Below, piece after piece: positions 1-64,000 of a DNA stretch of 64,000 nt. Within the stretch, counting starts at the first letter, position 1. Each line of letters opens with the position of its first letter. The position numbers and the translations under genes are program-made. The notes under the pieces are model-generated. The model did not search any database. It had not been told where the DNA came from and saw only the letters and a list, made by a program, of their open reading frames with translations. Origin of the DNA: Longimicrobiales bacterium (lineage in GTDB: Bacteria > Gemmatimonadota > Gemmatimonadetes > Longimicrobiales > Gaopeijiaceae); assembly GCA_965249725.1 (NCBI GenBank), contig CBDFMQ010000002.1, positions 192,001 to 256,000 on the forward strand, in the 5' to 3' direction.

Positions 1-88
1 GTACCTGGCACTGATGTTGGCGCTCACGGTCGTGATCGCGTTCGTGCCGGGGGTGGTGTTGTTCCTGCCGAGTTTGCTCGGGTATTGA
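1..88 (+). CDS. 3' end of a membrane transporter, probably TRAP large permease (partial)
   Basis: Frame from nt 2 reads YLALMLALTVIAFVPGVVLFLPSLLGY-stop; hydrophobic and resembles the DctM C-terminal P-x-x-x-L-x-L-P pattern. Confidence 0.5.
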   Translation, partial: YLALMLALTVVIAFVPGVVLFLPSLLGY

Positions 89-111
89 TGGCTCTCCGGA
101 CTCGGCTCCGT

Positions 112-137
112 TGAAACCCCAGGGCGGGTCCAGCGTA
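112..137 (+). promoter_or_regulatory. ECF sigma-type promoter (TGAAAC-N16-CGTA)
   Basis: TGAAAC at 112-117, exactly 16 nt, CGTA at 134-137; matches the SigW-type ECF consensus, ~40 nt upstream of the ATG at 180. Confidence 0.5.
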
Positions 138-179
138 AAAGCAACCACACGGTTGAGTACGGAGGAGCCTGGAGGCCGA

Positions 180-1028
180 ATGGCCGATCGACGACAGATT
201 GTGTTGCTCATCCCCGCGCTCGCGCTGGTGTTTTCGACCGCACCCGCCGTTCGAGCGCAGACCATTCAGGGGATCATCATCGACTATGTGTCGGGACGCC
301 CCATCGAAAGCGCGTCCGTAGAGTTGATGGATGGTGACGACGCCATTGTCGGCCAGGACGTCACAGATATCAACGGGTGGTTCTCAATGCCGGTGCCCGA
401 CGGCGAGTGGTACCAAGTCCGCAGCCACAGCTTGGGATACATGCCGACTCTGTCGACCGCCTTCCACCTCGCGCCGGGGCAGGCCTTGGGGGCGGAAATC
501 CGTATGGAAGTCGCCCCAGTAGAGCTGGAAGGGATCGAGGCCATAGTCGCACGCATCGAACAGGGGTTGGACGTGGTCGGCTTCTACGACCGTCGCGAGA
601 TGGGATTCGGAACGGTTCGGACTCCCGAGGACCTCTTGAAGCGTCCCCCCCTCGACCTGTCCGATTTGTTCAGGGGCATTAACGGGATCAGGATGGTTCA
701 GGCCACGTCAATGGCGGACATGGAGGTCTATTCCGCGCGACGGGTCTTCGGTGATATGTGCCGCCCCAGCATCAGCATCGACTTCATTATTGTTCAGCGG
801 GGGGAACGGATGTCGCGGTTGGACGTGACCTCGAGCGACCTCGAGCGGTCGGTCGGGGGCGGCCGCGAGGTCAGGCGTTCCTTCTGGCAGGACCTGGTGA
901 CTCCGCAGGAGATCGCCGCGATGGAGGTCTATCCGGGCCAGGGCGGATTGCCAGACTGGGTCTCGGGGGATGTCAGCCCTTGTGGGGCCGTGCTCATCTG
1001 GACGAAGGGGTACGTGGCGACGAAGTAG
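180..1028 (+). CDS. Secreted protein with carboxypeptidase-regulatory-like domain and TonB-plug-like C-terminus
   Basis: GGAGG RBS then ATG 180; signal peptide (AVRA-Q); IQGIIID...PIESASV...TDINGWF pattern; C-terminal EIAAMEVY...CGAVLIWTK. Confidence 0.7.
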   Translation: MADRRQIVLLIPALALVFSTAPAVRAQTIQGIIIDYVSGRPIESASVELMDGDDAIVGQDVTDINGWFSMPVPDGEWYQVRSHSLGYMPTLSTAFHLAPGQALGAEIRMEVAPVELEGIEAIVARIEQGLDVVGFYDRREMGFGTVRTPEDLLKRPPLDLSDLFRGINGIRMVQATSMADMEVYSARRVFGDMCRPSISIDFIIVQRGERMSRLDVTSSDLERSVGGGREVRRSFWQDLVTPQEIAAMEVYPGQGGLPDWVSGDVSPCGAVLIWTKGYVATK

Positions 1029-1068
1029 GCGGTGCTCTCTCGCTGCCTAGGTCCAGCCCCGGCCAGGA

Positions 1069-1102
1069 AGGAGGGCCGACGCCCCACGGACGCCGACCCT
1101 CC
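1069..1102. terminator. GC-rich hairpin between convergent genes
   Basis: Minus-strand GGAGGGTCGGCGTC/GGGCGTCGGCCCTCC stem with G-U pairs, located between stops at 1028 and 1149. Confidence 0.5.
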
Positions 1103-1148
1103 GTCACCAGTTTCGGTTTGCCGCACCAGCCCCGCTTTGCGGCACCGC

Positions 1149-1595
1149 TCAGTCGGCGGTGGCCAGCGTCGCGGCGGTGTCATGCTGAGCCAACCAGGCA
1201 TACGTCAGCCCCAGGATCCCACCATACATAAGGTGCCCCATCAGGCTTGGCAGCATGGCTGTCGCGGCGGCGGCGTTCCAGTTCACGCCTAGTCCCATGC
1301 CCATCATGAGCGGCATGAGCGTCAAGGGGCCCAGTACCCACCAGACCGCCCCATAGCCGAGACCGGTCGTCAGTCCGCTTCCCAGGCTGCTAGCCAACCC
1401 GCCCAGGACGACGGCGAAGCCGACGCCGATGATCACGCTGTTGACCATGTGTACCGCAAACCCCACGAACGCCGAGGGCTGTCCCACCATCTGTCCGATC
1501 ATGGGAAGCATTCCCATCATCCCCATCATTCCCCCGAAGATCAAACCTCCGGCGACGCCTCCGAAGGCGCCCCACTTCAGTCCTCTCGTGTTCAT
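1149..1595 (-). CDS. Small Met/Gly-rich integral membrane protein (4 TM)
   Basis: AAGGAG RBS; four hydrophobic segments with His in AVHMVNS and SLMGHLMYG. Confidence 0.75.
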   Translation of the reverse strand: MNTRGLKWGAFGGVAGGLIFGGMMGMMGMLPMIGQMVGQPSAFVGFAVHMVNSVIIGVGFAVVLGGLASSLGSGLTTGLGYGAVWWVLGPLTLMPLMMGMGLGVNWNAAAATAMLPSLMGHLMYGGILGLTYAWLAQHDTAATLATAD

Positions 1596-1741
1596 CTACA
1601 TGTCTCCTTTTTAGGTCGTTTCGACCCAACGGTCGTGCTTGTTGTGGGGATCAAATCAGTAGGAACGGCCAGGTGTTCCAACGGAACCGGGTTGTCCGGC
1701 ACGGATTTTGTACCTGGTGAGGTCTTAACGCCAAGGGGTGG

Positions 1742-1783
1742 TGGGGCGTCGGACGCACACAATGGGGCGTCTGATGTACACAA
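1742..1783 (+). repeat. Imperfect 21-bp direct repeat x2
   Basis: TGGGGCGTCGGACGCACACAA / TGGGGCGTCTGATGTACACAA (3 mismatches) in a divergent intergenic region. Confidence 0.6.
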
Positions 1784-1808
1784 TGGACGATGAGTGGAGG
1801 GTAGGACG

Positions 1809-2255
1809 ATGAGAAACAGCCCTAGGTGGATCGCCTTTGCAGCGTTTGCACTCGTGGGAGCGTCCGGGAGCCCAATCTCCTTATGGGCGCAGGAGGTCGA
1901 GGAGGCGGGCCCCGAGGTCGAAGCGACCGAGGCCGCCGAGAAACAGGAAATCCGGATTCAGATCGACAATCAAAACATGCTCGAGTTGCATGTCTATGTC
2001 GTGACCGGCCCGATCGGATCGCCCTTGACCTCGCGGATCTCGCTGGGGACGGTCTACGCCCAGGGGAGCAAGACGTTCAAGCTTTCGGATTCGCTCGTCG
2101 CACACGATGGTCGTGAGTTTCGCATCTTGGTTCGGCCGATGGGGACCCACCGGTTCCTCGCGTCGGAGCACATCGTCATCGGCAAGAGTGGGACGGTGAA
2201 GTGGACGCTGATCCGCCCGCTCAGCAGTGGCGGGTACATCTCCGTCACGGAGTAG
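1809..2255 (+). CDS. Hypothetical secreted protein
   Basis: RBS and ATG 1809; signal peptide ending LWA-Q; beta-rich mature region. Confidence 0.6.
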   Translation: MRNSPRWIAFAAFALVGASGSPISLWAQEVEEAGPEVEATEAAEKQEIRIQIDNQNMLELHVYVVTGPIGSPLTSRISLGTVYAQGSKTFKLSDSLVAHDGREFRILVRPMGTHRFLASEHIVIGKSGTVKWTLIRPLSSGGYISVTE

Positions 2256-2266
2256 TGAGTACGACA

Positions 2267-2321
2267 GGGCTCGGACCCTGCCCGTCCATGGGTAGGGTCC
2301 CGGCCCGCTCGTCGTTCTTTT
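2267..2321 (+). terminator. Probable intrinsic terminator
   Basis: GGACCCTGCCC (2273-2283)/GGGTAGGGTCC (2290-2300) stem, extendable, followed by TTCTTTT. Confidence 0.55.
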
Positions 2322-2372
2322 GCTAGCGGACGAGGCCGCGCGGGCTCGAGTACGGCTTGTGGGCCGAAGCTC

Positions 2373-3737
2373 ATGAGCGGCATCTTGGACTCCATGCTCC
2401 GCAATGCACTCCAACTGATCTCGCTTCTGTATCGGCTCCACCCTGTGGGGCCGGTGGCCTACATGGTCGCAACCGCACCGGTACTGCTTTCGGCATCGCT
2501 CACGGCACAGCAACTCCGCTACGACCGGGAGTATCCCGAGATCGGCTACTACACGCACCAGCCGACTGACCCGGTCGCCGAGCTGCAGCGGTCGGTTGCC
2601 CGGGGCGAAGCGGTTTTGACGTTCGACCCGCGAGGCGGATACCTGGCGTCGCTTCTGGAATCCCTCGACGTTCCTGTCGAGTCCCAGATGCTCGTCTTTT
2701 CACGGACGAGCTTTCAGGAGCGTTTCATCTCGCCGGAGACCCCGCGCGCGCTCTACTTCTCGGACGAGGTCTACGTGGCATGGCCGCAGGGCAGCGACTT
2801 CGTGGAGATCGCGGCCATGGACCCTGCACTGGGTCCGGTCTTCTACACGTTGAGCCAAGCGCCGACGGCCACCCCCGAATTCCGGCGGGAATACGGTCTT
2901 TGCCTGCAATGCCACGACACCTACGGACTCTCCGGCGGTGGAGTGCCGCGCTTCCTCATCGGCTCCGGCGCTACGAACGAACTCGGCGAGCCCGACTCGC
3001 ACAACGCTTGGCAGCTGACCACGGATCAGACCCCATTGGACCGGCGTTGGGGCGGGTGGTACGTGACCGGTACCCATGGCCAGCAGGTTCACATGGGGAA
3101 CGTGGTGACGGAGGTACGAACGGGAGATCCGGCGTCGCGGCCGGCGGCTCCCGAGACTCATGGCAACCTCACGGATCTTGGCGGCCTCCTGGATACCTCG
3201 CCTTACCTCACCGGGCTCAGCGACATCGTCGCGCTCATGGTCGTCGAGCATCAGATCCACGTGCAGAACGTCATGACCCGTGCCGGCTGGGAGGCGCGCA
3301 AGTCGGGCGGGCCGGAGGGGTCGGGTCAGGCACCGAGCAACATCGATGAGCTGGGGGAGCCGCTCGTCCGGGCCATCCTGCTCGTAGATGAGGCGGCTCT
3401 TGAAGCTCCGATCGAAGGCACATCTGGCTTTCGTGCTCGCTTCGAGGGCTTGGGCCCGGCCGACGATGAGGGCCGCTCACTCCGCGAATTGGACCTGAGA
3501 CGACGCTTGTTCCGATACCCGCTCAGCTACCTGGTCTATTCCGACGCATTCGGCGCCTTGCCGGTCCACTTGAAGGAGCAGGTGTTCCTGCGGATCTGGG
3601 AGGTAGCGTCCGGGCAGGACAAGACCGAGGACTTCGACCACGTCACTGCGGCGGACGGAGTGGCCGTCCTCGAGATCCTCGAGGCGACGCACCCGGAGTT
3701 CGCCCAATGGATGTCGGATACGGCCAGCCGCCCGTAG
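2373..3737 (+). CDS. Secreted protein with a single CxxCH heme-c motif
   Basis: 454-aa ORF, CLQCH motif, probable signal peptide (LTA-Q); start uncertain. Confidence 0.65.
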   Translation: MSGILDSMLRNALQLISLLYRLHPVGPVAYMVATAPVLLSASLTAQQLRYDREYPEIGYYTHQPTDPVAELQRSVARGEAVLTFDPRGGYLASLLESLDVPVESQMLVFSRTSFQERFISPETPRALYFSDEVYVAWPQGSDFVEIAAMDPALGPVFYTLSQAPTATPEFRREYGLCLQCHDTYGLSGGGVPRFLIGSGATNELGEPDSHNAWQLTTDQTPLDRRWGGWYVTGTHGQQVHMGNVVTEVRTGDPASRPAAPETHGNLTDLGGLLDTSPYLTGLSDIVALMVVEHQIHVQNVMTRAGWEARKSGGPEGSGQAPSNIDELGEPLVRAILLVDEAALEAPIEGTSGFRARFEGLGPADDEGRSLRELDLRRRLFRYPLSYLVYSDAFGALPVHLKEQVFLRIWEVASGQDKTEDFDHVTAADGVAVLEILEATHPEFAQWMSDTASRP

Positions 3738-3951
3738 GGAGCCAGTCCGTTCGATCGAGGGCATGAGAGCCTCCTCTCTACCGAAACCTATTCGCGGTAT
3801 GATGGGACGTCTGTCGGGAGAATCCCTCGCGGCGACTGCTGGCGGGAAGGTGCAGCGGGTCGCACACTTCTCGGGTCCGTGACGTTTCGACGGCACCAGA
3901 GAACATCAAAGGGGATAGGCGTCCCATGATCCATCACCCGCGGAGGACCTC

Positions 3952-4755
3952 ATGAAGTCACGTGCCACGGCCGCGGCCGTCGCCCTCTTACTCGTCTCCG
4001 GTGCCGTCTCGGCGCAGCAGGGACCCGACACGGTCTTCCTGGATGAGCTCACCTGGACCGAGGTCCGTGCGCGTATCGAAGCCGGGACGACGACGGTCAT
4101 CGTGCCCACGGCCGGGACCGAGCAAAACGGCCCCCACATGGTGCTGGGCAAACACAAGTTCATCGTCAACCACGCCTCGAACCTGATCGCACGGGAGCTC
4201 GGCAACGCGCTGGTGGCACCCGTGGTCACCTACGTGCCGGAGGGGTCGGTGGAGCGGATCGCCCAGCACCCGCGGTACAATGGGACGATCACTCTCCCCA
4301 ACGAGCACTACATGAAGCTCCTCGAATACGCGGCTCGGAGTCTGGCCATGGGCGGATTCACGGACATCGTGTTTATCGGTGACAGTGGCGGAAATCAGGG
4401 TGGCATGCGTGACGTGGCGGCCATGCTGAACGAGGAGTGGGCCGGAGAAACGGCGCGGGTGCACTTCGTGGGCGACTACTACTCGAACAATGGCATCAAC
4501 GATTGGCTCATGGCGGAGTACGGTCATACCGAGGAGACGATCGGGGGGCATGCCGGCATCCGTGACACGTCGCAACTTCTTTATGTGGCGCCTCAGCACA
4601 TCCGCACCGATAAGCTTGCGCCCCTCGGCGGTGGTGAGGGGATGGGGGTCACAGGCGATCCCACCCTGGCGTCGGCCGAAAAGGGCCGGCAGGGGATCCA
4701 GATGAAGGTTGACGCCGCCTTGCGGCAGACTCGTGACTTGGTAGGCCCCAGATGA
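3952..4755 (+). CDS. Creatininase/mycofactocin-peptidase family protein, secreted
   Basis: LDELTWTEV, PTAGTEQNGPH, GDSGGN and GGHAGIRDTS motifs; signal peptide. Confidence 0.85.
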   Translation: MKSRATAAAVALLLVSGAVSAQQGPDTVFLDELTWTEVRARIEAGTTTVIVPTAGTEQNGPHMVLGKHKFIVNHASNLIARELGNALVAPVVTYVPEGSVERIAQHPRYNGTITLPNEHYMKLLEYAARSLAMGGFTDIVFIGDSGGNQGGMRDVAAMLNEEWAGETARVHFVGDYYSNNGINDWLMAEYGHTEETIGGHAGIRDTSQLLYVAPQHIRTDKLAPLGGGEGMGVTGDPTLASAEKGRQGIQMKVDAALRQTRDLVGPR

Positions 4756-6101
4756 TGACTAGAACAGTACTTTCGGCGCTCCTCTTGGTGGTCTCCGTGT
4801 TCTGCGGCGCGCCACTCGCCGCCCAGCAGTCTTCCGAGGAGCGGGGCAGCGACAACCTCACGGTGGTGTCCCATCTGCCTCTCGGTGGGGCCGAGAGCAT
4901 GGCCGATATCGAAATCGAGCAGGACATGTCTCGGCCGTTCGTTTATGTGGCCCGCCAGATGCGGCGGGAGGACCGGCGATCACCGGGCGCTCCAGGCGAT
5001 CGTGGATTGGACATCCTCGACGTCTCCGATCCGGCGAACCCTGATGTGATCCACCGGTGGCGCATCGAGGATTCGGACCTGCACGTGGGTGCGGGCGGCA
5101 AGGACATCAAGACGTTCGAGTGGGACGGCCGTCACTATATCGTCCTGTCCTTCCAGTTCGGCCAGGGCGGGCCCAACGCCGACCTCGGCGCCATCGTCTT
5201 CGACGTCACGGGTCTACCGGATGTGTCGACGTTCCGTGAGGTCGCCCGGATCCAGGGCCCGGGGGAGTTGGCGGGCTTCCACAACGCTTATGTCTACCGG
5301 CACAGCAACGGCAGAGCGCTGCTCTTTTCGACCGTCGCGGGCCCGTTCGCCAATGTGTACGATCTGGGCTACCTGGTGGAGGGCAGGGAAGATGCTTTGG
5401 TTGCTCAAGTGCCGATCCCTCAGTCGGAGCAGGTTCCGGGTGCGCGGGGTTATCACGACTTCTACGTCGGATATCATCCGGACAGCGAACAGGATCGCTT
5501 CTACGGTGGCGGGACCGGCGGGTACTACGTGTACAACATCACCGACCTGGAGGACCCCGAGCTGCTCGTCACGCTGACCGGTGTTCGGGGGGTCGACCGG
5601 GGGCACACGTTCACTCCGTCTCCGGACGGCAGGTACGTCGTGGCCGAGGTCGAGTACCAGTACGCCCCACTCCGGGTTTTCGACCTCAAGCCGGGGCTCG
5701 ACGGCGAGGTGTCGAACATCAATCAGCCCATCGCCGCCTGGTTCGCTAATCCCCAGAACCTGGTCCACAACCACGAGGTCCGCTGGCCTCTAGTGTTCGT
5801 TTCGGCGTACCGGGACGGTCTACAGGTCTTCAGCATGCAGGACCCGAAGAAGCCGCGGACCGTGGCGCACTACGACACCTATCTCGAACCCGAGGGTGCC
5901 GGCGTGACGACGGGTGGGTGGGGCGTCGACGTCCGTAACGCCGACGGCCTGATCGTGTTGTCGGACAAGGAGACCGGCTTCTGGGCCTTCCGCCTCGAGG
6001 GATTCAGCGGGTGGAACGGTCTGGACTACGGAATGCCCAACGTGTCCAGCGTACAGGACTGGGAGAACGGACCGGCAGTGCAGGCTCGCTCGAGGCGGTG
6101 A
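4752..6101 (+). CDS. Secreted LVIVD-like repeat beta-propeller protein (paralog 1)
   Basis: Repeats GLDILDVSDP, YYVYNITDLEDP, GLQVFSMQDP; signal peptide; overlaps upstream stop. Confidence 0.8.
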   Translation: MMTRTVLSALLLVVSVFCGAPLAAQQSSEERGSDNLTVVSHLPLGGAESMADIEIEQDMSRPFVYVARQMRREDRRSPGAPGDRGLDILDVSDPANPDVIHRWRIEDSDLHVGAGGKDIKTFEWDGRHYIVLSFQFGQGGPNADLGAIVFDVTGLPDVSTFREVARIQGPGELAGFHNAYVYRHSNGRALLFSTVAGPFANVYDLGYLVEGREDALVAQVPIPQSEQVPGARGYHDFYVGYHPDSEQDRFYGGGTGGYYVYNITDLEDPELLVTLTGVRGVDRGHTFTPSPDGRYVVAEVEYQYAPLRVFDLKPGLDGEVSNINQPIAAWFANPQNLVHNHEVRWPLVFVSAYRDGLQVFSMQDPKKPRTVAHYDTYLEPEGAGVTTGGWGVDVRNADGLIVLSDKETGFWAFRLEGFSGWNGLDYGMPNVSSVQDWENGPAVQARSRR

Positions 6102-6114
6102 GGCGCCAAACGAG

Positions 6115-6144
6115 TTGACAGGCTCTCGATCTCTCGACTAGAGT
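6115..6144 (+). promoter_or_regulatory. Sigma70-like promoter of the ncRNA-RT operon
   Basis: Perfect -35 TTGACA (6115-6120), 18-nt spacer, -10 TAGAGT (6139-6144); predicted start near 6151, just before the structured leader. Confidence 0.65.
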
Positions 6145-6161
6145 GAGCGTCGCCAGCCTGT

Positions 6162-6367
6162 GCTCTTCCAGAGTTGTGCTGACGGCACCTCGTACTCCTA
6201 CGAGTTGTCGACCGTTGTGGGCCTGCCGCCGTCATTTGAAGCTGTCCGACAACAGTGGCGGTAGGTGAGACAATAGGAATTGAGAACTTTCAGTTACCCG
6301 TCTGTTCCCTTTCGATTAATAGTTCGGCGCTCGCCGTGCTATGCCGTCGGTGCAACTCTGGGAGAGC
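6162..6367 (+). ncRNA. Candidate RT-associated structured ncRNA
   Basis: 26-bp stem 6162-6187/6342-6367 (22 WC + 4 G-U, no mismatches); hairpins 6189-6204, 6221-6266, 6276-6298 and 6325-6336; 7-bp complement 6204-6210/6247-6253 (possible pseudoknot); ends 20 nt before the RT ATG. Confidence 0.75.
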
Positions 6368-6387
6368 GAGCTCTTGCCTAGCGTACG

Positions 6388-7629
6388 ATGATGCCGGGCA
6401 CCTTTGAGGCCATTGTCGATCCTGCGAACCTCAGAGCGGCCTATCTGGAAACTGTTCAGCGATTTGAAGAGCAGCGGAAAGGTCGTCGTTACGCGGGTAT
6501 TGACGGAATAAGCCTGAGGGACCTTGCGTTCGTATCGGCGTCATACCTCGAGACTATCCAGCAGGAGATGATCACCTCCTCTCCGCTTGATCCGACCTTG
6601 GAAATGAGCATTCCGAAAGCCGAGGGCGGCACGCGCCTCATTTACAGCTACACCGTCAAGGATCGCATCAAGGCGCGAGCGATCTCTCGTGTCCTCGAGC
6701 CCGTCTTCGAAGGGGCCTTCAGCCCTTTCTTCTTCTCTCACCGCACCACGCACCCACACTACAAGGCGGTCCGAAGCGTCGCCAAGCGATATCGAAGACA
6801 CTACGGGCAGGATACCGTGCTGTTGATAGATGTCGCGGACTATACGGGCAACATCAGGAAGGACCGCTTGTGCGAGCAGTTGCAGGGATTGGGCTTGGAC
6901 TCCAATACCATCGCTTTACTGGAGCTCTTCCTGAACAACAGCGTCATGACCTCCGAGGGCCTCGTCTATCCCGAGAAAGGCCTCGTTACCGGCGTTGGTC
7001 TGATGGGGCTCTTTGCGAATCTGTACCTGAATGATCTCGATCACACGGTGGGCCGACGGGTATCGCTTTATCGACGGGTCGGGGACGACTTGATTCTGAT
7101 GGATCGAGACAGCGAGAAGCTGGCCAACATCCATCGGGACATCACAGATCAGCTAGAGGAGAGAGGCCTCGAGCCGAGCGTGGAGAAGCTGTCGTTGATC
7201 AGGAGTAACGAACGGTTTCGATATCTGGGCTACTCGTTTCACGAGCGACGGATCTCAATTCGCCCGTCGTCGGTACGACGAATCGTTCAGCGTTGGAAGC
7301 GAATCCTGAGGTACTATCCCGGTTCGAAAAACGGAAAGCTGAGACGGCTCTCGAAGATCTTGTATGAGAATGAAGACTCGATCCATCGGGACTTTCTCAG
7401 GGTTATTGCCGACTATCGGTGTTGTACCGACGCAGGGCAGATCCAGGAGTTATCCGGAGTCTTCTATAGGGTGCTGACGCGGTATTTCTATGGCAGCTAT
7501 TCCCACCGGAAACAAAGAAAGGTGAGGCTACTGACGGGTCCGCTTGATGTCCCCTCACTATCCCGGTACTACTTTGATTTCCACCATGGAAGACGCTCAC
7601 TCTCAAGCCTGGCTGTTTCAGCGCGCTAA
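6388..7629 (+). CDS. Reverse-transcriptase-fold polymerase (group-II-like/unclassified) with non-canonical motifs
   Basis: RT0 AGIDG, RT1 IPKAEGGTRLI, RT2 KDR, RT3 IDVADYTGNI, RT4 GLVTG...FANLYLNDLD, RT5 YRRVGDD, RT7 FRYLGYSF; no recognisable endonuclease domain. Confidence 0.9.
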   Translation: MMPGTFEAIVDPANLRAAYLETVQRFEEQRKGRRYAGIDGISLRDLAFVSASYLETIQQEMITSSPLDPTLEMSIPKAEGGTRLIYSYTVKDRIKARAISRVLEPVFEGAFSPFFFSHRTTHPHYKAVRSVAKRYRRHYGQDTVLLIDVADYTGNIRKDRLCEQLQGLGLDSNTIALLELFLNNSVMTSEGLVYPEKGLVTGVGLMGLFANLYLNDLDHTVGRRVSLYRRVGDDLILMDRDSEKLANIHRDITDQLEERGLEPSVEKLSLIRSNERFRYLGYSFHERRISIRPSSVRRIVQRWKRILRYYPGSKNGKLRRLSKILYENEDSIHRDFLRVIADYRCCTDAGQIQELSGVFYRVLTRYFYGSYSHRKQRKVRLLTGPLDVPSLSRYYFDFHHGRRSLSSLAVSAR

Positions 7630-9295
7630 TCGCATCAAGCACGAGCTGTACCCCTTGCGCCTCACGAAGCGTCAACGGGCATATCTCCGCGCTGTGCTGG
7701 AGCGCTACCGCCGCCGACTGAGCGGGATCACCGTCTTGATCCTCGCCGCCACTCTCTGCGAGATCGCGATCCCCCTGGTCACGCACGTATTCCTGAAGCG
7801 GTATTCTCTCCAGTTGGAATGGGGGCGACTCTCTTGGGCCTTCGCCGGGCTGGTCGCGCTGGCAGTCGTCTATCTCGGCATCGCGTATCAGCGGATCAAG
7901 CATGAGAAGACCGCCATCGTGCTGCTGCTGAATGAGTTGCGCCACGAGTGGGTGGCGTTCTTCTTGCGCAAGTCACCGCTCTCTCTGCGGCACCACGACA
8001 AAGGTGTCCTGCTCACGAGGATCAGCTATCACCTGTCCCTTCTACAAATGGGACTGGGGAACGCGTTCTTCGTTGGGCTACAGAGCGTATTGCTGGTGGT
8101 GGGCCTCGTTGCTGTGACCTTCTTCATCGACACTCGGCTCCTTATTCTAGTGCTCGCAACCCTGCCTTTCTGCGCCATCCTCTTTGCGGCAGGATATGTG
8201 GTCTCACGATTCTACCTGAGTCAGGATCAGACCCTCTATTCGAAGATCCTCCAGTACGTCTCAGACGTTTTCAACGAACTGCCGGCGATCCACTTCGCGA
8301 ACAAACGGCCAGCCGTGCTGGACCATCTCGATCAGATGGTGAGCATCGATTCCTACTTTCGGGTGCGGCGAGAGCTATGGCTGAAGTTCGGCAACGTCAT
8401 TCTCTTCGTGCTCCTGGCTCTCCTCACGGGGGCCTTCTACCTCGTGGAGACGATGGTGCCCTTCTTTGAGCTGGACGGTCGCGTACAGCTCCCCGTGTAC
8501 ATCATCGTCTCCGGCATCCTGATCAAGCTGCTATACCAGAGTCTGCGAGTGGGCTTGTTCGCTTTTCCAGTCACGCTCGGCTTAGTGCTCTGCATTGGCG
8601 AGGGCTTTCCCTTGGGGAAGAGGCGGAAGCAGCAACCCATCCGGGAGTTCTCGGAGATATCGTTTTCGGCGAAGAAGGTCAGGCTCTTCCCTGACGGACC
8701 GATGGTCCGAGACAAGGAGTTTCGTTTCCGCCCCGGTGACCGAGTTCTAATCACTGGTCGGGAGGGGTCCGGCAAGAGCACGTTGGGGCAGTTGTTCTCG
8801 GGGCTTGCTCCGCTTGGTTTCACCAAGCCCTGGCGGATCAGAGTGCAGGGAGAGCGCCTCTCGTACCAACATTGGAGAGACCGTGCGCACGGTCTGACGA
8901 CCATTAGTCCCTTCTTCCAGAGCCAGGGAACCGTCTTCGAGTTCTTTTCACAGCAGCACAGCTACGACAGCCCTCCAACTGATATCAGGGTCTTCCTCGA
9001 AAGGCTCGCGCCGTACCCCGAGTTGAAAGGACTCCTTTCGCACGTTCGCGTTTTGGGCAAGCGAATCACACCTCAAAACACGTCGTTCGCGGAATTGGGA
9101 ATCCTGCAGATGGCGGCGTGTCTGCTTCATGCCCCGCGCGTCTTGGTGGTAGACAACACCTGGTTGGATCTGCGTCACGAAGGCGTCGACCGGGTTCTTC
9201 AGCTGCTCGATCGTGAACTGACGTCTACGGTTCTGATATGCTTTGCTCGAAACCGGAACGACCACCTCGATTATGATCAGTATCTCACGATCTAG
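7586..9295 (+). CDS. ABC-exporter-like protein (TM domain + degenerate ATPase)
   Basis: About six TM helices then Walker A GREGSGKST and Walker B-like VLVVDN; probable start ATG 7586 overlapping the RT stop (ORF track starts at 7544). Confidence 0.8.
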   Translation: MEDAHSQAWLFQRANRIKHELYPLRLTKRQRAYLRAVLERYRRRLSGITVLILAATLCEIAIPLVTHVFLKRYSLQLEWGRLSWAFAGLVALAVVYLGIAYQRIKHEKTAIVLLLNELRHEWVAFFLRKSPLSLRHHDKGVLLTRISYHLSLLQMGLGNAFFVGLQSVLLVVGLVAVTFFIDTRLLILVLATLPFCAILFAAGYVVSRFYLSQDQTLYSKILQYVSDVFNELPAIHFANKRPAVLDHLDQMVSIDSYFRVRRELWLKFGNVILFVLLALLTGAFYLVETMVPFFELDGRVQLPVYIIVSGILIKLLYQSLRVGLFAFPVTLGLVLCIGEGFPLGKRRKQQPIREFSEISFSAKKVRLFPDGPMVRDKEFRFRPGDRVLITGREGSGKSTLGQLFSGLAPLGFTKPWRIRVQGERLSYQHWRDRAHGLTTISPFFQSQGTVFEFFSQQHSYDSPPTDIRVFLERLAPYPELKGLLSHVRVLGKRITPQNTSFAELGILQMAACLLHAPRVLVVDNTWLDLRHEGVDRVLQLLDRELTSTVLICFARNRNDHLDYDQYLTI

Positions 9296-10745
9296 ATTCC
9301 GCCTGAGCAACCGCGAGCGGCGGTTCCTACAAAAGGGGGCGACACTCTTTGTGGCGTTCTCGGTGCTTGTTGTAGCCGCCTCGTTTCGCTTTGGAGACGT
9401 CCTTCGCAACCAGAAGCCCGCCTACTTCGTTACTGAGCAGGTGGTGGAGGGTCCTCTGCGGGGGAGGCTTCTCTTTAACGACGCCCCGAACAGCACCGCA
9501 CTATCGGAGTCCATCGTTTCCGTGATTCTCCAGGCCGAGCACTCGGCCGAGATGGGCATGTATTCCTTCAAGCACGAGGGGATTCGGCAGGCGTTGCTGA
9601 AGTCCTTCCAGGCAGGGAAGGTGGTGCACCTGGTCTTGGAACGCAGCAATCACCTCCAGCACGAGCGATTCTTGGGGGAGTACGATCTTCCGGTCACTGA
9701 ACTCGGCTCTTCGATTGGCGCGGAGCAGGGGGACTACGTACACCACAAGTTCTTGTTGAGCGACCGTGGTGAGAGGGGCGCTCAGCTGCTGGTCGGATCG
9801 CTGAACTACACTCCGCTCCAGGAACAATACGATCCCAGCTTCCTGCTTCACACGGCCGATCCGACCGTCCTGGAGGCGTTTTCAGCCGAGTTCGCACTCC
9901 TTGAGCGCAGGGTACGTGGTCGCAGCAAGCTCCGACAACCCGGCTACCGTCCATTGAGTAAGCGCCTACGATATTCCAATGGCCTCTTGGAGGTTTGGTT
10001 CGGACCCGGTATCGGGGGAAACTCCGTCAAGCACCGTCTCATCGATCTCATTCAGCAGGCGCAAACGGCCATCGATGTCATCATTTGGCAGATGACCGAC
10101 CGCGACGTTGCGCGCGTCCTCGTCGATAAGGCCCGAGAGGGCATCCCCGTGAGGATCATCACCGACGATTTCTACATTTGGGGCGATCATTCAGCGTTCC
10201 AGACGTTGGAGAACGCTCTCAATCAAGACGCTGACCTACCCATTGAGATCATCAGTGACTTGTACCGAACGCTCGATTTCTCGGGACTGATTCGAACGGA
10301 GGAGGACTATTTCAACCCCTATATCCACCAGCACACGTTGATCGTGGATGACAGCGTGGTCTTGTCGGGAACGAACAACTGGACGGCCAATGGCTTCTAC
10401 AGAAACGACGAAAGCGTCTTCGTTTCTGACGTCGACTTTTGGGTGGATGGGTTTCGGGCGTCGTTCGCCCGTCACTACGAACAGCTGCGAGGCCGTCCAT
10501 TGGTTGTGTGGCGAGAAGGAGACGAACTCCACGTCGGGGAGGGTAATCGTGATCTCCTTGGCAAGACCCTTGTTGCCTATCACGAACGGAGTGAAGTAGA
10601 AGAGGTGCCACGGCCGTGTTTACGAGTCACCGTAACCGATGTCTCTCACGCTATCGTCATTCCTCCGGCATGTCGAGGCCGACACATCGCCGTGCTCGTC
10701 CTGGACCGGCAAGACCGGATGGTGGCGGCCGGCTACGTCAGGTAG
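9273..10745 (+). CDS. Membrane-anchored phospholipase D/nuclease superfamily protein, two PLD domains
   Basis: HHKFLLSD...GSLNYT and HQHTLIVD...SGTNNWT; N-terminal hydrophobic helix; ATG 9273 overlaps the ABC gene stop. Confidence 0.85.
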   Translation: MISISRSRFRLSNRERRFLQKGATLFVAFSVLVVAASFRFGDVLRNQKPAYFVTEQVVEGPLRGRLLFNDAPNSTALSESIVSVILQAEHSAEMGMYSFKHEGIRQALLKSFQAGKVVHLVLERSNHLQHERFLGEYDLPVTELGSSIGAEQGDYVHHKFLLSDRGERGAQLLVGSLNYTPLQEQYDPSFLLHTADPTVLEAFSAEFALLERRVRGRSKLRQPGYRPLSKRLRYSNGLLEVWFGPGIGGNSVKHRLIDLIQQAQTAIDVIIWQMTDRDVARVLVDKAREGIPVRIITDDFYIWGDHSAFQTLENALNQDADLPIEIISDLYRTLDFSGLIRTEEDYFNPYIHQHTLIVDDSVVLSGTNNWTANGFYRNDESVFVSDVDFWVDGFRASFARHYEQLRGRPLVVWREGDELHVGEGNRDLLGKTLVAYHERSEVEEVPRPCLRVTVTDVSHAIVIPPACRGRHIAVLVLDRQDRMVAAGYVR

Positions 10746-10795
10746 TTGGAAGTCCGACGAGGACCGCGACTCCCATATCGAATTCGACCAGGCCG

Positions 10796-11194
10796 CTAGT
10801 GACCGCTGTTGTCGGCCTCGCAGTTGGGGGCACAACCCGGGTTATCCTCGGGGTCGTTGGGATCACTTCCTGCATCCTCCTCCTCCCCGTTGGTCCATCC
10901 GTCACCGTCATCATCGTCCCCGGCATCCCTCGGATAGCTGTCAGCGTTGTCAGGGTCCGAACCATAGTCTCTCTCGTCGGCGTTGTTGGATCCGTCGCCG
11001 TCATTGTCTCCATTGGGGTCTTCCGGATAGTCCTCTGCATCATTCGGATCGGTACCCGCATCTTCTTCTTCGGCGTTGGTGAACTCATCCCCGTCATTGT
11101 CGTCCCCGGGGTTGTTTGAGGGGTTACATGCGGCCAAGAAGGTCGATAACAGTAGCGGAAGAAACAGCCTCTTTAGAGCATGGAAGTAGTTCAT
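10796..11194 (-). CDS. Lipoprotein with three acidic TSP3-like (Ca-binding) repeats
   Basis: Lipobox LAA-C; repeats DNDGDEFTNAEEEDAGTDP, DNDGDGSNNADERDYGSDP, DDDGDGWTNGEEEDAGSDP. Confidence 0.75.
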   Translation of the reverse strand: MNYFHALKRLFLPLLLSTFLAACNPSNNPGDDNDGDEFTNAEEEDAGTDPNDAEDYPEDPNGDNDGDGSNNADERDYGSDPDNADSYPRDAGDDDDGDGWTNGEEEDAGSDPNDPEDNPGCAPNCEADNSGH

Positions 11195-11389
11195 GTACCT
11201 TCTTGCCTCCCTCAGATTCACCCTTGGTGACGAGAACTAGAGCGGCGCCCTGCGGAGTTCTTGCGTCGTCATCGGTCGGGTAGCGGGTCTCGATCGTCGA
11301 CGCCACCCAGGTCGCGCGAAAGCAAGCAGTCCCTGGCGGCTCGGGACAACGTGATAGACGGAGCTGCTGCGGTCAACCTGAGGCTAGAT

Positions 11390-13399
11390 TCAGGACACTG
11401 AGTCCGACTGCCGAGCAATCTCCACACGGGCGTCGTTGAAGCACGCTCCCCCGCCGACCACATTCAGGTGCGTCGGACAGAGTGCGGTAGAGGTCAGCCC
11501 GTTCTTCGACGACTTCCGCCAGGCTCCCTTGGGCATCGACGCCACCCCCGGCCTCACCCGTTCCTCGAGCCGTGCCTCGCAGATGACTTCGCCCAGTTCG
11601 TTGAACACACGGACGACCTCACCGTCTGTGATGCCCCGCGGGGCGGCGTCCACCGGGTTGATGGACACCGACAGCACCGGATAGTTGAACTCGCCAAAGG
11701 TGCTCGACACCATCTTGTTGGTTGCCGGGCTGATCAATGTGAGCGGATACTCGGTGTCTTCGGCCGCTTCGTACTGATAGGGCTGTGGGCCGAGCTGAGA
11801 CGGGGTCAGGTGGATCCGGCCGTCGGGCGTGCGAGGCATGATCGTGCGGAGCTGGATCGCGCCGTCGGGAAAATCGACGGTGTCCACGCGTCCGGCCGAC
11901 AATGCCTCCACGTTCGCGGGACGACCCTCCAGGCTGAGTTCTTCCGCGACCTTCCGCATGTGGGTCTCACCGTCCCAGTCGAAGGGCGCATCGTCGAACC
12001 CGTTGGCCCGCGCCAACATGGAGAACACCTCGTCGTTGGGCTTCGCCTCCCCCATGGGATCGATCACCGGGCGGATCCCACCGACCACGTAGTTGCCGTA
12101 GCCGACTCGCAGGTCGTGCTGCTCCAGGAATGTCGTCGCGGGCAAGATGATGTCGGCGTAGTAGGCCGTATCCGTCATGACCTGATCGAAGACGACGGTG
12201 AAGAGATCCTCTCTCGCCAGGCCGCGGAGGACGGCATTCTGGTCGGGTACGGTGACCGCCGGATTGCAGTTGTAGACGAAGAGGCCCTTCAGTGGGGGGC
12301 TCTGATCTTCGTTCAGAAACTCCCCGAGAGACGTCATGTTGATGAGGCGCGTGGTCCAATCGACGTCTCCGTAGACTCGACTCGCGTTCACTTTGGCGGC
12401 CCCGGTGTTGCTCATCGTATAGCCGCCGGCATGGACCCCGAACTTTCCCATGAGCGCAGGCATCGCCAGGATGGCAGCGACTGCCTGACCGCCGTTGCGA
12501 TTCCGCTCCAGCCCCCAACCGCACCGGATGACGGCGGGACTGGCGTCCGCATAGGACCGAGCCAGGGTCTCGATGTCTTCGGCACGAACCCCTGATTCGG
12601 CGGCAGCGGCGTCCAAGGTCCACCTCTCGGCCTGTGCCAGCAGAGGTTCGAGCCCTGATGCCTCCTCGGCGAGGAACTCGTCATCGAGTTCTCCCGCCTC
12701 GTGCCAAAGCCGTATCATCGCGAGGGCCAACGGCAGATCGGTGCCGGGTCGTACCGGAAGGTGCAGGTCGATCTCGTTGTCGGAGAAACGGTTCCAGGGA
12801 TCGACCACGGCGACGAACGCGCCGTTCCGCTTCGCCTTACGCAGATACGGCACCAGATGGATGTTCGAGGCCTTGGGGTTCGCTCCCCAAACGATGATCG
12901 CTTGCGCGTCCGGATAGGCCTCGAACGGGACACCGGGCATCTTGCCGTACATCCCGATCGCCACCTCCGTGGTCGGGACCGCGCAGATGGTCTTGTCGAG
13001 GCGCGACGCCCCCAACCGTGCGAAGTAGAGCCTGTCCAAGCCGCCGTCGCTCAGGAGTCCGTTCGAGCCCCCGTAATGGTAGGGAAGGATGGCTTCTCCA
13101 CCCCACTCCTGTTTGATCTCCTCGAACCGCTCGGTGATCTCGCGGATCGCCTCGTCCCACGAGATAAGGACGTACTCGTCGGAGCCCTTGGCGCCCGCCC
13201 GTCGCATCGGGTGGAGCAGGCGGTCTTCGTGATAGACGCGCTGGCCGTACTGGCGGACCTTGTCGCAGATGAAGCCGTTGGTGACGCTGTGGTCTCGGCT
13301 TCCGGAGATGCTCTGCAGTTTGCCGTCCTCGACCCGCACCTCGAGTGCGCAGGTGTCCGGGCAGTCCATGATGCAGGTGGTGGCCAGGGTTTTCGTCAT
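11390..13399 (-). CDS. Molybdopterin-dependent oxidoreductase (DMSO reductase/FDH-alpha superfamily)
   Basis: N-terminal CIMDCPDTC...C [4Fe-4S] motif, YADIILPATTFLE, C-terminal dinucleotide-binding domain; GAGGA RBS before ATG 13399. Confidence 0.9.
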   Translation of the reverse strand: MTKTLATTCIMDCPDTCALEVRVEDGKLQSISGSRDHSVTNGFICDKVRQYGQRVYHEDRLLHPMRRAGAKGSDEYVLISWDEAIREITERFEEIKQEWGGEAILPYHYGGSNGLLSDGGLDRLYFARLGASRLDKTICAVPTTEVAIGMYGKMPGVPFEAYPDAQAIIVWGANPKASNIHLVPYLRKAKRNGAFVAVVDPWNRFSDNEIDLHLPVRPGTDLPLALAMIRLWHEAGELDDEFLAEEASGLEPLLAQAERWTLDAAAAESGVRAEDIETLARSYADASPAVIRCGWGLERNRNGGQAVAAILAMPALMGKFGVHAGGYTMSNTGAAKVNASRVYGDVDWTTRLINMTSLGEFLNEDQSPPLKGLFVYNCNPAVTVPDQNAVLRGLAREDLFTVVFDQVMTDTAYYADIILPATTFLEQHDLRVGYGNYVVGGIRPVIDPMGEAKPNDEVFSMLARANGFDDAPFDWDGETHMRKVAEELSLEGRPANVEALSAGRVDTVDFPDGAIQLRTIMPRTPDGRIHLTPSQLGPQPYQYEAAEDTEYPLTLISPATNKMVSSTFGEFNYPVLSVSINPVDAAPRGITDGEVVRVFNELGEVICEARLEERVRPGVASMPKGAWRKSSKNGLTSTALCPTHLNVVGGGACFNDARVEIARQSDSVS

Positions 13400-13409
13400 G
13401 GGGTGTCCT

Positions 13410-14561
13410 CTACGCTCCCAGGATCTCGCCGAGCGAGGCGAGCAGGTAATGCACGTTACGCTCACTCGCGCTGTAGCCCATCAGGCCGATACGCCATCCC
13501 TTGCCCTTGAGGGGACCAAATCCTCCTGCGATCTCGATTCTGTAGTCCTGCAGGAGACGCGACCGCACCGCTGCGTCGTCGACGCCCTCGGGGATCAGCA
13601 CGCAGTTGAGCATGGAAAGGCGATTGGTCGGATCGCCGAACAACTCGATGCCGAGATCGGTGAGTCCGGCCTTGAGCATGTCCCCACACTTCTCGTGGCG
13701 GGCGACGCGAGCTTCGAGACCCTCCTCGAGAATGATGCGCAGCGCCTCACGCATCGCGCAAATCTGGGGTCCAGGCGCCGTGTGATGATACCCTCGCTCG
13801 GGAGCCCAGTACTGCCGGTGTAGCAGCAGGTCGAAGTACCATGTATCAACGGCTGCCGTGCGGGATTCGATGACCTTGAGGGCGCGGTCGTTCAGTGTGA
13901 TGCAGGAGATGCCGGCCGGCCCCCCGATGCACTTCTGCCCGCCGCTGTAGCAGATGTCGATAAGCAGATCGTCAACGGGAATGTTGGCGCCGCCCAGTGA
14001 GCAGACGGTGTCGACCAGGAACAATTTGTCCCTCTCCCGGGCGAGCTGCCCGACTTCGGCCAGCGGCTGACCGACCCCCGACGATGTCTCTCCATGGACC
14101 ACCGCAACCATCTTGGCGTTGGGGTGGGAGTCGAGGGCGTCGCGAATCTGGTCGGGCTCCACCACCTGGCCCAACTCGACCTCGACTCGGATGGCCGTAC
14201 CACCATGGTGCTCGACGATGTCGCCCATACGCTGACCGAAGAACCCGTGGATGCCCACGATTACCTCGTCACCCGGCTCGACCACGTTGCAGATGGCGGC
14301 TTCCATCCCCGCCATCCCCGATCCGGGCAGGGTGATGGCCATCTCGTTCTCGGTCTGAAAGACATGGCGGAGCAAGGCCATGGTCTCATCCATGATCACG
14401 ATGAACTCGGGATCGAGGTATCCGAGGATCGGGCTCGTCATGGCCTGGAAGACACGTGGATGGAGGTTGCTTGGCCCCGGTCCGAGTAGCGTTCGCGGCT
14501 CGTGCACCAGTTGTTTGAAGGAGTCGGCGTCCGTGCTCTGAGCAGCCTGTGCGTGGGTCAT
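13410..14561 (-). CDS. Alanine-glyoxylate/serine-pyruvate aminotransferase family (class V)
   Basis: LLGPGPS, VHGETSSG, VDTVCSLGG, SGGQKC (PLP Lys), WRIGLMG. Confidence 0.9.
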   Translation of the reverse strand: MTHAQAAQSTDADSFKQLVHEPRTLLGPGPSNLHPRVFQAMTSPILGYLDPEFIVIMDETMALLRHVFQTENEMAITLPGSGMAGMEAAICNVVEPGDEVIVGIHGFFGQRMGDIVEHHGGTAIRVEVELGQVVEPDQIRDALDSHPNAKMVAVVHGETSSGVGQPLAEVGQLARERDKLFLVDTVCSLGGANIPVDDLLIDICYSGGQKCIGGPAGISCITLNDRALKVIESRTAAVDTWYFDLLLHRQYWAPERGYHHTAPGPQICAMREALRIILEEGLEARVARHEKCGDMLKAGLTDLGIELFGDPTNRLSMLNCVLIPEGVDDAAVRSRLLQDYRIEIAGGFGPLKGKGWRIGLMGYSASERNVHYLLASLGEILGA

Positions 14562-14812
14562 ATCTCGGGTGTCTCCTCTTATTGCCGTCTAATGCCTCGA
14601 TGGGCGTTGCTAGTCGTGGTGTCCTGCCGAGGCCAACGGGGGGAACCGAGCGGCCGGAGCGAAGGGAGAAGATGCGTTAGGGGTCCACGATCGGCTAGCC
14701 GGGGTCGAGCCCGCCTCCCTTCCAACCTTCTCGCCCCGCAGCCCATCTCATTTAGGGACCACGGCCGAGAGCGAATGTCGGACGAACACACGGAACGCAT
14801 GGGAGGCGGTCG

Positions 14813-17266
14813 ATGCCGGCCAAGGAACTGTGGAATGAGGCCAAGCTGGCCGCTCGAACGCTTCTCCGGGCACCGGCATTTTCGATCCTGGTAGTCGCTA
14901 CGCTCGCCCTGGGCGTAGGCGCCAACACAGCCGTCTTTACGGCCTTGGACGCAGTCCTTCTCGCTCCGCTCCCCTACGACCAACCCGAGCGCTTAGTGCG
15001 TCTCTACGAGGATTGGATCGAGGACGACGAGCCGGGATTCCAGTTCCTGCGGGGCGCAGCCGTCCTGGAGTATCGCCAGTGGGAAGACGTCTTCGAGTCT
15101 CTCGGCGTCCTCTACACCTATCGCGAGATGGGTGGAGACCTGACGGACGGAGACCAGCCCGAACGTGTCATCGTCTCGTATGCCGACGCCGGCCTCTTCG
15201 AGTCGCTCGGGGTGGAGCCGCTCATGGGCCGAGCCCTGCTCGAAGAAGAGAGCATCTTTCCCGGGGAGGTGGTGGGTCGATCGCCCGGTGCCCCGGTCGC
15301 CGTGTTGTCCTTCGGGCTCTGGGAGCGGCGCTTTGCTGCGGATCCCGGCGTCGTGGGAAGGGCGGTCCAGCTCGACGGTAGCACGTTCCAAGTCGTAGGC
15401 GTGATGCCCAGCGGCTTCACCAACCCGTTCGGAAGCGCTCCCGACCTGTGGGTCCCACAGGACCTGCGCCTGGGTGGGTACAACAGTTGGGGCAACCACT
15501 ACCTGTCGGCGGTCGCTCGCTTGAGGGAGGGCGTTTCTCTAGATCTGGCCCAGGAGCGGGTGAACGCCCTGGTGGCCGGTCTCGTCGAAGCGAACGGTGA
15601 TGCGGAGGGATGGGCCGTCCAGCTCCACCCCCTTCGTGACGACGTGGTGGGCGAGAATCGTCGGACGATGCTCTGGATCCTGGCGGTGGCCGTGGGCCTC
15701 GTCCTTCTGAGCGCATGTGTCAACGTGGGCAATCTGGTCTTCGCCCGGAGCCTGGGGCGGGGCCGAGACCTGGCGGTGCGAGGGGCACTCGGGTCTGGCC
15801 GAACACGGCTCATGGCCCACCTGCTCATGGAGAGCGTGATTCTGGCGGTGGTCGGTGGCCTCGCCGGTGTGGCCGTCGGATGGGCGGGCATCCGGGGCAT
15901 TCTGATGCTCGCGCCGGACGCGCTCCCGGCGTTGGTGACACCGGAGCTCAGCGGACGCGTGTTCGTGGTGGCGCTTGGCGCGACCACACTGGCCCTTGGT
16001 CTCTTCGGCCTGGTGCCGGCGCTTCGCTTCTCCCTCACCTCGCCGGCCGACGCGCTGCGGGCCGGCGGTCGCTCCGGTACCGAGGGGCGCGGGCTTCGAG
16101 GCGTGCGTAACGCGCTCGTCGTCACGCAGGTGGCCGTCGCTCTGGTGCTCATGGTCGGTGCCGGGCTGTTGGTGCGGAGCTTCGCAGAGGTCCAGAGGGT
16201 GGACTTGGGCTTCAACGCTGACGGGGTGCTCACATACGAGGTACATCTCCCGGAAGCCCGTTATCCGGATGGTGACAGCCGGCACGTCTTCCATGAGACC
16301 CTGCACGACCGTGTCGCCGACCTTCCCGGTGTAGAGGCTGTCGGGGCCACGTCGTGGCTCCCGGTCAGCGGACGATACCACATCTGGGGAGTGACACCCG
16401 ACGTCGACCGCGTCGATGAGTCCGACCGCTGGGAAGGCGTGGATATGCGCTTCTTCGTGGGCGACTACTTCGAGGCCATGGGCGTCTCCATGGTCCAGGG
16501 CGCGGCTCCGAAGGACGTAGACGCCGAGGGCACTTTGCCCATATGGGTCAACCAGCAGTATGCCGACGCCATGTTCCCCGACGGTGACGCGATAGGTGCC
16601 CTGCTGCTCGCAGCCGGAGAGAACCGCAGGATCACCGGGGTCGTAGACGACGTGGCGTACGAGCCGCGCGGAGCGACGTCGTTCAAGGCGTACGTCCCAC
16701 ATGCGAATCATGCCGACGATCGGAACTGGGCACTGATCCAGACCGTCCGGGCCCGGGGCGACCTAGGTGCGTTGAGGGAGCGGGTTCGGGACGAGCTGAG
16801 TGCCGTGGATCCACAGTTGGTCCTGTTCCGCCCACGTCCCATGCAGAGCCTTCTGGCCTCCGCACAGGCTCAGGATCGGTTTGCCGCGAGCCTAATGGGC
16901 ATATTCGCCGTCTTGGCGCTCGTCCTGTCGGCGGTGGGTACCTATGGCGTACTGGCCACGGCGGTGGCGCGCAGGGGCAAGGAGATCGGCATCCGGATCG
17001 CGCTGGGTGCGGACGCGGCGGCCGTCCGGGGCATGGTACTCGGGTCGGCGATCGGTATGACCACCGGCGGTGCGATTCTGGGAGCGGTAGGTGCCTGGGC
17101 GGGATCCCGGTGGCTCCAAAGCCTGCTCTTCGAGGTGAGTGCCGCCGATCCGACCGTGATGGCCACGTCGGTCGTGCTCCTCGTTGTGCTCGGCGGCATG
17201 GCAGCCTGGGTGCCGGCTCGACGAGCAACAGGAGTGGATCCCGCGAGGGCGCTTACGACGGAATAG
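14813..17266 (+). CDS. ADOP-type duplicated ABC permease (MacB/FtsX-like)
   Basis: TLALGVGANTAVF, duplicated RxxExGIRxALGA motifs, PARRATGVDP C-terminus. Confidence 0.9.
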   Translation: MPAKELWNEAKLAARTLLRAPAFSILVVATLALGVGANTAVFTALDAVLLAPLPYDQPERLVRLYEDWIEDDEPGFQFLRGAAVLEYRQWEDVFESLGVLYTYREMGGDLTDGDQPERVIVSYADAGLFESLGVEPLMGRALLEEESIFPGEVVGRSPGAPVAVLSFGLWERRFAADPGVVGRAVQLDGSTFQVVGVMPSGFTNPFGSAPDLWVPQDLRLGGYNSWGNHYLSAVARLREGVSLDLAQERVNALVAGLVEANGDAEGWAVQLHPLRDDVVGENRRTMLWILAVAVGLVLLSACVNVGNLVFARSLGRGRDLAVRGALGSGRTRLMAHLLMESVILAVVGGLAGVAVGWAGIRGILMLAPDALPALVTPELSGRVFVVALGATTLALGLFGLVPALRFSLTSPADALRAGGRSGTEGRGLRGVRNALVVTQVAVALVLMVGAGLLVRSFAEVQRVDLGFNADGVLTYEVHLPEARYPDGDSRHVFHETLHDRVADLPGVEAVGATSWLPVSGRYHIWGVTPDVDRVDESDRWEGVDMRFFVGDYFEAMGVSMVQGAAPKDVDAEGTLPIWVNQQYADAMFPDGDAIGALLLAAGENRRITGVVDDVAYEPRGATSFKAYVPHANHADDRNWALIQTVRARGDLGALRERVRDELSAVDPQLVLFRPRPMQSLLASAQAQDRFAASLMGIFAVLALVLSAVGTYGVLATAVARRGKEIGIRIALGADAAAVRGMVLGSAIGMTTGGAILGAVGAWAGSRWLQSLLFEVSAADPTVMATSVVLLVVLGGMAAWVPARRATGVDPARALTTE

Positions 17267-17403
17267 GTAGGGCCGCGGACGACCGCGAGAGTGAGCGCGA
17301 CGGCGACGGCGCCGACGGAGGAATTGGCGCTCCTCGTTTATGGCGATTACCCTAAGGCCAGCGCCCGCCGACAGCCCATCCGTCTCTTGCTCCGGAGGAA
17401 ACA

Positions 17404-19323
17404 ATGAGAGACCTGCATCGCGCGTATCTTGACGGCCAACTCTCGCGGAGGTCGTTCTTCCAGGGGCTTGTCGCTGCAGGGTTTACGACCGCGGCTGCCG
17501 GCTCGATGGTGGATGCAGCCGAGACGGGATCCGTCGAAGTCGACCTCGACGACACCCTCGACGACTCCTTCTATACGGTGACGGGTACCGGAGCCGACCT
17601 CCTCACCGAGCAGGTCAAAGCGGCGGGCTCCAAGTACATCTTCACGAATCCCGGCTCGGTCGAGGCGGGATTCTTCGACGCCCTGACGGATCGTCCCGAA
17701 CTCCAGGTCGTGATGGGCCTCCACGAGGGCATCGTGATCCCGATGGCCGACGGCTACAACAAGGTCACCGGGACCCCCGCCTTCGTGAACGTGCACACCG
17801 TAGCGGGCACGGCCCAAAGCGCCGGGCAGCTCTACAACGCCCACAAGTACGGCGCGGCCATGATCGTCACGGCGGGGCTCCAGGACAACACGGTCTACAG
17901 TGATGACGTCGGGCTCGCTCCGGCCCCGGGGTTCAGCCAGATCGAGACGGCTCGGCAGTTCACGAAGATCTCCTGGGAGGTCCGTACCGCCGCGTCCGCG
18001 GCCGTTGCCATCCGGCGTGCCTACAAGGTCGCCTCGACGGCGCCGGGCGGGCCCGTCTACGTCGCTTTCAGTCGCTCGGCATTCAATGACAAGGCGAGCG
18101 GACCGATATGGCCGGGCGAGAACTTCATGATCGACGCCAGGCCGCGGCCGGCCGTCGACAAGGTGGAGGCCCTGGCCCGCATGCTGATCGAGGCGTCCCG
18201 GCCGATCATCCTCTACGGTGACGAGATCTGGCGGGCCGGCGCGCAGGCCGAAGCCGTCGAGCTGGCCGAGCTTCTCGGCCTACCCGCATCCACCGGGTGG
18301 AACGCCTATAGCAACTTCCCCACGCTGCACCCGCAGTACGTGGGTGGGTTTGCTCCCAACGCCGAGTATCCGCGCGGCAGCGCGGATCTGGTGATCCAAT
18401 TCGGGACTCGTGATCCCGGCGGCGCCGGCATTCCGGACGGCACCCTCCTCGATGCGAACGCGAAGTTCGTCGCGGTGGGGATCGACACCAACATGCTTGG
18501 TCGTACGCAGCCGATGGACCTCGCGATCGTCGCCGACGTTCGTGAGACGGCCCGCGACGTAATGGAAGCCGTCAAGTCGATGGTCACCAAGGATCGTCTC
18601 AACAAGATCAGAGAGGAGCGTCTCAGCCTCGTTCTGCCAGCCGTGGAATCGAGGAAGGCGAACCATCTCGCCTCGGCAAAGGCCAACTTCAACCGCAGCC
18701 CCATCCATCCGGATCAGGTGGACTGGGAGCTGGAGCAGGCGGCCGATCCGAACGCCATCATCGTCGAGGAGAACTTCACTGGACGCCACAACTTCCAGAA
18801 CTTCGGTTACAAGGACGATCAGAAGTTGAGGCTCACCAAGGGTGGGTCGCTTGGGTGGGGCGTAGGTGCGGCGATCGGCGCCAAGGTGGGAGCTCCGGAC
18901 CGGCAGGTCATCCTATCCATCGGGGACGGCGCGCTCATGTACAGCGCTTCGGGGTTCTGGACGATGGCTCGGTACGAGATTCCGCTGCTGACCTTGGTAT
19001 GCAACAATCACAACTACCAGACGGTCCGGCACGCATTCCACAATCTCGGTGGCCGCATGGCCGAGACGGGCAACTACCATGGGATGTACCTCGGCAACCC
19101 GGAGATCGATTTCGTGGGTTTGGCAGCGAGCCAAGGGGTACGTGGGAGCCGCGTGACAGCCGCCAGCGAGCTCGGCGACGCCCTCAAGGAGGGCATCAAG
19201 GAGACGAAGAACGGCCGCCCCTACATGCTCGAGATTATGATCTCACGCACGGGTGGTGGTGCTGAGTCGGACTGGCATCACAAGATGAGCGTGGCGGATC
19301 TACAAGCGAAGACGGATGGATAG
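17404..19323 (+). CDS. Thiamine-diphosphate-dependent enzyme (benzoylformate decarboxylase/ALS-like) with twin-arginine-like N-terminus
   Basis: NPGSVE, LHEG...MADGY, GDGALMY...NN ThDP motif; N-terminal LSRRSFFQGL. Confidence 0.85.
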   Translation: MRDLHRAYLDGQLSRRSFFQGLVAAGFTTAAAGSMVDAAETGSVEVDLDDTLDDSFYTVTGTGADLLTEQVKAAGSKYIFTNPGSVEAGFFDALTDRPELQVVMGLHEGIVIPMADGYNKVTGTPAFVNVHTVAGTAQSAGQLYNAHKYGAAMIVTAGLQDNTVYSDDVGLAPAPGFSQIETARQFTKISWEVRTAASAAVAIRRAYKVASTAPGGPVYVAFSRSAFNDKASGPIWPGENFMIDARPRPAVDKVEALARMLIEASRPIILYGDEIWRAGAQAEAVELAELLGLPASTGWNAYSNFPTLHPQYVGGFAPNAEYPRGSADLVIQFGTRDPGGAGIPDGTLLDANAKFVAVGIDTNMLGRTQPMDLAIVADVRETARDVMEAVKSMVTKDRLNKIREERLSLVLPAVESRKANHLASAKANFNRSPIHPDQVDWELEQAADPNAIIVEENFTGRHNFQNFGYKDDQKLRLTKGGSLGWGVGAAIGAKVGAPDRQVILSIGDGALMYSASGFWTMARYEIPLLTLVCNNHNYQTVRHAFHNLGGRMAETGNYHGMYLGNPEIDFVGLAASQGVRGSRVTAASELGDALKEGIKETKNGRPYMLEIMISRTGGGAESDWHHKMSVADLQAKTDG

Positions 19324-19353
19324 CCTCTAGAGGTCCATCTTACAGGCGGTATT

Positions 19354-19388
19354 CTCGCCCGCACTCGACTTGGCTGGGTGTGGGCGAG
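19354..19388. terminator. Hairpin between convergent genes
   Basis: CTCGCCCGCACTC / GGGTGTGGGCGAG inverted repeat. Confidence 0.5.
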
Positions 19389-19402
19389 TCCCTTTCTAGG
19401 TG

Positions 19403-19948
19403 CTAGCCCCGCGGCACGGCCAGGTCGACCGTCCCCACGTCGATCTCGACCGTTTGTCCGCCGGGCCGAAGATACACGGCGATCCGGTATTCTCCGTCGG
19501 GCAGGTCGTCACCCAGGATGGTGTATGCGCTCACGAGTCCCACCCGATACTCCGCGCTCTCGCCGGGAGACAATTCCACCTCTACCAGAGCCAGGGTGCA
19601 GTCCACCACATGACCGAGATCCCACGCCAGGTCACCCTGCGCGTCATAGGCCCTCATCAGCACCACACAGCCGTCGGGGAACGTCGCCGACTGGGTCGTG
19701 CCCGATTCGTTCCTGAGTACCACGGTGCCCCCGATCTGAACCGGGAAGGACTCGGCGACCGAGAACTCGGTCACACCATACGTGATTCCGTCGACCACCA
19801 TGGGATTCTGGAGATCGGGTCCGCTTACTGTGTCGTGGCAGGCCGCAAGGGCAACGGCCTGCAGGAGCGCGCCGCACACGGCGATGCCGCGCCACGCCAA
19901 GACCCCTCTATCAAGGCGTATCCGAGTAGTCGTCCGGCTCACGTTCAT
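19403..19948 (-). CDS. Lipoprotein with Ig-like (BsuPI-like) domain
   Basis: Lipobox LAA-C; VVLRNESG...FPDGC...LSPGES pattern. Confidence 0.6.
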   Translation of the reverse strand: MNVSRTTTRIRLDRGVLAWRGIAVCGALLQAVALAACHDTVSGPDLQNPMVVDGITYGVTEFSVAESFPVQIGGTVVLRNESGTTQSATFPDGCVVLMRAYDAQGDLAWDLGHVVDCTLALVEVELSPGESAEYRVGLVSAYTILGDDLPDGEYRIAVYLRPGGQTVEIDVGTVDLAVPRG

Positions 19949-20064
19949 CTATTCGATCTCCGGTGTTGTGACCGTTCGTGGGTCCGTGGTCTCAGCCACC
20001 GCTCCGATAGCCAACCACCGCTCGTAGACATAACGCCCGAGGGGGACGATTTGTGACACATAGA

Positions 20065-21507
20065 TCAGCGTATGACGTACCACTCCGTTTGGTAGGGCCG
20101 GAAATACTCGTATCCGTTCTCGGTGAGATGGCCGTCATCCTCCATCGGAATCGTCACCGTGCCCCCGTCATACTCCGGGACCGCCGTCGTCGCGCTGAAC
20201 TCGATGGAGCGGTAGGCGCCGTCTCGCAGGTAGGAGTCTCGGCCCGGCGGTGAGGACAGATCCATGTTCCGCGCGTTGATCGAAGGGCCGAGGGCGTGGC
20301 CGTGGTATCCGATGGGGTGGGAGTAGAGGCTCGGTAGGAAGTCCACGCCCCCGAGTTTGTCGGCGATCGCCAGGGTGGCCTCCCAACCCGTCATCCCGGG
20401 CCGAGGCTCGGAAGCGAACGCCTCGTGCACCAGGTTCGCGTTTCGCAGGGCGGCTTTCAGTCCCTCGGGTACGTCGTTCTCGCCATCCCGCAGGATGTAC
20501 GCCACCTTTTGCCAGTCGCTCGCAAAACCCAGGTAGTCGAACCCGCAGTCCAGGTGGATGATGTCTCCCTGCTGGAAGACGAGGTCGTCCGGAGCGGGGT
20601 GGACGTAGGGGATCATCTCGCCGGTATCGGCATCGTAGCGCTGAACCGCCACATGGATTTCGAACCACGGCTTCCCGCCGACGCCCAGCTCGGCGATGCT
20701 CTCCTCGAAGAACCACTTGATGTCCGCCGCTCGGGTCACACCAGGTGTGATGACCACATTCGAGAGGGCCCTCTGCGCGATCACGTCGGTGGCCAGCACG
20801 AGAGACCGATACGGCTCCAACTCGCCGGGCAGGCGCGTGTCGAACACCGATTCGATCAGCTGCGCCGCAGACACGAAGCGCGACTCGGCTTCGGGCCCGA
20901 GCGCATTCGCGAGGAACCGGTAGCTGTCATGGGTCAGGCCGCTGTCGTGACCACGGTTGCCGCCCATGTTCAGTCCGATGGTGGCGGGCTGATACTGATC
21001 CCACAGAGCTCGTAGTCCGGTAGGCGTGTCTTGGATACCTCTAGCGTTGCGGGCCGAGGGCATCGGTTCGAAGAACCGGCGGTAGTCCGCGGTGGGCCGC
21101 CAGTAGTCGGAATAGCTGGCGAGGCCGTCCGCCCCCCGGTCTACGAAGACCAGAACATCTCGCCGGCGTACGTATTGCAGCGGTGGCGCCACATACTGGG
21201 TCACGGCATCGGGATTGAACTCCTCGCTGACCACGATCCACATCTCGATACTGTGCTCGCGCATCTGCTCGAGGAGTAGGGGTCGCTTCTGTTCCAGCCA
21301 CTCCAGGCGCAGCTCGTACTGGGCCCGCATTCCGAGCAGCTCGGGCATCCCGGGGATCACACGGCCGTCGAACAACTCGATGGGACCCGCATGCACGTCG
21401 GCGTCGTTGCCGGACGGACGAGAAGCGGTGTCGATCCCGGTGCAGGACGTGAGAAACAAGCCCCAGATCGTGAACGCGAGGGGCACCAGTGGCTGCCGGC
21501 TGGTCAT
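20065..21507 (-). CDS. M24 family (Xaa-Pro) metallopeptidase, lipoprotein
   Basis: IHLDCG, SDWQK, HPIGYHGH, SIEF, MEDD ligand pattern; ATG 21507 coupled to the upstream stop. Confidence 0.8.
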   Translation of the reverse strand: MTSRQPLVPLAFTIWGLFLTSCTGIDTASRPSGNDADVHAGPIELFDGRVIPGMPELLGMRAQYELRLEWLEQKRPLLLEQMREHSIEMWIVVSEEFNPDAVTQYVAPPLQYVRRRDVLVFVDRGADGLASYSDYWRPTADYRRFFEPMPSARNARGIQDTPTGLRALWDQYQPATIGLNMGGNRGHDSGLTHDSYRFLANALGPEAESRFVSAAQLIESVFDTRLPGELEPYRSLVLATDVIAQRALSNVVITPGVTRAADIKWFFEESIAELGVGGKPWFEIHVAVQRYDADTGEMIPYVHPAPDDLVFQQGDIIHLDCGFDYLGFASDWQKVAYILRDGENDVPEGLKAALRNANLVHEAFASEPRPGMTGWEATLAIADKLGGVDFLPSLYSHPIGYHGHALGPSINARNMDLSSPPGRDSYLRDGAYRSIEFSATTAVPEYDGGTVTIPMEDDGHLTENGYEYFRPYQTEWYVIR

Positions 21508-22931
21508 ATACTGCACTCCTGGCCTTGGGCGTCTACCATCGGCAGGCCGGCATCGGCCCACGCGGTCATGCCGCCGGTCACGTTGTAGAGGTCGTTGAAG
21601 CCATAGCGCAACAACATGCTTATGGCCGTGCTCGAGCGATCGCCTCCGCCGCATATGACCGCGATCGCGTCGTCGGTCGCCAACTCGATCTTGTCGATCT
21701 GCGCCGGGACATCCAGCTGGGGCGCCATGCTCGTGTAGGGCATGAAGTGGGCTCCCTTGATGTGGCCCTCGTCCCATTCGTCACTCTCCCGCACATCGAG
21801 CGTGCGCAGGCCGTTGGTCGACAGCCTCTGGTGCACTTCGTCGACATCGATCTGGGGCGTCACCTCCAATGCGGGTCCCGCATCGGTCCAGGCGTCGACT
21901 CCACCGTCCAGGTAGCCGGCCACCAATCCATCCAGTGCCACGAACGCCATCTTGTAGACGCAGTCTTGCGCCTCTTCGGCGGTCTCGGTGAGCAGAAGGA
22001 GCGGTGTGTTGTCCGGGACGACCCATCCGACTCGCTGCTCGAACTCCGACGACGTGTGCTTCACGTGGTAGGAGCCGGGGATACGTCCGGCTCCGTATGC
22101 CTCCGACGAGCGCGTGTCGATCAACGCGTGCCCGGTCTCCATCAGCTCCTGCACCCGCTCCAGGGAGAGAGGCGCGGCCGAAGGGATCGTGGGGGTCAGC
22201 TCGAGATGGCCCTGATTCGTGGCCACGATATTCAGGATGTTCGCGGGCTTCAGTGGCTGATCTTCATCCATGTAGGCCCTAAACCGGTCCCGATCCTTGA
22301 TCTGGAGAGCGTCATTGTAGCGCCGCTCGTATCCGACACTTGTGACAACCTTGCCACTAGAGACGCGGCCTCAGGTGGAGCCGGCCAGGTGTCCTGGATA
22401 GACCTCCACGTGGTCGGGAAGGTCGAGGAAGCGTGGAATCGCCACGTCGAAGAGGACCGGTGCCCCCTCTTCACCCTCCTGGGCCAGGTCGGGGCGCGCC
22501 ACATCACCCACGAGCACGAAATCGGCCGTGAGAATAAACCAGGGCTCGGGCCCTCGGGGGTAGTCGTATACCAGAAGGTTGATCTGCTCGGGGCGATGGC
22601 CGGGTACATGGACGATCTCCATTCCGACCCCGCCCATCTCGATGAGGTCACCGTGCTTGACCCGAGTGGCTTCGTATGTGATCTCGGCCAATTGCGGCAG
22701 GATCAACTCGCCGCCTGTCGCCTCGGCGAGGAGTCGAGCTCCCGATACCTGGTCGGCATGGCTGTGGGAGTCGATGACGTATCGGATTGTCGAGCCTTGC
22801 TTCTTGGCCATGTCGCGGTAGGGTCGGATGTCCCAGAGGGGATCAAACACAGCACATTCGCCGGTGCGCTGGCATCCGATCATGTAGGCCGCGCAACCCG
22901 TTTCCTCGCGGATGATCGTCTCAAACCACAT
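21504..22931 (-). CDS. MBL-fold persulfide dioxygenase-like + tandem rhodanese fusion, probable selenoprotein (UGA at 22371-22373)
   Basis: ORFs 22371..22931 and 21504..22271 are in one frame, joined by YPGHLAGST-UGA-GRVSSGKVVTSVGYERRYN; UGA at the conserved Cys of GS-x-C-G; SECIS-like hairpin downstream. Confidence 0.8.
22342..22357 (-). promoter_or_regulatory. SECIS-like hairpin
   Basis: GUGGCA-AGGU-UGUCAC starting 14 nt after the UGA. Confidence 0.6.
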
Positions 22932-23113
22932 CGCCGTACTCCTTGGAGTGGGTGTTGCCGCCGTGCTCGAGGCCGGCTCACGACCCCGTAAAATAGCATC
23001 TGCCGGGCAAAACGCATCTGTACAGGAATGCCGATTCTACGTAATCCTACGTATCGAATCTCACTTCTCCTTGAGGCATAGTTCGTACCGAGTCCGTTTT
23101 CAAAGGAGGAGAC

Positions 23114-24325
23114 ATGAATTCGAGACTGGCACGCGCGGCCGTGCGAATAGTGATTCTGCTCGCATCGCCGGTTTCCGTACTTCAGGCCCAGGAGGCTCCG
23201 ACCCGGGAAGCTCCGACCCAGACCGGATGGGAGCCGAACGGTCTCCCCGCGATCAACTACGACTCCGACGAGGGCTTCGGGTACGGAGTCCTGCTCGAGC
23301 TCTACAACTACGGGGACGGTGGGTACGCCCCATATCGATTCACTGTTCAGCCGACGGTCTTCCTGACCACGGGAGGCCGCAGGGACTTCACGCTCTTTTT
23401 CGACACACCCCATCTCTTGCCTGCGGGCTGGCGGGCCGATGTGGATCTCGGGAGCGAGAAGCAGATCGCGTCGCCGTACTATGGGCCCGGCAACGCGTCG
23501 GTCTATGACGAGGCCCTGGAGGATACCGAGGGCCAGTATTTCTACCGCTTCGGACGCACTCGCAGGCGTGCTTCGGTGAACCTCCAGCGGACGATCGGTA
23601 GTCTGCCGCTCCGCCTCCTGATGGGGGCTGGCATCAACCGCACGACGATCGAGTCGCAGCCTGAAGACGCGGTGGAGACGCTGCTCCGTCAGGACTATAC
23701 GGGTCGGGCGATTCCCGAGGGGTGGTCCAACCACGTTCGGTTCGGACTGGTGTGGGATACGCGGGATCGTGAGACGGGTCCACGCAGCGGCACCTGGACC
23801 GAGATTCTGGTACAAGGGGTCCCCGAGTTTCTTGGTAATGACACGGGATACTTGCGTTGGACCTTTACCGACCGGCGGTATTACCCGATGGGTGACCGTC
23901 TAACGTTTGCCAATCGGTTCTTGATCCAGAACATCGACGGCGTCGCGCCGTTCTACGACCAGTACGTGGTACAGTCTTCCTTCAAGTCGCAGGAGGGGCT
24001 CGGTGGGGCCAAGACCCTGAGAGGCATTCCCAAGAATCGCTATGTGGGGAAGGGCATGTTCCTCTGGAATGCGGAGCTCCGATGGAGGGCGTACGATTTC
24101 GAAATGCTGAACCGACCCTTCCATCTGGTTCTATCGGGCTTCGTGGACTCGGGGCGGGTGTGGGCGGACGGACTGGAGTGGGAGTCGCTGGTATCCGACC
24201 TCCATACGGGGTTCGGAGGCGGTGTGCGAATCGGAGTGGGCGAGAACTTCGTTGTGGCCGTCGACGTGGGCCACTCGAGCGAGGCCACCGCGCCGTTCTA
24301 CATCGGCCTCGGGTATCTGTTCTGA
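23114..24325 (+). CDS. Omp85/BamA-TamA family outer membrane beta-barrel (no POTRA)
   Basis: YDSDEGFGYG, LGGAKTLRG, FVDSGRVW, terminal YLF; signal peptide. Confidence 0.85.
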   Translation: MNSRLARAAVRIVILLASPVSVLQAQEAPTREAPTQTGWEPNGLPAINYDSDEGFGYGVLLELYNYGDGGYAPYRFTVQPTVFLTTGGRRDFTLFFDTPHLLPAGWRADVDLGSEKQIASPYYGPGNASVYDEALEDTEGQYFYRFGRTRRRASVNLQRTIGSLPLRLLMGAGINRTTIESQPEDAVETLLRQDYTGRAIPEGWSNHVRFGLVWDTRDRETGPRSGTWTEILVQGVPEFLGNDTGYLRWTFTDRRYYPMGDRLTFANRFLIQNIDGVAPFYDQYVVQSSFKSQEGLGGAKTLRGIPKNRYVGKGMFLWNAELRWRAYDFEMLNRPFHLVLSGFVDSGRVWADGLEWESLVSDLHTGFGGGVRIGVGENFVVAVDVGHSSEATAPFYIGLGYLF

Positions 24326-25263
24326 GTAGCCGTGAGAGGGGTGCGCCAGGGGGTGCGCCAGGGGGTGCGCCAGGGGGTGCGCCAGGGGGTGCGCCGGGGG
24401 ACATCGATCACCTGGTGCTCAGCGTGCCCGATTTGGACCAGGCGCTAGCTGCTTATTCACTCATGGGCTTTCAAGTCTCGCCGAGGGCCGAGCACGATGC
24501 GCTCGGGACGGCCAACCACGTGTTCGTCTTCGACTCAACGTATTGTGAGCTTCTCGGTGTCGTGCGGCCGGAGGTCGCGAAGACATCGGTGGGCGGTGCA
24601 CTGGCCGCAGGCTCGGGAGTCTCGGGGCTCGCGCTTCGCGGGAGCGCGGATGGAGCCCGTGCCGACTACGCCGAGCACGGCATCGTGGCGGGCGACGCCA
24701 TCGAGTTCTCGCGCGACGCCAGAGTGCGCGATGAGGTCCGAAGGGCGCGTTTCCGGATCAGTAGGCTCGAGGAGAACGCGTTGCCGGGGTTCTTCACCTT
24801 CGTGTGCGAGCACCTCACTCCGGACTTCGTATGGTACGCCGGGGCGGCGCTGCACCCGAATGGCGTTACGCGGATCGCAGAAGTGATCGTGCAAGCCGAC
24901 GATCCGGCGGGGGCCACCAGTCACTTCGAGCGTATTCGGCTCGGTGCCGTAAGCGAGGAGGGGGGATTCTGGGTGGCGAATCTGGGGCCCCGGCTCACGT
25001 TCCACACGCCCAGAGAGCTCGGTGACCTCTATCCGGGGCTCAACCCGGGTCCGTTGCCGCCGTCTGCAGGGGTCCGGAGCTCCGGCGTGCCGACAGACTC
25101 GGTGATGTCGGGTACGGGCGTGGTCTTCTCGACCGCGTCGATCGGCGATGCGGTATCGTGTCTCGAGGAGGGAGGCCTGCCCTACGGGACCACCGAGAGA
25201 GGGTCGGTCTACCTGCTCCCCGAGGCCGCCTGTGGGACACTTGTGGAGTTCCGGCAGGTCTGA
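24322..25263 (+). CDS. VOC/glyoxalase-like domain protein with N-terminal (GAPG)5
   Basis: IDHLVLSVPDLD...GTANH...YCELL; start uncertain (possible CTG overlapping the upstream TGA). Confidence 0.7.
   Translation: MSSRERGAPGGAPGGAPGGAPGGAPGDIDHLVLSVPDLDQALAAYSLMGFQVSPRAEHDALGTANHVFVFDSTYCELLGVVRPEVAKTSVGGALAAGSGVSGLALRGSADGARADYAEHGIVAGDAIEFSRDARVRDEVRRARFRISRLEENALPGFFTFVCEHLTPDFVWYAGAALHPNGVTRIAEVIVQADDPAGATSHFERIRLGAVSEEGGFWVANLGPRLTFHTPRELGDLYPGLNPGPLPPSAGVRSSGVPTDSVMSGTGVVFSTASIGDAVSCLEEGGLPYGTTERGSVYLLPEAACGTLVEFRQV
24338..24397 (+). repeat. 12-bp tandem repeat x5 (GGGGTGCGCCAG)
   Basis: Four perfect copies plus one with a single mismatch. Confidence 0.95.
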
Positions 25264-25276
25264 ACTTCGGCTCGCG

Positions 25277-25759
25277 TCACAGCCACTCGATGACCCAGGT
25301 GAACTTGAACGACCCGTTCGTCCAGGCGTTCGGGCCCAGGGCGTCCACGACGGCGGCCCCGAATTCGGGATCCGAGCCCGTCTCGACGGTCACGGCGATG
25401 AAATAGGGACTGTGCGTGGTCCAGTTGTCGTAGTTGAGCGTGTAGTTCTCTTTGGCAAAGCTGTAGTCGTCGGGAAGGTAGGGGGCGAGGCCAGTAGGCA
25501 TCGCTCCTACTGAGGCGTCAGGCGGCCATTGGCTGTTGTCGGCCAAATAGCTGACCACGGCTATGCGCAGGACCTCGAGGTCGGCGACCGCGTCGACGGC
25601 CTTGGCCTTCACGAGCGCCCTCTTGAAGTTCGGTATGGCCAGGGCGGTGAGGATCGAGATGATCGCCGCCACGACCGCCAACTCCACCAGGGTGAAGCCG
25701 CGACGGTCTCCAGGTCCCAGAATCGTCCGTAGCGTCCTCTTCGTGAGCCGCGTGGTCAT
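25277..25759 (-). CDS. Type IV pilin/pseudopilin-like protein
   Basis: Class III signal RRG|FTLVELAVVAAIISILTALAIPNF. Confidence 0.85.
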   Translation of the reverse strand: MTTRLTKRTLRTILGPGDRRGFTLVELAVVAAIISILTALAIPNFKRALVKAKAVDAVADLEVLRIAVVSYLADNSQWPPDASVGAMPTGLAPYLPDDYSFAKENYTLNYDNWTTHSPYFIAVTVETGSDPEFGAAVVDALGPNAWTNGSFKFTWVIEWL

Positions 25760-26268
25760 GGCGAGGCGCCTTCCAGAACGATCTGAGCGCTGCCCACGAG
25801 GTCCCGGAGAGACTGGTCGGAGGAATAGACGACGACCTGCTCACCTCGTACGGCGGTGATCTGGAATCCGCCGCCGCCCGCGGAGACATACTCGAGACGG
25901 TCTACTCCAACCGGGTCGGGTACCGCCTCCTCCACGTTGGTCGGCAGTCTTCCCGTCTTTTCCTGGAAGTTCAGGATCTGGACGGCAACCATGTAGACGT
26001 CCATGCGCAGGGCAGACTCCTGCACGACGGGTGGAGGTGGCGCGAACGGTCGCGGCTGTAACGAAGCGGGGGGGGAGACCCAGAGCCAGGCTGAGACCAG
26101 AATGAGCACGACTGCGGCAACGGCTGGCCCCTTGCTCGGTCCCTTGGCTTGAAGTTGGCGTTTACCCTGTCGCTCTTTACGCTCGACCTGGTCGTCGAGA
26201 ACAGCCTTGAGGGCGTCGGCCGACTCGGCTCCAGAGGAGCCGCGGCGCGGGGGGGGCTGGGCACTCAT
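25756..26268 (-). CDS. Hypothetical single-TM protein
   Basis: One hydrophobic helix; stop overlaps the pilin start. Confidence 0.6.
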   Translation of the reverse strand: MSAQPPPRRGSSGAESADALKAVLDDQVERKERQGKRQLQAKGPSKGPAVAAVVLILVSAWLWVSPPASLQPRPFAPPPPVVQESALRMDVYMVAVQILNFQEKTGRLPTNVEEAVPDPVGVDRLEYVSAGGGGFQITAVRGEQVVVYSSDQSLRDLVGSAQIVLEGASP

Positions 26269-26281
26269 TGGAGATCGCTAC

Positions 26282-26869
26282 TCAACTCTTGAGCGCTCCG
26301 ATCACTTCGGACACGGACCGCTGCCAACGCACCAAGTAGGCCTCGAAGCCGTCTGCGAACCGCTGAACATCGGAGTTGGCTTCCTCGGAGAGCGACGTGA
26401 TCCGGTGCTGTACCTGGACGATCGTACTGCCATCGTCCTGCCCGATCAGGTGCATGTCGAACTCCCACGTCTCCATGTCCGGCACATAAACCACGTACTT
26501 GATGCGGTTTGGTGGATCGGATTCCACCACCGTCCAGATCTGTTGGATCCCGGCCCGCTTGTGTGTCTGGCGCAGCACGGCGCCCGGCCGACCCTCGCCG
26601 GAGGCCGGATAGAGCAGCTCTACGTCCCAGGAGGGTGCCCGGAGGCTCTTACCCGCGGGCTCAAGGGCCGGGAATACCTCGGACGGGCTCGCTTGAAATT
26701 CGACCGATCCCGTGCGTTCGATGTGTGTGGGATCGAACGAGCGTTGTGCAGATGCAGCCATCGGAGTGATCCCCATTCCGAGAACGATCGGCAGTCCGAA
26801 GAAGAGTACCGACGAAGCGGCAACGGCCTCGCTTCGTTGGGTCTGAACGGCCCCGCGCGCCTCCGTCAC
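26282..26869 (-). CDS. Secreted SRPBCC-like hypothetical protein
   Basis: ASPSEVFPALEP pattern; operonic position; start uncertain. Confidence 0.5.
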   Translation of the reverse strand: MTEARGAVQTQRSEAVAASSVLFFGLPIVLGMGITPMAASAQRSFDPTHIERTGSVEFQASPSEVFPALEPAGKSLRAPSWDVELLYPASGEGRPGAVLRQTHKRAGIQQIWTVVESDPPNRIKYVVYVPDMETWEFDMHLIGQDDGSTIVQVQHRITSLSEEANSDVQRFADGFEAYLVRWQRSVSEVIGALKS

Positions 26870-27754
26870 CTAGGGTCCGCCCGGGGGGCTCGACGGGGGA
26901 TCGACGTTGGCTTCGAGTCGGGTCACGATGATCTCCATCGGTGCTCCGCCGAGCATGTCCTTCAGGCGCTCGATCTGCGGTCTGATCATCCGTTCCATCA
27001 TGCCGCGTTGGGCCTCCGGCATGTCGGCGAGCCGTGTCTCCATCTCCTCCAACTGCTGCTCCAGTTCGGTGGGATCCATCCCGTCCGGCGCCATGGAGGT
27101 CAGTCCCTGCCATGAAATCGATGTGCGGAACGGGTGGAGGTAGCCATCCACCTCACGGTAGTCGTCCATCGTAGAAGCCATCGTCACGACCCGCGCTTCT
27201 CCGTCGTCCGTCGTGGCATCCAACTCCATCTCCATCCGGACCATCACCAAATCGGACTGATCGACATAGAAGACGGCGCTACGCGGAGTCATCGGGGCGT
27301 CCTGTCCCGGTGGAGCCCCCATATCGATGCCCGTAAAGTCGTCGATGGCCAGACGATAGGCGGGCCGCCCGTTGACCTCCTCGGTGCCGTCGACGCGGAA
27401 GCGATCCGCCCACTGCCTGTGCACACGGGCGGATCCGGACCACGCGTCTGGCCCCTCAGTGCCCTCGATGGGCATGGTCATCCCACCCACGACCGTCATA
27501 CGGGGCGTCAGCATCGGCTCACCATCGACCACCTCTTTCACCATGTAGAGCGTGGTGGCGACACCCATCGTTTCCTGCTCGATGAGGAGGTTCTCGATGC
27601 CCGAAAGTCCTTGCCGTTGCTGCTCGACCATCTGGTCGAAGATGTCCGCGGCCGACTGAGCGGCCGCGGGAGTGGCGACCGCGGTGGCCACCGCGGTCGT
27701 GACGACGCCGGAGAACAAGGCCGTCAGGACAAGGCGAGGAAGGCTGATTCTCAT
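26870..27754 (-). CDS. Hypothetical secreted protein (lipoprotein-sorting-like fold possible)
   Basis: Signal peptide AAA-Q; GTEEVNGRPAYRL, DYREVDGYLHP. Confidence 0.6.
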   Translation of the reverse strand: MRISLPRLVLTALFSGVVTTAVATAVATPAAAQSAADIFDQMVEQQRQGLSGIENLLIEQETMGVATTLYMVKEVVDGEPMLTPRMTVVGGMTMPIEGTEGPDAWSGSARVHRQWADRFRVDGTEEVNGRPAYRLAIDDFTGIDMGAPPGQDAPMTPRSAVFYVDQSDLVMVRMEMELDATTDDGEARVVTMASTMDDYREVDGYLHPFRTSISWQGLTSMAPDGMDPTELEQQLEEMETRLADMPEAQRGMMERMIRPQIERLKDMLGGAPMEIIVTRLEANVDPPSSPPGGP

Positions 27755-27971
27755 GGTCCCCTCCACAAGGGCGAATGCGCTGAGCGACCGACCCCCGCGT
27801 CGCCCGCCGATGCCTCCAAGTTAGCCTCCCCAAGCGGGCTTTGCTTGTAGAAGATGTTCACCCGATCCGTTGCTCGGCGGCGAAGTCAGGCAGTAGAATG
27901 CTTCTTGATGTCCGCTGACGGCCAACCCTACGATTCATATCCCGCCCGACCGAATCCAATCGAGGTTTCCA

Positions 27972-29309
27972 ATGAAAACGCACCACGCCCTAGTCCTTGC
28001 GCTTGCGGTGTTGGGCGCAGCACTCATACCGACTCGTGCGGTGCTCGCTCAGATCAACGAAGAGGAGCGCGGGAGTGACAACATCACGGTTCTGGCCCAC
28101 CTGCCCCTCGGGGAATTCCGCACCATCTCCGACGTGGAGGTCGAGCAGGACATGTCCAGGCCGTACGCCTATGTCGGTCGGCAGCTGGCGAGCGGTAGGC
28201 CACCGGAAACTCTGGTCGCGCGCGGCATGGACGTGGTCGACATCAGCGACGTCGAGAACCCGAAGGTCTTGCATCGGTGGCGGATCGAGAACCCCGACCT
28301 GCATGTGGGTGGCGGCGGTAAGGACATCAAGATCTTCAGCTGGAAGGATCGACATTACGCGGTCCTGGCGTTCCAGTTCCGGCAGGGGGGGCCGGATGCG
28401 GATCTGGGAGCCATCATCTTCGACGTCACCGATCTTCCAGAGAAGATCGAGGAGGTGGCCCGGATCCAGGGCCCCGGCGAGCTTGGCGGCTTCCACAACA
28501 TCTACGTCTACAAGCACTCCAACGGTCGGGTGCTGCTCTTCAGCACGGTTTCCGCTCCTCATGCCAACATCTACGACCTCGGGTATGTGGTCGAGGGGCG
28601 CGTCGATGAGGCGTTGGTGGCCAACGTCCCGGTTCCGGCGGAGGGTGGCAGGGGCTACCACGACTTCTACACAGGCTACCACCCCGATAGTGAGCAGGAC
28701 CGGTTCTACGGGGGTGGCACGGGCGGATACTACGTGTACAACGTCACCGATCTGGAGAACCCGGAGTTGCTGGTGAGCCTGACAGGGATCAACGGGGTGC
28801 GGAACGGGCACACCTTCACGCCTTCTCCCGACGGCCGCTATGTCGTAGCTGAGACGGAGTACCAGTATGCCCCCATCCGCATGTTCGATATCAAACCTGG
28901 TCTGGACGGTGAGGTGACGAACATCCGCCAACCGATCTCGGCTTGGACCGCCAACTGGCAGAATCTGGTCCACAACCACGAGGTGCGGTGGCCTCTCGTG
29001 TTCGTGTCCGGATACCGGGACGGCCTACAGATCTTCAGCCTCCAAGACCCCAAGAAGCCGAGGACCGTGGGTCATTACGACACGAACATCGGGCTCGAAG
29101 AAGGGGTCAACATCACGCACGGCGCGTGGGGTGTGGATGTCCGAAATGGCGACGGCCTGATCCTGATCTCCGACATGGAGACGGGCCTGTGGCTCTTCCA
29201 CATGGAGGGGTTCAACGGCTGGAACGGGTTGGACTACGGGCAGCCGAACATCTCTAGCGAGCAGGATTTCGTAAACGGGCCTGCAGTGCAGGCGGTGACG
29301 AGGAACTGA
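27972..29309 (+). CDS. Secreted LVIVD-like beta-propeller protein (paralog 2)
   Basis: Long identical peptide blocks with 4752..6101 (e.g. GYHPDSEQDRFYGGGTGGYYVYN). Confidence 0.85.
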   Translation: MKTHHALVLALAVLGAALIPTRAVLAQINEEERGSDNITVLAHLPLGEFRTISDVEVEQDMSRPYAYVGRQLASGRPPETLVARGMDVVDISDVENPKVLHRWRIENPDLHVGGGGKDIKIFSWKDRHYAVLAFQFRQGGPDADLGAIIFDVTDLPEKIEEVARIQGPGELGGFHNIYVYKHSNGRVLLFSTVSAPHANIYDLGYVVEGRVDEALVANVPVPAEGGRGYHDFYTGYHPDSEQDRFYGGGTGGYYVYNVTDLENPELLVSLTGINGVRNGHTFTPSPDGRYVVAETEYQYAPIRMFDIKPGLDGEVTNIRQPISAWTANWQNLVHNHEVRWPLVFVSGYRDGLQIFSLQDPKKPRTVGHYDTNIGLEEGVNITHGAWGVDVRNGDGLILISDMETGLWLFHMEGFNGWNGLDYGQPNISSEQDFVNGPAVQAVTRN

Positions 29310-29436
29310 CTTGGGAAGGTGGCGCCGTTGCCCTTCTTCGTGGTGGCGGCCTAAAATACGATCTGCGGTAAGCGGTGGGCCGGGTCGAACGATTGGGCGC
29401 ATGACCGCGGAGTATCGAATCAAACGAGGTGGGAAC

Positions 29437-30756
29437 ATGAGAATGAATCGTACCGTAACGCTTGCGGCCCTTGCCGGGATGGTGTTCTTCGCCAGCAGCA
29501 CTGCGCTGTCGGCGCAGGACGACTCCGAAGAGCGTGGCAGCAGCAACATCGAAGTGGTCGCGCATATTCCGCTCGGCGTAGAGGTGTCGGACATCGAAGT
29601 CGAGCAGAACATGGACCGTCCGTACGTCTACGTCGCGCGGCAGCACCGCGGGCTGGACATTATCGACATCGCTGACCCTTACGACCCTGAGGTCATTCTC
29701 CGGTGGAGCTTCGACGACGCGGATGTGCACGTCGGATCCGCAGGAAAAGACATCAAGATCTTCGAGTACAACGGGCGGAACTACGTGGTGCACTCGGTCC
29801 AGTTCCGTCAGGGTGGCCCTGACGCCGACCTGGGTGCCGTCGTGTTCGACGCCACGGACCTCCCCGACGTCTCGACGTTCAATGAAGTCGGTCGCATCCA
29901 GGGCCCCGGAGAGCTCGGTGGATTCCACAACATCTACGTCTACCGGCACAGCAACGGCCGCCCGCTCCTGTTCGCCACCGTTTCCGGACCGTACGCCAAC
30001 GTGTACGACCTGGGCTATGTAGTGGACGGACGTGTGGACGAGGCTCTGGTCGCACAGGTTCCGGTGCCCGAGTCGCAGGCCGTAGCGGGATCGCGCGGAT
30101 ACCACGACTTCTACACCGGCTTCGACGCCGACAGCGAGCAGGATCGCTTCTATGGCGGCGGCACCGGTGGGTACTACGTCTACAACGTCACCGATCTCGA
30201 GAACCCCGAGCTGCTCGTCAGCCTCACGGGGATCAACGGGGTAACGCGTGGACACACGTTCACGCCCTCGCCGGACGGCCGCTACGTGGTCGCCGAGACC
30301 GAGTACCAGTACGCGCCGCTTCGCATCTTCGACCTGAAGCCGGGCCTGGACGGTGAAGTGACCAACATCCGCTCGCCGATCTCCGCTTGGACGGCCGACT
30401 GGGAGCACCTGTCTCACAACCACGAGGTGCGCTGGCCTTATGTGTTCGTTTCGGCCTATCTGGACGGTCTGCAGGTCTTCACGCTGTCCGATCCTGCGCA
30501 TCCAAAGACGATTGCCCACTACGACACGTATCTCGAGACCGCTGAGGACGAGATGGGTGCCATGAACGGCTCGTGGGGCGTCGATGTCCGCAATGAGGAC
30601 GGTCTCATTGTCATGTCCGACATCCAGACAGGCTTCTGGGCGTTCAAGATGGAAGGCTTCGCCGGTTGGAACGGGCTCGATTGGGGCGTGCCGAACATCT
30701 CCAGTGTGCAGGATTGGGAGAACGGGCCTGCCGTACAGGCGCGGACTCGCAACTAG
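29437..30756 (+). CDS. Secreted LVIVD-like beta-propeller protein (paralog 3)
   Basis: Same motifs; GAGGT RBS before ATG 29437. Confidence 0.85.
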   Translation: MRMNRTVTLAALAGMVFFASSTALSAQDDSEERGSSNIEVVAHIPLGVEVSDIEVEQNMDRPYVYVARQHRGLDIIDIADPYDPEVILRWSFDDADVHVGSAGKDIKIFEYNGRNYVVHSVQFRQGGPDADLGAVVFDATDLPDVSTFNEVGRIQGPGELGGFHNIYVYRHSNGRPLLFATVSGPYANVYDLGYVVDGRVDEALVAQVPVPESQAVAGSRGYHDFYTGFDADSEQDRFYGGGTGGYYVYNVTDLENPELLVSLTGINGVTRGHTFTPSPDGRYVVAETEYQYAPLRIFDLKPGLDGEVTNIRSPISAWTADWEHLSHNHEVRWPYVFVSAYLDGLQVFTLSDPAHPKTIAHYDTYLETAEDEMGAMNGSWGVDVRNEDGLIVMSDIQTGFWAFKMEGFAGWNGLDWGVPNISSVQDWENGPAVQARTRN

Positions 30757-30769
30757 AATTATTGGGCAG

Positions 30770-32686
30770 ATGAGAGTGCGGGCTTCCGCGCTTTCGCTCT
30801 TCGGCCTCGTCGCCTTGGTCGCTTGTGACCCGGGCGGCGAGGCCGTGTCGTTGTCGCCGGAGTTCTGGCCTGCGGGGGAGTTGGAGACCTACCTCGAACT
30901 CGGGAGCGTCCGTCAGCTGAGCCCTCCCGGAGTCCAGGCCGAGAACATCATGGTGGCGGGGATTACCACGGCCACGTCGGTCCGCGCCGGCTATGAGGCG
31001 TTACTACAGGGTGGATCTGCGGTGGACGCGGTCATGACGACTGCACTCACGGAGATCGCCCTGACCACTGGTGGCCCGGTCACGTTGGCCGGCGAGATGG
31101 TGATGGTGTACTTCGAGGCCGCCACTGGTGGTGTCCACTCGATGAGCGCCACGTACAACGCGGTCCTGGAGGAAAACGACCCGCTCACGATACCGCCTCA
31201 GGGGACGCCCAGCGGCCGGGCGACGTTGGTGCCGGGTGTCGCGGCCGGAATCGGTGCGGCGCACGAGCGCTTCGGGGTGCTCCCGTGGGCTGTGCTGTTC
31301 GAGCCGGCCATCTACTTCGCCGAGCACGGATTCGAGGTGAGCCCCACCAGGGCGGCGTACTTCGACGCGCGAGGTCACGTGCTCGCGCGGTATCCGGAGG
31401 GGCGGGACATCTTTCTGAAGGACGACGGCACGCCTTATGTGGAGGGTGATTGGATCACCCAGCCGGCCATGGCCCAGACGCTCAAGAACATGGCCGAGCA
31501 AGGCACGGACTATATCTACCGAGGTGAGTGGGGCGAGAAGCTCGTCGAGGCGGTGCAAGGAATCGACGGTCGCCTGACCATGGAGGACATGGATTCGTAC
31601 GAAGTCCTTTGGTCCGAGCCGGTGCATGCCACGTTTCGCGACTTCGACCTGTATGGATCGGCGTTGCCCAGCTACGGTGGGATCCACACCGCCGAGGCCT
31701 TCAACCTGTTCGAACTCGCGGACCTGCCGTCTCGAGGCCATCCGACCACGAGCCCTGAGTCGCTCTATTGGTTGTTGCAGATAGCCACCCTGCCCGAGCT
31801 CCTGAGTCCACCGTTGGCGGGAACCTTCCTCCCTGATGGACTCGTGGACCGCTACCTGCCCGGCGTGGATGTCTCGCCGGAGGGGAGGACCAGCAAGGCC
31901 ACCGCCTCCGAGCTGTGGGAGGCCATGCAGACGGATACATGGGTCGACGTGCACCAGGCGGTCGCCGAGGCGAGGGAAGCCGACGCCGCTGTCATCGAGA
32001 GTCTGACCGACGGGTTTGGTCGGCGGCGATCATCGGATGACGAAGACGATGAGGACGAGGCGGGCAACACGGACCCCGGGAACGACGACGGTGACGCCGA
32101 CCTCGAGGACGAAGAGGGTCGCCACACGGCCGGCATCATCGCCGTGGACGAGGCGGGCAACATGGCCGTAGTGCTTCACTCCATCAACAGCTCGATCTAC
32201 GGAGAAACGGGACTCTTCGTCGGCGGAATCACGATCCCCGATGCCGCGGCCTTCCAGCAGGATCTCGTTATGCGCGTCGGGCCTGGACAACGGGTTCCGG
32301 AGTGGGATACACCGACCATCGTGCTGAAGGATGGCCGGCCCTATCTAGGCAGTACGACCATCGGGGGAGGGTACCACGAGGTGAACATCCAGAACCTCAT
32401 GAACGTGCTCGCCTTCGACATGGAGCCCGCCGAGGCGGCCGTCCAGCCCCGCATTCGAAAGAAGTGGCCCACGTTCGATCCGCTGCGTCAGCCCTACGGC
32501 GCCCCGGGAGAGTACTCGCTGGAGATTCTGGAGGCCGTGCGTGATATGGGCATGGATATCGTGCCCACACCGGCCGGTAACCCGGCCTCATTCGGCGGCG
32601 CGTGGGTGGGTGTGCGGATCGATCCGGAGACCGGTGTTCTGCAGGGAGCGCGGACGGGCGGCACGGGTGCTATCGTAGGGAACTAG
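30770..32686 (+). CDS. Gamma-glutamyltransferase family (Ntn hydrolase) lipoprotein
   Basis: GGSAVDA, VPGVAAG...HERFGVLPW, H|TAGIIAVDEAGN autoprocessing site; lipobox LVA-C. Confidence 0.85.
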   Translation: MRVRASALSLFGLVALVACDPGGEAVSLSPEFWPAGELETYLELGSVRQLSPPGVQAENIMVAGITTATSVRAGYEALLQGGSAVDAVMTTALTEIALTTGGPVTLAGEMVMVYFEAATGGVHSMSATYNAVLEENDPLTIPPQGTPSGRATLVPGVAAGIGAAHERFGVLPWAVLFEPAIYFAEHGFEVSPTRAAYFDARGHVLARYPEGRDIFLKDDGTPYVEGDWITQPAMAQTLKNMAEQGTDYIYRGEWGEKLVEAVQGIDGRLTMEDMDSYEVLWSEPVHATFRDFDLYGSALPSYGGIHTAEAFNLFELADLPSRGHPTTSPESLYWLLQIATLPELLSPPLAGTFLPDGLVDRYLPGVDVSPEGRTSKATASELWEAMQTDTWVDVHQAVAEAREADAAVIESLTDGFGRRRSSDDEDDEDEAGNTDPGNDDGDADLEDEEGRHTAGIIAVDEAGNMAVVLHSINSSIYGETGLFVGGITIPDAAAFQQDLVMRVGPGQRVPEWDTPTIVLKDGRPYLGSTTIGGGYHEVNIQNLMNVLAFDMEPAEAAVQPRIRKKWPTFDPLRQPYGAPGEYSLEILEAVRDMGMDIVPTPAGNPASFGGAWVGVRIDPETGVLQGARTGGTGAIVGN

Positions 32687-32728
32687 CCGGCGCGCTGGAT
32701 CCGCGAACTCGCGTGACCCAGTTCAGTC

Positions 32729-33379
32729 CTAGTCGCCGAGCAGTGCTAACAGCGAGGCACGGGCTTCGGGCACGTCGAAGTCATACGGGCCTTGGCCCCC
32801 CCGGTAGTGGATTCGACCCTCGTGTAGGATGTACATCCTCTCGGGCCACGCCGAAAACGCCTCGCACGCCGCATCGTCCATGCCGTCTACCAGGGTCGGG
32901 ATGGTCAGGTCGAGCCGTTCGGCGCATAGCTGGGCGGTCTCCCATCGCTCCCGGAACGCCTTGTGCTGTTCGATCCGGATTCCTGCCGCCTCGTTCGAGT
33001 CCGTCTGCCAACCGTCTACGGCGTGAGCCTCTGCGATGTAGACGATGAAGCAGCGCGCGCGATCACTCAGCACCTCATAGAGGCTCTGCAAGGCGCCAGC
33101 CTGGCGCCGGAACGGTGGTCACGTGTAGCTCCCGAAGATGAGCATCACTGGCCGGTCGTATTCGGCAGCGATGTCCACGGTGTCAGAGCCGGCGGAGTCC
33201 TGATCCGTCAGGACGGTCAGCTCGAGCTCCGGCACGGGGTCACCGACCTCGAGGCGATCGGGCCGACGGTACGCCACCAACGTGCACCGGATGGTCTCCC
33301 GCCTCGCCCCGTCGGCCGCCTCGGTGAGGGACGACTCGTCCCTTTGGTCCACGAGTTCTCGGTCTGCCGGTTCGTTCAT
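32729..33379 (-). CDS. Iodothyronine-deiodinase-like thioredoxin-fold protein, probable selenoprotein (UGA at 33119-33121)
   Basis: PVMLIFGSYT-UGA-PPFRRQ in frame with YIAEAHAVDGW, VDGMDD and AWPERMY, all deiodinase-family motifs. Confidence 0.9.
33092..33108 (-). promoter_or_regulatory. SECIS-like hairpin
   Basis: GGCGCCA-GGC-UGGCGCC starting 11 nt after the UGA. Confidence 0.65.
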
Positions 33380-33495
33380 GCTCTGCACGACGTCTGAAGG
33401 GTGTAGCCGGGTTCGGGGCACGCGCTCGCTGCTTTTCCCGCTCACGATATCGAGTACTATAGGTCCCGGGTCAACTCGTGGCACCGGAGAGAGTA

Positions 33496-34617
33496 TTGAG
33501 CGAATCGGCAACAACGGGCCTTCCCGAGGGCCGCCTGGTGTCCTTGGACGTCTTCCGAGGGCTCACGATGTTCGTGCTGATCGCCGAGAGCGCCCTCGTA
33601 TACGAGGCCCTCATGAGCGTGGCAACGCCGGGCTCGTTCCTGGAGGGGATCGTCCTCCAGTTCAATCATCATCCCTGGCACGGACTGCGCTTCTGGGACC
33701 TGGTCCAGCCCTTCTTCATGTTCATCGTGGGCGTCGCCATGGCGTTCTCGGTCAATCGGAGACGACACGCGGGTGACACATGGGGTCACACCTTTCGGCA
33801 CATCGCGGTCCGTTGTGTGATCCTCCTCGGTCTGGGAGTCTCGCTCCATATCGGGTATTCGCGGGCCATGGTTTGGGAGCTCTGGAACGTCCTCAGCCAG
33901 CTCTCGGTCACCATCATGGTGGCCTATCTCTTGTTCAATCTTCCGTTCCGCACGCAGCTAGCGATCTCGTTCGGCCTCATTCTGCTGAGCGAGATTCTGT
34001 ACCGGACCTTCCCGGTATCCGGTTTCGATCAGCCCTTCGTCCAGGGCCAGAACTTCGGTGCCTGGATGGACACTGTTCTCATGGGCAAGATCAACCCGAG
34101 TGGTTGGGTGGCGATCAACGCCCTGCCAACCTCGGCGCACACCATCTGGGGGGTGCTGGCGGGAAAGCTCTTGATGAGCGACCGTGCCGGGTCGGAAAAG
34201 CTGAAGTACCTCGTGATCGGGGGGCTGATCGGGCTGGGGGTCGAATATGGGCTGGACTGGACGGGAATCACTCCGATCATCAAGCGCATCTGCACCAGTT
34301 CGTTCGTGATTGTTTCGGGCGGATGGTGCTTGTTGACCCTGGCCCTCTTCTATTGGCTGCTGGATCTGAAGGGGCGGCGATGGGGGACGAAGCTGTTCGT
34401 CATCGTCGGAATGAATCCGATCTTCATCTACATGTTTGCAGAGACGCTGGGGGAGCAGTGGTTCAACGATTTCGTCGCGGTCTTCACGCACGGAATTCTG
34501 ACCTGGGTGGGTGCAGGAGTCGGCACCATGGAGGTGGTCACCGCCTTCGTCGTGCTCGGGCTCATGAGCTATCTGTGCCACTGGTTATACCAGCGACACA
34601 TCTTCATCAGGATCTGA
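33496..34617 (+). CDS. HGSNAT/NagX-like membrane acyltransferase
   Basis: RLVSLDVFRGLTM, HHPWHG...DLVQPFFMFIVG, PIIKRICTSSF. Confidence 0.85.
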   Translation: MSESATTGLPEGRLVSLDVFRGLTMFVLIAESALVYEALMSVATPGSFLEGIVLQFNHHPWHGLRFWDLVQPFFMFIVGVAMAFSVNRRRHAGDTWGHTFRHIAVRCVILLGLGVSLHIGYSRAMVWELWNVLSQLSVTIMVAYLLFNLPFRTQLAISFGLILLSEILYRTFPVSGFDQPFVQGQNFGAWMDTVLMGKINPSGWVAINALPTSAHTIWGVLAGKLLMSDRAGSEKLKYLVIGGLIGLGVEYGLDWTGITPIIKRICTSSFVIVSGGWCLLTLALFYWLLDLKGRRWGTKLFVIVGMNPIFIYMFAETLGEQWFNDFVAVFTHGILTWVGAGVGTMEVVTAFVVLGLMSYLCHWLYQRHIFIRI

Positions 34618-34624
34618 CCCACCC

Positions 34625-36034
34625 TTGAGCGAACGGAAAACCAAGACCTTCGATCGGTCCCTCGTTGAAGGGCCGATCCGCGGTGCGGTGTGGAAGCTGG
34701 CTTGGCCCACGATGCTCCAGAACATCATCGGGGGCATGCAGGGCATCGTGGATCACGCCATGGTCGGCAACTACGTCGGCTATACCGGGAATGCCGCCAT
34801 CGGCGTCTCGTGGCAGATCTTCATCGTCGTCATGGTGTTCATCAGCTCACTCTTCACCGGGATGGGTGTGCTGGTGGCCCGCTTCACCGGGGCGAACGAG
34901 CCCGACAAGGTGGACCGGACCGTCTACCAGGCGTTTCTGACCTCGGTCTTCCTGGTCGTAGGGATCCTGGCTCCGATCGGCTACGTCGCTGCGCCGTCGC
35001 TTCTGGGGATGGTGAACGCCGCGCCGGAGGTGCAGATCGAAGCACTGCCGTACCTGCGGATCCTCTTCGTCTTCTCCTTCGGCATGCTGATGTTCTTCAT
35101 GCTGGGCGGGGCGCTCCGATCGGCGGGCGACGCGCAGACGCCTCTTCGTCTTGGCGTCGCGATGACCGTCCTGAACATCGTCCTCAACGTGATCCTGATC
35201 CGCGGCCTGGGCCCCATTCCGGCGTTCGGAACGAAGGGCGCCGCGATGGGCACGGTCATCGCCGGCGGCGTGGTCAGCGTCTACGCGTTGATCCAACTCT
35301 TCTCGGGCAAGTGGGTGGTGCACTTCCACAAAGGCATGAGCCTCAAGCCCGATTGGGTGATCATCCGTCAGCTCTTCCGCTTCGGACTGCCCACCGGAAT
35401 CCAGGGCATCGCCATGAACGTGGGCGGGGTCATTCTCCTCGGGTTTGTCGGATCGCTGGCGATGAGTGCGCAGGCTCAGGCGGCGTACGTGGTGAGCTAC
35501 ACTCAGCTCTTCTCGTTCATCACCTGGACATCGGTCGGCATCATGGGTGCCGCCGCCGCCGTCGCGGGCCAGAACCTGGGTGCGGGCCGACCCGACCGCA
35601 CGAGCAAAGCAGTTCACGTGGCGGCAGGCTTCGGTCTCATGCTCGCGGCGGGGATCGGCTCGACGTTCCTCGTGATTCCGACCCAGCTCCTGGGGATCTT
35701 CGGGATGGACGACCCCGTGGTCCAGGCGTTGGGCGTCCAGCTCCTGCGCTACCTCGCCGTCTCCGGGCTCTTCATCACCGTCGCCCTCGCGTTCACGGGA
35801 GGGCTACAAGGCACCGGTGATACCAAGAGTCCACTCTACATCTCGATCGTCTCCCAGATCGTGGTGCCTCTGGGAATATGCTTCACGATTCAGACCCTCT
35901 CGACGCTGGAGCCGGGTGACATCTGGCTCGCGATCGTGCTCGGGCACCTGACGCGGGCGACGTTGAGCGCCGTCGTGTTCAAGCGTGAAAAGTGGAAGCA
36001 AATCGAGGTAGAGATCGGGCCGGCGCAGGCCTAG
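34625..36034 (+). CDS. MATE family efflux transporter
   Basis: LAWPTM, LRSAGDAQTP, GQNLGAG, LQGTGDTKSP. Confidence 0.9.
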   Translation: MSERKTKTFDRSLVEGPIRGAVWKLAWPTMLQNIIGGMQGIVDHAMVGNYVGYTGNAAIGVSWQIFIVVMVFISSLFTGMGVLVARFTGANEPDKVDRTVYQAFLTSVFLVVGILAPIGYVAAPSLLGMVNAAPEVQIEALPYLRILFVFSFGMLMFFMLGGALRSAGDAQTPLRLGVAMTVLNIVLNVILIRGLGPIPAFGTKGAAMGTVIAGGVVSVYALIQLFSGKWVVHFHKGMSLKPDWVIIRQLFRFGLPTGIQGIAMNVGGVILLGFVGSLAMSAQAQAAYVVSYTQLFSFITWTSVGIMGAAAAVAGQNLGAGRPDRTSKAVHVAAGFGLMLAAGIGSTFLVIPTQLLGIFGMDDPVVQALGVQLLRYLAVSGLFITVALAFTGGLQGTGDTKSPLYISIVSQIVVPLGICFTIQTLSTLEPGDIWLAIVLGHLTRATLSAVVFKREKWKQIEVEIGPAQA

Positions 36035-36177
36035 AGGTCGGCTACCGGGACCACGCGAGCACCAAGCGGAAACCCCACCCACTGCATCTACGTAGGGCGG
36101 GACGAATTCGTCACTCGACGCCTACCCGGATCATCCCGGGGCCGAGGGATGTTCGTTACCCGAGTACAGGGACCGCC

Positions 36178-38610
36178 ATGGACTCGCTCCTGAAGGATTT
36201 CCGCTTCGCCGCCCGGATGCTCGTCAAGCAGCCGGGGCTCGCGTTCATCGCGATCGTCACGTTCTCGCTCGGCATCGGCCTCACCACGACGGTGTTCAGC
36301 ATCGTCAACGGGGCGCTCTACAAAGGACTTCCGTTCGAGGAGTCGGAGCGTATCGCTTGGGTGCACCGTAACAAGCCGTCCGAGAACATCGATAATATGG
36401 GCGTCACGGTTCCGGACTTCTTCGACTGGCAGGCTCGGCAGACCGCGTTCGAGAGCATGGCGGCCTTCAGCGGTGACGCGGTCAACCTGGCGGAGGGAGA
36501 GGGGCGCCCCGAGCGGTACCTCGGTGCACGGTTCACATCAGACATGCTCGACGTCCTGCAAGTTCAGCCCGTCGTGGGACGCGGCTTCCGTGCGGGCGAG
36601 GATCGCCCCGGCGCGGAGCCGGTCATTATTCTCGGTTACGACCTGTGGCAGGACCGTTTCGGGGGATCACCTGACATCCTTGGAGAGACGGTGCGCGCCA
36701 ACGGGATCGCGCGGACCGTGATCGGGGTCATGCCCGAGAAGTTCGGATTCCCCGAGAATCAGCAGGTGTGGCTGCCGCTGGAGCTCGACCCGACCCTGAC
36801 GGATCGGTCGGAGAACGCCGTCCGCTACACGGTGGTGGGAAGGCTCAATCCAAGTACGTCCATCGATGACGCGAAAGTCCAGATGGCGTCCATCGCGGCT
36901 CGCCTGGAGCAGGAGTACCCGGAGAGCAACGAGGGCATCGGAGTGGAGGTCAAGGCGTTCACGGAGCGCTTCCTAGGGCCTGAAATCTACGGACTGCTCT
37001 ATACCATGCTTGGTGCGGCGCTAGGAGTGCTGATCATCGCCTGCGTGAACGTGACCAATCTGCTCATGGCGCGTGCGTCGGTCCGGAGCCGAGAGGTGAC
37101 CGTGCGGGCCGCCCTGGGCGCGAGCCGCCGTCGCCTGATTCAGCAGCTGCTCAGCGAGGTGATGCTGCTCGCGTTGATCGGCGGTTCGATCGGCATCGGG
37201 ATGGCCTACCTCGGTGTGGGGTGGTTCACGAGATCGCTGGCATCGAATCCTCCGCCCTTCTGGATGTCGTTCGAGCTCGACCTCCCCGTCCTGCTCTTCG
37301 TGGTCTCGGTGACCACGCTGTCCGCTCTCGTTTCCGGCTTGGCTCCGGCGCTGCAGGCGTCCAAGGCGGACATCGCGGAAACGCTGAAGGACGAAGGACG
37401 CGGGTCTTCGAGTCTGAGTTCCGGCCGCTTCACGGGTAGCTTGGTCGTCGCCGAGGTCGCGGTTTCGTGTGGTCTGTTGATCGCCGCCGGGTTCATGATC
37501 AGCAGTGTGGCGAAGTTGAAGACCGTGGATATGCCGTTCGCCACGGATAACGTCTTCACGGCACGCATCAACCTGCCGGTGGTAGAGTACCCCGATACCT
37601 TGAGCCGGCTGCAGTTCTACTCGGAGCTTCTGCCGAAGTTGGCGGCTATCCCCGGGGTTGAAGCGGCAACACTCTCCGATGGGCTGCCCGCCTCGGGGAA
37701 TGGCAGTCGGGTATTCCATGTCGAAGGCGAGTCCTATGCCGCCGATACGGACTATCCGTCCGCCCGCGAGGGGATCGTGACGCCCGGGTACTTCCAGACA
37801 TTCGAAGTGGAGATCCTCCAGGGTCGCGCATTCAGCGTGAACGATCACTCGGAGGCTCAACCGGTGGCGATCGTCAACCGTTCGTTCCTCGAGAGGTTCT
37901 TTCCCGGCGGTGACCCCCTGGGGAGGAGAATCCGGATGGATCGCGAGGATACGGACGCCGAGTGGCTGACCGTGATCGGCGTGGTGCCGGACCTGTACAT
38001 GCAGGGCTTTGGAAACAACGATTCCAGCCCGGCCGGCTTCTACATTCCCATTGCGCAGAGTGGCGTAGCCAATTTCGTGAGCATCGCTGCCTACACTCAG
38101 GGTCCGCCGATGGCCAGCACCGCAGCGGTCCGTAAGGCCGTCATCGCCGTCGACCCCAACCTGCCCATCTTCGACGTGTTGGATATGCCGGGGGTGGTGG
38201 ATCGGTTCACGTGGTTCTACCAGGTGTTCGGCAAGCTCTTCATGGCGTTCGGCGCCGCAGCGCTCTTTTTGGCCTCGGTGGGACTCTACGGGGTGATGTC
38301 GTTCGCCGTGGCTCGCCGCACGCAGGAGATGGGCATCCGCATGGCCATGGGAGCCCAAGGGCGAGAGCTCGTACGGCTCATGATGAAGAAGGGAATCGGG
38401 CAGTTGGCCATCGGCTTGGTTGTCGGGTTGGGTATTGCCGCAGCGGCGGCGGGGCCGATTCAGATCGTGCTGTTCGAGGTCAACGCGCGTGATCCGATCA
38501 TCTTCGGAGCGGTTGTGGCCACTCTGGCGGCGGTCGGAATGCTCGCGAGCTTCATTCCGGCACGGCGCGTGACGACCGTGGATCCGGTTACCGCACTGAC
38601 GCCTCAGTAG
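36178..38610 (+). CDS. ADOP-type duplicated ABC permease
   Basis: MDSLLKDFRFAARML, RTQEMGIRMAMGA, PARRVTTVDP. Confidence 0.9.
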   Translation: MDSLLKDFRFAARMLVKQPGLAFIAIVTFSLGIGLTTTVFSIVNGALYKGLPFEESERIAWVHRNKPSENIDNMGVTVPDFFDWQARQTAFESMAAFSGDAVNLAEGEGRPERYLGARFTSDMLDVLQVQPVVGRGFRAGEDRPGAEPVIILGYDLWQDRFGGSPDILGETVRANGIARTVIGVMPEKFGFPENQQVWLPLELDPTLTDRSENAVRYTVVGRLNPSTSIDDAKVQMASIAARLEQEYPESNEGIGVEVKAFTERFLGPEIYGLLYTMLGAALGVLIIACVNVTNLLMARASVRSREVTVRAALGASRRRLIQQLLSEVMLLALIGGSIGIGMAYLGVGWFTRSLASNPPPFWMSFELDLPVLLFVVSVTTLSALVSGLAPALQASKADIAETLKDEGRGSSSLSSGRFTGSLVVAEVAVSCGLLIAAGFMISSVAKLKTVDMPFATDNVFTARINLPVVEYPDTLSRLQFYSELLPKLAAIPGVEAATLSDGLPASGNGSRVFHVEGESYAADTDYPSAREGIVTPGYFQTFEVEILQGRAFSVNDHSEAQPVAIVNRSFLERFFPGGDPLGRRIRMDREDTDAEWLTVIGVVPDLYMQGFGNNDSSPAGFYIPIAQSGVANFVSIAAYTQGPPMASTAAVRKAVIAVDPNLPIFDVLDMPGVVDRFTWFYQVFGKLFMAFGAAALFLASVGLYGVMSFAVARRTQEMGIRMAMGAQGRELVRLMMKKGIGQLAIGLVVGLGIAAAAAGPIQIVLFEVNARDPIIFGAVVATLAAVGMLASFIPARRVTTVDPVTALTPQ

Positions 38611-38629
38611 AGGAGAGCCATGCGGGCCG

Positions 38630-38869
38630 ATCCCCGAACGGATCGTCCGCTGGGGCCCCTTCACCGCGAACTCGGGTCGGTATGAGGTGAGTGGCGATCA
38701 GGTCACTCGGCGTGCGTACGTCGCGAAAAACCCGGGTGTGATGTCGGGCTTTCCGGAAAACGACATCGTGTACCAGTTCCACATCGCGGACGGCGGGAGT
38801 GTGCTCCATCTGATGTACGGAAACGGGACCACGTTGACCCTCCGACAGGTGGACGGCTCCGACATGTAG
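38630..38869 (+). pseudogene. Probable 5'-truncated gene remnant (lipocalin-like C-terminal half)
   Basis: Open frame PFTANSGRYEVSGDQVTRRAYVAKNP...TLTLRQVD has no proper start or signal peptide; the RBS+ATG at 38620 is in another frame. Confidence 0.35.
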
Positions 38870-39018
38870 GTCGGCGCCGTGTAGGGTTTCTGGTCATCGA
38901 AGGAGGGGGCGCGGCGCACCGGAATGCCGACTCGTCGCTTGCACGGAGGTCAAATCCTCCGGAGGTTGGGCAATGATCCGTCCCGCGACGGCAGCGTGCC
39001 CTTGATCCGGAGGTAGCT

Positions 39019-40383
39019 ATGCGAGCCAGCTTGTCAGCAGCCACGATGTCACTCTTGGGTGTCCTCACATTCCTCACCCCCGCCGAGACCTCCGCCCAGT
39101 ACGCTCCGGGCGAGCAGGGTAGCGACAATGTTCATATCGTCGCGCACGTGCCCCTGGCGGGCGCCCTACAGGTCGCCGACATCGAGGTCGAGCAGGATCT
39201 CGAGCGACCGTACGCCTACGTCTCCCGACGCACGACTCCGGCCGGCTTCCAGGTCATCGATTTCTCGGAGCCCGACAAGGCGGAGGTCATCTACGAGTGG
39301 TTCATCGAGAACGCCGAGCTCCACCGTGGAGACGGGCTGGACGGGAAGTACTTCAAGCTGAACGACCGCTACTACTACGCGCAGTCCATGATGTTCAGGC
39401 AGGCCGGGCCGGACCGTGATCTCGGCGCGGTCGTGTTCGACGTGACCGGACTGCCGGATCCCTCGGCGGTCCGTGAGGTGGGCCGCATCCGTGTGCCCGA
39501 CACCCCGGGCGGATTCCACAACCTCTTCGCGTACAAACACTCGACCGGACGGGTGCTGCTCTTCGCCACTACCGAGTCGCCCGAGTCGGTCCCTCACGGG
39601 GCCAACGTGTACGACATGGAGTTGTTCCTTCAGGGTGATCCCGACTACGGGTTGGTCTCACGCATTCCGCTCCCCGCGCCGCGTGGGGCGGGGCGCGGGT
39701 ATCATGATGCGTATGTGGCGTACGACGTGGCGACCGGTCAGGACAAATTCTACGGCGGCGGCCCGGAGACCACCTACCTGGGCGGGAACTACGTCTATGA
39801 CGTCACCGACATCGCGAACCCTCAACTCCTCGTCACTCAGCTGGCTGTCCACGGGCAGCAGTCGGGAGGTCACACTTGGGTGGCCACTCCCGATCACCGT
39901 TATGCCATCAGCGAGATGACGTCGCTGGCCCACGCCCCCCTACGGTTCTACGACTTGAAGCCGGCACTCGACGGCGACGTACCGGTCATCCGCGCGCCTA
40001 TCGGAGAGTGGACCCCCGACTGGAGAAAGTCGTCGCACAACATGGAGATCCGTTGGCCTTATGTGTTCGTGTCGGCCTACGAGGACGGGCTGCAGATCAT
40101 CAACATGCGGGACCCGACCAACCCCCGTACGGTGGGCTTCTACGACACCTACGACGAGGTCGTCCCTTATGTCGGGGGCGGCGTCGCGAACGGGGTGTTC
40201 GGGGTCGACGTACGCAACGCCGATGGTCTGATCGTGGTGAGCGACATGCACAGCGGCTTCTGGGCCTTCCGCATGGACGGCTTCAACGGCTGGAACGGAA
40301 ACCACTGGGGGATGCCGAACATCTCCAGCGTGCAGGACTGGGACAATGGGCCGCCGAGAGTGAGAGGCCTGGCGTTCGAGTAG
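39019..40383 (+). CDS. Secreted LVIVD-like beta-propeller protein (paralog 4, more divergent)
   Basis: GGFHN, GYHD, GGHT, SHNMEIRWP, GVDVRNADG, PNISSVQDW. Confidence 0.85.
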   Translation: MRASLSAATMSLLGVLTFLTPAETSAQYAPGEQGSDNVHIVAHVPLAGALQVADIEVEQDLERPYAYVSRRTTPAGFQVIDFSEPDKAEVIYEWFIENAELHRGDGLDGKYFKLNDRYYYAQSMMFRQAGPDRDLGAVVFDVTGLPDPSAVREVGRIRVPDTPGGFHNLFAYKHSTGRVLLFATTESPESVPHGANVYDMELFLQGDPDYGLVSRIPLPAPRGAGRGYHDAYVAYDVATGQDKFYGGGPETTYLGGNYVYDVTDIANPQLLVTQLAVHGQQSGGHTWVATPDHRYAISEMTSLAHAPLRFYDLKPALDGDVPVIRAPIGEWTPDWRKSSHNMEIRWPYVFVSAYEDGLQIINMRDPTNPRTVGFYDTYDEVVPYVGGGVANGVFGVDVRNADGLIVVSDMHSGFWAFRMDGFNGWNGNHWGMPNISSVQDWDNGPPRVRGLAFE

Positions 40384-40437
40384 GGAGGGGCCAGACGCAT
40401 AGGGAGATCCGCTCCCGGCTCCAGGGGCTCCCGGCGA

Positions 40438-41187
40438 CTACGCCGGGGGCCCTTCGCCGTTCGGACCCACCACCAATCGCTTCGCCAACGCACCGCTCTC
40501 CAGCAGTACGGGCCCTTGGGAGCGGAGGGCGCCCCGTAACCGCTGCCGCCACGAAGTCCGCTGGATCAGGACCAGTTGGATGTCAGGCTCGATCCCGTCC
40601 ACGACCACGAAGTGGATGTCGCCCAACTCCGTGGGGCGGGGTACCCGGTAGGTCTGTCCTTCCCACTCGAAGTCGATCGCTTCGAGGCTCTCGAACTCCT
40701 CCGACGTGAACACCCGTTCGACGTACACTTCGTCTTCCACTCGATAGACGCCCTCCGCCACGGGCTCACCCCACTGGAAGTACCAGGGGTCGAAGGGCTC
40801 GTCGCGCTCGCGCTTGAACGACTCGTCCATGGCATAGTCCATGGCTTCGAGCGCGTCCTCGTCGGCGAGTGACTCCAGATGGTGTTGAAGCTCGTGCGTG
40901 AGCGTCTCCCACAGCTCCTCCTCCCAGTCGAAGTCGGGGTCATCCCCGGCCATCTTCAGGAACGAGCCATAGTAGAGCACCACGCGTGAGCGGGTCGTGT
41001 CGGGGCTCTGCCAATCGGAGATGTGCCCCTGGGTGAGGCATTCGCCCAGGGTGACGACGCCCGGTAGCTCGGGGTGGGCCTCCGTCGCTTCCACGGTCGT
41101 CACGCCGTCGACCCCTTCACGGTACACAGGGGGAATACTCTGGAAGGCCTCCTGGGCCAGGCGGGAGAAGTCGTCGAAGGTCATCAC
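40438..41187 (-). CDS. Minimal zincin metallopeptidase family protein
   Basis: THELQHH (HExxH) after the VVLYYGSF segment. Confidence 0.7.
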   Translation of the reverse strand: MMTFDDFSRLAQEAFQSIPPVYREGVDGVTTVEATEAHPELPGVVTLGECLTQGHISDWQSPDTTRSRVVLYYGSFLKMAGDDPDFDWEEELWETLTHELQHHLESLADEDALEAMDYAMDESFKRERDEPFDPWYFQWGEPVAEGVYRVEDEVYVERVFTSEEFESLEAIDFEWEGQTYRVPRPTELGDIHFVVVDGIEPDIQLVLIQRTSWRQRLRGALRSQGPVLLESGALAKRLVVGPNGEGPPA

Positions 41188-41233
41188 GTGATCAGGTTGA
41201 CTGAGGGGGGGCGCAGCGTCAATTACTCAGATC

Positions 41234-41962
41234 ATGACCAAGAGCGACACCGGACACACAACAGCCCCCCTCATTGGGCTGACCACTTACCACCGGAACG
41301 GCGATCACAAGTTCGACCTTCCAGCAGAGTACGTGGATGCCGTACGGCGTGCAGGCGGAATCCCCGTATTGCTACCGCCCGGGGAGTCGCGCTGGGAAGA
41401 CGTGCTTCGACGCCTGGATGGAGTGATCCTCACCGGCGGCGGTGACATCTCACCGGAGACCTACGGCGGGAGCGACCATCCCAAGCTCTACATGGTCGAC
41501 GACGAGCGGGACGCCAGCGAACTCACGCTGGCTCGCAGGGCGGTGGACGCGGGGCTTCCGACTCTGGGCATCTGCAGGGGCACCCAGGTGCTCAACGTGG
41601 CACTGGGCGGCACGCTGGTGGAGCATCTTCCCGATGTGATGGGAGACGAGGTGGCCCACCGGACTCCACCTCGAGATCCGATTCACCATCCCGTGGCGGT
41701 CGAACCGGATTCGAAGCTCGCGGACGCGGTCGGAGAGCTGAACTTCGAGTGCGCGTCCTGGCACCATCAGGGCCTGAAGGACGTGGCGGACGGACTGCGG
41801 GTTGTGGCACACGCCCCGGACGGGACCATCGAGGCGGTAGAACTGCCGAGCCATCCCTGGCTCGTGGCAGTGCAGTGGCATCCGGAGCTGACGGCTGCGG
41901 ACGATCCGATTCAGCAGAGGCTGTTTGGGGCGTTGGCGGAGGCTGCGAGGAGGGAAGAATGA
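41234..41962 (+). CDS. Gamma-glutamyl-gamma-aminobutyrate hydrolase family (peptidase C26, PuuD-like)
   Basis: LTGGGD, LGICRGTQ, SWHHQ, AVQWHPE. Confidence 0.9.
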   Translation: MTKSDTGHTTAPLIGLTTYHRNGDHKFDLPAEYVDAVRRAGGIPVLLPPGESRWEDVLRRLDGVILTGGGDISPETYGGSDHPKLYMVDDERDASELTLARRAVDAGLPTLGICRGTQVLNVALGGTLVEHLPDVMGDEVAHRTPPRDPIHHPVAVEPDSKLADAVGELNFECASWHHQGLKDVADGLRVVAHAPDGTIEAVELPSHPWLVAVQWHPELTAADDPIQQRLFGALAEAARREE

Positions 41963-42435
41963 CGACGCGTACCTTGATCACCGTGGCGGTCTCGGCCGTG
42001 CTGGCCTGCGGTCCGCCCAGCCCTGATGCCGGGAGCGCCGGGGCCGGAACCGAGGGGTCCGCACAGAACTCCGTGTTGGCCGAGCTCGTGGTCCAGGCCG
42101 TCGAGTCCGCGATCCGCCAGTTCTATGTCGACGTCAACGCGTTCGATCATGAAGCTATCAGGGCGACGACCACGGCGGATTTCGAGTTCCTCGATGGTGG
42201 GCGACGCATGGACGGTGACGCGTTCGAGGCATTTCTGCGCGGGATCGAGAGTGGTGGCTCGACCCTCGACTTCGAGGTCTCCGAACTCAATACGGAGGTG
42301 GCGGGCGACGTGGCCTACGCGAGCTACCTGGCGTCGACGCCACGATCAGTGCTACTCGAAGCCAGTGTGTTGCGCAGGGCAGGGGAGCGCTGGCTCATCG
42401 ATCGTACCGTCTCGGCGGGCACTGTGCCTCAGTGA
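41959..42435 (+). CDS. NTF2/SnoaL-like lipoprotein
   Basis: Lipobox VLA-C; NTF2-like pattern ending LRRAGERWLI; ATGA coupling. Confidence 0.65.
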   Translation: MTTRTLITVAVSAVLACGPPSPDAGSAGAGTEGSAQNSVLAELVVQAVESAIRQFYVDVNAFDHEAIRATTTADFEFLDGGRRMDGDAFEAFLRGIESGGSTLDFEVSELNTEVAGDVAYASYLASTPRSVLLEASVLRRAGERWLIDRTVSAGTVPQ

Positions 42436-42613
42436 CACCCGTGTTCCGGCCGCGGCACGAGCTCCTCCCGATTCTGCCGACGATCGGCTTTCGCTGGGCG
42501 TTCTGAGGGACCTGACGGGCATTCTCCCTTTGCGGGCAGACGTCCTCGTCGCTTGACGGCGGCGGACTCAGGGACAGAAGTTGAGGGGTGCGACCTCGGA
42601 TGGAGGATGCCCA

Positions 42614-43489
42614 ATGAGTCAGAAGCATCGTGCAACTCGGATTTCGCCGGGCCCGGTAACGGTTGGCCTGGTTCTCGGGGTCCTACTTGCTTGGGCACCG
42701 CTCCGTGCCCAAGACCGTCCGGGACCTCTGCTCATCGGCTCCGGGGTCGCGTATCCGCCCTTCTCGAACGAGAACCCGACCGGCGGATACGAGGGCTTCT
42801 CATTCGACCTGGCATCTGAGGTCGCCGAGCGAATGGGACGGCCCGGCACGAAGCTGGTCATCCAAGACTTCGCGGTCATTTTCGATGGGCTCCTCACCCG
42901 TGACTTCGAGATGATCGTGACCCCGACCAACATTACTCCCGATCGGGCGCGCCGGGTGCTCTTCTCGGAAGGCTACATGGACACGGGGTTGGGCTTTCTC
43001 GTCTTCCGAGGTACCGAGGTTCGGGACGTCGCAGACCTGCGCGGCAAGACCCTGGCGGTACAGGTCAGCACCGTTTCGGACTCCTGGGCGAGCATCAACG
43101 AGGCCTGGCTCGGCTTCTCCATCCAGCGTTACGCTGAGAGCGGAGACGCGGTGAGCGCCGTCATCAACCGGGAGGCGTTCGCGAGCCTCTTGGATCTGTC
43201 CGCCGCGACCCACATGGCCCAACTGCTGGGGATCGTGGTGGTCGGCTACACCCTCCCGATCTCCGGCAAGTTCGGACTCGCCTTTCATCCGGACGACATC
43301 GAACTCCGTAAAGCCGCCGAGAATGCGCTCGAGTGCATGAAGCTGGACGGAACGCTGGCGGACCTGCACGAGAAGTGGTTCGGGTTCCGCGCCGGCGAGG
43401 ATACGGCCACCAACACGGTATACAATGGGTATGGCCACCCGGGGGTCGAGGGGTACGATGCCGAGTCGCACGTACCGCCCTGTTCGTGA
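42614..43489 (+). CDS. Polar amino-acid ABC substrate-binding protein (family 3), copy 1
   Basis: YPPFS, GFSFDLA, ITPDRARRVLFS, DGTLADLHEKWFG. Confidence 0.85.
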   Translation: MSQKHRATRISPGPVTVGLVLGVLLAWAPLRAQDRPGPLLIGSGVAYPPFSNENPTGGYEGFSFDLASEVAERMGRPGTKLVIQDFAVIFDGLLTRDFEMIVTPTNITPDRARRVLFSEGYMDTGLGFLVFRGTEVRDVADLRGKTLAVQVSTVSDSWASINEAWLGFSIQRYAESGDAVSAVINREAFASLLDLSAATHMAQLLGIVVVGYTLPISGKFGLAFHPDDIELRKAAENALECMKLDGTLADLHEKWFGFRAGEDTATNTVYNGYGHPGVEGYDAESHVPPCS

Positions 43490-43545
43490 GGCGGGGTGAG
43501 ATGTTGGGAACCCTCCAGGGACGACCTCAGACGGAGACTCCACTC

Positions 43546-44418
43546 ATGAGCATCAGGAATCGTGTAGGTCTGCACTGGTACGGTGTGGTGGCGGGCCTGC
43601 TCGTGGGGGCGCTGCTGCCGGGGGCTCCCCTCGGCGGGCAAGACCGCTCGGGGCCCTTGCTCATCGGGACGGGCACCGGGTACGCACCTTTCGTGATCGA
43701 GCTGCCTACGGGTGAATACGAGGGTCTCTCTTTCGATATGGCATCGGAGATCGCTGAACGAATCGGACGGCCGGGCGTCCGGCGGGTCTCACACAACCGC
43801 GTCGACATCTTCGACGCGCTGCTCGCCAGAGACTTCGAGATGACGGTCTCACCCACGAACATCACGCCCGACCGTGCTCGCCGCGTACTCTTCTCCGAAG
43901 GGTACATGGACACCGGACTGGGCTTTCTCGTCTTCCAGGGCACCGAGATTCGGGACATCACGGATCTACGCGGCAAGACGTTGGCGGTGGGGGCCGGAAG
44001 CGTATCCGACACCTGGGCCACCCTCAACGAGGCGTGGCTCGGATTCTCCGTTCAGCGGTACGATGAGACCGGCGAGGCGGTGAGTGCCGTGATCAACCGG
44101 GGGGTGTTTGCGAGCCTGTCCGATCTCCCCAGGGCCACGCATGCGGCCAAAGAGTTGGGGCTCATCAGCGTCGCGTTTAGCCTTCCGATCGCCGGCGCCT
44201 TCGGGCTCGCCTTCCATCCTGACGACGTCGGCCTCCGCAAGGAAGTCGAGAATGCGCTCGAGTGCATGAAGCTGGACGGGACGCTTGCCGACCTCCACGA
44301 GAAGTGGTTTGGGTTTCGTGCGGGAGAAGACAGCGCCATCCACACGGTCAAGGCGGGCTACGGTGACCCGGGGGTCAACGGGTACGATCCTCAGTCGCAC
44401 GTGCCGCGCTGCCCCTGA
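43546..44418 (+). CDS. Polar amino-acid ABC substrate-binding protein (family 3), copy 2
   Basis: Close tandem paralog of 42614..43489. Confidence 0.85.
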   Translation: MSIRNRVGLHWYGVVAGLLVGALLPGAPLGGQDRSGPLLIGTGTGYAPFVIELPTGEYEGLSFDMASEIAERIGRPGVRRVSHNRVDIFDALLARDFEMTVSPTNITPDRARRVLFSEGYMDTGLGFLVFQGTEIRDITDLRGKTLAVGAGSVSDTWATLNEAWLGFSVQRYDETGEAVSAVINRGVFASLSDLPRATHAAKELGLISVAFSLPIAGAFGLAFHPDDVGLRKEVENALECMKLDGTLADLHEKWFGFRAGEDSAIHTVKAGYGDPGVNGYDPQSHVPRCP

Positions 44419-44432
44419 GGGAAATTGAGCCG

Positions 44433-45611
44433 CTAGCCCAGGTCTCCCGCAATAGCTGATATGAACAGCTCTCGCAGTTCTGTCTCTCCGAGCGGGAGCG
44501 GATTCCCGCCGACGGACGGGTCCAGGACCGCCATCGGAGCGAGCACATCGACGTGGTGCTCTTCCACGCCGAGCTCCGCGAGAGTATGGGGAATGCCGAT
44601 CTCCTCTCGTAGCTCCAAGACCCAGCCCAGCACGGCCTCGAAGGAGGGATCGGGCAGATCCAGGTAGCTCGCCAACCGCACCATCCTCTCTTCGATGGCG
44701 GGGCGATTGAAGGCCAGCACGTACGGCATGACCACCCCGTTCGTGAGGCCGTGGTGCGTATCGAGCACGGCCCCGATCGGGTGACTCAGCGCATGGATCG
44801 CTCCAAGGCCTTTCTGGAACGCCGCCGCTCCCATGCTGGAGGCGGCGAGCATATGGGCCCGGGCAGTGAGGTCGGACCCGTCTCGGACGGCTAGCGGAAG
44901 CCAACGGTGGATGAGCCTGAGACCCTCCACGGCGAGGCCGTCGGCCATCGGGTGGTAACCTGCGGCACACAGCGCTTCGAGGTTGTGTGCCAACGCGTCC
45001 ATTCCCGTCGCGGCGGTAAGGTGTCGGGGCAGGGTCAGGGTCAGTTCCGGGTCGGAGATCACACATCCCGGCAGCATGTTGGCGTGGAAGATGATCTTCT
45101 TGGTCCGAGTCCTGATGTCGGTGATCACCGAGGCTCGGCCGACCTCCGATCCCGTCCCGGCGGTGGTGGGCACGGCGACGACGGGAGCCATGCCCTCCAC
45201 GTCCACTCGTTCGTACCAGTCCTCCCGATCCTCGAAATCCCAGATGGGCCGGTTCTGTCCCACCATCAGTGCGATCGCCTTGCCGGCGTCCAGCGCGCTT
45301 CCACCACCGAAGGCGATCACTCCATTGCATCCGGTTTCCCGATAGGCGGTGACGCCATCCTCGACGTTCCGGCCGATGGGGTTGTGCCTCACCTCGGAGA
45401 ACACGGGCGTGGGCAAGCCGGCGCGTCCATTCGCGGCGACGGCCTCGTCGACCATCTCCAGATCACGCAGCCCTGGGTCCGTCACCAAGAGGGGGTGCGT
45501 GATGCCGAGCTCTTGGCACGCCTCGGCGAGCTCGGAGATACGGCCGGGTCCGAAGCGGACCTCCGTGGGATAGTGCCAGTTGCCCGTGAGTGTCAGAGGA
45601 TCGACGTGCAT
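44433..45611 (-). CDS. Iron-containing alcohol dehydrogenase
   Basis: GGGSALD, PTTAGTGSE, GMDALAH, IHALSH, HHG. Confidence 0.9.
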   Translation of the reverse strand: MHVDPLTLTGNWHYPTEVRFGPGRISELAEACQELGITHPLLVTDPGLRDLEMVDEAVAANGRAGLPTPVFSEVRHNPIGRNVEDGVTAYRETGCNGVIAFGGGSALDAGKAIALMVGQNRPIWDFEDREDWYERVDVEGMAPVVAVPTTAGTGSEVGRASVITDIRTRTKKIIFHANMLPGCVISDPELTLTLPRHLTAATGMDALAHNLEALCAAGYHPMADGLAVEGLRLIHRWLPLAVRDGSDLTARAHMLAASSMGAAAFQKGLGAIHALSHPIGAVLDTHHGLTNGVVMPYVLAFNRPAIEERMVRLASYLDLPDPSFEAVLGWVLELREEIGIPHTLAELGVEEHHVDVLAPMAVLDPSVGGNPLPLGETELRELFISAIAGDLG

Positions 45612-47000
45612 CTATGAGTCCCGGGTTGTCGTTCTCAGATGGAAGGACTTCGGGCGGGTGAGTTGTTCATAGCCGAGCGCGGACAGTGTGCAGCCACGCC
45701 CCGAGTCCTTGACGCCGACCCAGGCCAGAGCAGGGTCCAGGTAGTCGCACCGGTTCATGAACCAGGTGCCGGTGTCGATACGGTCTCCGATCCGGATCGC
45801 CTCATCCTCATCGGCCGTGCAGACACAGGCGGTCAGCCCGTATCGACTGTCGTTCATCAGCTCGATGGCCTCATCGTCCGAGCCGACCTTCATGATTCCG
45901 ATGGCCGGGCCGAACGTCTCCTCGTTCATGAGCTCCATGGAGTGGTCGACCTCCACAAGGACCTCCGGGGCGAGGTACGGCGTGCCGTCCCGTGCGACGG
46001 GGAAGCGCGCGCCGTCGATCAGGGTCCGAGCGCCCCTAGCCTTGGCGCCGGCTATCTGGGCTCGCACCGTATCGGCCGCGCTGGTCCGTACCATCGGACC
46101 CAGGGTGGTCTCGGCATCGAGCGGGTTCCCTAGTCGGAGCCGGTAGGTCTCCTCCACGAACCCCGCGATGAAGTCGTCGTAGACGTGTTGGTGCACGTAG
46201 ATGCGCTCGATACCGCAGCACGACTGACCGGCATTGAAGAAGGCCCCGTCTGCCAAGAGGGCGACGGCGTGCTCGAGGTCGGCGTCGGAGCGCACATAGG
46301 CCGGGTCCTTGCCACCCAATTCCAGGCCCGTGCCGATGAAGCGCTCCCGGGCCGCCCGCTGTACCGCCCGTCCCCCGGGTACGGACCCGGTGAAGGACAC
46401 GAAGTCGACTCGAGCGTCGCCCACCACCCCGGCGACGTCGTCATGGCTCAGGTGCAGGTACTGGAACACGCCGTCGGGTAGATCGGCCGATCCAAACGCT
46501 TCGGCGAACCGCTCCGAGCAGATCGGCGTCTGTGCCGAGTGTTTGAGCACTACGGTATTCCCGGCCATGAGCGCGGGCATGATGGCGTTCACCGCCGTGA
46601 GGTATGGGTAGTTCCACGGGGCGACCACGAAGACGAGCCCCAACGGCTCACGCCGTATGAACCGCCGAAATCCCTCCTTGGGACCCGCGTCCACATCCCC
46701 GAGAGCGTCGTAGGCCGCGGAGATCATATAACGCGATCTCTCTTCGAAACCCCCGACTTCTCCCGGGGATTGGGATAAGGGGCGTCCCATTTGCCACGTG
46801 ATCTCCGGGGCGATGTCGTCCTTGGCCCCTACGAATGCATCGACGGCCTGGCCGAGGATCCGGGCCCGCTCCTCCAGCGAGGTCGCCTTCCAGTCGGCTT
46901 GAGCAGCCTCCGCCCTCGCGAGGGCCTGTTCGATCTCGGTGGCTGAGGCTAGGTCCCGCTCGACGTAGACGCTGCCGTCGACCGGGGAGATGATCTTCAT
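45612..47000 (-). CDS. Aldehyde dehydrogenase
   Basis: PWNYP, FTGS, LELGGKDP, GQSCC, EETFGP. Confidence 0.92.
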   Translation of the reverse strand: MKIISPVDGSVYVERDLASATEIEQALARAEAAQADWKATSLEERARILGQAVDAFVGAKDDIAPEITWQMGRPLSQSPGEVGGFEERSRYMISAAYDALGDVDAGPKEGFRRFIRREPLGLVFVVAPWNYPYLTAVNAIMPALMAGNTVVLKHSAQTPICSERFAEAFGSADLPDGVFQYLHLSHDDVAGVVGDARVDFVSFTGSVPGGRAVQRAARERFIGTGLELGGKDPAYVRSDADLEHAVALLADGAFFNAGQSCCGIERIYVHQHVYDDFIAGFVEETYRLRLGNPLDAETTLGPMVRTSAADTVRAQIAGAKARGARTLIDGARFPVARDGTPYLAPEVLVEVDHSMELMNEETFGPAIGIMKVGSDDEAIELMNDSRYGLTACVCTADEDEAIRIGDRIDTGTWFMNRCDYLDPALAWVGVKDSGRGCTLSALGYEQLTRPKSFHLRTTTRDS

Positions 47001-47019
47001 ACCTGCTCCATGGTCGTCT

Positions 47020-48384
47020 TCATGCCTGCTCGAAGTTCCTTCTCACTTCCCAGTCTGTGACCTTGCGATCGTACTCGGACTGCTCCCAACGGCCGGCGTG
47101 CAGGTAGTGATCGATGACCTCGTCGCCAAAGGCAGCGCGCAACACCGTCGAGCCGTCCAGGGCATCGAGTGCCTCACGCAGCGTCTTGGGTACTTCGCGG
47201 ATGCCTTCCGCTGCGTACGCGTCTCCAGTGAAGACGGCCTCGAGCTCCAGTTCCTGCTCGATGCCGTGGAGGCCGGCCGCGAGCGTGGCGGCGAAGGCGA
47301 GGTAGGGGTTCGCGTCGGCCCCGGGGATGCGGCACTCCACCCGGGTCGACGGACCGGGCCCCAAGACGCGAAAGCCCACGGTGCGGTTGTCCTTGCCCCA
47401 GACGGCGTTCGTCGGAGCGAAGGACCCGGACTGGAAGCGCTTGTACGAGTTGATGTACGGGGCGAAGAAGTAGGTCATCTCGCGGGCCAACTCGAGCTGG
47501 CCTGCCAGGTAGTGCCTGAAGAGCTTGGACATGCCTGCTTCGTCCGCCGCGTCGTCGAAGACCGCTGCACCCGATTCGGCGTCCCACAGCGACGAGTGTA
47601 CGTGGCAGCTGTTGCCCGCCAGGTCGTGGTTCCACTTGGCCATGAAGGTGATGGCGCGCTCGTGCAGGTGGGCGATCTCCTTCGCACCGTTCTTATAGAC
47701 GGCATGGCGATCGGCGGATTCGAGCGCGTCACCGTACCGAAAGTTGATCTCCTGTTGTCCCGGCCCCCACTCACCCTTGGAGAACTCCACGGGAATTCCG
47801 GCCCCATCCATGCCCAAGCGGATCGCTCGGATCAGGGGCTCGTTCTTCGTGGTCTGCAGGATGTGGTAGTCCTCGATGTAGCGGCCTGAGGTCTTGAGAC
47901 GCCCGTAGTCCTTCTCGGCTGCGGACTCGTAGGTCTCGTCGAACAGGTAGAACTCCAGTTCCGAGGCCATCTTGGCCACGAATCCGGCATCCTGGGCCCG
48001 TTGCACCTGCTTCTTCAGGATCTGCCTCGGGGAATGGGGCAGGGGATCCCCGTGGTGATCCACGCAATCCCCCAACACCAACGCGGTCCCGGGAAGCCAG
48101 GGGATGCGGCGCAGGGTGTCCAGATCGGGGCGCACGCCGAAGTCGCCGTATCCCAACCCCCACGACGCGGCCTCGTACCCGGGAACGGGTGTCATCTCCA
48201 TGTCTACCGTGAGTAGGTAGTCACAGACGTGCATCCCCTGGGCCACTTGGTCCATGAAGAAGTGGCCGGTGACCCGCTTCCCGACCAAACGACCCTGCAT
48301 GTCCGGAAAGCAGACTAGGATCGTGTCGATTTCGTTCGACTCCACGAGTTCACGGAGCCACTCTCTATCGAGGTTGCCACTCAT
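47020..48384 (-). CDS. Glutamine-synthetase-like gamma-glutamyl-amine ligase
   Basis: ELEFYLF, EWGPGQQE, GNSCHVHSSL, NSYKR, ECRIPGADANPY. Confidence 0.9.
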   Translation of the reverse strand: MSGNLDREWLRELVESNEIDTILVCFPDMQGRLVGKRVTGHFFMDQVAQGMHVCDYLLTVDMEMTPVPGYEAASWGLGYGDFGVRPDLDTLRRIPWLPGTALVLGDCVDHHGDPLPHSPRQILKKQVQRAQDAGFVAKMASELEFYLFDETYESAAEKDYGRLKTSGRYIEDYHILQTTKNEPLIRAIRLGMDGAGIPVEFSKGEWGPGQQEINFRYGDALESADRHAVYKNGAKEIAHLHERAITFMAKWNHDLAGNSCHVHSSLWDAESGAAVFDDAADEAGMSKLFRHYLAGQLELAREMTYFFAPYINSYKRFQSGSFAPTNAVWGKDNRTVGFRVLGPGPSTRVECRIPGADANPYLAFAATLAAGLHGIEQELELEAVFTGDAYAAEGIREVPKTLREALDALDGSTVLRAAFGDEVIDHYLHAGRWEQSEYDRKVTDWEVRRNFEQA

Positions 48385-48397
48385 GTTCGTCCACCCT

Positions 48398-49888
48398 CTA
48401 TGTGCGTTCACTTTCGCCTGCGGTTGATGCCACGTCGCCTCGGGCGCGCTCCCTCACGGCGAATTCTTCCTCGGGGGAATAGACCAGCGTCTTCCGGCCG
48501 TAGAGGCCGAAATAGGCGACCCCCACCAGGAACCAGATAGCGCATCCGTACACACCCATGCGGTAGTCGGCGTTGATGAACAGGAAGATCAGCGTGATCC
48601 CCGCGATGACCGCCGCCACGATGGCGCCGGCGTTCCCAGATCGGCTCACGTAGGGTCGTTCGATGTGGGGCAGCCTGCGGCGCAGGAGCACGAAGGCCAA
48701 CATCTGCATGATGTAGGCGATCACGGCGCCGAACACCGCCATGTTCAGCAACACTGCTCCGACGGGGCTGCCCTGCGGCACGAAATGGATGACCAGGGCG
48801 ACGATATAGCCGATGATCGCCCCCACGACGAGCGCGATGTGAGGTGTGTGGGAGCGGCGGGTCGTAACGGAGAGCCAGTGCGGAAAATACCCGGCCCGGG
48901 ACAGCGAATAGATGTTGCGTCCGTAGGCGTAGATGATCGTGTGGAAGCTCGCGATCAAGCCGGCGACGGCGAGTAGAGCCAGGACCTTGGTCCCGATGCC
49001 GTCCCCGAAGATGGTCCTGAAGCCGAGCAGTAGGGGTTCGTCGGACAGCCCTACTTCAGCCGCCCCAGGGGCGATCCCGGCGTTCAAGAACAGCGTGAGG
49101 AACGCGCAGACGATCAGGGTGAGGAGTCCGAGCAGAATGCCGCGGGGCATGTCCCGCTTGGGGTCGTGGGACTCTTCGGCTGCAAGCGGCAGCTCTTCGA
49201 TGGCCAAGTAGAACCAGATGGCGAACGGCAGCGCCGCCGCTACGCCGCCCCATCCCCTCGGCAGCCATCGGGTGGCCCCGGCCACCGGTTCGATGTCGAG
49301 GGCGTTGTCCCAGGAGAAGTGTGGGACGGCACCGATGTAGAAGATCAGCAGGATGCTCAGCGCCACCACCGTGATAAAGACCGTGAAGCGGAAGCTGGCC
49401 TCGACCCCCCAAACGTTCAGGCCGACGAACAGCGTGTAGGCGAGTGCCCACCATACCGGAGCGAAGGCGTCGGGCGTGCCGAAGATCGCGCCCAGATAAC
49501 CTCCGATGCCCACCACGATCACGGCGGGCGTCAGCACGTACTCCATGTTCTCGGCGAGCCCCGTGATGAACCCGCCCCACGGGCCCATGGCGGAACGTCC
49601 GAACGAATAGGCGCCCCCGGTGTGTGGGAGGGCCGGGGACATTTCGGCTATGGCGTCGCACATGCCCACGTACATCACCGTGATGATGACCGTAGCGATG
49701 AAGAGCCCGCCGAACCCCCCGGCGTCGAGACCGAAGTTCCAGCCGAAGAAATCGCCCGAGATCACGGCGCCGACGCCGAGCGCCCACAGCGACCAGACTC
49801 GCGCGTGGCGTTTGAGCCCACGCTTCTCGAAGTACTCGGCGTCCACCTCGTGGTATTGGACGCCGCCGACGGTTTCCTTTTCGGACAA
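48398..49888 (-). CDS. APC family amino acid/ethanolamine permease
   Basis: LWALGVGAVISGDFFGWNFG, AIWFYLAIE; GGAGG RBS before TTG 49888. Confidence 0.85.
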   Translation of the reverse strand: MSEKETVGGVQYHEVDAEYFEKRGLKRHARVWSLWALGVGAVISGDFFGWNFGLDAGGFGGLFIATVIITVMYVGMCDAIAEMSPALPHTGGAYSFGRSAMGPWGGFITGLAENMEYVLTPAVIVVGIGGYLGAIFGTPDAFAPVWWALAYTLFVGLNVWGVEASFRFTVFITVVALSILLIFYIGAVPHFSWDNALDIEPVAGATRWLPRGWGGVAAALPFAIWFYLAIEELPLAAEESHDPKRDMPRGILLGLLTLIVCAFLTLFLNAGIAPGAAEVGLSDEPLLLGFRTIFGDGIGTKVLALLAVAGLIASFHTIIYAYGRNIYSLSRAGYFPHWLSVTTRRSHTPHIALVVGAIIGYIVALVIHFVPQGSPVGAVLLNMAVFGAVIAYIMQMLAFVLLRRRLPHIERPYVSRSGNAGAIVAAVIAGITLIFLFINADYRMGVYGCAIWFLVGVAYFGLYGRKTLVYSPEEEFAVRERARGDVASTAGESERT

Positions 49889-50259
49889 GAAGACGCCTCC
49901 GGGTGTGTTTGGGATTGCATGTACCGGCGGCGGAGGCCGGTCCTGCGCCCGGACGGTCCAGGCGGTCTGAAGACAACGAAACATCCGCCGCCCACAACCG
50001 CAAACTACTCGTTAGGACTTACTCGTTACCGGTGGCCCGCTACTTCATCCCCAGGACCCGCTCCGCGAGCGCGCCCCGGCTTCTTCAACCACGTTAGCAT
50101 GGGATCACCGTAACTACGTCACTACAGCTTGTCACATTCGGGTCGGCCCGCTCGTTCTATCTCCGGGCTCTGGCTGCGCGGCCCTTGCCCTGGATAAGGC
50201 GCTCGGGTCAAATCCAAGCTGAAGGCGTGTGAACCGTACCTCCTGGGATCGCGATCCGA

Positions 50260-50763
50260 GTGGACTTCGAGACGACGTTCGACGAGCTGCACCCCGGACT
50301 GTTCCGGTACTGTCATCGATTGACGGGTGACCCGGATCTGGCCGACGACGTAGCACAGGAGGCCTTTGTCCGGTTGTATGACCATCAGGTGGAGGGAGAC
50401 GAGCGTGGAGTTCGCGCCTGGCTGTTCCGCACCGCGACACATTTGGTGCGCGATCGCTACCGCGTGGACGAGAACCGAAGGCGGCTTCTCGAGGTGAATC
50501 CGGTAGAGCCGGCGGCATTCGAGCAGCCGGATCGGGGCGTTCAGCGGGAGGAAGACGTGGTGAGAGTGAGGGCCGCCCTCGAGGGTCTGAACGAACGCGA
50601 CCGAGCGATGTTGTTGGCCCGATACGAAGGGTTCAGCTACCGCGAGATCGCAGACGCCTTCGACGTGGCGGCGGGATCCGTGGGTACCCTGCTTGCACGG
50701 GCCGAGAAGCGATTCGCTGATGCATATCAGCCTGCCAAGGAGAACGATGACGCATCTGGATGA
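50260..50763 (+). CDS. ECF RNA polymerase sigma factor
   Basis: ADDVAQEAF, AWLFR, GFSYREIA...VGTLLARA. Confidence 0.9.
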   Translation: MDFETTFDELHPGLFRYCHRLTGDPDLADDVAQEAFVRLYDHQVEGDERGVRAWLFRTATHLVRDRYRVDENRRRLLEVNPVEPAAFEQPDRGVQREEDVVRVRAALEGLNERDRAMLLARYEGFSYREIADAFDVAAGSVGTLLARAEKRFADAYQPAKENDDASG

Positions 50764-51520
50764 GGGACTACTGCGTGCACTGCTCGACGGGGAGACCGCG
50801 GAGGGTGACACGGAGGCGGCTCGAGCGCATCTGGATCAGTGTGATAGCTGCCAGGCGCTCTCGGTTCAGCTCAGGGAGGCGAGTGCACTCGTTGGCGCTG
50901 CCCTCCGGCATCTCGACACGGTCGAGCCGCCGGCGAGTGCGAAGGCGGCCGTCCTCGCCCGAGTCGGCGCGGATGCCCGGACCGCACCGACCGAACGGTT
51001 CGCATTCGCTCGGGCTGCCATCATCGTGCTCTTCTTCGGGGTGGTGGTCGCGACTGCCTTGCCGGCCTCGCCCGTCCGCGGGTGGCTGGTGGGAGGGTGG
51101 ACTCGCACCGTGGCCCTCTTCACCGGGCCGACACCGAGCGACAATGCGGTCGCTTCGGTGGAGAGAGAGCCGACGCCCCAGGCGGCGGAACCGGCGGGCG
51201 TGCGCCTCGAGGTCGGAACCGGGGACCTGGTGGTCCTCCTCCAGGATATCGAGCCGGACACCGAGTTGGAGGTGCGTTTCGTGGAGGGGTTTCAGGCCGG
51301 AGCGTTCGCCGCTCAGCCCGCGCGTTTTCGTACCGCATCAGGGTTGATCGAGGTCATCGGTGGCTCGGGCCGGGTGCGAATCGACATTCCCCGATCCCTG
51401 GAAGTGGCATCAATCCGCGTCAACGGACGTATGTACCTTACGAAAGCAGGGGATGAACTCGATATCGCGGGGCCCATCCTCACGCGTACGTCCGACGAGA
51501 TTCGTCTGCGGATACAGTAG
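50747..51520 (+). CDS. Zinc-binding (ZAS) anti-sigma factor, membrane-anchored
   Basis: MTHL...HLDQCDSC (H-x3-C-x2-C) then a TM helix; overlaps the sigma gene. Confidence 0.8.
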   Translation: MTHLDEGLLRALLDGETAEGDTEAARAHLDQCDSCQALSVQLREASALVGAALRHLDTVEPPASAKAAVLARVGADARTAPTERFAFARAAIIVLFFGVVVATALPASPVRGWLVGGWTRTVALFTGPTPSDNAVASVEREPTPQAAEPAGVRLEVGTGDLVVLLQDIEPDTELEVRFVEGFQAGAFAAQPARFRTASGLIEVIGGSGRVRIDIPRSLEVASIRVNGRMYLTKAGDELDIAGPILTRTSDEIRLRIQ

Positions 51521-53790
51521 ATGCCACTTCACCTGACGCTCGCCGCCGTGCTTCTCGCGGTCCAAGTCCCGACCGACGGGACGATCGAGGGCGTCGTACG
51601 TGGATACGAGTCGACGGCGGGGAGGACTCTCGCGTACGCAACGGTCGAGGCGGCGGCGGCCGGGGAGCACCGGAGTGCGGTTGCCGACAGCCTGGGCCGA
51701 TACCGGTTCGAGGCTCTGCCGGCCGGCCTCGTACGCCTACGCATCAGTCACCCGGGTCATCGGTCGGCCCGGGTGGACGTGCAGGTGCCCGCCGGCGGCA
51801 CGGTGGCCCTGGACGTCGACCTGGAGGCACAGCCGATCCTACTCTCACCGATCGAGGTGCTGAGTGGTGGGGTCGTGCGGGGAAGGGCCCCACCGGGGTC
51901 GACGCTCCCATCCCCGAGATGGAGGTGGTCACTCTGGCTTTGAGCCCCGGGCTCGGCGAAGCGGGACTGGGAGAGGCGGCGGCGACGCTGCCCGGAAATG
52001 ACCCCGCCGATCCGTCCGACGTCCTCTTCATGCGGGGATCGACCACAGATCTGAAGCTCGTCCTGTTGGACGGGGCGCTGGTATACACACCGTTCCATCT
52101 GGGCGGACTGATCAGCAGCTTCGACGCCTTCGTTCTCGGAGGGGCGGCGCTTCACGTCGGGGGTGCGCCTGCCCGCTACGACGGGGGGCTCTCGTACATC
52201 TTGGACCTCCGAACCAGGACCCCGAGGCGCGACCGGCTGAGGGCGCGGGGGGGACTCGACCTAATCAGCGGGCAGGTGGCCCTGGAGGGGCCCCTCGGTA
52301 AGAAGGCCGGCTTCGCCATCTCCTCCCGCGCCCTGCACGATCTCGGTGCCGGTGCCCTGGGAGGCTCACACAACCCGTACGGGTATCGTGACGCTCTCGG
52401 TCGAGTGGACGCAGAGATCGCGGACGGCCATCAACTGAGCGCGACCGCCTTCTGGAATCGGGAGTCGGTCCTTCTCGCAGTCGACGGTCAGTCCGCATCG
52501 GCGGCTCCAGGTCCTGAAGATGCTTCGTGGGGCAATCAGGCACTGGTGATGGCCTACCGTGGGGTCCTCGGCGATGTGACGCTCGACGCGGCGGCCTCGG
52601 CCAGTGGGTACCAAGCCGACCTGCCGCTGCGACCGACAGACACCGACTCCACGACAACGTCAGAGGGCCTGCTCGCCAGTGCGGAGACGGCCCGTCTGAG
52701 ACTTACGCTGGACGCCTCAGCTCCGCTGGGTGGAACCCGCATCCGCTTTGGAGGGGCTGTCGACCAGGTGACCACGCGGTATTCGGCTCGAGAGTTCGCG
52801 GACCTCGAGCTCGGGCCCGGGGACAAGACGGAAGCGAAAGGGATCGTGTCCGGGGCCTACCTGGACGGCGTCTTCGGCCTCGCTCCGGGTCTCGACTTGC
52901 GAGCGGGAGCGAGGGTCGACGCTTTCTCCACCGAGTCCCGCCTGCGGGTGGCTCCGCGGGTGGCTTTCCTTTGGAGCCTGAGCGGGGATGCCTTGCTCAC
53001 CGTGGCCGCGGGACGGTACCACCAGTATACGCGTGCGTCCGAGGAGCAGGTCGAGTTGGCGGTATCGGACGGAGCCCGGGCGGACGTGACCGGACCGCTC
53101 CTGTCCGTGGCGGCAGCCGACCACGTGGTGCTGTCGCTCGATCAAAGACTCGGCCGCGGCGTACGCCTCGGCGTCGAGGGCTTCTGGAAGGGCTTCTCCG
53201 GTCTCGCGACGCCCGACGACGACGTCCTACGCAGTTCCGGGGTCGACCTGCGCGTTACCCACACGAATCAGCGGGCGACCGCCTGGCTGGGGTACAACCT
53301 CGCCTGGTTCTGGTCGGGGACGAGTGGCTTGAGCGCGTCCAATTTCGCGGGGCGTCAACTCTTGAGTGCAGGGATCACCGGCATGCTCGCGGGACGCACC
53401 GGGGGCAGTTTGCGGGTCGCCTACTCGGCGGGTCTGCCTTACACCAGCATTCCGTTCGGTCAGCGGACCGAAGACGCGGTCACCTCCGGGGGGGACGGTC
53501 CGGCTGCGCCGCAAACACCCCAGCTGCCGGGCGACGCAGCACAGGAGGACCCGGTGTTCGGTGGAGAGCCCGACGACGGCTTCCTGCGCCTCGATCTGGA
53601 GCTCTTCGCCCGCTTCAATCCCAGCATCGGTGGACGGTCGGTCGAGATCCGTCCCTACGTGCGTCTGATCAACGCCTTGGACCAGCGCGATGCGCTATTC
53701 TACTACTTCGAGCCGTGGCGGGACGAGGAGCTGCGGCCCTTGGCGGAGCGCTCGGTCCTGCCGGTCTTCGGGATGGAGTGGCGGTTCTAG
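51521..53790 (+). pseudogene. TonB-dependent receptor-like outer membrane protein, frameshifted near 51870
   Basis: Carboxypeptidase-regulatory N-domain ORF 51521..51943 and plug/barrel ORF 51919..53790 (LLDGALVYTPFHLGG, PARYDGGLS, terminal WRF) are in different frames; one extra G in the G-run at 51869-51872 joins them. Confidence 0.7.
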
Positions 53791-54518
53791 CGGGGCTCGA
53801 ACACGAAGTTGTTCGCGTAGGGGGCCCGGCCGAACGTCTGGTGCGTGTCGAGGTCGAACTCGCACACGTCGATCAGGTCACCACGCCAGAAGAACCTGCC
53901 CTGATATCCGAGATTCTCCAGATACTGGAAGACCTCCGTGACCGCCCGGTCGGGATCGTGTCTGGCCTCACACTCGAAGAGTAGGAGCGGACGGTCCTGT
54001 GTGAGGACCGCTTCGGCGCCCCGGAACAAGTCCAGCTCATGTCCCTCCACATCGACCTTGATGAGGTCTACCGGTCGGCCGAGCTGTCTCTCGCCGAGGA
54101 AGTCGTCCAGCGTGTCGGTCCGGACCGTATACCGCCGCGCGTCGGGACCCGCCAGCGCTCCGACCAGCGAGGCGTCTTGAGACGGACCGCCCCCCGGGGC
54201 GTGCAGGGTACGATCGCCGCCTGATCCGGAGAGTCCTGCCTCTTCGATGTTCACATTGGACCAGCCGAAGCCCGCTACGGCCCGGCGTAGGAATGTGGCC
54301 AGTTCGGGCTGGGGTTCGAACGAGAAGACATGCCCCGAGGCGCCGACCTCCTCCCTCATCCCGTAGGTGTACCCGCCCTTGTACGCCCCCGCATCGACCA
54401 CTACGCCCCCGGGCCGTAGGACGCCGCGCATCCAGCGGATCTCGTCGGGAGCGAGCTTGGTCCGGTATCGCCAGGCTCGATGCCGACACTCCAGGCGCCA
54501 GTAGAAGCTCGAGATCAT
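53787..54518 (-). CDS. FkbM family methyltransferase
   Basis: VDAGAYKG, FSFEPQP, IKVDVEGHE; start uncertain. Confidence 0.85.
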   Translation of the reverse strand: MISSFYWRLECRHRAWRYRTKLAPDEIRWMRGVLRPGGVVVDAGAYKGGYTYGMREEVGASGHVFSFEPQPELATFLRRAVAGFGWSNVNIEEAGLSGSGGDRTLHAPGGGPSQDASLVGALAGPDARRYTVRTDTLDDFLGERQLGRPVDLIKVDVEGHELDLFRGAEAVLTQDRPLLLFECEARHDPDRAVTEVFQYLENLGYQGRFFWRGDLIDVCEFDLDTHQTFGRAPYANNFVFEPR

Positions 54519-54684
54519 GCGATGCGGTCGTCTCAACGTGAAGGGACTCAGGGTCGCCAACCTAGCCGGAACCGGCCGTGGTCGCTTTATGCGTCACAAA
54601 GCCCTCGCCTGATTCGTTTCACCTTCAGCACCGGGTCTGGCCTCGTGCCTGCCCCCACACCGTTCCTTCGGTAGGAGAGACGCT

Positions 54685-56189
54685 ATGAGCGCTACGCTAC
54701 AGTATCTATCTCGGCAGTTCCCCCCCTCCTTTTTTCAGCCTGCTTCTGCTGTGCCCTCGTGGCGGCCATGCCGGACCCGGGTGCCTCCCAGCTCATTTCG
54801 CTGAAGACCGTGCCTGTGGCGACGGGCGATCAGTTCCTGACGCTCCCCTCGGAAAAGATCGGCATGGGCGGTGTGTCCATCGCCCTCGACGACGCGCTCC
54901 TCGACCCCTTCGTGAACCCCGCAAAGGGCTCTCTCATCGAGGAGTCGGCACTGCTCGGTTCCCCGACGTTCTATGGGGTCTCCAACGGGAATGGTGGGGG
55001 GCAGACTCTTCCCATCGCGGCTCTGTTCCGCTCGGGCCAGGGTTTCGGCGGACTCTCCTTCGCACTCCAGCAGATCGATGGACGAAATACCGGAGGCAAC
55101 TTCTTCCTTCCGGTGGACGCGATCTGGATCGGACCTCAGCCGCGTCTGAGCGAACTCTCGGCTACTAACGTCTACGTCGACGGCTTCGTCGGCTTCGAGT
55201 TGGGCGAGACCGGTCTCTCGTTGGGTGCCGGAGTCTCGTGGGCAGGCCTCGACGCGTTAGACGGCGTGGAGCACCTCTACTCGCTCGCCGACGGCATTGT
55301 CCAGTCGGGCCATGCGGCCGACTACCGTCTGGGTGTGTTCTCCGACCGGGATGGGCGGCAGTTCGAGGCGGTGTTCGTTCACAACCGGTTCGACATGACT
55401 CATGACGTGTCGTACATCGATTGGACATGGGATGAAACGGACCAGATCCCGATTATCACCACCCGCCTGGAGATCAACGAGGACAAGACCAACACGACCG
55501 GCTTTCACCTCGGGTTCGCCCGACCCATCACCGAGAGTGGATGGCGGGTGGGTGGGACGTGGACGGTGAACCGGAAGTCCCATCCCAAGATTCCCAACTA
55601 CGAGATCATGAACATTCCGCGGGCCCCCGGCGTTTCGTGGGCCTACGACTTCGGCGTCGGCATCGCCAAGTCCAGTGGTCCGGCAACGTTCGGCATCGAC
55701 CTGGTCTTCGAGCCGATCTGGAGTGACACGTGGGTGGAGGCCGAAGCCGACACCACCGCTGCCGACGGAGCTACGATCCGAAAGGGCGATAGGACGGTCG
55801 AGAACCAGTTCTTCTTCACGAACGTCCAGATGCGCCTGGGACTGGCTCACGAGACGGAGCGCCTCGGGTTCCAGTTGGGCGTAGAGGTGCGTTCCTACGA
55901 CTATTCGCTCGAGCAGCGTGACAATCTGGAGAATACGGTCCGAGATCAGGACGAAAGCTGGATGGAGTGGACCCCGAGCCTCGGTGCCAGAGTGAAGTTC
56001 CCGGAGTTCGAGCTCGGATACGTAGGCCGGATGACGACGGGATCGGGGCGGCCGGGAGTGCAGTGGGAGGGTCCACGGGCGACCGCGGCGGCCGACGCCG
56101 ACTTCATTGTCGCGCCGAGTGGCCCGTTGACCCTGCAGGACGCCCGCGTGCTCACGCACCAGGTGATGGTGTCGATCCCGATTCGCTGA
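54685..56189 (+). CDS. Outer membrane beta-barrel protein; signal peptide disrupted by frameshift at a C7/T6 tract
   Basis: AGGAG RBS + ATG 54685 is out of frame with ORF 54759..56189; one extra C at 54720-54726 gives MSATLQYLSRQFPPLLFSACFCCALVAAMPDPGAS-QLISLK; GMGGVSIA...NPA motif. Confidence 0.65.
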
Positions 56190-56272
56190 AGATGGGGGGC
56201 GGCCCAGCGGTTCCGTTCGAGCGCTGCCATCCAGCGCTTCCATCCAACGGATCCTTACCGTGGGGCCGCCCC

Positions 56273-57148
56273 TCAGTCCCCGGTACGCAGGCCTTCCTTG
56301 ATGTAGGCGAGCTCCGAGCGCGCCCACTCCGCGTGCTCTCCGTCGGGCCGTCGCTCGAGGTATCGAGCGAGATCGGGAGCCGCTCGGGCGGGGTCTCCGA
56401 GGTGCTTCGAGGAGATTTCATGGATCTGGCGTACGAACCGCGCCTCTTCGTGTCTCTCGAAGTGCACTACCTCTAGTGCTGTCCGCAGAATCTCGATGGC
56501 CTCCTCGGGAAGGTCCATGCGGATCGTGAGATGGGCCAGGCGCGAGTAGGGGAGGGGGCTGCGACGGTCCGTCCGGATAGCCTTTCTGTAGAGCGCGGCT
56601 GCACCCTCGAGGTCTCCTCGCTTCGCCAACGCGTCGGGGTGGGAGTAGTCCGACTTCCGCGGTTGGGCCCACCCACGTCCGAGGCCCAACAAGTTGGCCG
56701 CGTGGTCGGCGCCGGAGCCGAGGACGAGGTACTCCATGGATATCGTGTAGAGGGCCCCCACACCGATCGCCGTGGCGACGGCCGGCACCACCGGAGCGCC
56801 CAACACGCTTGTGAAGAGAAAGATCAGGCCTCCGACCACACCGATTTCCCAGGCCAAGACCGCTAGTCCCCCCATCCCGACCCGATCGGCCGCGGATGCA
56901 ATCACGGGGATCAACCGCTGCCCTAGGTAGAAGAAGAGCCCGAAGCCGCCAGCCCCCAGAGCGCTCCACAACAGCGTGGAGCCCTCGCCGATCGCGGGGG
57001 CGGAGAAGAAGCCCCACGTGAGCCCCGCGAGCAGGATGAAGGGCATCGTGAGGAGGAGTTGAATTCTGCGGCGAGCCTTGTGGGCGGCGGTTTCCGTCCA
57101 GAGGGATCGGAGCGCGAGGCTCTTGAGACGGACCACGACGCCTGCCAT
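56273..57148 (-). CDS. Membrane protein with C-terminal TPR-like helices
   Basis: Four TM segments then GDLEGAAALYRKAI...PEEAIEILRTAL. Confidence 0.65.
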   Translation of the reverse strand: MAGVVVRLKSLALRSLWTETAAHKARRRIQLLLTMPFILLAGLTWGFFSAPAIGEGSTLLWSALGAGGFGLFFYLGQRLIPVIASAADRVGMGGLAVLAWEIGVVGGLIFLFTSVLGAPVVPAVATAIGVGALYTISMEYLVLGSGADHAANLLGLGRGWAQPRKSDYSHPDALAKRGDLEGAAALYRKAIRTDRRSPLPYSRLAHLTIRMDLPEEAIEILRTALEVVHFERHEEARFVRQIHEISSKHLGDPARAAPDLARYLERRPDGEHAEWARSELAYIKEGLRTGD

Positions 57149-57150
57149 TC

Positions 57151-57519
57151 CTATCCGCTCGGCTCCAGCCAGGTGGTTTCCCCCCCGAGATTGATGGCGA
57201 GGTGCTCCCCCTCGCTTCCCGGGGCGGCCCCGTGCCAGTGCTCCTCCCCGGGATCCACAACGACTAGGTCCCCCGGATGGAGCAGGGTTTCGGTGCCGTC
57301 GCGATTCACGACTATGCACGTTCCAGCGAGGCCGTAGAGCAACTGGATATCGTCGTGGCGGTGCCAATTCATGCGCAATCCCCCGCCGAACGCTACTCGG
57401 TAGATCCGTAACGGTAGGTCCTGGTCCCGCCCGAGCAGCGTCTGGACGAAGGCGGGAAGAACGAAGGTGTTCTCGTCCGCACTGTTTCGAGGGAGGCGTG
57501 CGCCGTCGATGGACTTCAT
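57151..57519 (-). CDS. Cupin domain protein
   Basis: WHRH...Q and PGEEHWHGA. Confidence 0.85.
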   Translation of the reverse strand: MKSIDGARLPRNSADENTFVLPAFVQTLLGRDQDLPLRIYRVAFGGGLRMNWHRHDDIQLLYGLAGTCIVVNRDGTETLLHPGDLVVVDPGEEHWHGAAPGSEGEHLAINLGGETTWLEPSG

Positions 57520-57567
57520 GGCTCGGTCGTCTCGGGTTCGGGGTTGAGAACTACCTCGGGTTGAGCA

Positions 57568-57918
57568 CTACCTCTGAATGATGTCGAAGACCAGCCCAAA
57601 CGGGTCTTTGAAGTACACGCCCCCGGAAGCGAGCTGCACCGTGTCACAGCCGGCGGAAGCGAGATGGTCCTTGGCAGCCGCCAGGTCTGGGACGTCGAAC
57701 GAAGGGATGAAGGAAATCAGGTTGTCTTCGTCTCGGTTGACGTAGATGCGCAATGCGCCGCTGTCCACCTCGAGGTAGTCGGCTGACATGGTCACCAGCC
57801 TGAATCCCAGGACATCGACGTAGAAGGCTCTCGCTGCGTCGAGATCCGGGACGTGGATTGCGACCTCAGCGTTCGACTTGAACGTCACATCGGGTGTGCT
57901 CGCTTCATCTTGGTCCAT
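57568..57918 (-). CDS. VOC/glyoxalase family protein
   Basis: VPDLDAARAFYVDVLGF, YFKDPFG. Confidence 0.85.
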   Translation of the reverse strand: MDQDEASTPDVTFKSNAEVAIHVPDLDAARAFYVDVLGFRLVTMSADYLEVDSGALRIYVNRDEDNLISFIPSFDVPDLAAAKDHLASAGCDTVQLASGGVYFKDPFGLVFDIIQR

Positions 57919-57964
57919 GGTGCCTCGGGAGAATCGTCTGAGAGAAAGGTGGCTTCGCTGAGAT

Positions 57965-59317
57965 CTATCTACCGCTGCTCGTCATGACGGCCTCGATTTC
58001 CTCGGCCGTGTAGGGAAGTCCCGCGCTCAGCACCTCGTGTCCATCCTCGGTCACCAGGATCATGTCCTCCAGGTAGAACGCATCCGGCCCGACCGCGAAC
58101 ATGGGCTCGAAGGCGAGGACCGAGCCGGCCTCCAACGTGGGTAGGGCCTCCTCACCGCTCTCCACCCCCACGCCGTGTACACTCCAGATGCCCCGACCGG
58201 CCTCTGAGAGCAGGAAGTCACCCGCTCCGCGTCCCTGGGACGTGCGGAGGTCGGGCGCTAGCTCCTCGATCCTCGCCACCGCGGCGGCTCCCACCTCGGT
58301 TCTGGTGACACCGGCGCGCATAACGCTCATGCCCGCCTTGTAGCCCTCGATCAGGAGGTTCCACGCCTCACGCTGACCGGCGCCGAAAAAGCCGGATACC
58401 GGTATCGTGCGGCCCACGTCGCCCCCGTAGTGACCGTCGGCGCAGCCCACGTCCATCCGGACCAACTCGCCCGCCTGCATGGTGCGGTCGAGGGCCTCGT
58501 AGTCGTAGAAGGCCCGCACCAGCTGTCCGACGTGGGCGTTCGGCCCCGACATGGTCCAGGGCCAGAACGAAGGCCCCTCCGCACCGGCGGCGAGGCATCC
58601 GTTCACCACCGCGGCCTCCGAGTCGCGCTGGGCGATTCCGGGTCTCACGGCCCTCATTCCGGCAAGGAGGGCCGCCGCAGTCATGCGAGCGTTCCTCCGC
58701 AGAATGTCCGATTCGGCGTCAGACTTCACCCAGCGCATCGCAGAGATGGCCGGTCGAGCGGATTCGATCCGGGCCGAGGGAAAGGCCTCCGTCACGGCTG
58801 CCTGCCAAAGGGTGGACGCGCCCGCGACGGGACGGAAGCCCGGTGGGTTGCCCGTCGACTCCGGACGTCGCGAAGCGTCCACATACAGGGTCGTCACGCC
58901 GTCACCCATCCGGCCCTCGATGTAGCCTGCGAGTCCGTCCCACGATCTGACGCTGGTGAACCCATGCTTCTGGGCGGCCTCGGGTGTGGTGGGCAGTACG
59001 AGGCTCTCCACCGGCCGTCCGAAGGAGAGCGGTGCAGAAGACACGAAGAGATGTGCTTCTCTTCTGGGGCCGTCCAAGGCCAACACCGCATCAGGATGAT
59101 TGGCGAGGCCCGTGAAGTAGTAGAACGTCGCGTCCTGGCGGAAGGTGGGCTGATCCTCGTCCTTGGCTCCGGACCGCGCGTGCAGCAGCACGATGCCGTC
59201 CGAGACCGTGTCCATGAGCCGGGCTCGGCGGTCGCGATGCTCGGCCTGAGGAATGCCCTGCGCGCCCAGGGGTCCGGCCAACAACGTGATGCCGAGGAAA
59301 ACGAGACAGACCCTCAC
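57965..59317 (-). CDS. Secreted aminopeptidase P family (M24B) protein
   Basis: FRQDATFYYFTG, MDVG, DVGRT, HGVG, FEP, LED. Confidence 0.85.
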   Translation of the reverse strand: MRVCLVFLGITLLAGPLGAQGIPQAEHRDRRARLMDTVSDGIVLLHARSGAKDEDQPTFRQDATFYYFTGLANHPDAVLALDGPRREAHLFVSSAPLSFGRPVESLVLPTTPEAAQKHGFTSVRSWDGLAGYIEGRMGDGVTTLYVDASRRPESTGNPPGFRPVAGASTLWQAAVTEAFPSARIESARPAISAMRWVKSDAESDILRRNARMTAAALLAGMRAVRPGIAQRDSEAAVVNGCLAAGAEGPSFWPWTMSGPNAHVGQLVRAFYDYEALDRTMQAGELVRMDVGCADGHYGGDVGRTIPVSGFFGAGQREAWNLLIEGYKAGMSVMRAGVTRTEVGAAAVARIEELAPDLRTSQGRGAGDFLLSEAGRGIWSVHGVGVESGEEALPTLEAGSVLAFEPMFAVGPDAFYLEDMILVTEDGHEVLSAGLPYTAEEIEAVMTSSGR

Positions 59318-59522
59318 TCCGACCTCCAGCGTTGGACTCGATCAGGCCGGGACGTGTATGGGGGTCCCGGTGCGCTATGCGTTCCGGGCGGACGAGCAAG
59401 ATGCCGGGAGGCGCGTGAAGACAACCTTTGCCGGAGGCCCGATAGCCGCAAGCGAGGTGTGCGCGCGCTGGGTACAGCTGCCGATCCGGGGTCGGGGCTG
59501 CTGGGACGACGAGATTAGGGCG

Positions 59523-61031
59523 TCAGCGAATCCGAATGCGCGCGAAACCGGTCTCGTCCGAACGGAAGCGGTATGTCTGCACTGAGACGATGTCCCCGCG
59601 AGCGGCATCGGCGAGAACATTCTCGATATCCTGCTCGGAACGGACGCGCACGTCATTCACGTGGGTGATGATGTCATAGTCGGCGAAGATCTTGCCGTAC
59701 GACGGCCCGGCAGGGTAGACCCCAATGACTTCGGGTCCGACGTTCTCGGGGGCGACGTCACCACGAGGTCCGGGCCCACCATCGAACCCCATCAGACAGA
59801 TCCCCAAGGGATGGTTCGAACACGGCAGCTCAACCTCATCCTCATGCCATCCTTCTGCCGAAGTAACGTCGTCGTCGATCTCCTCAGCACCCAGGTGCAC
59901 TGTCAGGTTCTCCACGACGCCCGCTTCCCGATGTACCGTCAGGACCACACTGTCACCCGGTGCCTTGAACCAGACACTCTGTTGGAGTTGGGCGACGGAC
60001 ATCACGCGGTAGCCGTCCACGTCGACGATCACGTCTCCCGGCCGGAGACCAGCTCGGCGCGCCGGACCGTCCTCGTCCCCTATGTCCTGCACGACGACTC
60101 CGCAGATCGTCTCGAGGCCCACGGCGTATGCGTCCTCAGAGGTTGCCCGTGACGTGGCGGCGCCGAGGACACCTCGGGTCACGTGTCCCTGCTGCATGAG
60201 TTGCGACACTACCGGGAGGATCAGCTTGGCCGGAATAGCCAGGGTGTACCCCTGGTAGTATCCGGACCGGCTTGCGATGGCCGAGTTCATTCCGACGATT
60301 TGCCCGTAGAGGTCCACCAGAGGTCCCCCCGAGTTTCCACTGTTCGCTACAGCGTCGGTCTGGATGTACTCCTGCACAGAGCCTCTCGACTTGGGCATGA
60401 GCATGGAGCGGTCGGTCGCGCTCACAATACCTGCGGTGACGCTGAACATCAGCGTGTTGCCCATCGGGTTGCCGATGGCCAGGACCCACTCACCCACTCG
60501 GAGCTGGCCGGAGTCCCCAAGGAACGCGGTCGGCAGGTTCGACTCGTGTATTCGCAGGACAGCGATATCGCTCAGGACGTCTTCACCGACGATCTGTGCT
60601 TCGTACTCGCGGCCGTCGAAGAGGCGCACGAACACGCGTCGTGCGCCATTGATCACATGCTGATTGGTGACGATGTAGCCGTTGGGTAGGATGATGAACC
60701 CTGTGCCCGTGCTTGTGGAGACCCGCGGGCGGGCCCCGGCAAAGGCGCCCCGGAGGCTCAAGGGCATGTTCGATGGCGTGCGGAGGCCTGCGGTCACAGT
60801 CTCGACCCTGATGAAGACGACCGCGGGCCGAACTGCATGTGCCACCGAGGCGAAGGCGTTCCCGAGTTGTAGCGCCGAGGCGGTACCCTCGATCTCGACT
60901 TGCCGCTCATCGCCGCCGGACGACGGTCCGGTCGAGGCCGCCGATACACCGTTGAGAGGGAGGATGGACGCGGCACTCAGCACGAGGGCGAAGCGTCGCC
61001 CGCTGCCTCTCGTAATCTTTGCTCGTCTCAT
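59523..61031 (-). CDS. HtrA/DegP-like serine protease with PDZ domains
   Basis: VTNQHVI, SDIAVL, IQTDAVANSGNSGGP, two PDZ-like regions. Confidence 0.92.
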   Translation of the reverse strand: MRRAKITRGSGRRFALVLSAASILPLNGVSAASTGPSSGGDERQVEIEGTASALQLGNAFASVAHAVRPAVVFIRVETVTAGLRTPSNMPLSLRGAFAGARPRVSTSTGTGFIILPNGYIVTNQHVINGARRVFVRLFDGREYEAQIVGEDVLSDIAVLRIHESNLPTAFLGDSGQLRVGEWVLAIGNPMGNTLMFSVTAGIVSATDRSMLMPKSRGSVQEYIQTDAVANSGNSGGPLVDLYGQIVGMNSAIASRSGYYQGYTLAIPAKLILPVVSQLMQQGHVTRGVLGAATSRATSEDAYAVGLETICGVVVQDIGDEDGPARRAGLRPGDVIVDVDGYRVMSVAQLQQSVWFKAPGDSVVLTVHREAGVVENLTVHLGAEEIDDDVTSAEGWHEDEVELPCSNHPLGICLMGFDGGPGPRGDVAPENVGPEVIGVYPAGPSYGKIFADYDIITHVNDVRVRSEQDIENVLADAARGDIVSVQTYRFRSDETGFARIRIR

Positions 61032-61089
61032 CTCGACCTCCTTGACTGGCCCTGCACTCAGCAAACGGACCTTTCCGTATCAGATTGAA

Positions 61090-61105
61090 TGCAACGGCCG
61101 TGCCA
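61090..61105 (-). promoter_or_regulatory. Sigma54 (-24/-12) promoter
   Basis: Minus strand TGGCACG-GCCG-TTGCA, an exact match to the TGGCACG-N4-TTGCW consensus. Confidence 0.8.
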
Positions 61106-61159
61106 GAGCGTGAATCGAGTAGCCGAAAGGAAAGCGGTGGTGGGATAACCGGCATCCGT

Positions 61160-61194
61160 CGGAAGTGTTTTCCGAAGGCCGGAATTGTTTTCCG
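61160..61194. promoter_or_regulatory. Two palindromic CGGAA-N5-TTCCG boxes (candidate enhancer/UAS)
   Basis: 61160-61174 and 61180-61194, 20 bp apart, upstream of the sigma54 site. Confidence 0.6.
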
Positions 61195-61220
61195 TGACCC
61201 GGAGGAGGGTCACGGCAAGG

Positions 61221-62147
61221 TCAGTCCGAGTCGAAGAGCCCGGCGACGCTCAAGTATCGCTCGCCGCTGTCGCAAAGCATGCAGACGATGTTTTTGTCCC
61301 GGTATTCCGCATTGTGCGAGAGCCGTAGCGCCGCAGACACACTGGCACCGGAGGAGATCCCGACCAGGATCCCCTCCTGGCGGGCCAGCTCACGGCATGT
61401 CTCGAAGGCTTCGTCCTCGGAAACCAACAGGATCTCGTCGATGAGTTCTCGATCGAGGATTCCAGGCATGAATCCCGGTGCAGTGCCCATCATCCGATGC
61501 GGAGCGAATTTGCCCTCGGAAACGAAGGGTGCCTCTTTGGGTTCAACGCCAACGATCTGGAGCTCTGGCTTGAGTGGTTTGAGCGCCTCCGACACCCCGC
61601 AAAGCGTGCCGCCAGTTCCCATCGGCGCCACGAACACATCGACCAGCCCCTCCGTGTCCTCCCAGATCTCCTTGCCTGTGGTTTCGACGTGGGCCTTACG
61701 ATTGTCGGGATTGTCGTGCTGCCCCACGTAGAACGAATCAGGCGTCGCCTCGTGCACCTCCAGGGCCCGGGCCTTGGCTCCCTTCGTGCCGAGCTCCTTC
61801 GGCGTCAGGATCAACTCCGCCCCGAGCGCTTGGAGAACACTACGCCGCTCGACGCTCTGGATCTCGGACATGCACAGGACCACACGGTAGCCTCTCATGC
61901 GCCCGATATAGGCCAGCGCCATACCAGTGTTGCCCGAGGTGGCTTCGACCAGGGTCGTACCGGGGCCGATGTCTCCCCGGGCCTCGGCCTCGCGGATCAT
62001 CCAGAGCACAGGCCGGTCCTTCACCGCGATAGGGTTGAAGAACTCGCATTTTCCGAAGAGGCGTGCGTGGCCGTCCGAATTGATGCGATCGAGAGCGAGT
62101 AGAGGGGTGTCGCCGATCAGGTCGACGACGGAGGATGCGTACTTCAT
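61221..62147 (-). CDS. cysK: Cysteine synthase (O-acetylserine sulfhydrylase)
   Basis: IGDTPL, FNPIAVKDR (PLP Lys), EATSGNTG, GTGGT, GISSGA, DSGERYLS. Confidence 0.85.
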   Translation of the reverse strand: MKYASSVVDLIGDTPLLALDRINSDGHARLFGKCEFFNPIAVKDRPVLWMIREAEARGDIGPGTTLVEATSGNTGMALAYIGRMRGYRVVLCMSEIQSVERRSVLQALGAELILTPKELGTKGAKARALEVHEATPDSFYVGQHDNPDNRKAHVETTGKEIWEDTEGLVDVFVAPMGTGGTLCGVSEALKPLKPELQIVGVEPKEAPFVSEGKFAPHRMMGTAPGFMPGILDRELIDEILLVSEDEAFETCRELARQEGILVGISSGASVSAALRLSHNAEYRDKNIVCMLCDSGERYLSVAGLFDSD

Positions 62148-62184
62148 GGGCGTCGCCCCTTGATGAGCGGGCTATGCACCGTGC

Positions 62185-62904
62185 TCAGCGGCCGAGGGCC
62201 TCATCGATCCAGTCCATGACTCTCACCATGTTCAAGGAGAGGACGTGCCCTTGTGCCTCAACGACTTCGAGGGTGGCGTCGGCCCCGCTGGCCTCGAGGA
62301 ACTCGAGAGTGTTCTGCGACTCTTCGACCCAAGACTCGTTCAGTTCGCCGACCAGGAGAAGGACCGGCTTTCCGGCAAAGCCCTCCAAGTCCGTTCCATC
62401 TCCTTCGTAGCGACCGGGCATCCCGACGAGGGCGCTGAAGCGATCGGGGTGCTCCACGGCGCTGTAGAAGACGCCTCGCCCGCCGTTGGATGTGCCGACG
62501 AGAGCCACCTGGTCCGGGTCGTAGGTGATCTTCCCGTCCATCCAATCGAAGATCGCAGGGATGAGATCGAAGGCCGTCTCTTGTAGCGTGGAGCCGCGTA
62601 CCTGAGGGGCGACGACGTAGTATCCGCGAGTGGGCGGCTCGTCGAGCCAGTACGTGAACACCATGTCCATGACTTCGGTGACGCTTCCGCTCCCCCACGT
62701 GAGCGCGAAGATGACGGGGTGTGGGCCCGGCCCAGCCGATGCGTCGGGACGGACCAGTGCCACATCGATGGATCCACCCCGCCACGGTGCCGGCCACCAC
62801 TCCACCTGGCGCTGGCCTTCGAGGACGCTGGCGAGGTCGGTCGTGTCACCGCCGCACGAGGCGAGCACGAGCGATATGCCACATATGCCGGTAAGAATGC
62901 GCAC
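62185..62904 (-). CDS. Alpha/beta-hydrolase-fold lipoprotein
   Basis: Lipobox LAS-C, GTSNGG nucleophile elbow, C-terminal GH. Confidence 0.7.
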   Translation of the reverse strand: MRILTGICGISLVLASCGGDTTDLASVLEGQRQVEWWPAPWRGGSIDVALVRPDASAGPGPHPVIFALTWGSGSVTEVMDMVFTYWLDEPPTRGYYVVAPQVRGSTLQETAFDLIPAIFDWMDGKITYDPDQVALVGTSNGGRGVFYSAVEHPDRFSALVGMPGRYEGDGTDLEGFAGKPVLLLVGELNESWVEESQNTLEFLEASGADATLEVVEAQGHVLSLNMVRVMDWIDEALGR

Positions 62905-63064
62905 TTCTATGGTCCTATAGCATCGAGAGTTGGAACGCGCCGCCCTGTGGGGCGGAGAATTATGGTAACAAAAGCCCGTGGATCATACGAGTCTACTCGG
63001 TTCAATTACTTCGCGAGCAGTGTGGTTCCCTCTGCGAGCGGGTCGGTTCTCTCGTACTCCAGGT

Positions 63065-64000
63065 CTAGGACTCGTTGGCCGTACGTGCCGCCCCGATGGA
63101 AGACAGGCGGACAAGCTCGCGTTTCCCTCGCAGCTCCACCTCACCCACGGACTCGGCGACGAGCCCTGAAGGCAGGGTCAGGAGGTCGAGAATCTCCTCC
63201 GAGACCAGCAGCCGGGCACCCCGGTCTTTACAGAGCGACACGATGCGCGCCGTGGCGTTCAAGGCGTCACCATGAAAAGCGAGTTCCTTCTTCGCCTCGC
63301 CCACCCATGTCGTGACTACAGCCCCACCGTGCACCGCACCGCGAAGTTCGGGCGTGCAGTCGTAGCGCTCCCGATAGGAGCTGCCACGCTCTTCCAGAGA
63401 CGCGATCATCTCCATGAAACAGCTCACGCACGCAGCATTTCGCACTCCGGGCCCCACGCGCCAACTGATGATGACCTCGTCTCCGGCGTATTGGTACACC
63501 TCCCCATGCCAGGCGAGTATGGCCTCTGACACGTCGGTGAAGAGATCACGGAGCAGCATGCTGTACTTCAGGGCCCCCAACCGCTCCGCGTGGGTAGTCG
63601 ATCCGGCGAGATCAGCGAAGAGGAACACCCGTGATTCTTCCTGCGGGTAGTAGTACTGCCCCGTGAGGAGGCGCGTGATCTCCCCCCGGTTGTGGAGGTG
63701 CCTGATCTGGAGGACCGAGCTCAGGGAGGTGGCCGCCAGGATCGCTACGATCAGGTCACGGGTCGAGTTTCCGCCGTTGACGTAGATGGACGCCGCACTC
63801 GCCAAACCGATGTCCCGGGACAGCGAGAGACTCAGAGCGTTCACGAGAATCAACGAGAGGAGGATGACGGCGGCGTACCCGATGACCCGCGTCAGGTTGA
63901 GCATCAGGAAATTCAGCTTCCGACTCAGCCGGGGGACGAGGAACTCCTCGCCGACACCAAACGAGAAGCCGATCAGGAGTCCGACGCTAGCTCCTCTGAA
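63065..64000 (-). CDS. Membrane-bound class III adenylate/guanylate cyclase (5'-partial)
   Basis: FADLAGST, YAGDEV, GDALNATARI, LRGK; frame stays open to the window end. Confidence 0.9.
   Translation of the reverse strand, partial: FRGASVGLLIGFSFGVGEEFLVPRLSRKLNFLMLNLTRVIGYAAVILLSLILVNALSLSLSRDIGLASAASIYVNGGNSTRDLIVAILAATSLSSVLQIRHLHNRGEITRLLTGQYYYPQEESRVFLFADLAGSTTHAERLGALKYSMLLRDLFTDVSEAILAWHGEVYQYAGDEVIISWRVGPGVRNAACVSCFMEMIASLEERGSSYRERYDCTPELRGAVHGGAVVTTWVGEAKKELAFHGDALNATARIVSLCKDRGARLLVSEEILDLLTLPSGLVAESVGEVELRGKRELVRLSSIGAARTANES

Follow-up and report, generated by a model that had tools for sequence, protein, structure and literature searches.

A structured RNA upstream of a reverse transcriptase that resembles those of group II introns as its candidate partner in a module with two membrane proteins

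Genes and organisation of the locus

The window, by which we mean the whole 64,000-nt stretch of DNA analysed, contains a reverse transcriptase (RT) gene (6388..7629, + strand) that encodes 413 residues with an xGDD catalytic motif, and directly upstream of it a 206-nt structured element (6162..6367, +) that is delimited by its fold, conservation and covariation. The RT gene is followed by one for an ABC-exporter-like membrane protein with a TMD and a degenerate NBD (7544..9295, +), whose frame overlaps the RT 3′ end, and then by one for a membrane-anchored tandem PLD-family protein (9243..10745, +), which resembles the NucT and Zucchini nucleases. The ABC-exporter-like protein binds ATP but probably does not hydrolyse it, and we propose that the PLD protein is a membrane-anchored tandem-PLD nuclease or phospholipase. 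Upstream lies a promoter-like site, TTGACA and TAGAGT separated by an 18-nt spacer (6115..6144, +), which is the sole such site on both strands between 5900 and 11400. The original prediction had placed a transcript start near 6151, about 10 nt ahead of the first paired arm of the RNA, and the position of this site fits; however, one site against a shuffle mean of 1.5 is not significant by itself and the argument is therefore one of position. No T-tract was found after the closing stem of the RNA. Nor does a terminator-like site separate the RNA from the RT gene, so that the 'ncRNA' could be just the leader of the RT mRNA.

The cassette is inserted as a unit. A same-genus genome has contiguous flanks, and some 61 nt separate the neighbouring genes there in place of the window's 5.3 kb (6093..11420). 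GC content is 0.55–0.59 within the insert and 0.63–0.65 outside it. No target-site duplication or terminal repeats were found at the insertion borders. Occurrence is patchy, with the cassette present in 2 of 301 genomes of the phylum sample, the seed genome included, while one 0.7-Mb genome holds three copies; the window's own genome has a single copy of the RNA, at the RT locus.

A single-protein search for homologous loci returned no relative, whereas an alignment-based search found them. In 40 related genomes there was no close RT, the best match being to group II-like RTs at 27% identity (1.6e-19). The RT clade is distinct, comprises about 50 clusters and is found chiefly in Patescibacteria. 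Of 58 non-redundant loci, 42 have an ABC-like ORF after the RT and 36 have a PLD ORF, although many contigs end too early to judge, and a distant RT subclade has the same partners in the divergent order PLD<-ABC<-|ncRNA->RT. The linkage of the RT, ABC-like and PLD genes is seen in two arrangements. A covariance model of the 5′ domain of the RNA gave 62 matches at E<=0.01 when both strands of 874 kb were searched, and these lie exclusively on the RT strand, with all but one starting 160–594 nt ahead of the RT start codon. Of the 77 loci whose upstream sequence extends to 350 nt or more, 56 have a match and 21 have none. Like the ncRNAs of retrons and DRTs, the element goes together with the RT downstream of it, here at dozens of divergent loci.

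Further examination of the neighbourhoods covered 127 of the 215 ORFs from 26 loci with PADLOC (E<=1e-10), of which nine gave a match. The sole clear defence system near the loci was AbiEi/AbiEii, at one locus (L026). No defence context is evident; known systems are few in the host genomes, which are small. Among the neighbours that Pfam identified, from 11 large ORFs in the flanks and a few ORFs downstream, are the housekeeping genes for DnaE, MutS, RecG and RNase HII. By a rough estimate DNA-repair neighbours occur at about chance level for small genomes. No SLATT domain was found in the Pfam scans, and the neighbouring proteins are of the ABC_membrane/ABC_tran and PLDc_2 types.

Fold and covariation of the RNA

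The original prediction had described a long closing stem, which we confirmed: the P1 5′ arm (6162..6187, +) pairs with the 3′ arm (6342..6367, +), which ends 20 nt upstream of the RT start codon, at 26 of 26 positions and with no gap. As read on the + strand P1 comprises 22 Watson-Crick and four G-U pairs with no A-C, and the four G-U pairs would become A-C if the - strand were read. Folding of 6150–6380 gave a minimum free energy (MFE) of -107.3 kcal/mol compared with a mean of -75.3 (sd 4.3) for shuffled controls (z -7.38), with none of 200 shuffles equal to the native sequence, and 6162–6367 folds better by 22 kcal/mol on the + strand (-101.9 kcal/mol) than on the - strand (-80.1 kcal/mol).

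Within P1 most of the predicted elements were recovered, some of them in altered form. P2 (6189..6204, +), a hairpin of 6 bp (6189–6194/6199–6204) with a 4-nt loop that comes right after P1, is present in both the MFE structure and a model-fitted alignment of homologues (A4). A 12-bp stem proposed at 6221–6232/6255–6266 exists, but the MFE structure pairs 10 bp of it (6221–6230/6257–6266) and adds an apical 5-bp hairpin on top (6241–6245/6252–6256). These pairs belong to P3 (6212..6277, +), a ~60-nt stem-loop built in order of a lower stem, a middle stem, an A/U-rich asymmetric internal loop and the apical hairpin, which RNAalifold found unaided and which is also seen in A4 and in a MAFFT alignment (A2). 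An AU-rich hairpin around 6276–6298 was not reproduced, and the MFE structure instead pairs 6278–6285 with 6310–6317 in P4 (6278..6317, +), a variable region of one to several hairpins whose lengths differ among homologues. A small GC hairpin was borne out (6325–6328/6333–6336) within P5 (6319..6342, +), the terminal hairpin that adjoins the P1 3′ arm and that is supported by A2 covariation, RNAalifold and the MFE structure. Just 5′ of P5, alignment of the 3′ domain revealed a conserved A/T-rich motif of ATTAAT/ATAAAT type (6313..6322, +), which is partly paired inside P4 in the window's MFE structure and which may serve as the site of initiation or as template. In homologues the layout is likewise P1, P2, the pseudoknot with the ~60-nt P3, variable hairpins and the terminal P5.

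The pseudoknot had been raised as a possibility from two exactly complementary 7-mers, 6204–6210 and 6247–6253. We count it as 6 bp, between 6205..6210 (+) and 6247..6252 (+) in the P3 apical loop, because G6204 also takes part in the P2 closing pair. Across 47 distinct homologous sequences in A4, 99.3% of its cells are paired and all six pairs show changes on both sides, and this helix was absent from the covariance model used to fit that alignment. RNAalifold also selects it when given the 5′ domain alone. For P2, 92.2% of cells are paired in A4, an alignment that was itself fitted to the model. In A2, which holds 25 sequences, 87.5% of cells are paired compared with 33–47% when the 3′ partners are slid, and the covariation score is 0.692 against 0.09–0.19 for slid partners, with none of 500 shuffles as high. 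Unaided, RNAalifold recovers P3 and P5 with compensatory changes in 23 of 23 pairs, and for P5 88–92% of helix cells are paired and eight of eight pairs have changed on both sides in A2. The apical hairpin of P3 is poorly supported in a single fixed register (66% of cells paired on A2), and its register varies between subgroups; the P3 branch length of 53–64 nt was a selection filter, with the majority at 57–61 nt.

As the P1 and P2 columns are ragged in the MAFFT alignment, P1 was assessed by shuffles, by G-U and A-C counts and by duplex energies across loci. An ungapped closing helix beats all 30 shuffles in 28 of 58 non-redundant loci, and long P1 stems at 32 loci contain 63 internal G-U against 22 A-C positions (binomial p 1e-5). 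The two arms of the same locus form duplexes with a mean of -29.7 kcal/mol compared with -13.8 (sd 5.9) for arms of different loci, and in 27 of 42 loci no foreign arm pairs better than the locus's own, which ranks within the first three in 33; P1 is weak in about nine. Equivalent stems of unrelated sequence occur in the homologous loci. Taken with the strand energies and the covariation of the inner helices, the G-U bias supports a selected, strand-specific RNA structure and not a DNA palindrome, as had been suggested. Rfam 15 gave no match that overlaps the ncRNA, either in the window at E<=10 or in 15 homologous loci at E<=0.1.

Relationship to known reverse transcriptase systems

By sequence and fold the RT is nearest to group II intron RTs, followed by DRT9, UG26 and UG17. 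Group II and generic RT models matched at 1e-36 to 2e-38, the best match to a group II intron RT in a PDB profile search was at 6e-38, and a structure model of the RT (mean pLDDT 94) compared using Foldseek gave TM scores of 0.76–0.81 to the GsI-IIC RT and 0.70 to G2L4, a domesticated RT of group II intron-like type. These RTs are its best full-length matches in both sequence and fold, but here the enzyme is accompanied by a dedicated ~200-nt ncRNA and membrane partners. Intron RTs typically carry a catalytic YADD, in contrast to the xGDD of the window RT. A group II intron was rejected: no ribozyme domain was found by Rfam in the window region 5500–11500 and 15 loci, the NCBIfam group II RT model scored 126.2 bits (1.5e-36) against a family cut-off of 300 bits, and the maturase domain PF08388, which is recorded on true group II matches, was unrecorded on proteins P0002–P0048 and P0050–P0051.

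An analogy with the a1/a2 stem of retrons had been proposed, and it stands for topology, with a terminal closing stem ahead of the RT, but not for the RT clade or the branching G. Retrons make branched msDNA and have a conserved unpaired branching G right after the 5′ repeat, from which the 2′-OH primes synthesis. Here the P1–P2 linker consists mostly of A; a G is found in it at 2 of 22 canonical loci, and in the window it is a single C. Retron RT models matched the RT at 5.8e-10 (RT_VII-A2), 8.6e-9 (RT_III-A) and 5.2e-7 (St85), and retron RTs in the PDB at 8.7e-8 or worse. As the RT falls outside the retron clade and a conserved unpaired G is missing, the system is not a retron by these defining features. 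The likeness extends to inverted repeats that pair the RNA ends upstream of the RT (here the 26-bp P1 and its equivalents), to a conserved, recognition-like 5′ domain followed by fast-evolving hairpins, and to accessory effector genes; the RNA differs in its pseudoknot and in P5, an additional conserved 3′ domain that separates the variable region from the 3′ arm.

Systems of the DRT9 (UG28) and DRT10 (UG17) type resemble the module in other respects. According to PMC12632851, class 2 DRTs template from upstream multi-stem ncRNAs with a large central stem and smaller stem-loops, class 2 UG RTs are linked to TERT, and DRT10 requires a SLATT-domain effector, with its authors proposing that the cDNA controls this membrane effector. 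These systems share with ours a stand-alone RT of about 410–500 aa and a structured multi-stem ncRNA upstream on the same strand, together with a membrane effector partner. By structure DRT9 also ranks second (TM 0.72), and one of the best PADLOC models is that of UG17, at 1.7e-30 for the window RT and 6.6e-39 for the best of 48 family members, although always under the generic RT model. However, the partners here are ABC-exporter-like and tandem PLD proteins and not SLATT, the RT fits group II intron and generic models above UG17, UG26 and Drt9, and the RNA is set apart by a pseudoknot that covaries, by a long terminal closing stem and by having no Rfam relative. DRT10 was rejected on the basis of its UG17 score and the missing adjacent SLATT effector. 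UG26 provided the second-best PADLOC model (7e-36, 121.8 bits, model positions 35–297 of 398), but this is a partial match whose best E-value over 48 RT family members, 2e-39, is unlike the scores of family members, and membership was likewise rejected. UG26, a class 2 UG/Abi RT, resembles the module in having no extra known domain; PMC9226505 gives its defence role as unresolved and associates 9 of 35 members with a YcjD/Vsr-like endonuclease, not ABC or PLD proteins.

With telomerase RNA the element shares, by analogy alone, a conserved pseudoknot in a presumably RT-bound RNA and A/U-rich single strands beside a presumed template. DRT11 designates the UG5-nitrilase system.

Candidate function and alternative explanations

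We consider it probable, at roughly 0.6, that 6162–6367 is a + strand structured ncRNA of ~206 nt that acts as the dedicated partner, and the scaffold and template, of the RT in a DRT- or retron-like module. The RNA would probably be transcribed from its own promoter, jointly with the RT, and would adopt a closed multi-branch fold in which P1 acts as a clamp, the conserved 5′ domain is made of P2, P3 and the pseudoknot, the middle hairpins evolve fast and the A/T-rich stretch and P5 make up a conserved 3′ domain. How the RT binds and copies the RNA, how synthesis is primed and what cDNA results we can only infer: the RT would bind the 5′ pseudoknot domain and copy a defined segment of the same RNA, most likely in the variable hairpins of the middle or in the A/T-rich stretch ahead of P5, into a small non-genomic cDNA. 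A conserved Tyr or Ser of the RT (Y19, Y35, S390) might prime synthesis if it lies at the active site. By analogy with the cDNA–effector coupling of retrons and DRTs, the state of this cDNA or of the RNP may control both co-inherited membrane proteins, and defence would be the likeliest biological role.

Rather unlikely, but the most serious competitor, is that the RNA acts in cis as the 5′ leader of the RT mRNA: the RT or another factor would bind it so as to autoregulate translation or mRNA stability, with no template role. Group II intron RTs, the nearest relatives of this RT, bind a stem-loop at their own start codon (domain IVa) and thereby autoregulate, which suits this reading. At most loci the P1 3′ arm ends within 0–60 nt of the start codon, and there is no terminator-like site between RNA and ORF. 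However, a five-element pseudoknotted fold of ~200–300 nt, whose tertiary helix covaries almost perfectly, far exceeds the needs of known RT autoregulatory sites, and in L036/L083 and L046/L085 two full RNA copies stand in tandem before one RT. Between these copies the middle hairpins diverge fast and both ends stay fixed, which points to a cargo or specificity region and not to an operator.

A more elaborate form of the templating idea, which we regard as speculative and, taken with all its parts, doubtful, is an independent lineage of 'programmed cDNA' synthesis derived directly from group II intron RTs. Here the pseudoknot, resembling the core of telomerase or DRT10, would set the template boundary and drive repeated copying of a short stretch, and the resulting repeat DNA, joined to protein or RNA, would gate a membrane machine formed of the non-hydrolysing ABC-exporter-like protein and the HxK/HxH tandem-PLD enzyme. 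If this were true, the family would connect group II intron RTs with the class 2 UG/telomerase branch and would be centred in tiny Patescibacteria genomes, the window being a rare transfer into a large-genome bacterium.

That the RNA is instead a cis element of a mobile retroelement, whether derived from a group II intron by reduction or a retrotransposon of a new kind, and serves cassette mobility is improbable. The group II intron-like RT, the discrete 5.3-kb insertion missing from the congener and the patchy occurrence with three copies in one genome would all suit such an element, but neither group II intron domains in Rfam (window region and 15 homologous loci) nor PF08388 (P0002–P0048 and P0050–P0051) accompany it, the insertion borders are without target-site duplication or terminal repeats, the structured RNA is confined to the 5′ end of a 4.6-kb operon and the window's genome has one copy. 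Hardly credible is a DNA-level feature, be it a MITE/REP-type inverted repeat or the upstream gene's terminator. The 26-bp inverted repeat does start 61 nt past the stop codon of that gene, but the non-Watson-Crick positions are strand-specific, the pseudoknot and inner helices covary, the genome has one copy, the stem lacks a T-tract after it, and linkage is with the RT and not with the upstream gene, which the congener has without the element.

Retrons, DRT2, DRT9 and DRT10 each revealed a new mode of making DNA, and some became genome-engineering tools. The ncRNA, RT and partners would form a compact new family with a 413-aa RT, a ~200-nt RNA fixed by covariation and an unreported effector pair, and its place between group II intron RTs and telomerase-linked defence RTs bears on the evolution of templated cDNA synthesis. 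An RNA-plus-enzyme system of this type does not seem to have been described previously: a literature search found the module of RT, ncRNA, ABC and PLD undescribed, although tables of Mestre 2022 and PMC12632851 could list the clade, and PLDc or ABC terms are absent from the supplementary tree of Mestre 2022. The window copy belongs to a GC-rich bacterium whose genome is 4.2 Mb and, unlike its Patescibacteria relatives, could plausibly be expressed in laboratory hosts, so that the DNA product, its priming and the roles of the ABC-like and PLD proteins are directly testable.

A search of the RNA yielded no template signature. A DRT2-like endless frame was absent from whole-RNA concatemers in 44 of 45 loci, a comparison that concerns the whole RNA and leaves sub-region templates outside its scope, and the stop-free frame occurred only in L062, whose boundaries are doubtful. 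No conserved homopolymer was seen in the ncRNA. Short A-B-A′ strings could be picked out by eye ahead of P5, of a kind that chance is expected to yield in A/T-rich sequence.

Fold of the RNA and the reverse transcriptase beside it

The RNA at 6162-6367 (+) is separated by 20 nt from the downstream ORF (6388-7629; 413 aa), which has an RVT_1 domain. Two further + strand genes come after it, one encoding 583 aa with an ABC_membrane and an ABC_tran domain (7544-9295), the other encoding 500 aa with a pair of PLDc_2 domains (9243-10745). A promoter-like site at 6115-6144 (+) is the only one in 5900-11400, and no terminator-like site was seen between the RNA and the reverse transcriptase (RT). As had been predicted, 6162-6187 pairs with 6342-6367 at all 26 positions to form the closing stem (P1), with 22 Watson-Crick and four G-U pairs on the + strand. 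Folding of 6150-6380 gave -107.3 kcal/mol, compared with a mean of -75.3 kcal/mol (sd 4.3) for 200 dinucleotide-preserving shuffles, none of which was as good (z = -7.38), while 6162-6367 alone gave -101.9 kcal/mol as + strand RNA and -80.1 kcal/mol as - strand RNA. The minimum free energy (MFE) fold encloses, all on the + strand, P2 (6189-6194/6199-6204), P3 (6212-6218/6270-6277 and 6221-6230/6257-6266, with an apical hairpin 6241-6245/6252-6256), an AU-rich P4 (6278-6285/6310-6317) and P5 (6319-6323/6338-6342 with 6325-6328/6333-6336). The 12-bp stem and GC hairpin of the original prediction are compatible with this fold and its two pseudoknot 7-mers, 6204-6210 and 6247-6253, are exact complements, but the AU-rich hairpin that it placed around 6276-6298 gives way to P4. 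Rfam gave no match to the window's element at E≤10, nor to the RNA of 15 homologous loci at E≤0.1, and the RNA is present as a single copy in the window's genome, at the RT locus.

A search of 5.8 billion proteins returned 50 clusters of RT relatives (P0002-P0051; E 1.6e-117 to 6e-42, 31-45% identity), several named as Patescibacteria, followed by a gap and then group II intron RTs from 4e-20. The best PADLOC models were generic RT (2e-38), UG26 (7e-36, a partial match) and UG17 (1.7e-30), with no UG model scoring better than 2e-39 against 48 aligned family members. Among NCBIfam models, group II intron RT/maturase scored best, with 126 bits where the cut-off is 300. In a search of PDB sequences with the family profile, group II intron RTs came out on top (6e-38), ahead of Cas6-RT-Cas1, DRT9 (6e-22), DRT2, G2L4 and retron Ec86 (9e-8) in that order; the AlphaFold model (mean pLDDT 94) was closest to GsI-IIC RT (TM 0.76-0.81), ahead of DRT9 (0.72) and G2L4 (0.70). 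These comparisons identify the RT as a distinct group II intron-like clade, with a catalytic xGDD motif that is invariant in the family, and it lies outside every modelled retron or UG group. Several loci, including L014, L018, L034, L017 and L056, have a full-length tblastn match to the RT yet no intact RT ORF under translation table 11; these very AT-rich genomes may contain frameshifts or in-frame stops there, or may use an alternative genetic code. Two genomes of the window's genus, G001 and G002, carry 14 and 9 near-identical open frames of ~508 aa with a weak RT match (25% identity), which seem to be a group II intron family present in several copies and unrelated to the cassette.

Conservation and covariation in homologous loci

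Of the loci recovered by alignment-based scans, 37 come from species-representative genomes and 52 are metagenomic. Most have a long stem of unrelated sequence that spans ~200-330 nt, its end lying 0-60 nt upstream of the RT start, and in MFE analysis many share one branch order: P1 (9-30 bp), a small hairpin no more than 8 nt away, a stem-loop of 53-64 nt (a range set by our selection filter; mostly 57-61 nt), variable hairpins, and a terminal hairpin of 21-30 nt abutting the 3' arm. The ungapped closing helix was longer than in all 30 shuffles in 28 of 58 non-redundant loci, and where the stem has 14 or more Watson-Crick pairs (32 loci), G-U pairs inside it outnumbered A-C 63 to 22 (p 1e-5). 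Duplexes of a locus's own arms averaged -29.7 kcal/mol, compared with -13.8 kcal/mol (sd 5.9) for arms from different loci, the own arm ranking first as partner in 27/42 loci and third or better in 33/42. P1 is weak in ~9 loci, mostly of one subclade (L017, L072, L061, L055, L018 and L062), together with L011, L080 and the proximal copy in L036.

Given 25 non-redundant RNAs aligned with MAFFT (A2), RNAalifold alone recovered P3 and P5, with compensatory changes in all 23 predicted pairs. Scored against a structure that we set ourselves, pseudoknot included, 87.5% of A2 cells were paired (33-47% with partners slid) and the covariation score was 0.692 (0.09-0.19 with partners slid), values reached by none of 500 shuffles; given the 5' domain only, RNAalifold chose the pseudoknot helix. 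A covariance model limited to the 87 positions of P2 and P3 (R1), with the pseudoknot outside it, gave 62 matches at E≤0.01 across both strands of 874 kb, every one on the RT strand. These occurred in 56 of the 77 loci having at least 350 nt of upstream sequence and, with one exception, began 160-594 nt upstream of the RT start codon. Although absent from R1, the pseudoknot was paired in 99.3% of cells in the alignment derived from its matches (47 distinct rows), with both-side changes in 6/6 pairs, one of which is GC in 27 rows, UA in 15 and AU in 5. Covariation and conservation alongside the RT, the check proposed with the original prediction, are evident in A2, R1 and the pseudoknot. In the 3' domain, an A/T-rich stretch of ATTAAT or ATAAAT type is conserved directly before P5 (about 6313-6322 in the window), as is a CCG...GG apex of P5. 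In L063 an R1 match (161-253) lies ~2 kb upstream of the RT with a - strand gene bearing a Fib_succ_major domain in between, and an insertion may have split RNA from RT; the upstream sequence of the near-identical L039 is too short to reach this position.

Partner proteins and mobility of the cassette

Of 58 non-redundant loci, 42 have an ABC-like ORF after the RT and 36 a PLD ORF, with many contigs stopping too soon to tell. A distant RT subclade (~30% identity) has the same partners in a divergent order (in L042, the ABC-like gene and, beyond it, the PLD gene are read away from the RNA and RT), and L044, L047 and L092 likewise have a divergent ABC-like gene upstream. The persistence of the RT-ABC-PLD linkage through such rearrangement speaks for a function in common. 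Among solved structures, the ABC-like protein best matches BmrA and MsbA, both exporters. It largely retains Walker A among its homologues, while Walker B reads D-N rather than the usual D-E (D in 40/42, N in 32/42) and the ABC signature motif is not conserved; its sequence suggests that it may bind ATP and hydrolyse it poorly. The PLD protein has a hydrophobic N-terminal helix, an invariant HxKxxxxD motif 1 and an HxHxxxxD motif 2 in 36/36 homologues; among named proteins it is closest to the nucleases NucT, Nuc and Zucchini/MitoPLD, and to DrmC.

Window 6093-11420 is a 5.3-kb insertion, since its flanks are contiguous in the same-genus genome G002, where 1501-2818 and 2880-4318 of locus L102 correspond to window 4775-6092 and 11421-12859. 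GC content is 0.55-0.59 within the insertion and 0.63-0.65 outside, and no repeats were found at its borders. No close RT was found in any of 40 related genomes, a tally that includes one flagged as unpublished (G025), and among 301 genomes sampled evenly from the phylum of one Patescibacteria host two had a match at E≤1e-40, one being the seed genome. One 0.7-Mb genome has three copies. The module is rare and patchily distributed, moves horizontally and at times occurs in several copies. The insertion also contains a small ORF convergent with the PLD gene (10796-11195, -), encoding a lipoprotein-like signal peptide and then a highly acidic D/N/G/E/P-rich repeat; a DNA direct repeat (10837-10923 and 11023-11109; 71% identity) falls inside this ORF. 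The gene just upstream of the insertion (4752-6101, +) matches a choice-of-anchor B domain and belongs to a very large paralogue family, often in tandem arrays, with 75 DNA matches in its own genome and 66 in G002.

Possible function of the RNA

The + strand RNA structure is under selection and is tied to the RT and two membrane proteins. The main rival explanation is that the RNA is purely a cis-regulatory leader of the RT, which would fit the kinship with group II intron RTs, but the size of the fold and its tertiary structure do not fit such a leader. Nor do the tandem arrangements in L036 (938-1510; = L083) and L046 (5404-6000; = L085), where two full RNA copies precede a single RT, their 5' and 3' domains nearly identical and their middle hairpins differing with compensatory changes; the variable middle of the RNA is likewise at odds with a leader. 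By analogy, the element most likely acts like a DRT or retron ncRNA, the likeness originally proposed, yet no known family accommodates it by its defining features. For retrons the RT is of the wrong clade and the branching G is not conserved, a G occurring at its expected place in 2/22 loci; for DRT10 the SLATT partner is absent and the RT is not UG17; the UG26 model is matched only partially; and a group II intron is dismissed as there is neither ribozyme nor maturase domain. We found no description of an RT-ABC-PLD-ncRNA module in the literature searched; Mestre 2022 Table S2 and the supplementary tables of PMC12632851 might list the clade.

If the element does act as a DRT- or retron-like ncRNA, the RT would bind the conserved pseudoknot domain and reverse-transcribe a defined segment of it to give a small cDNA, and this cDNA, or the RNP, would control the ABC-like and PLD proteins as an effector pair, a scheme inferred from class 2 DRTs and retrons (PMC12632851, bioRxiv 10.64898/2026.04.29.721553 and PMC9226505). 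The template and initiation site would most plausibly lie in the fast-evolving hairpins of the middle and the conserved A/T-rich stretch that precedes P5. The RNAs bore no template signature, a stop-free frame in whole-RNA concatemers being absent in 44/45 loci. A defence-island context was not evident, with PADLOC matches in 9 of 127 neighbour ORFs from 26 loci and only one clear system, AbiEi/AbiEii in L026; identified neighbours include housekeeping genes. An RNase HII gene directly after the PLD gene in L028 (10325-10948) and L086 (10428-11060) could be a coincidental housekeeping gene or be tied to RNA-DNA hybrid processing. In a Patescibacteria subgroup the PLD gene is followed by cupredoxin-domain proteins and a conserved ~195-aa protein (L038 10786-12023; L081 10861-11514).
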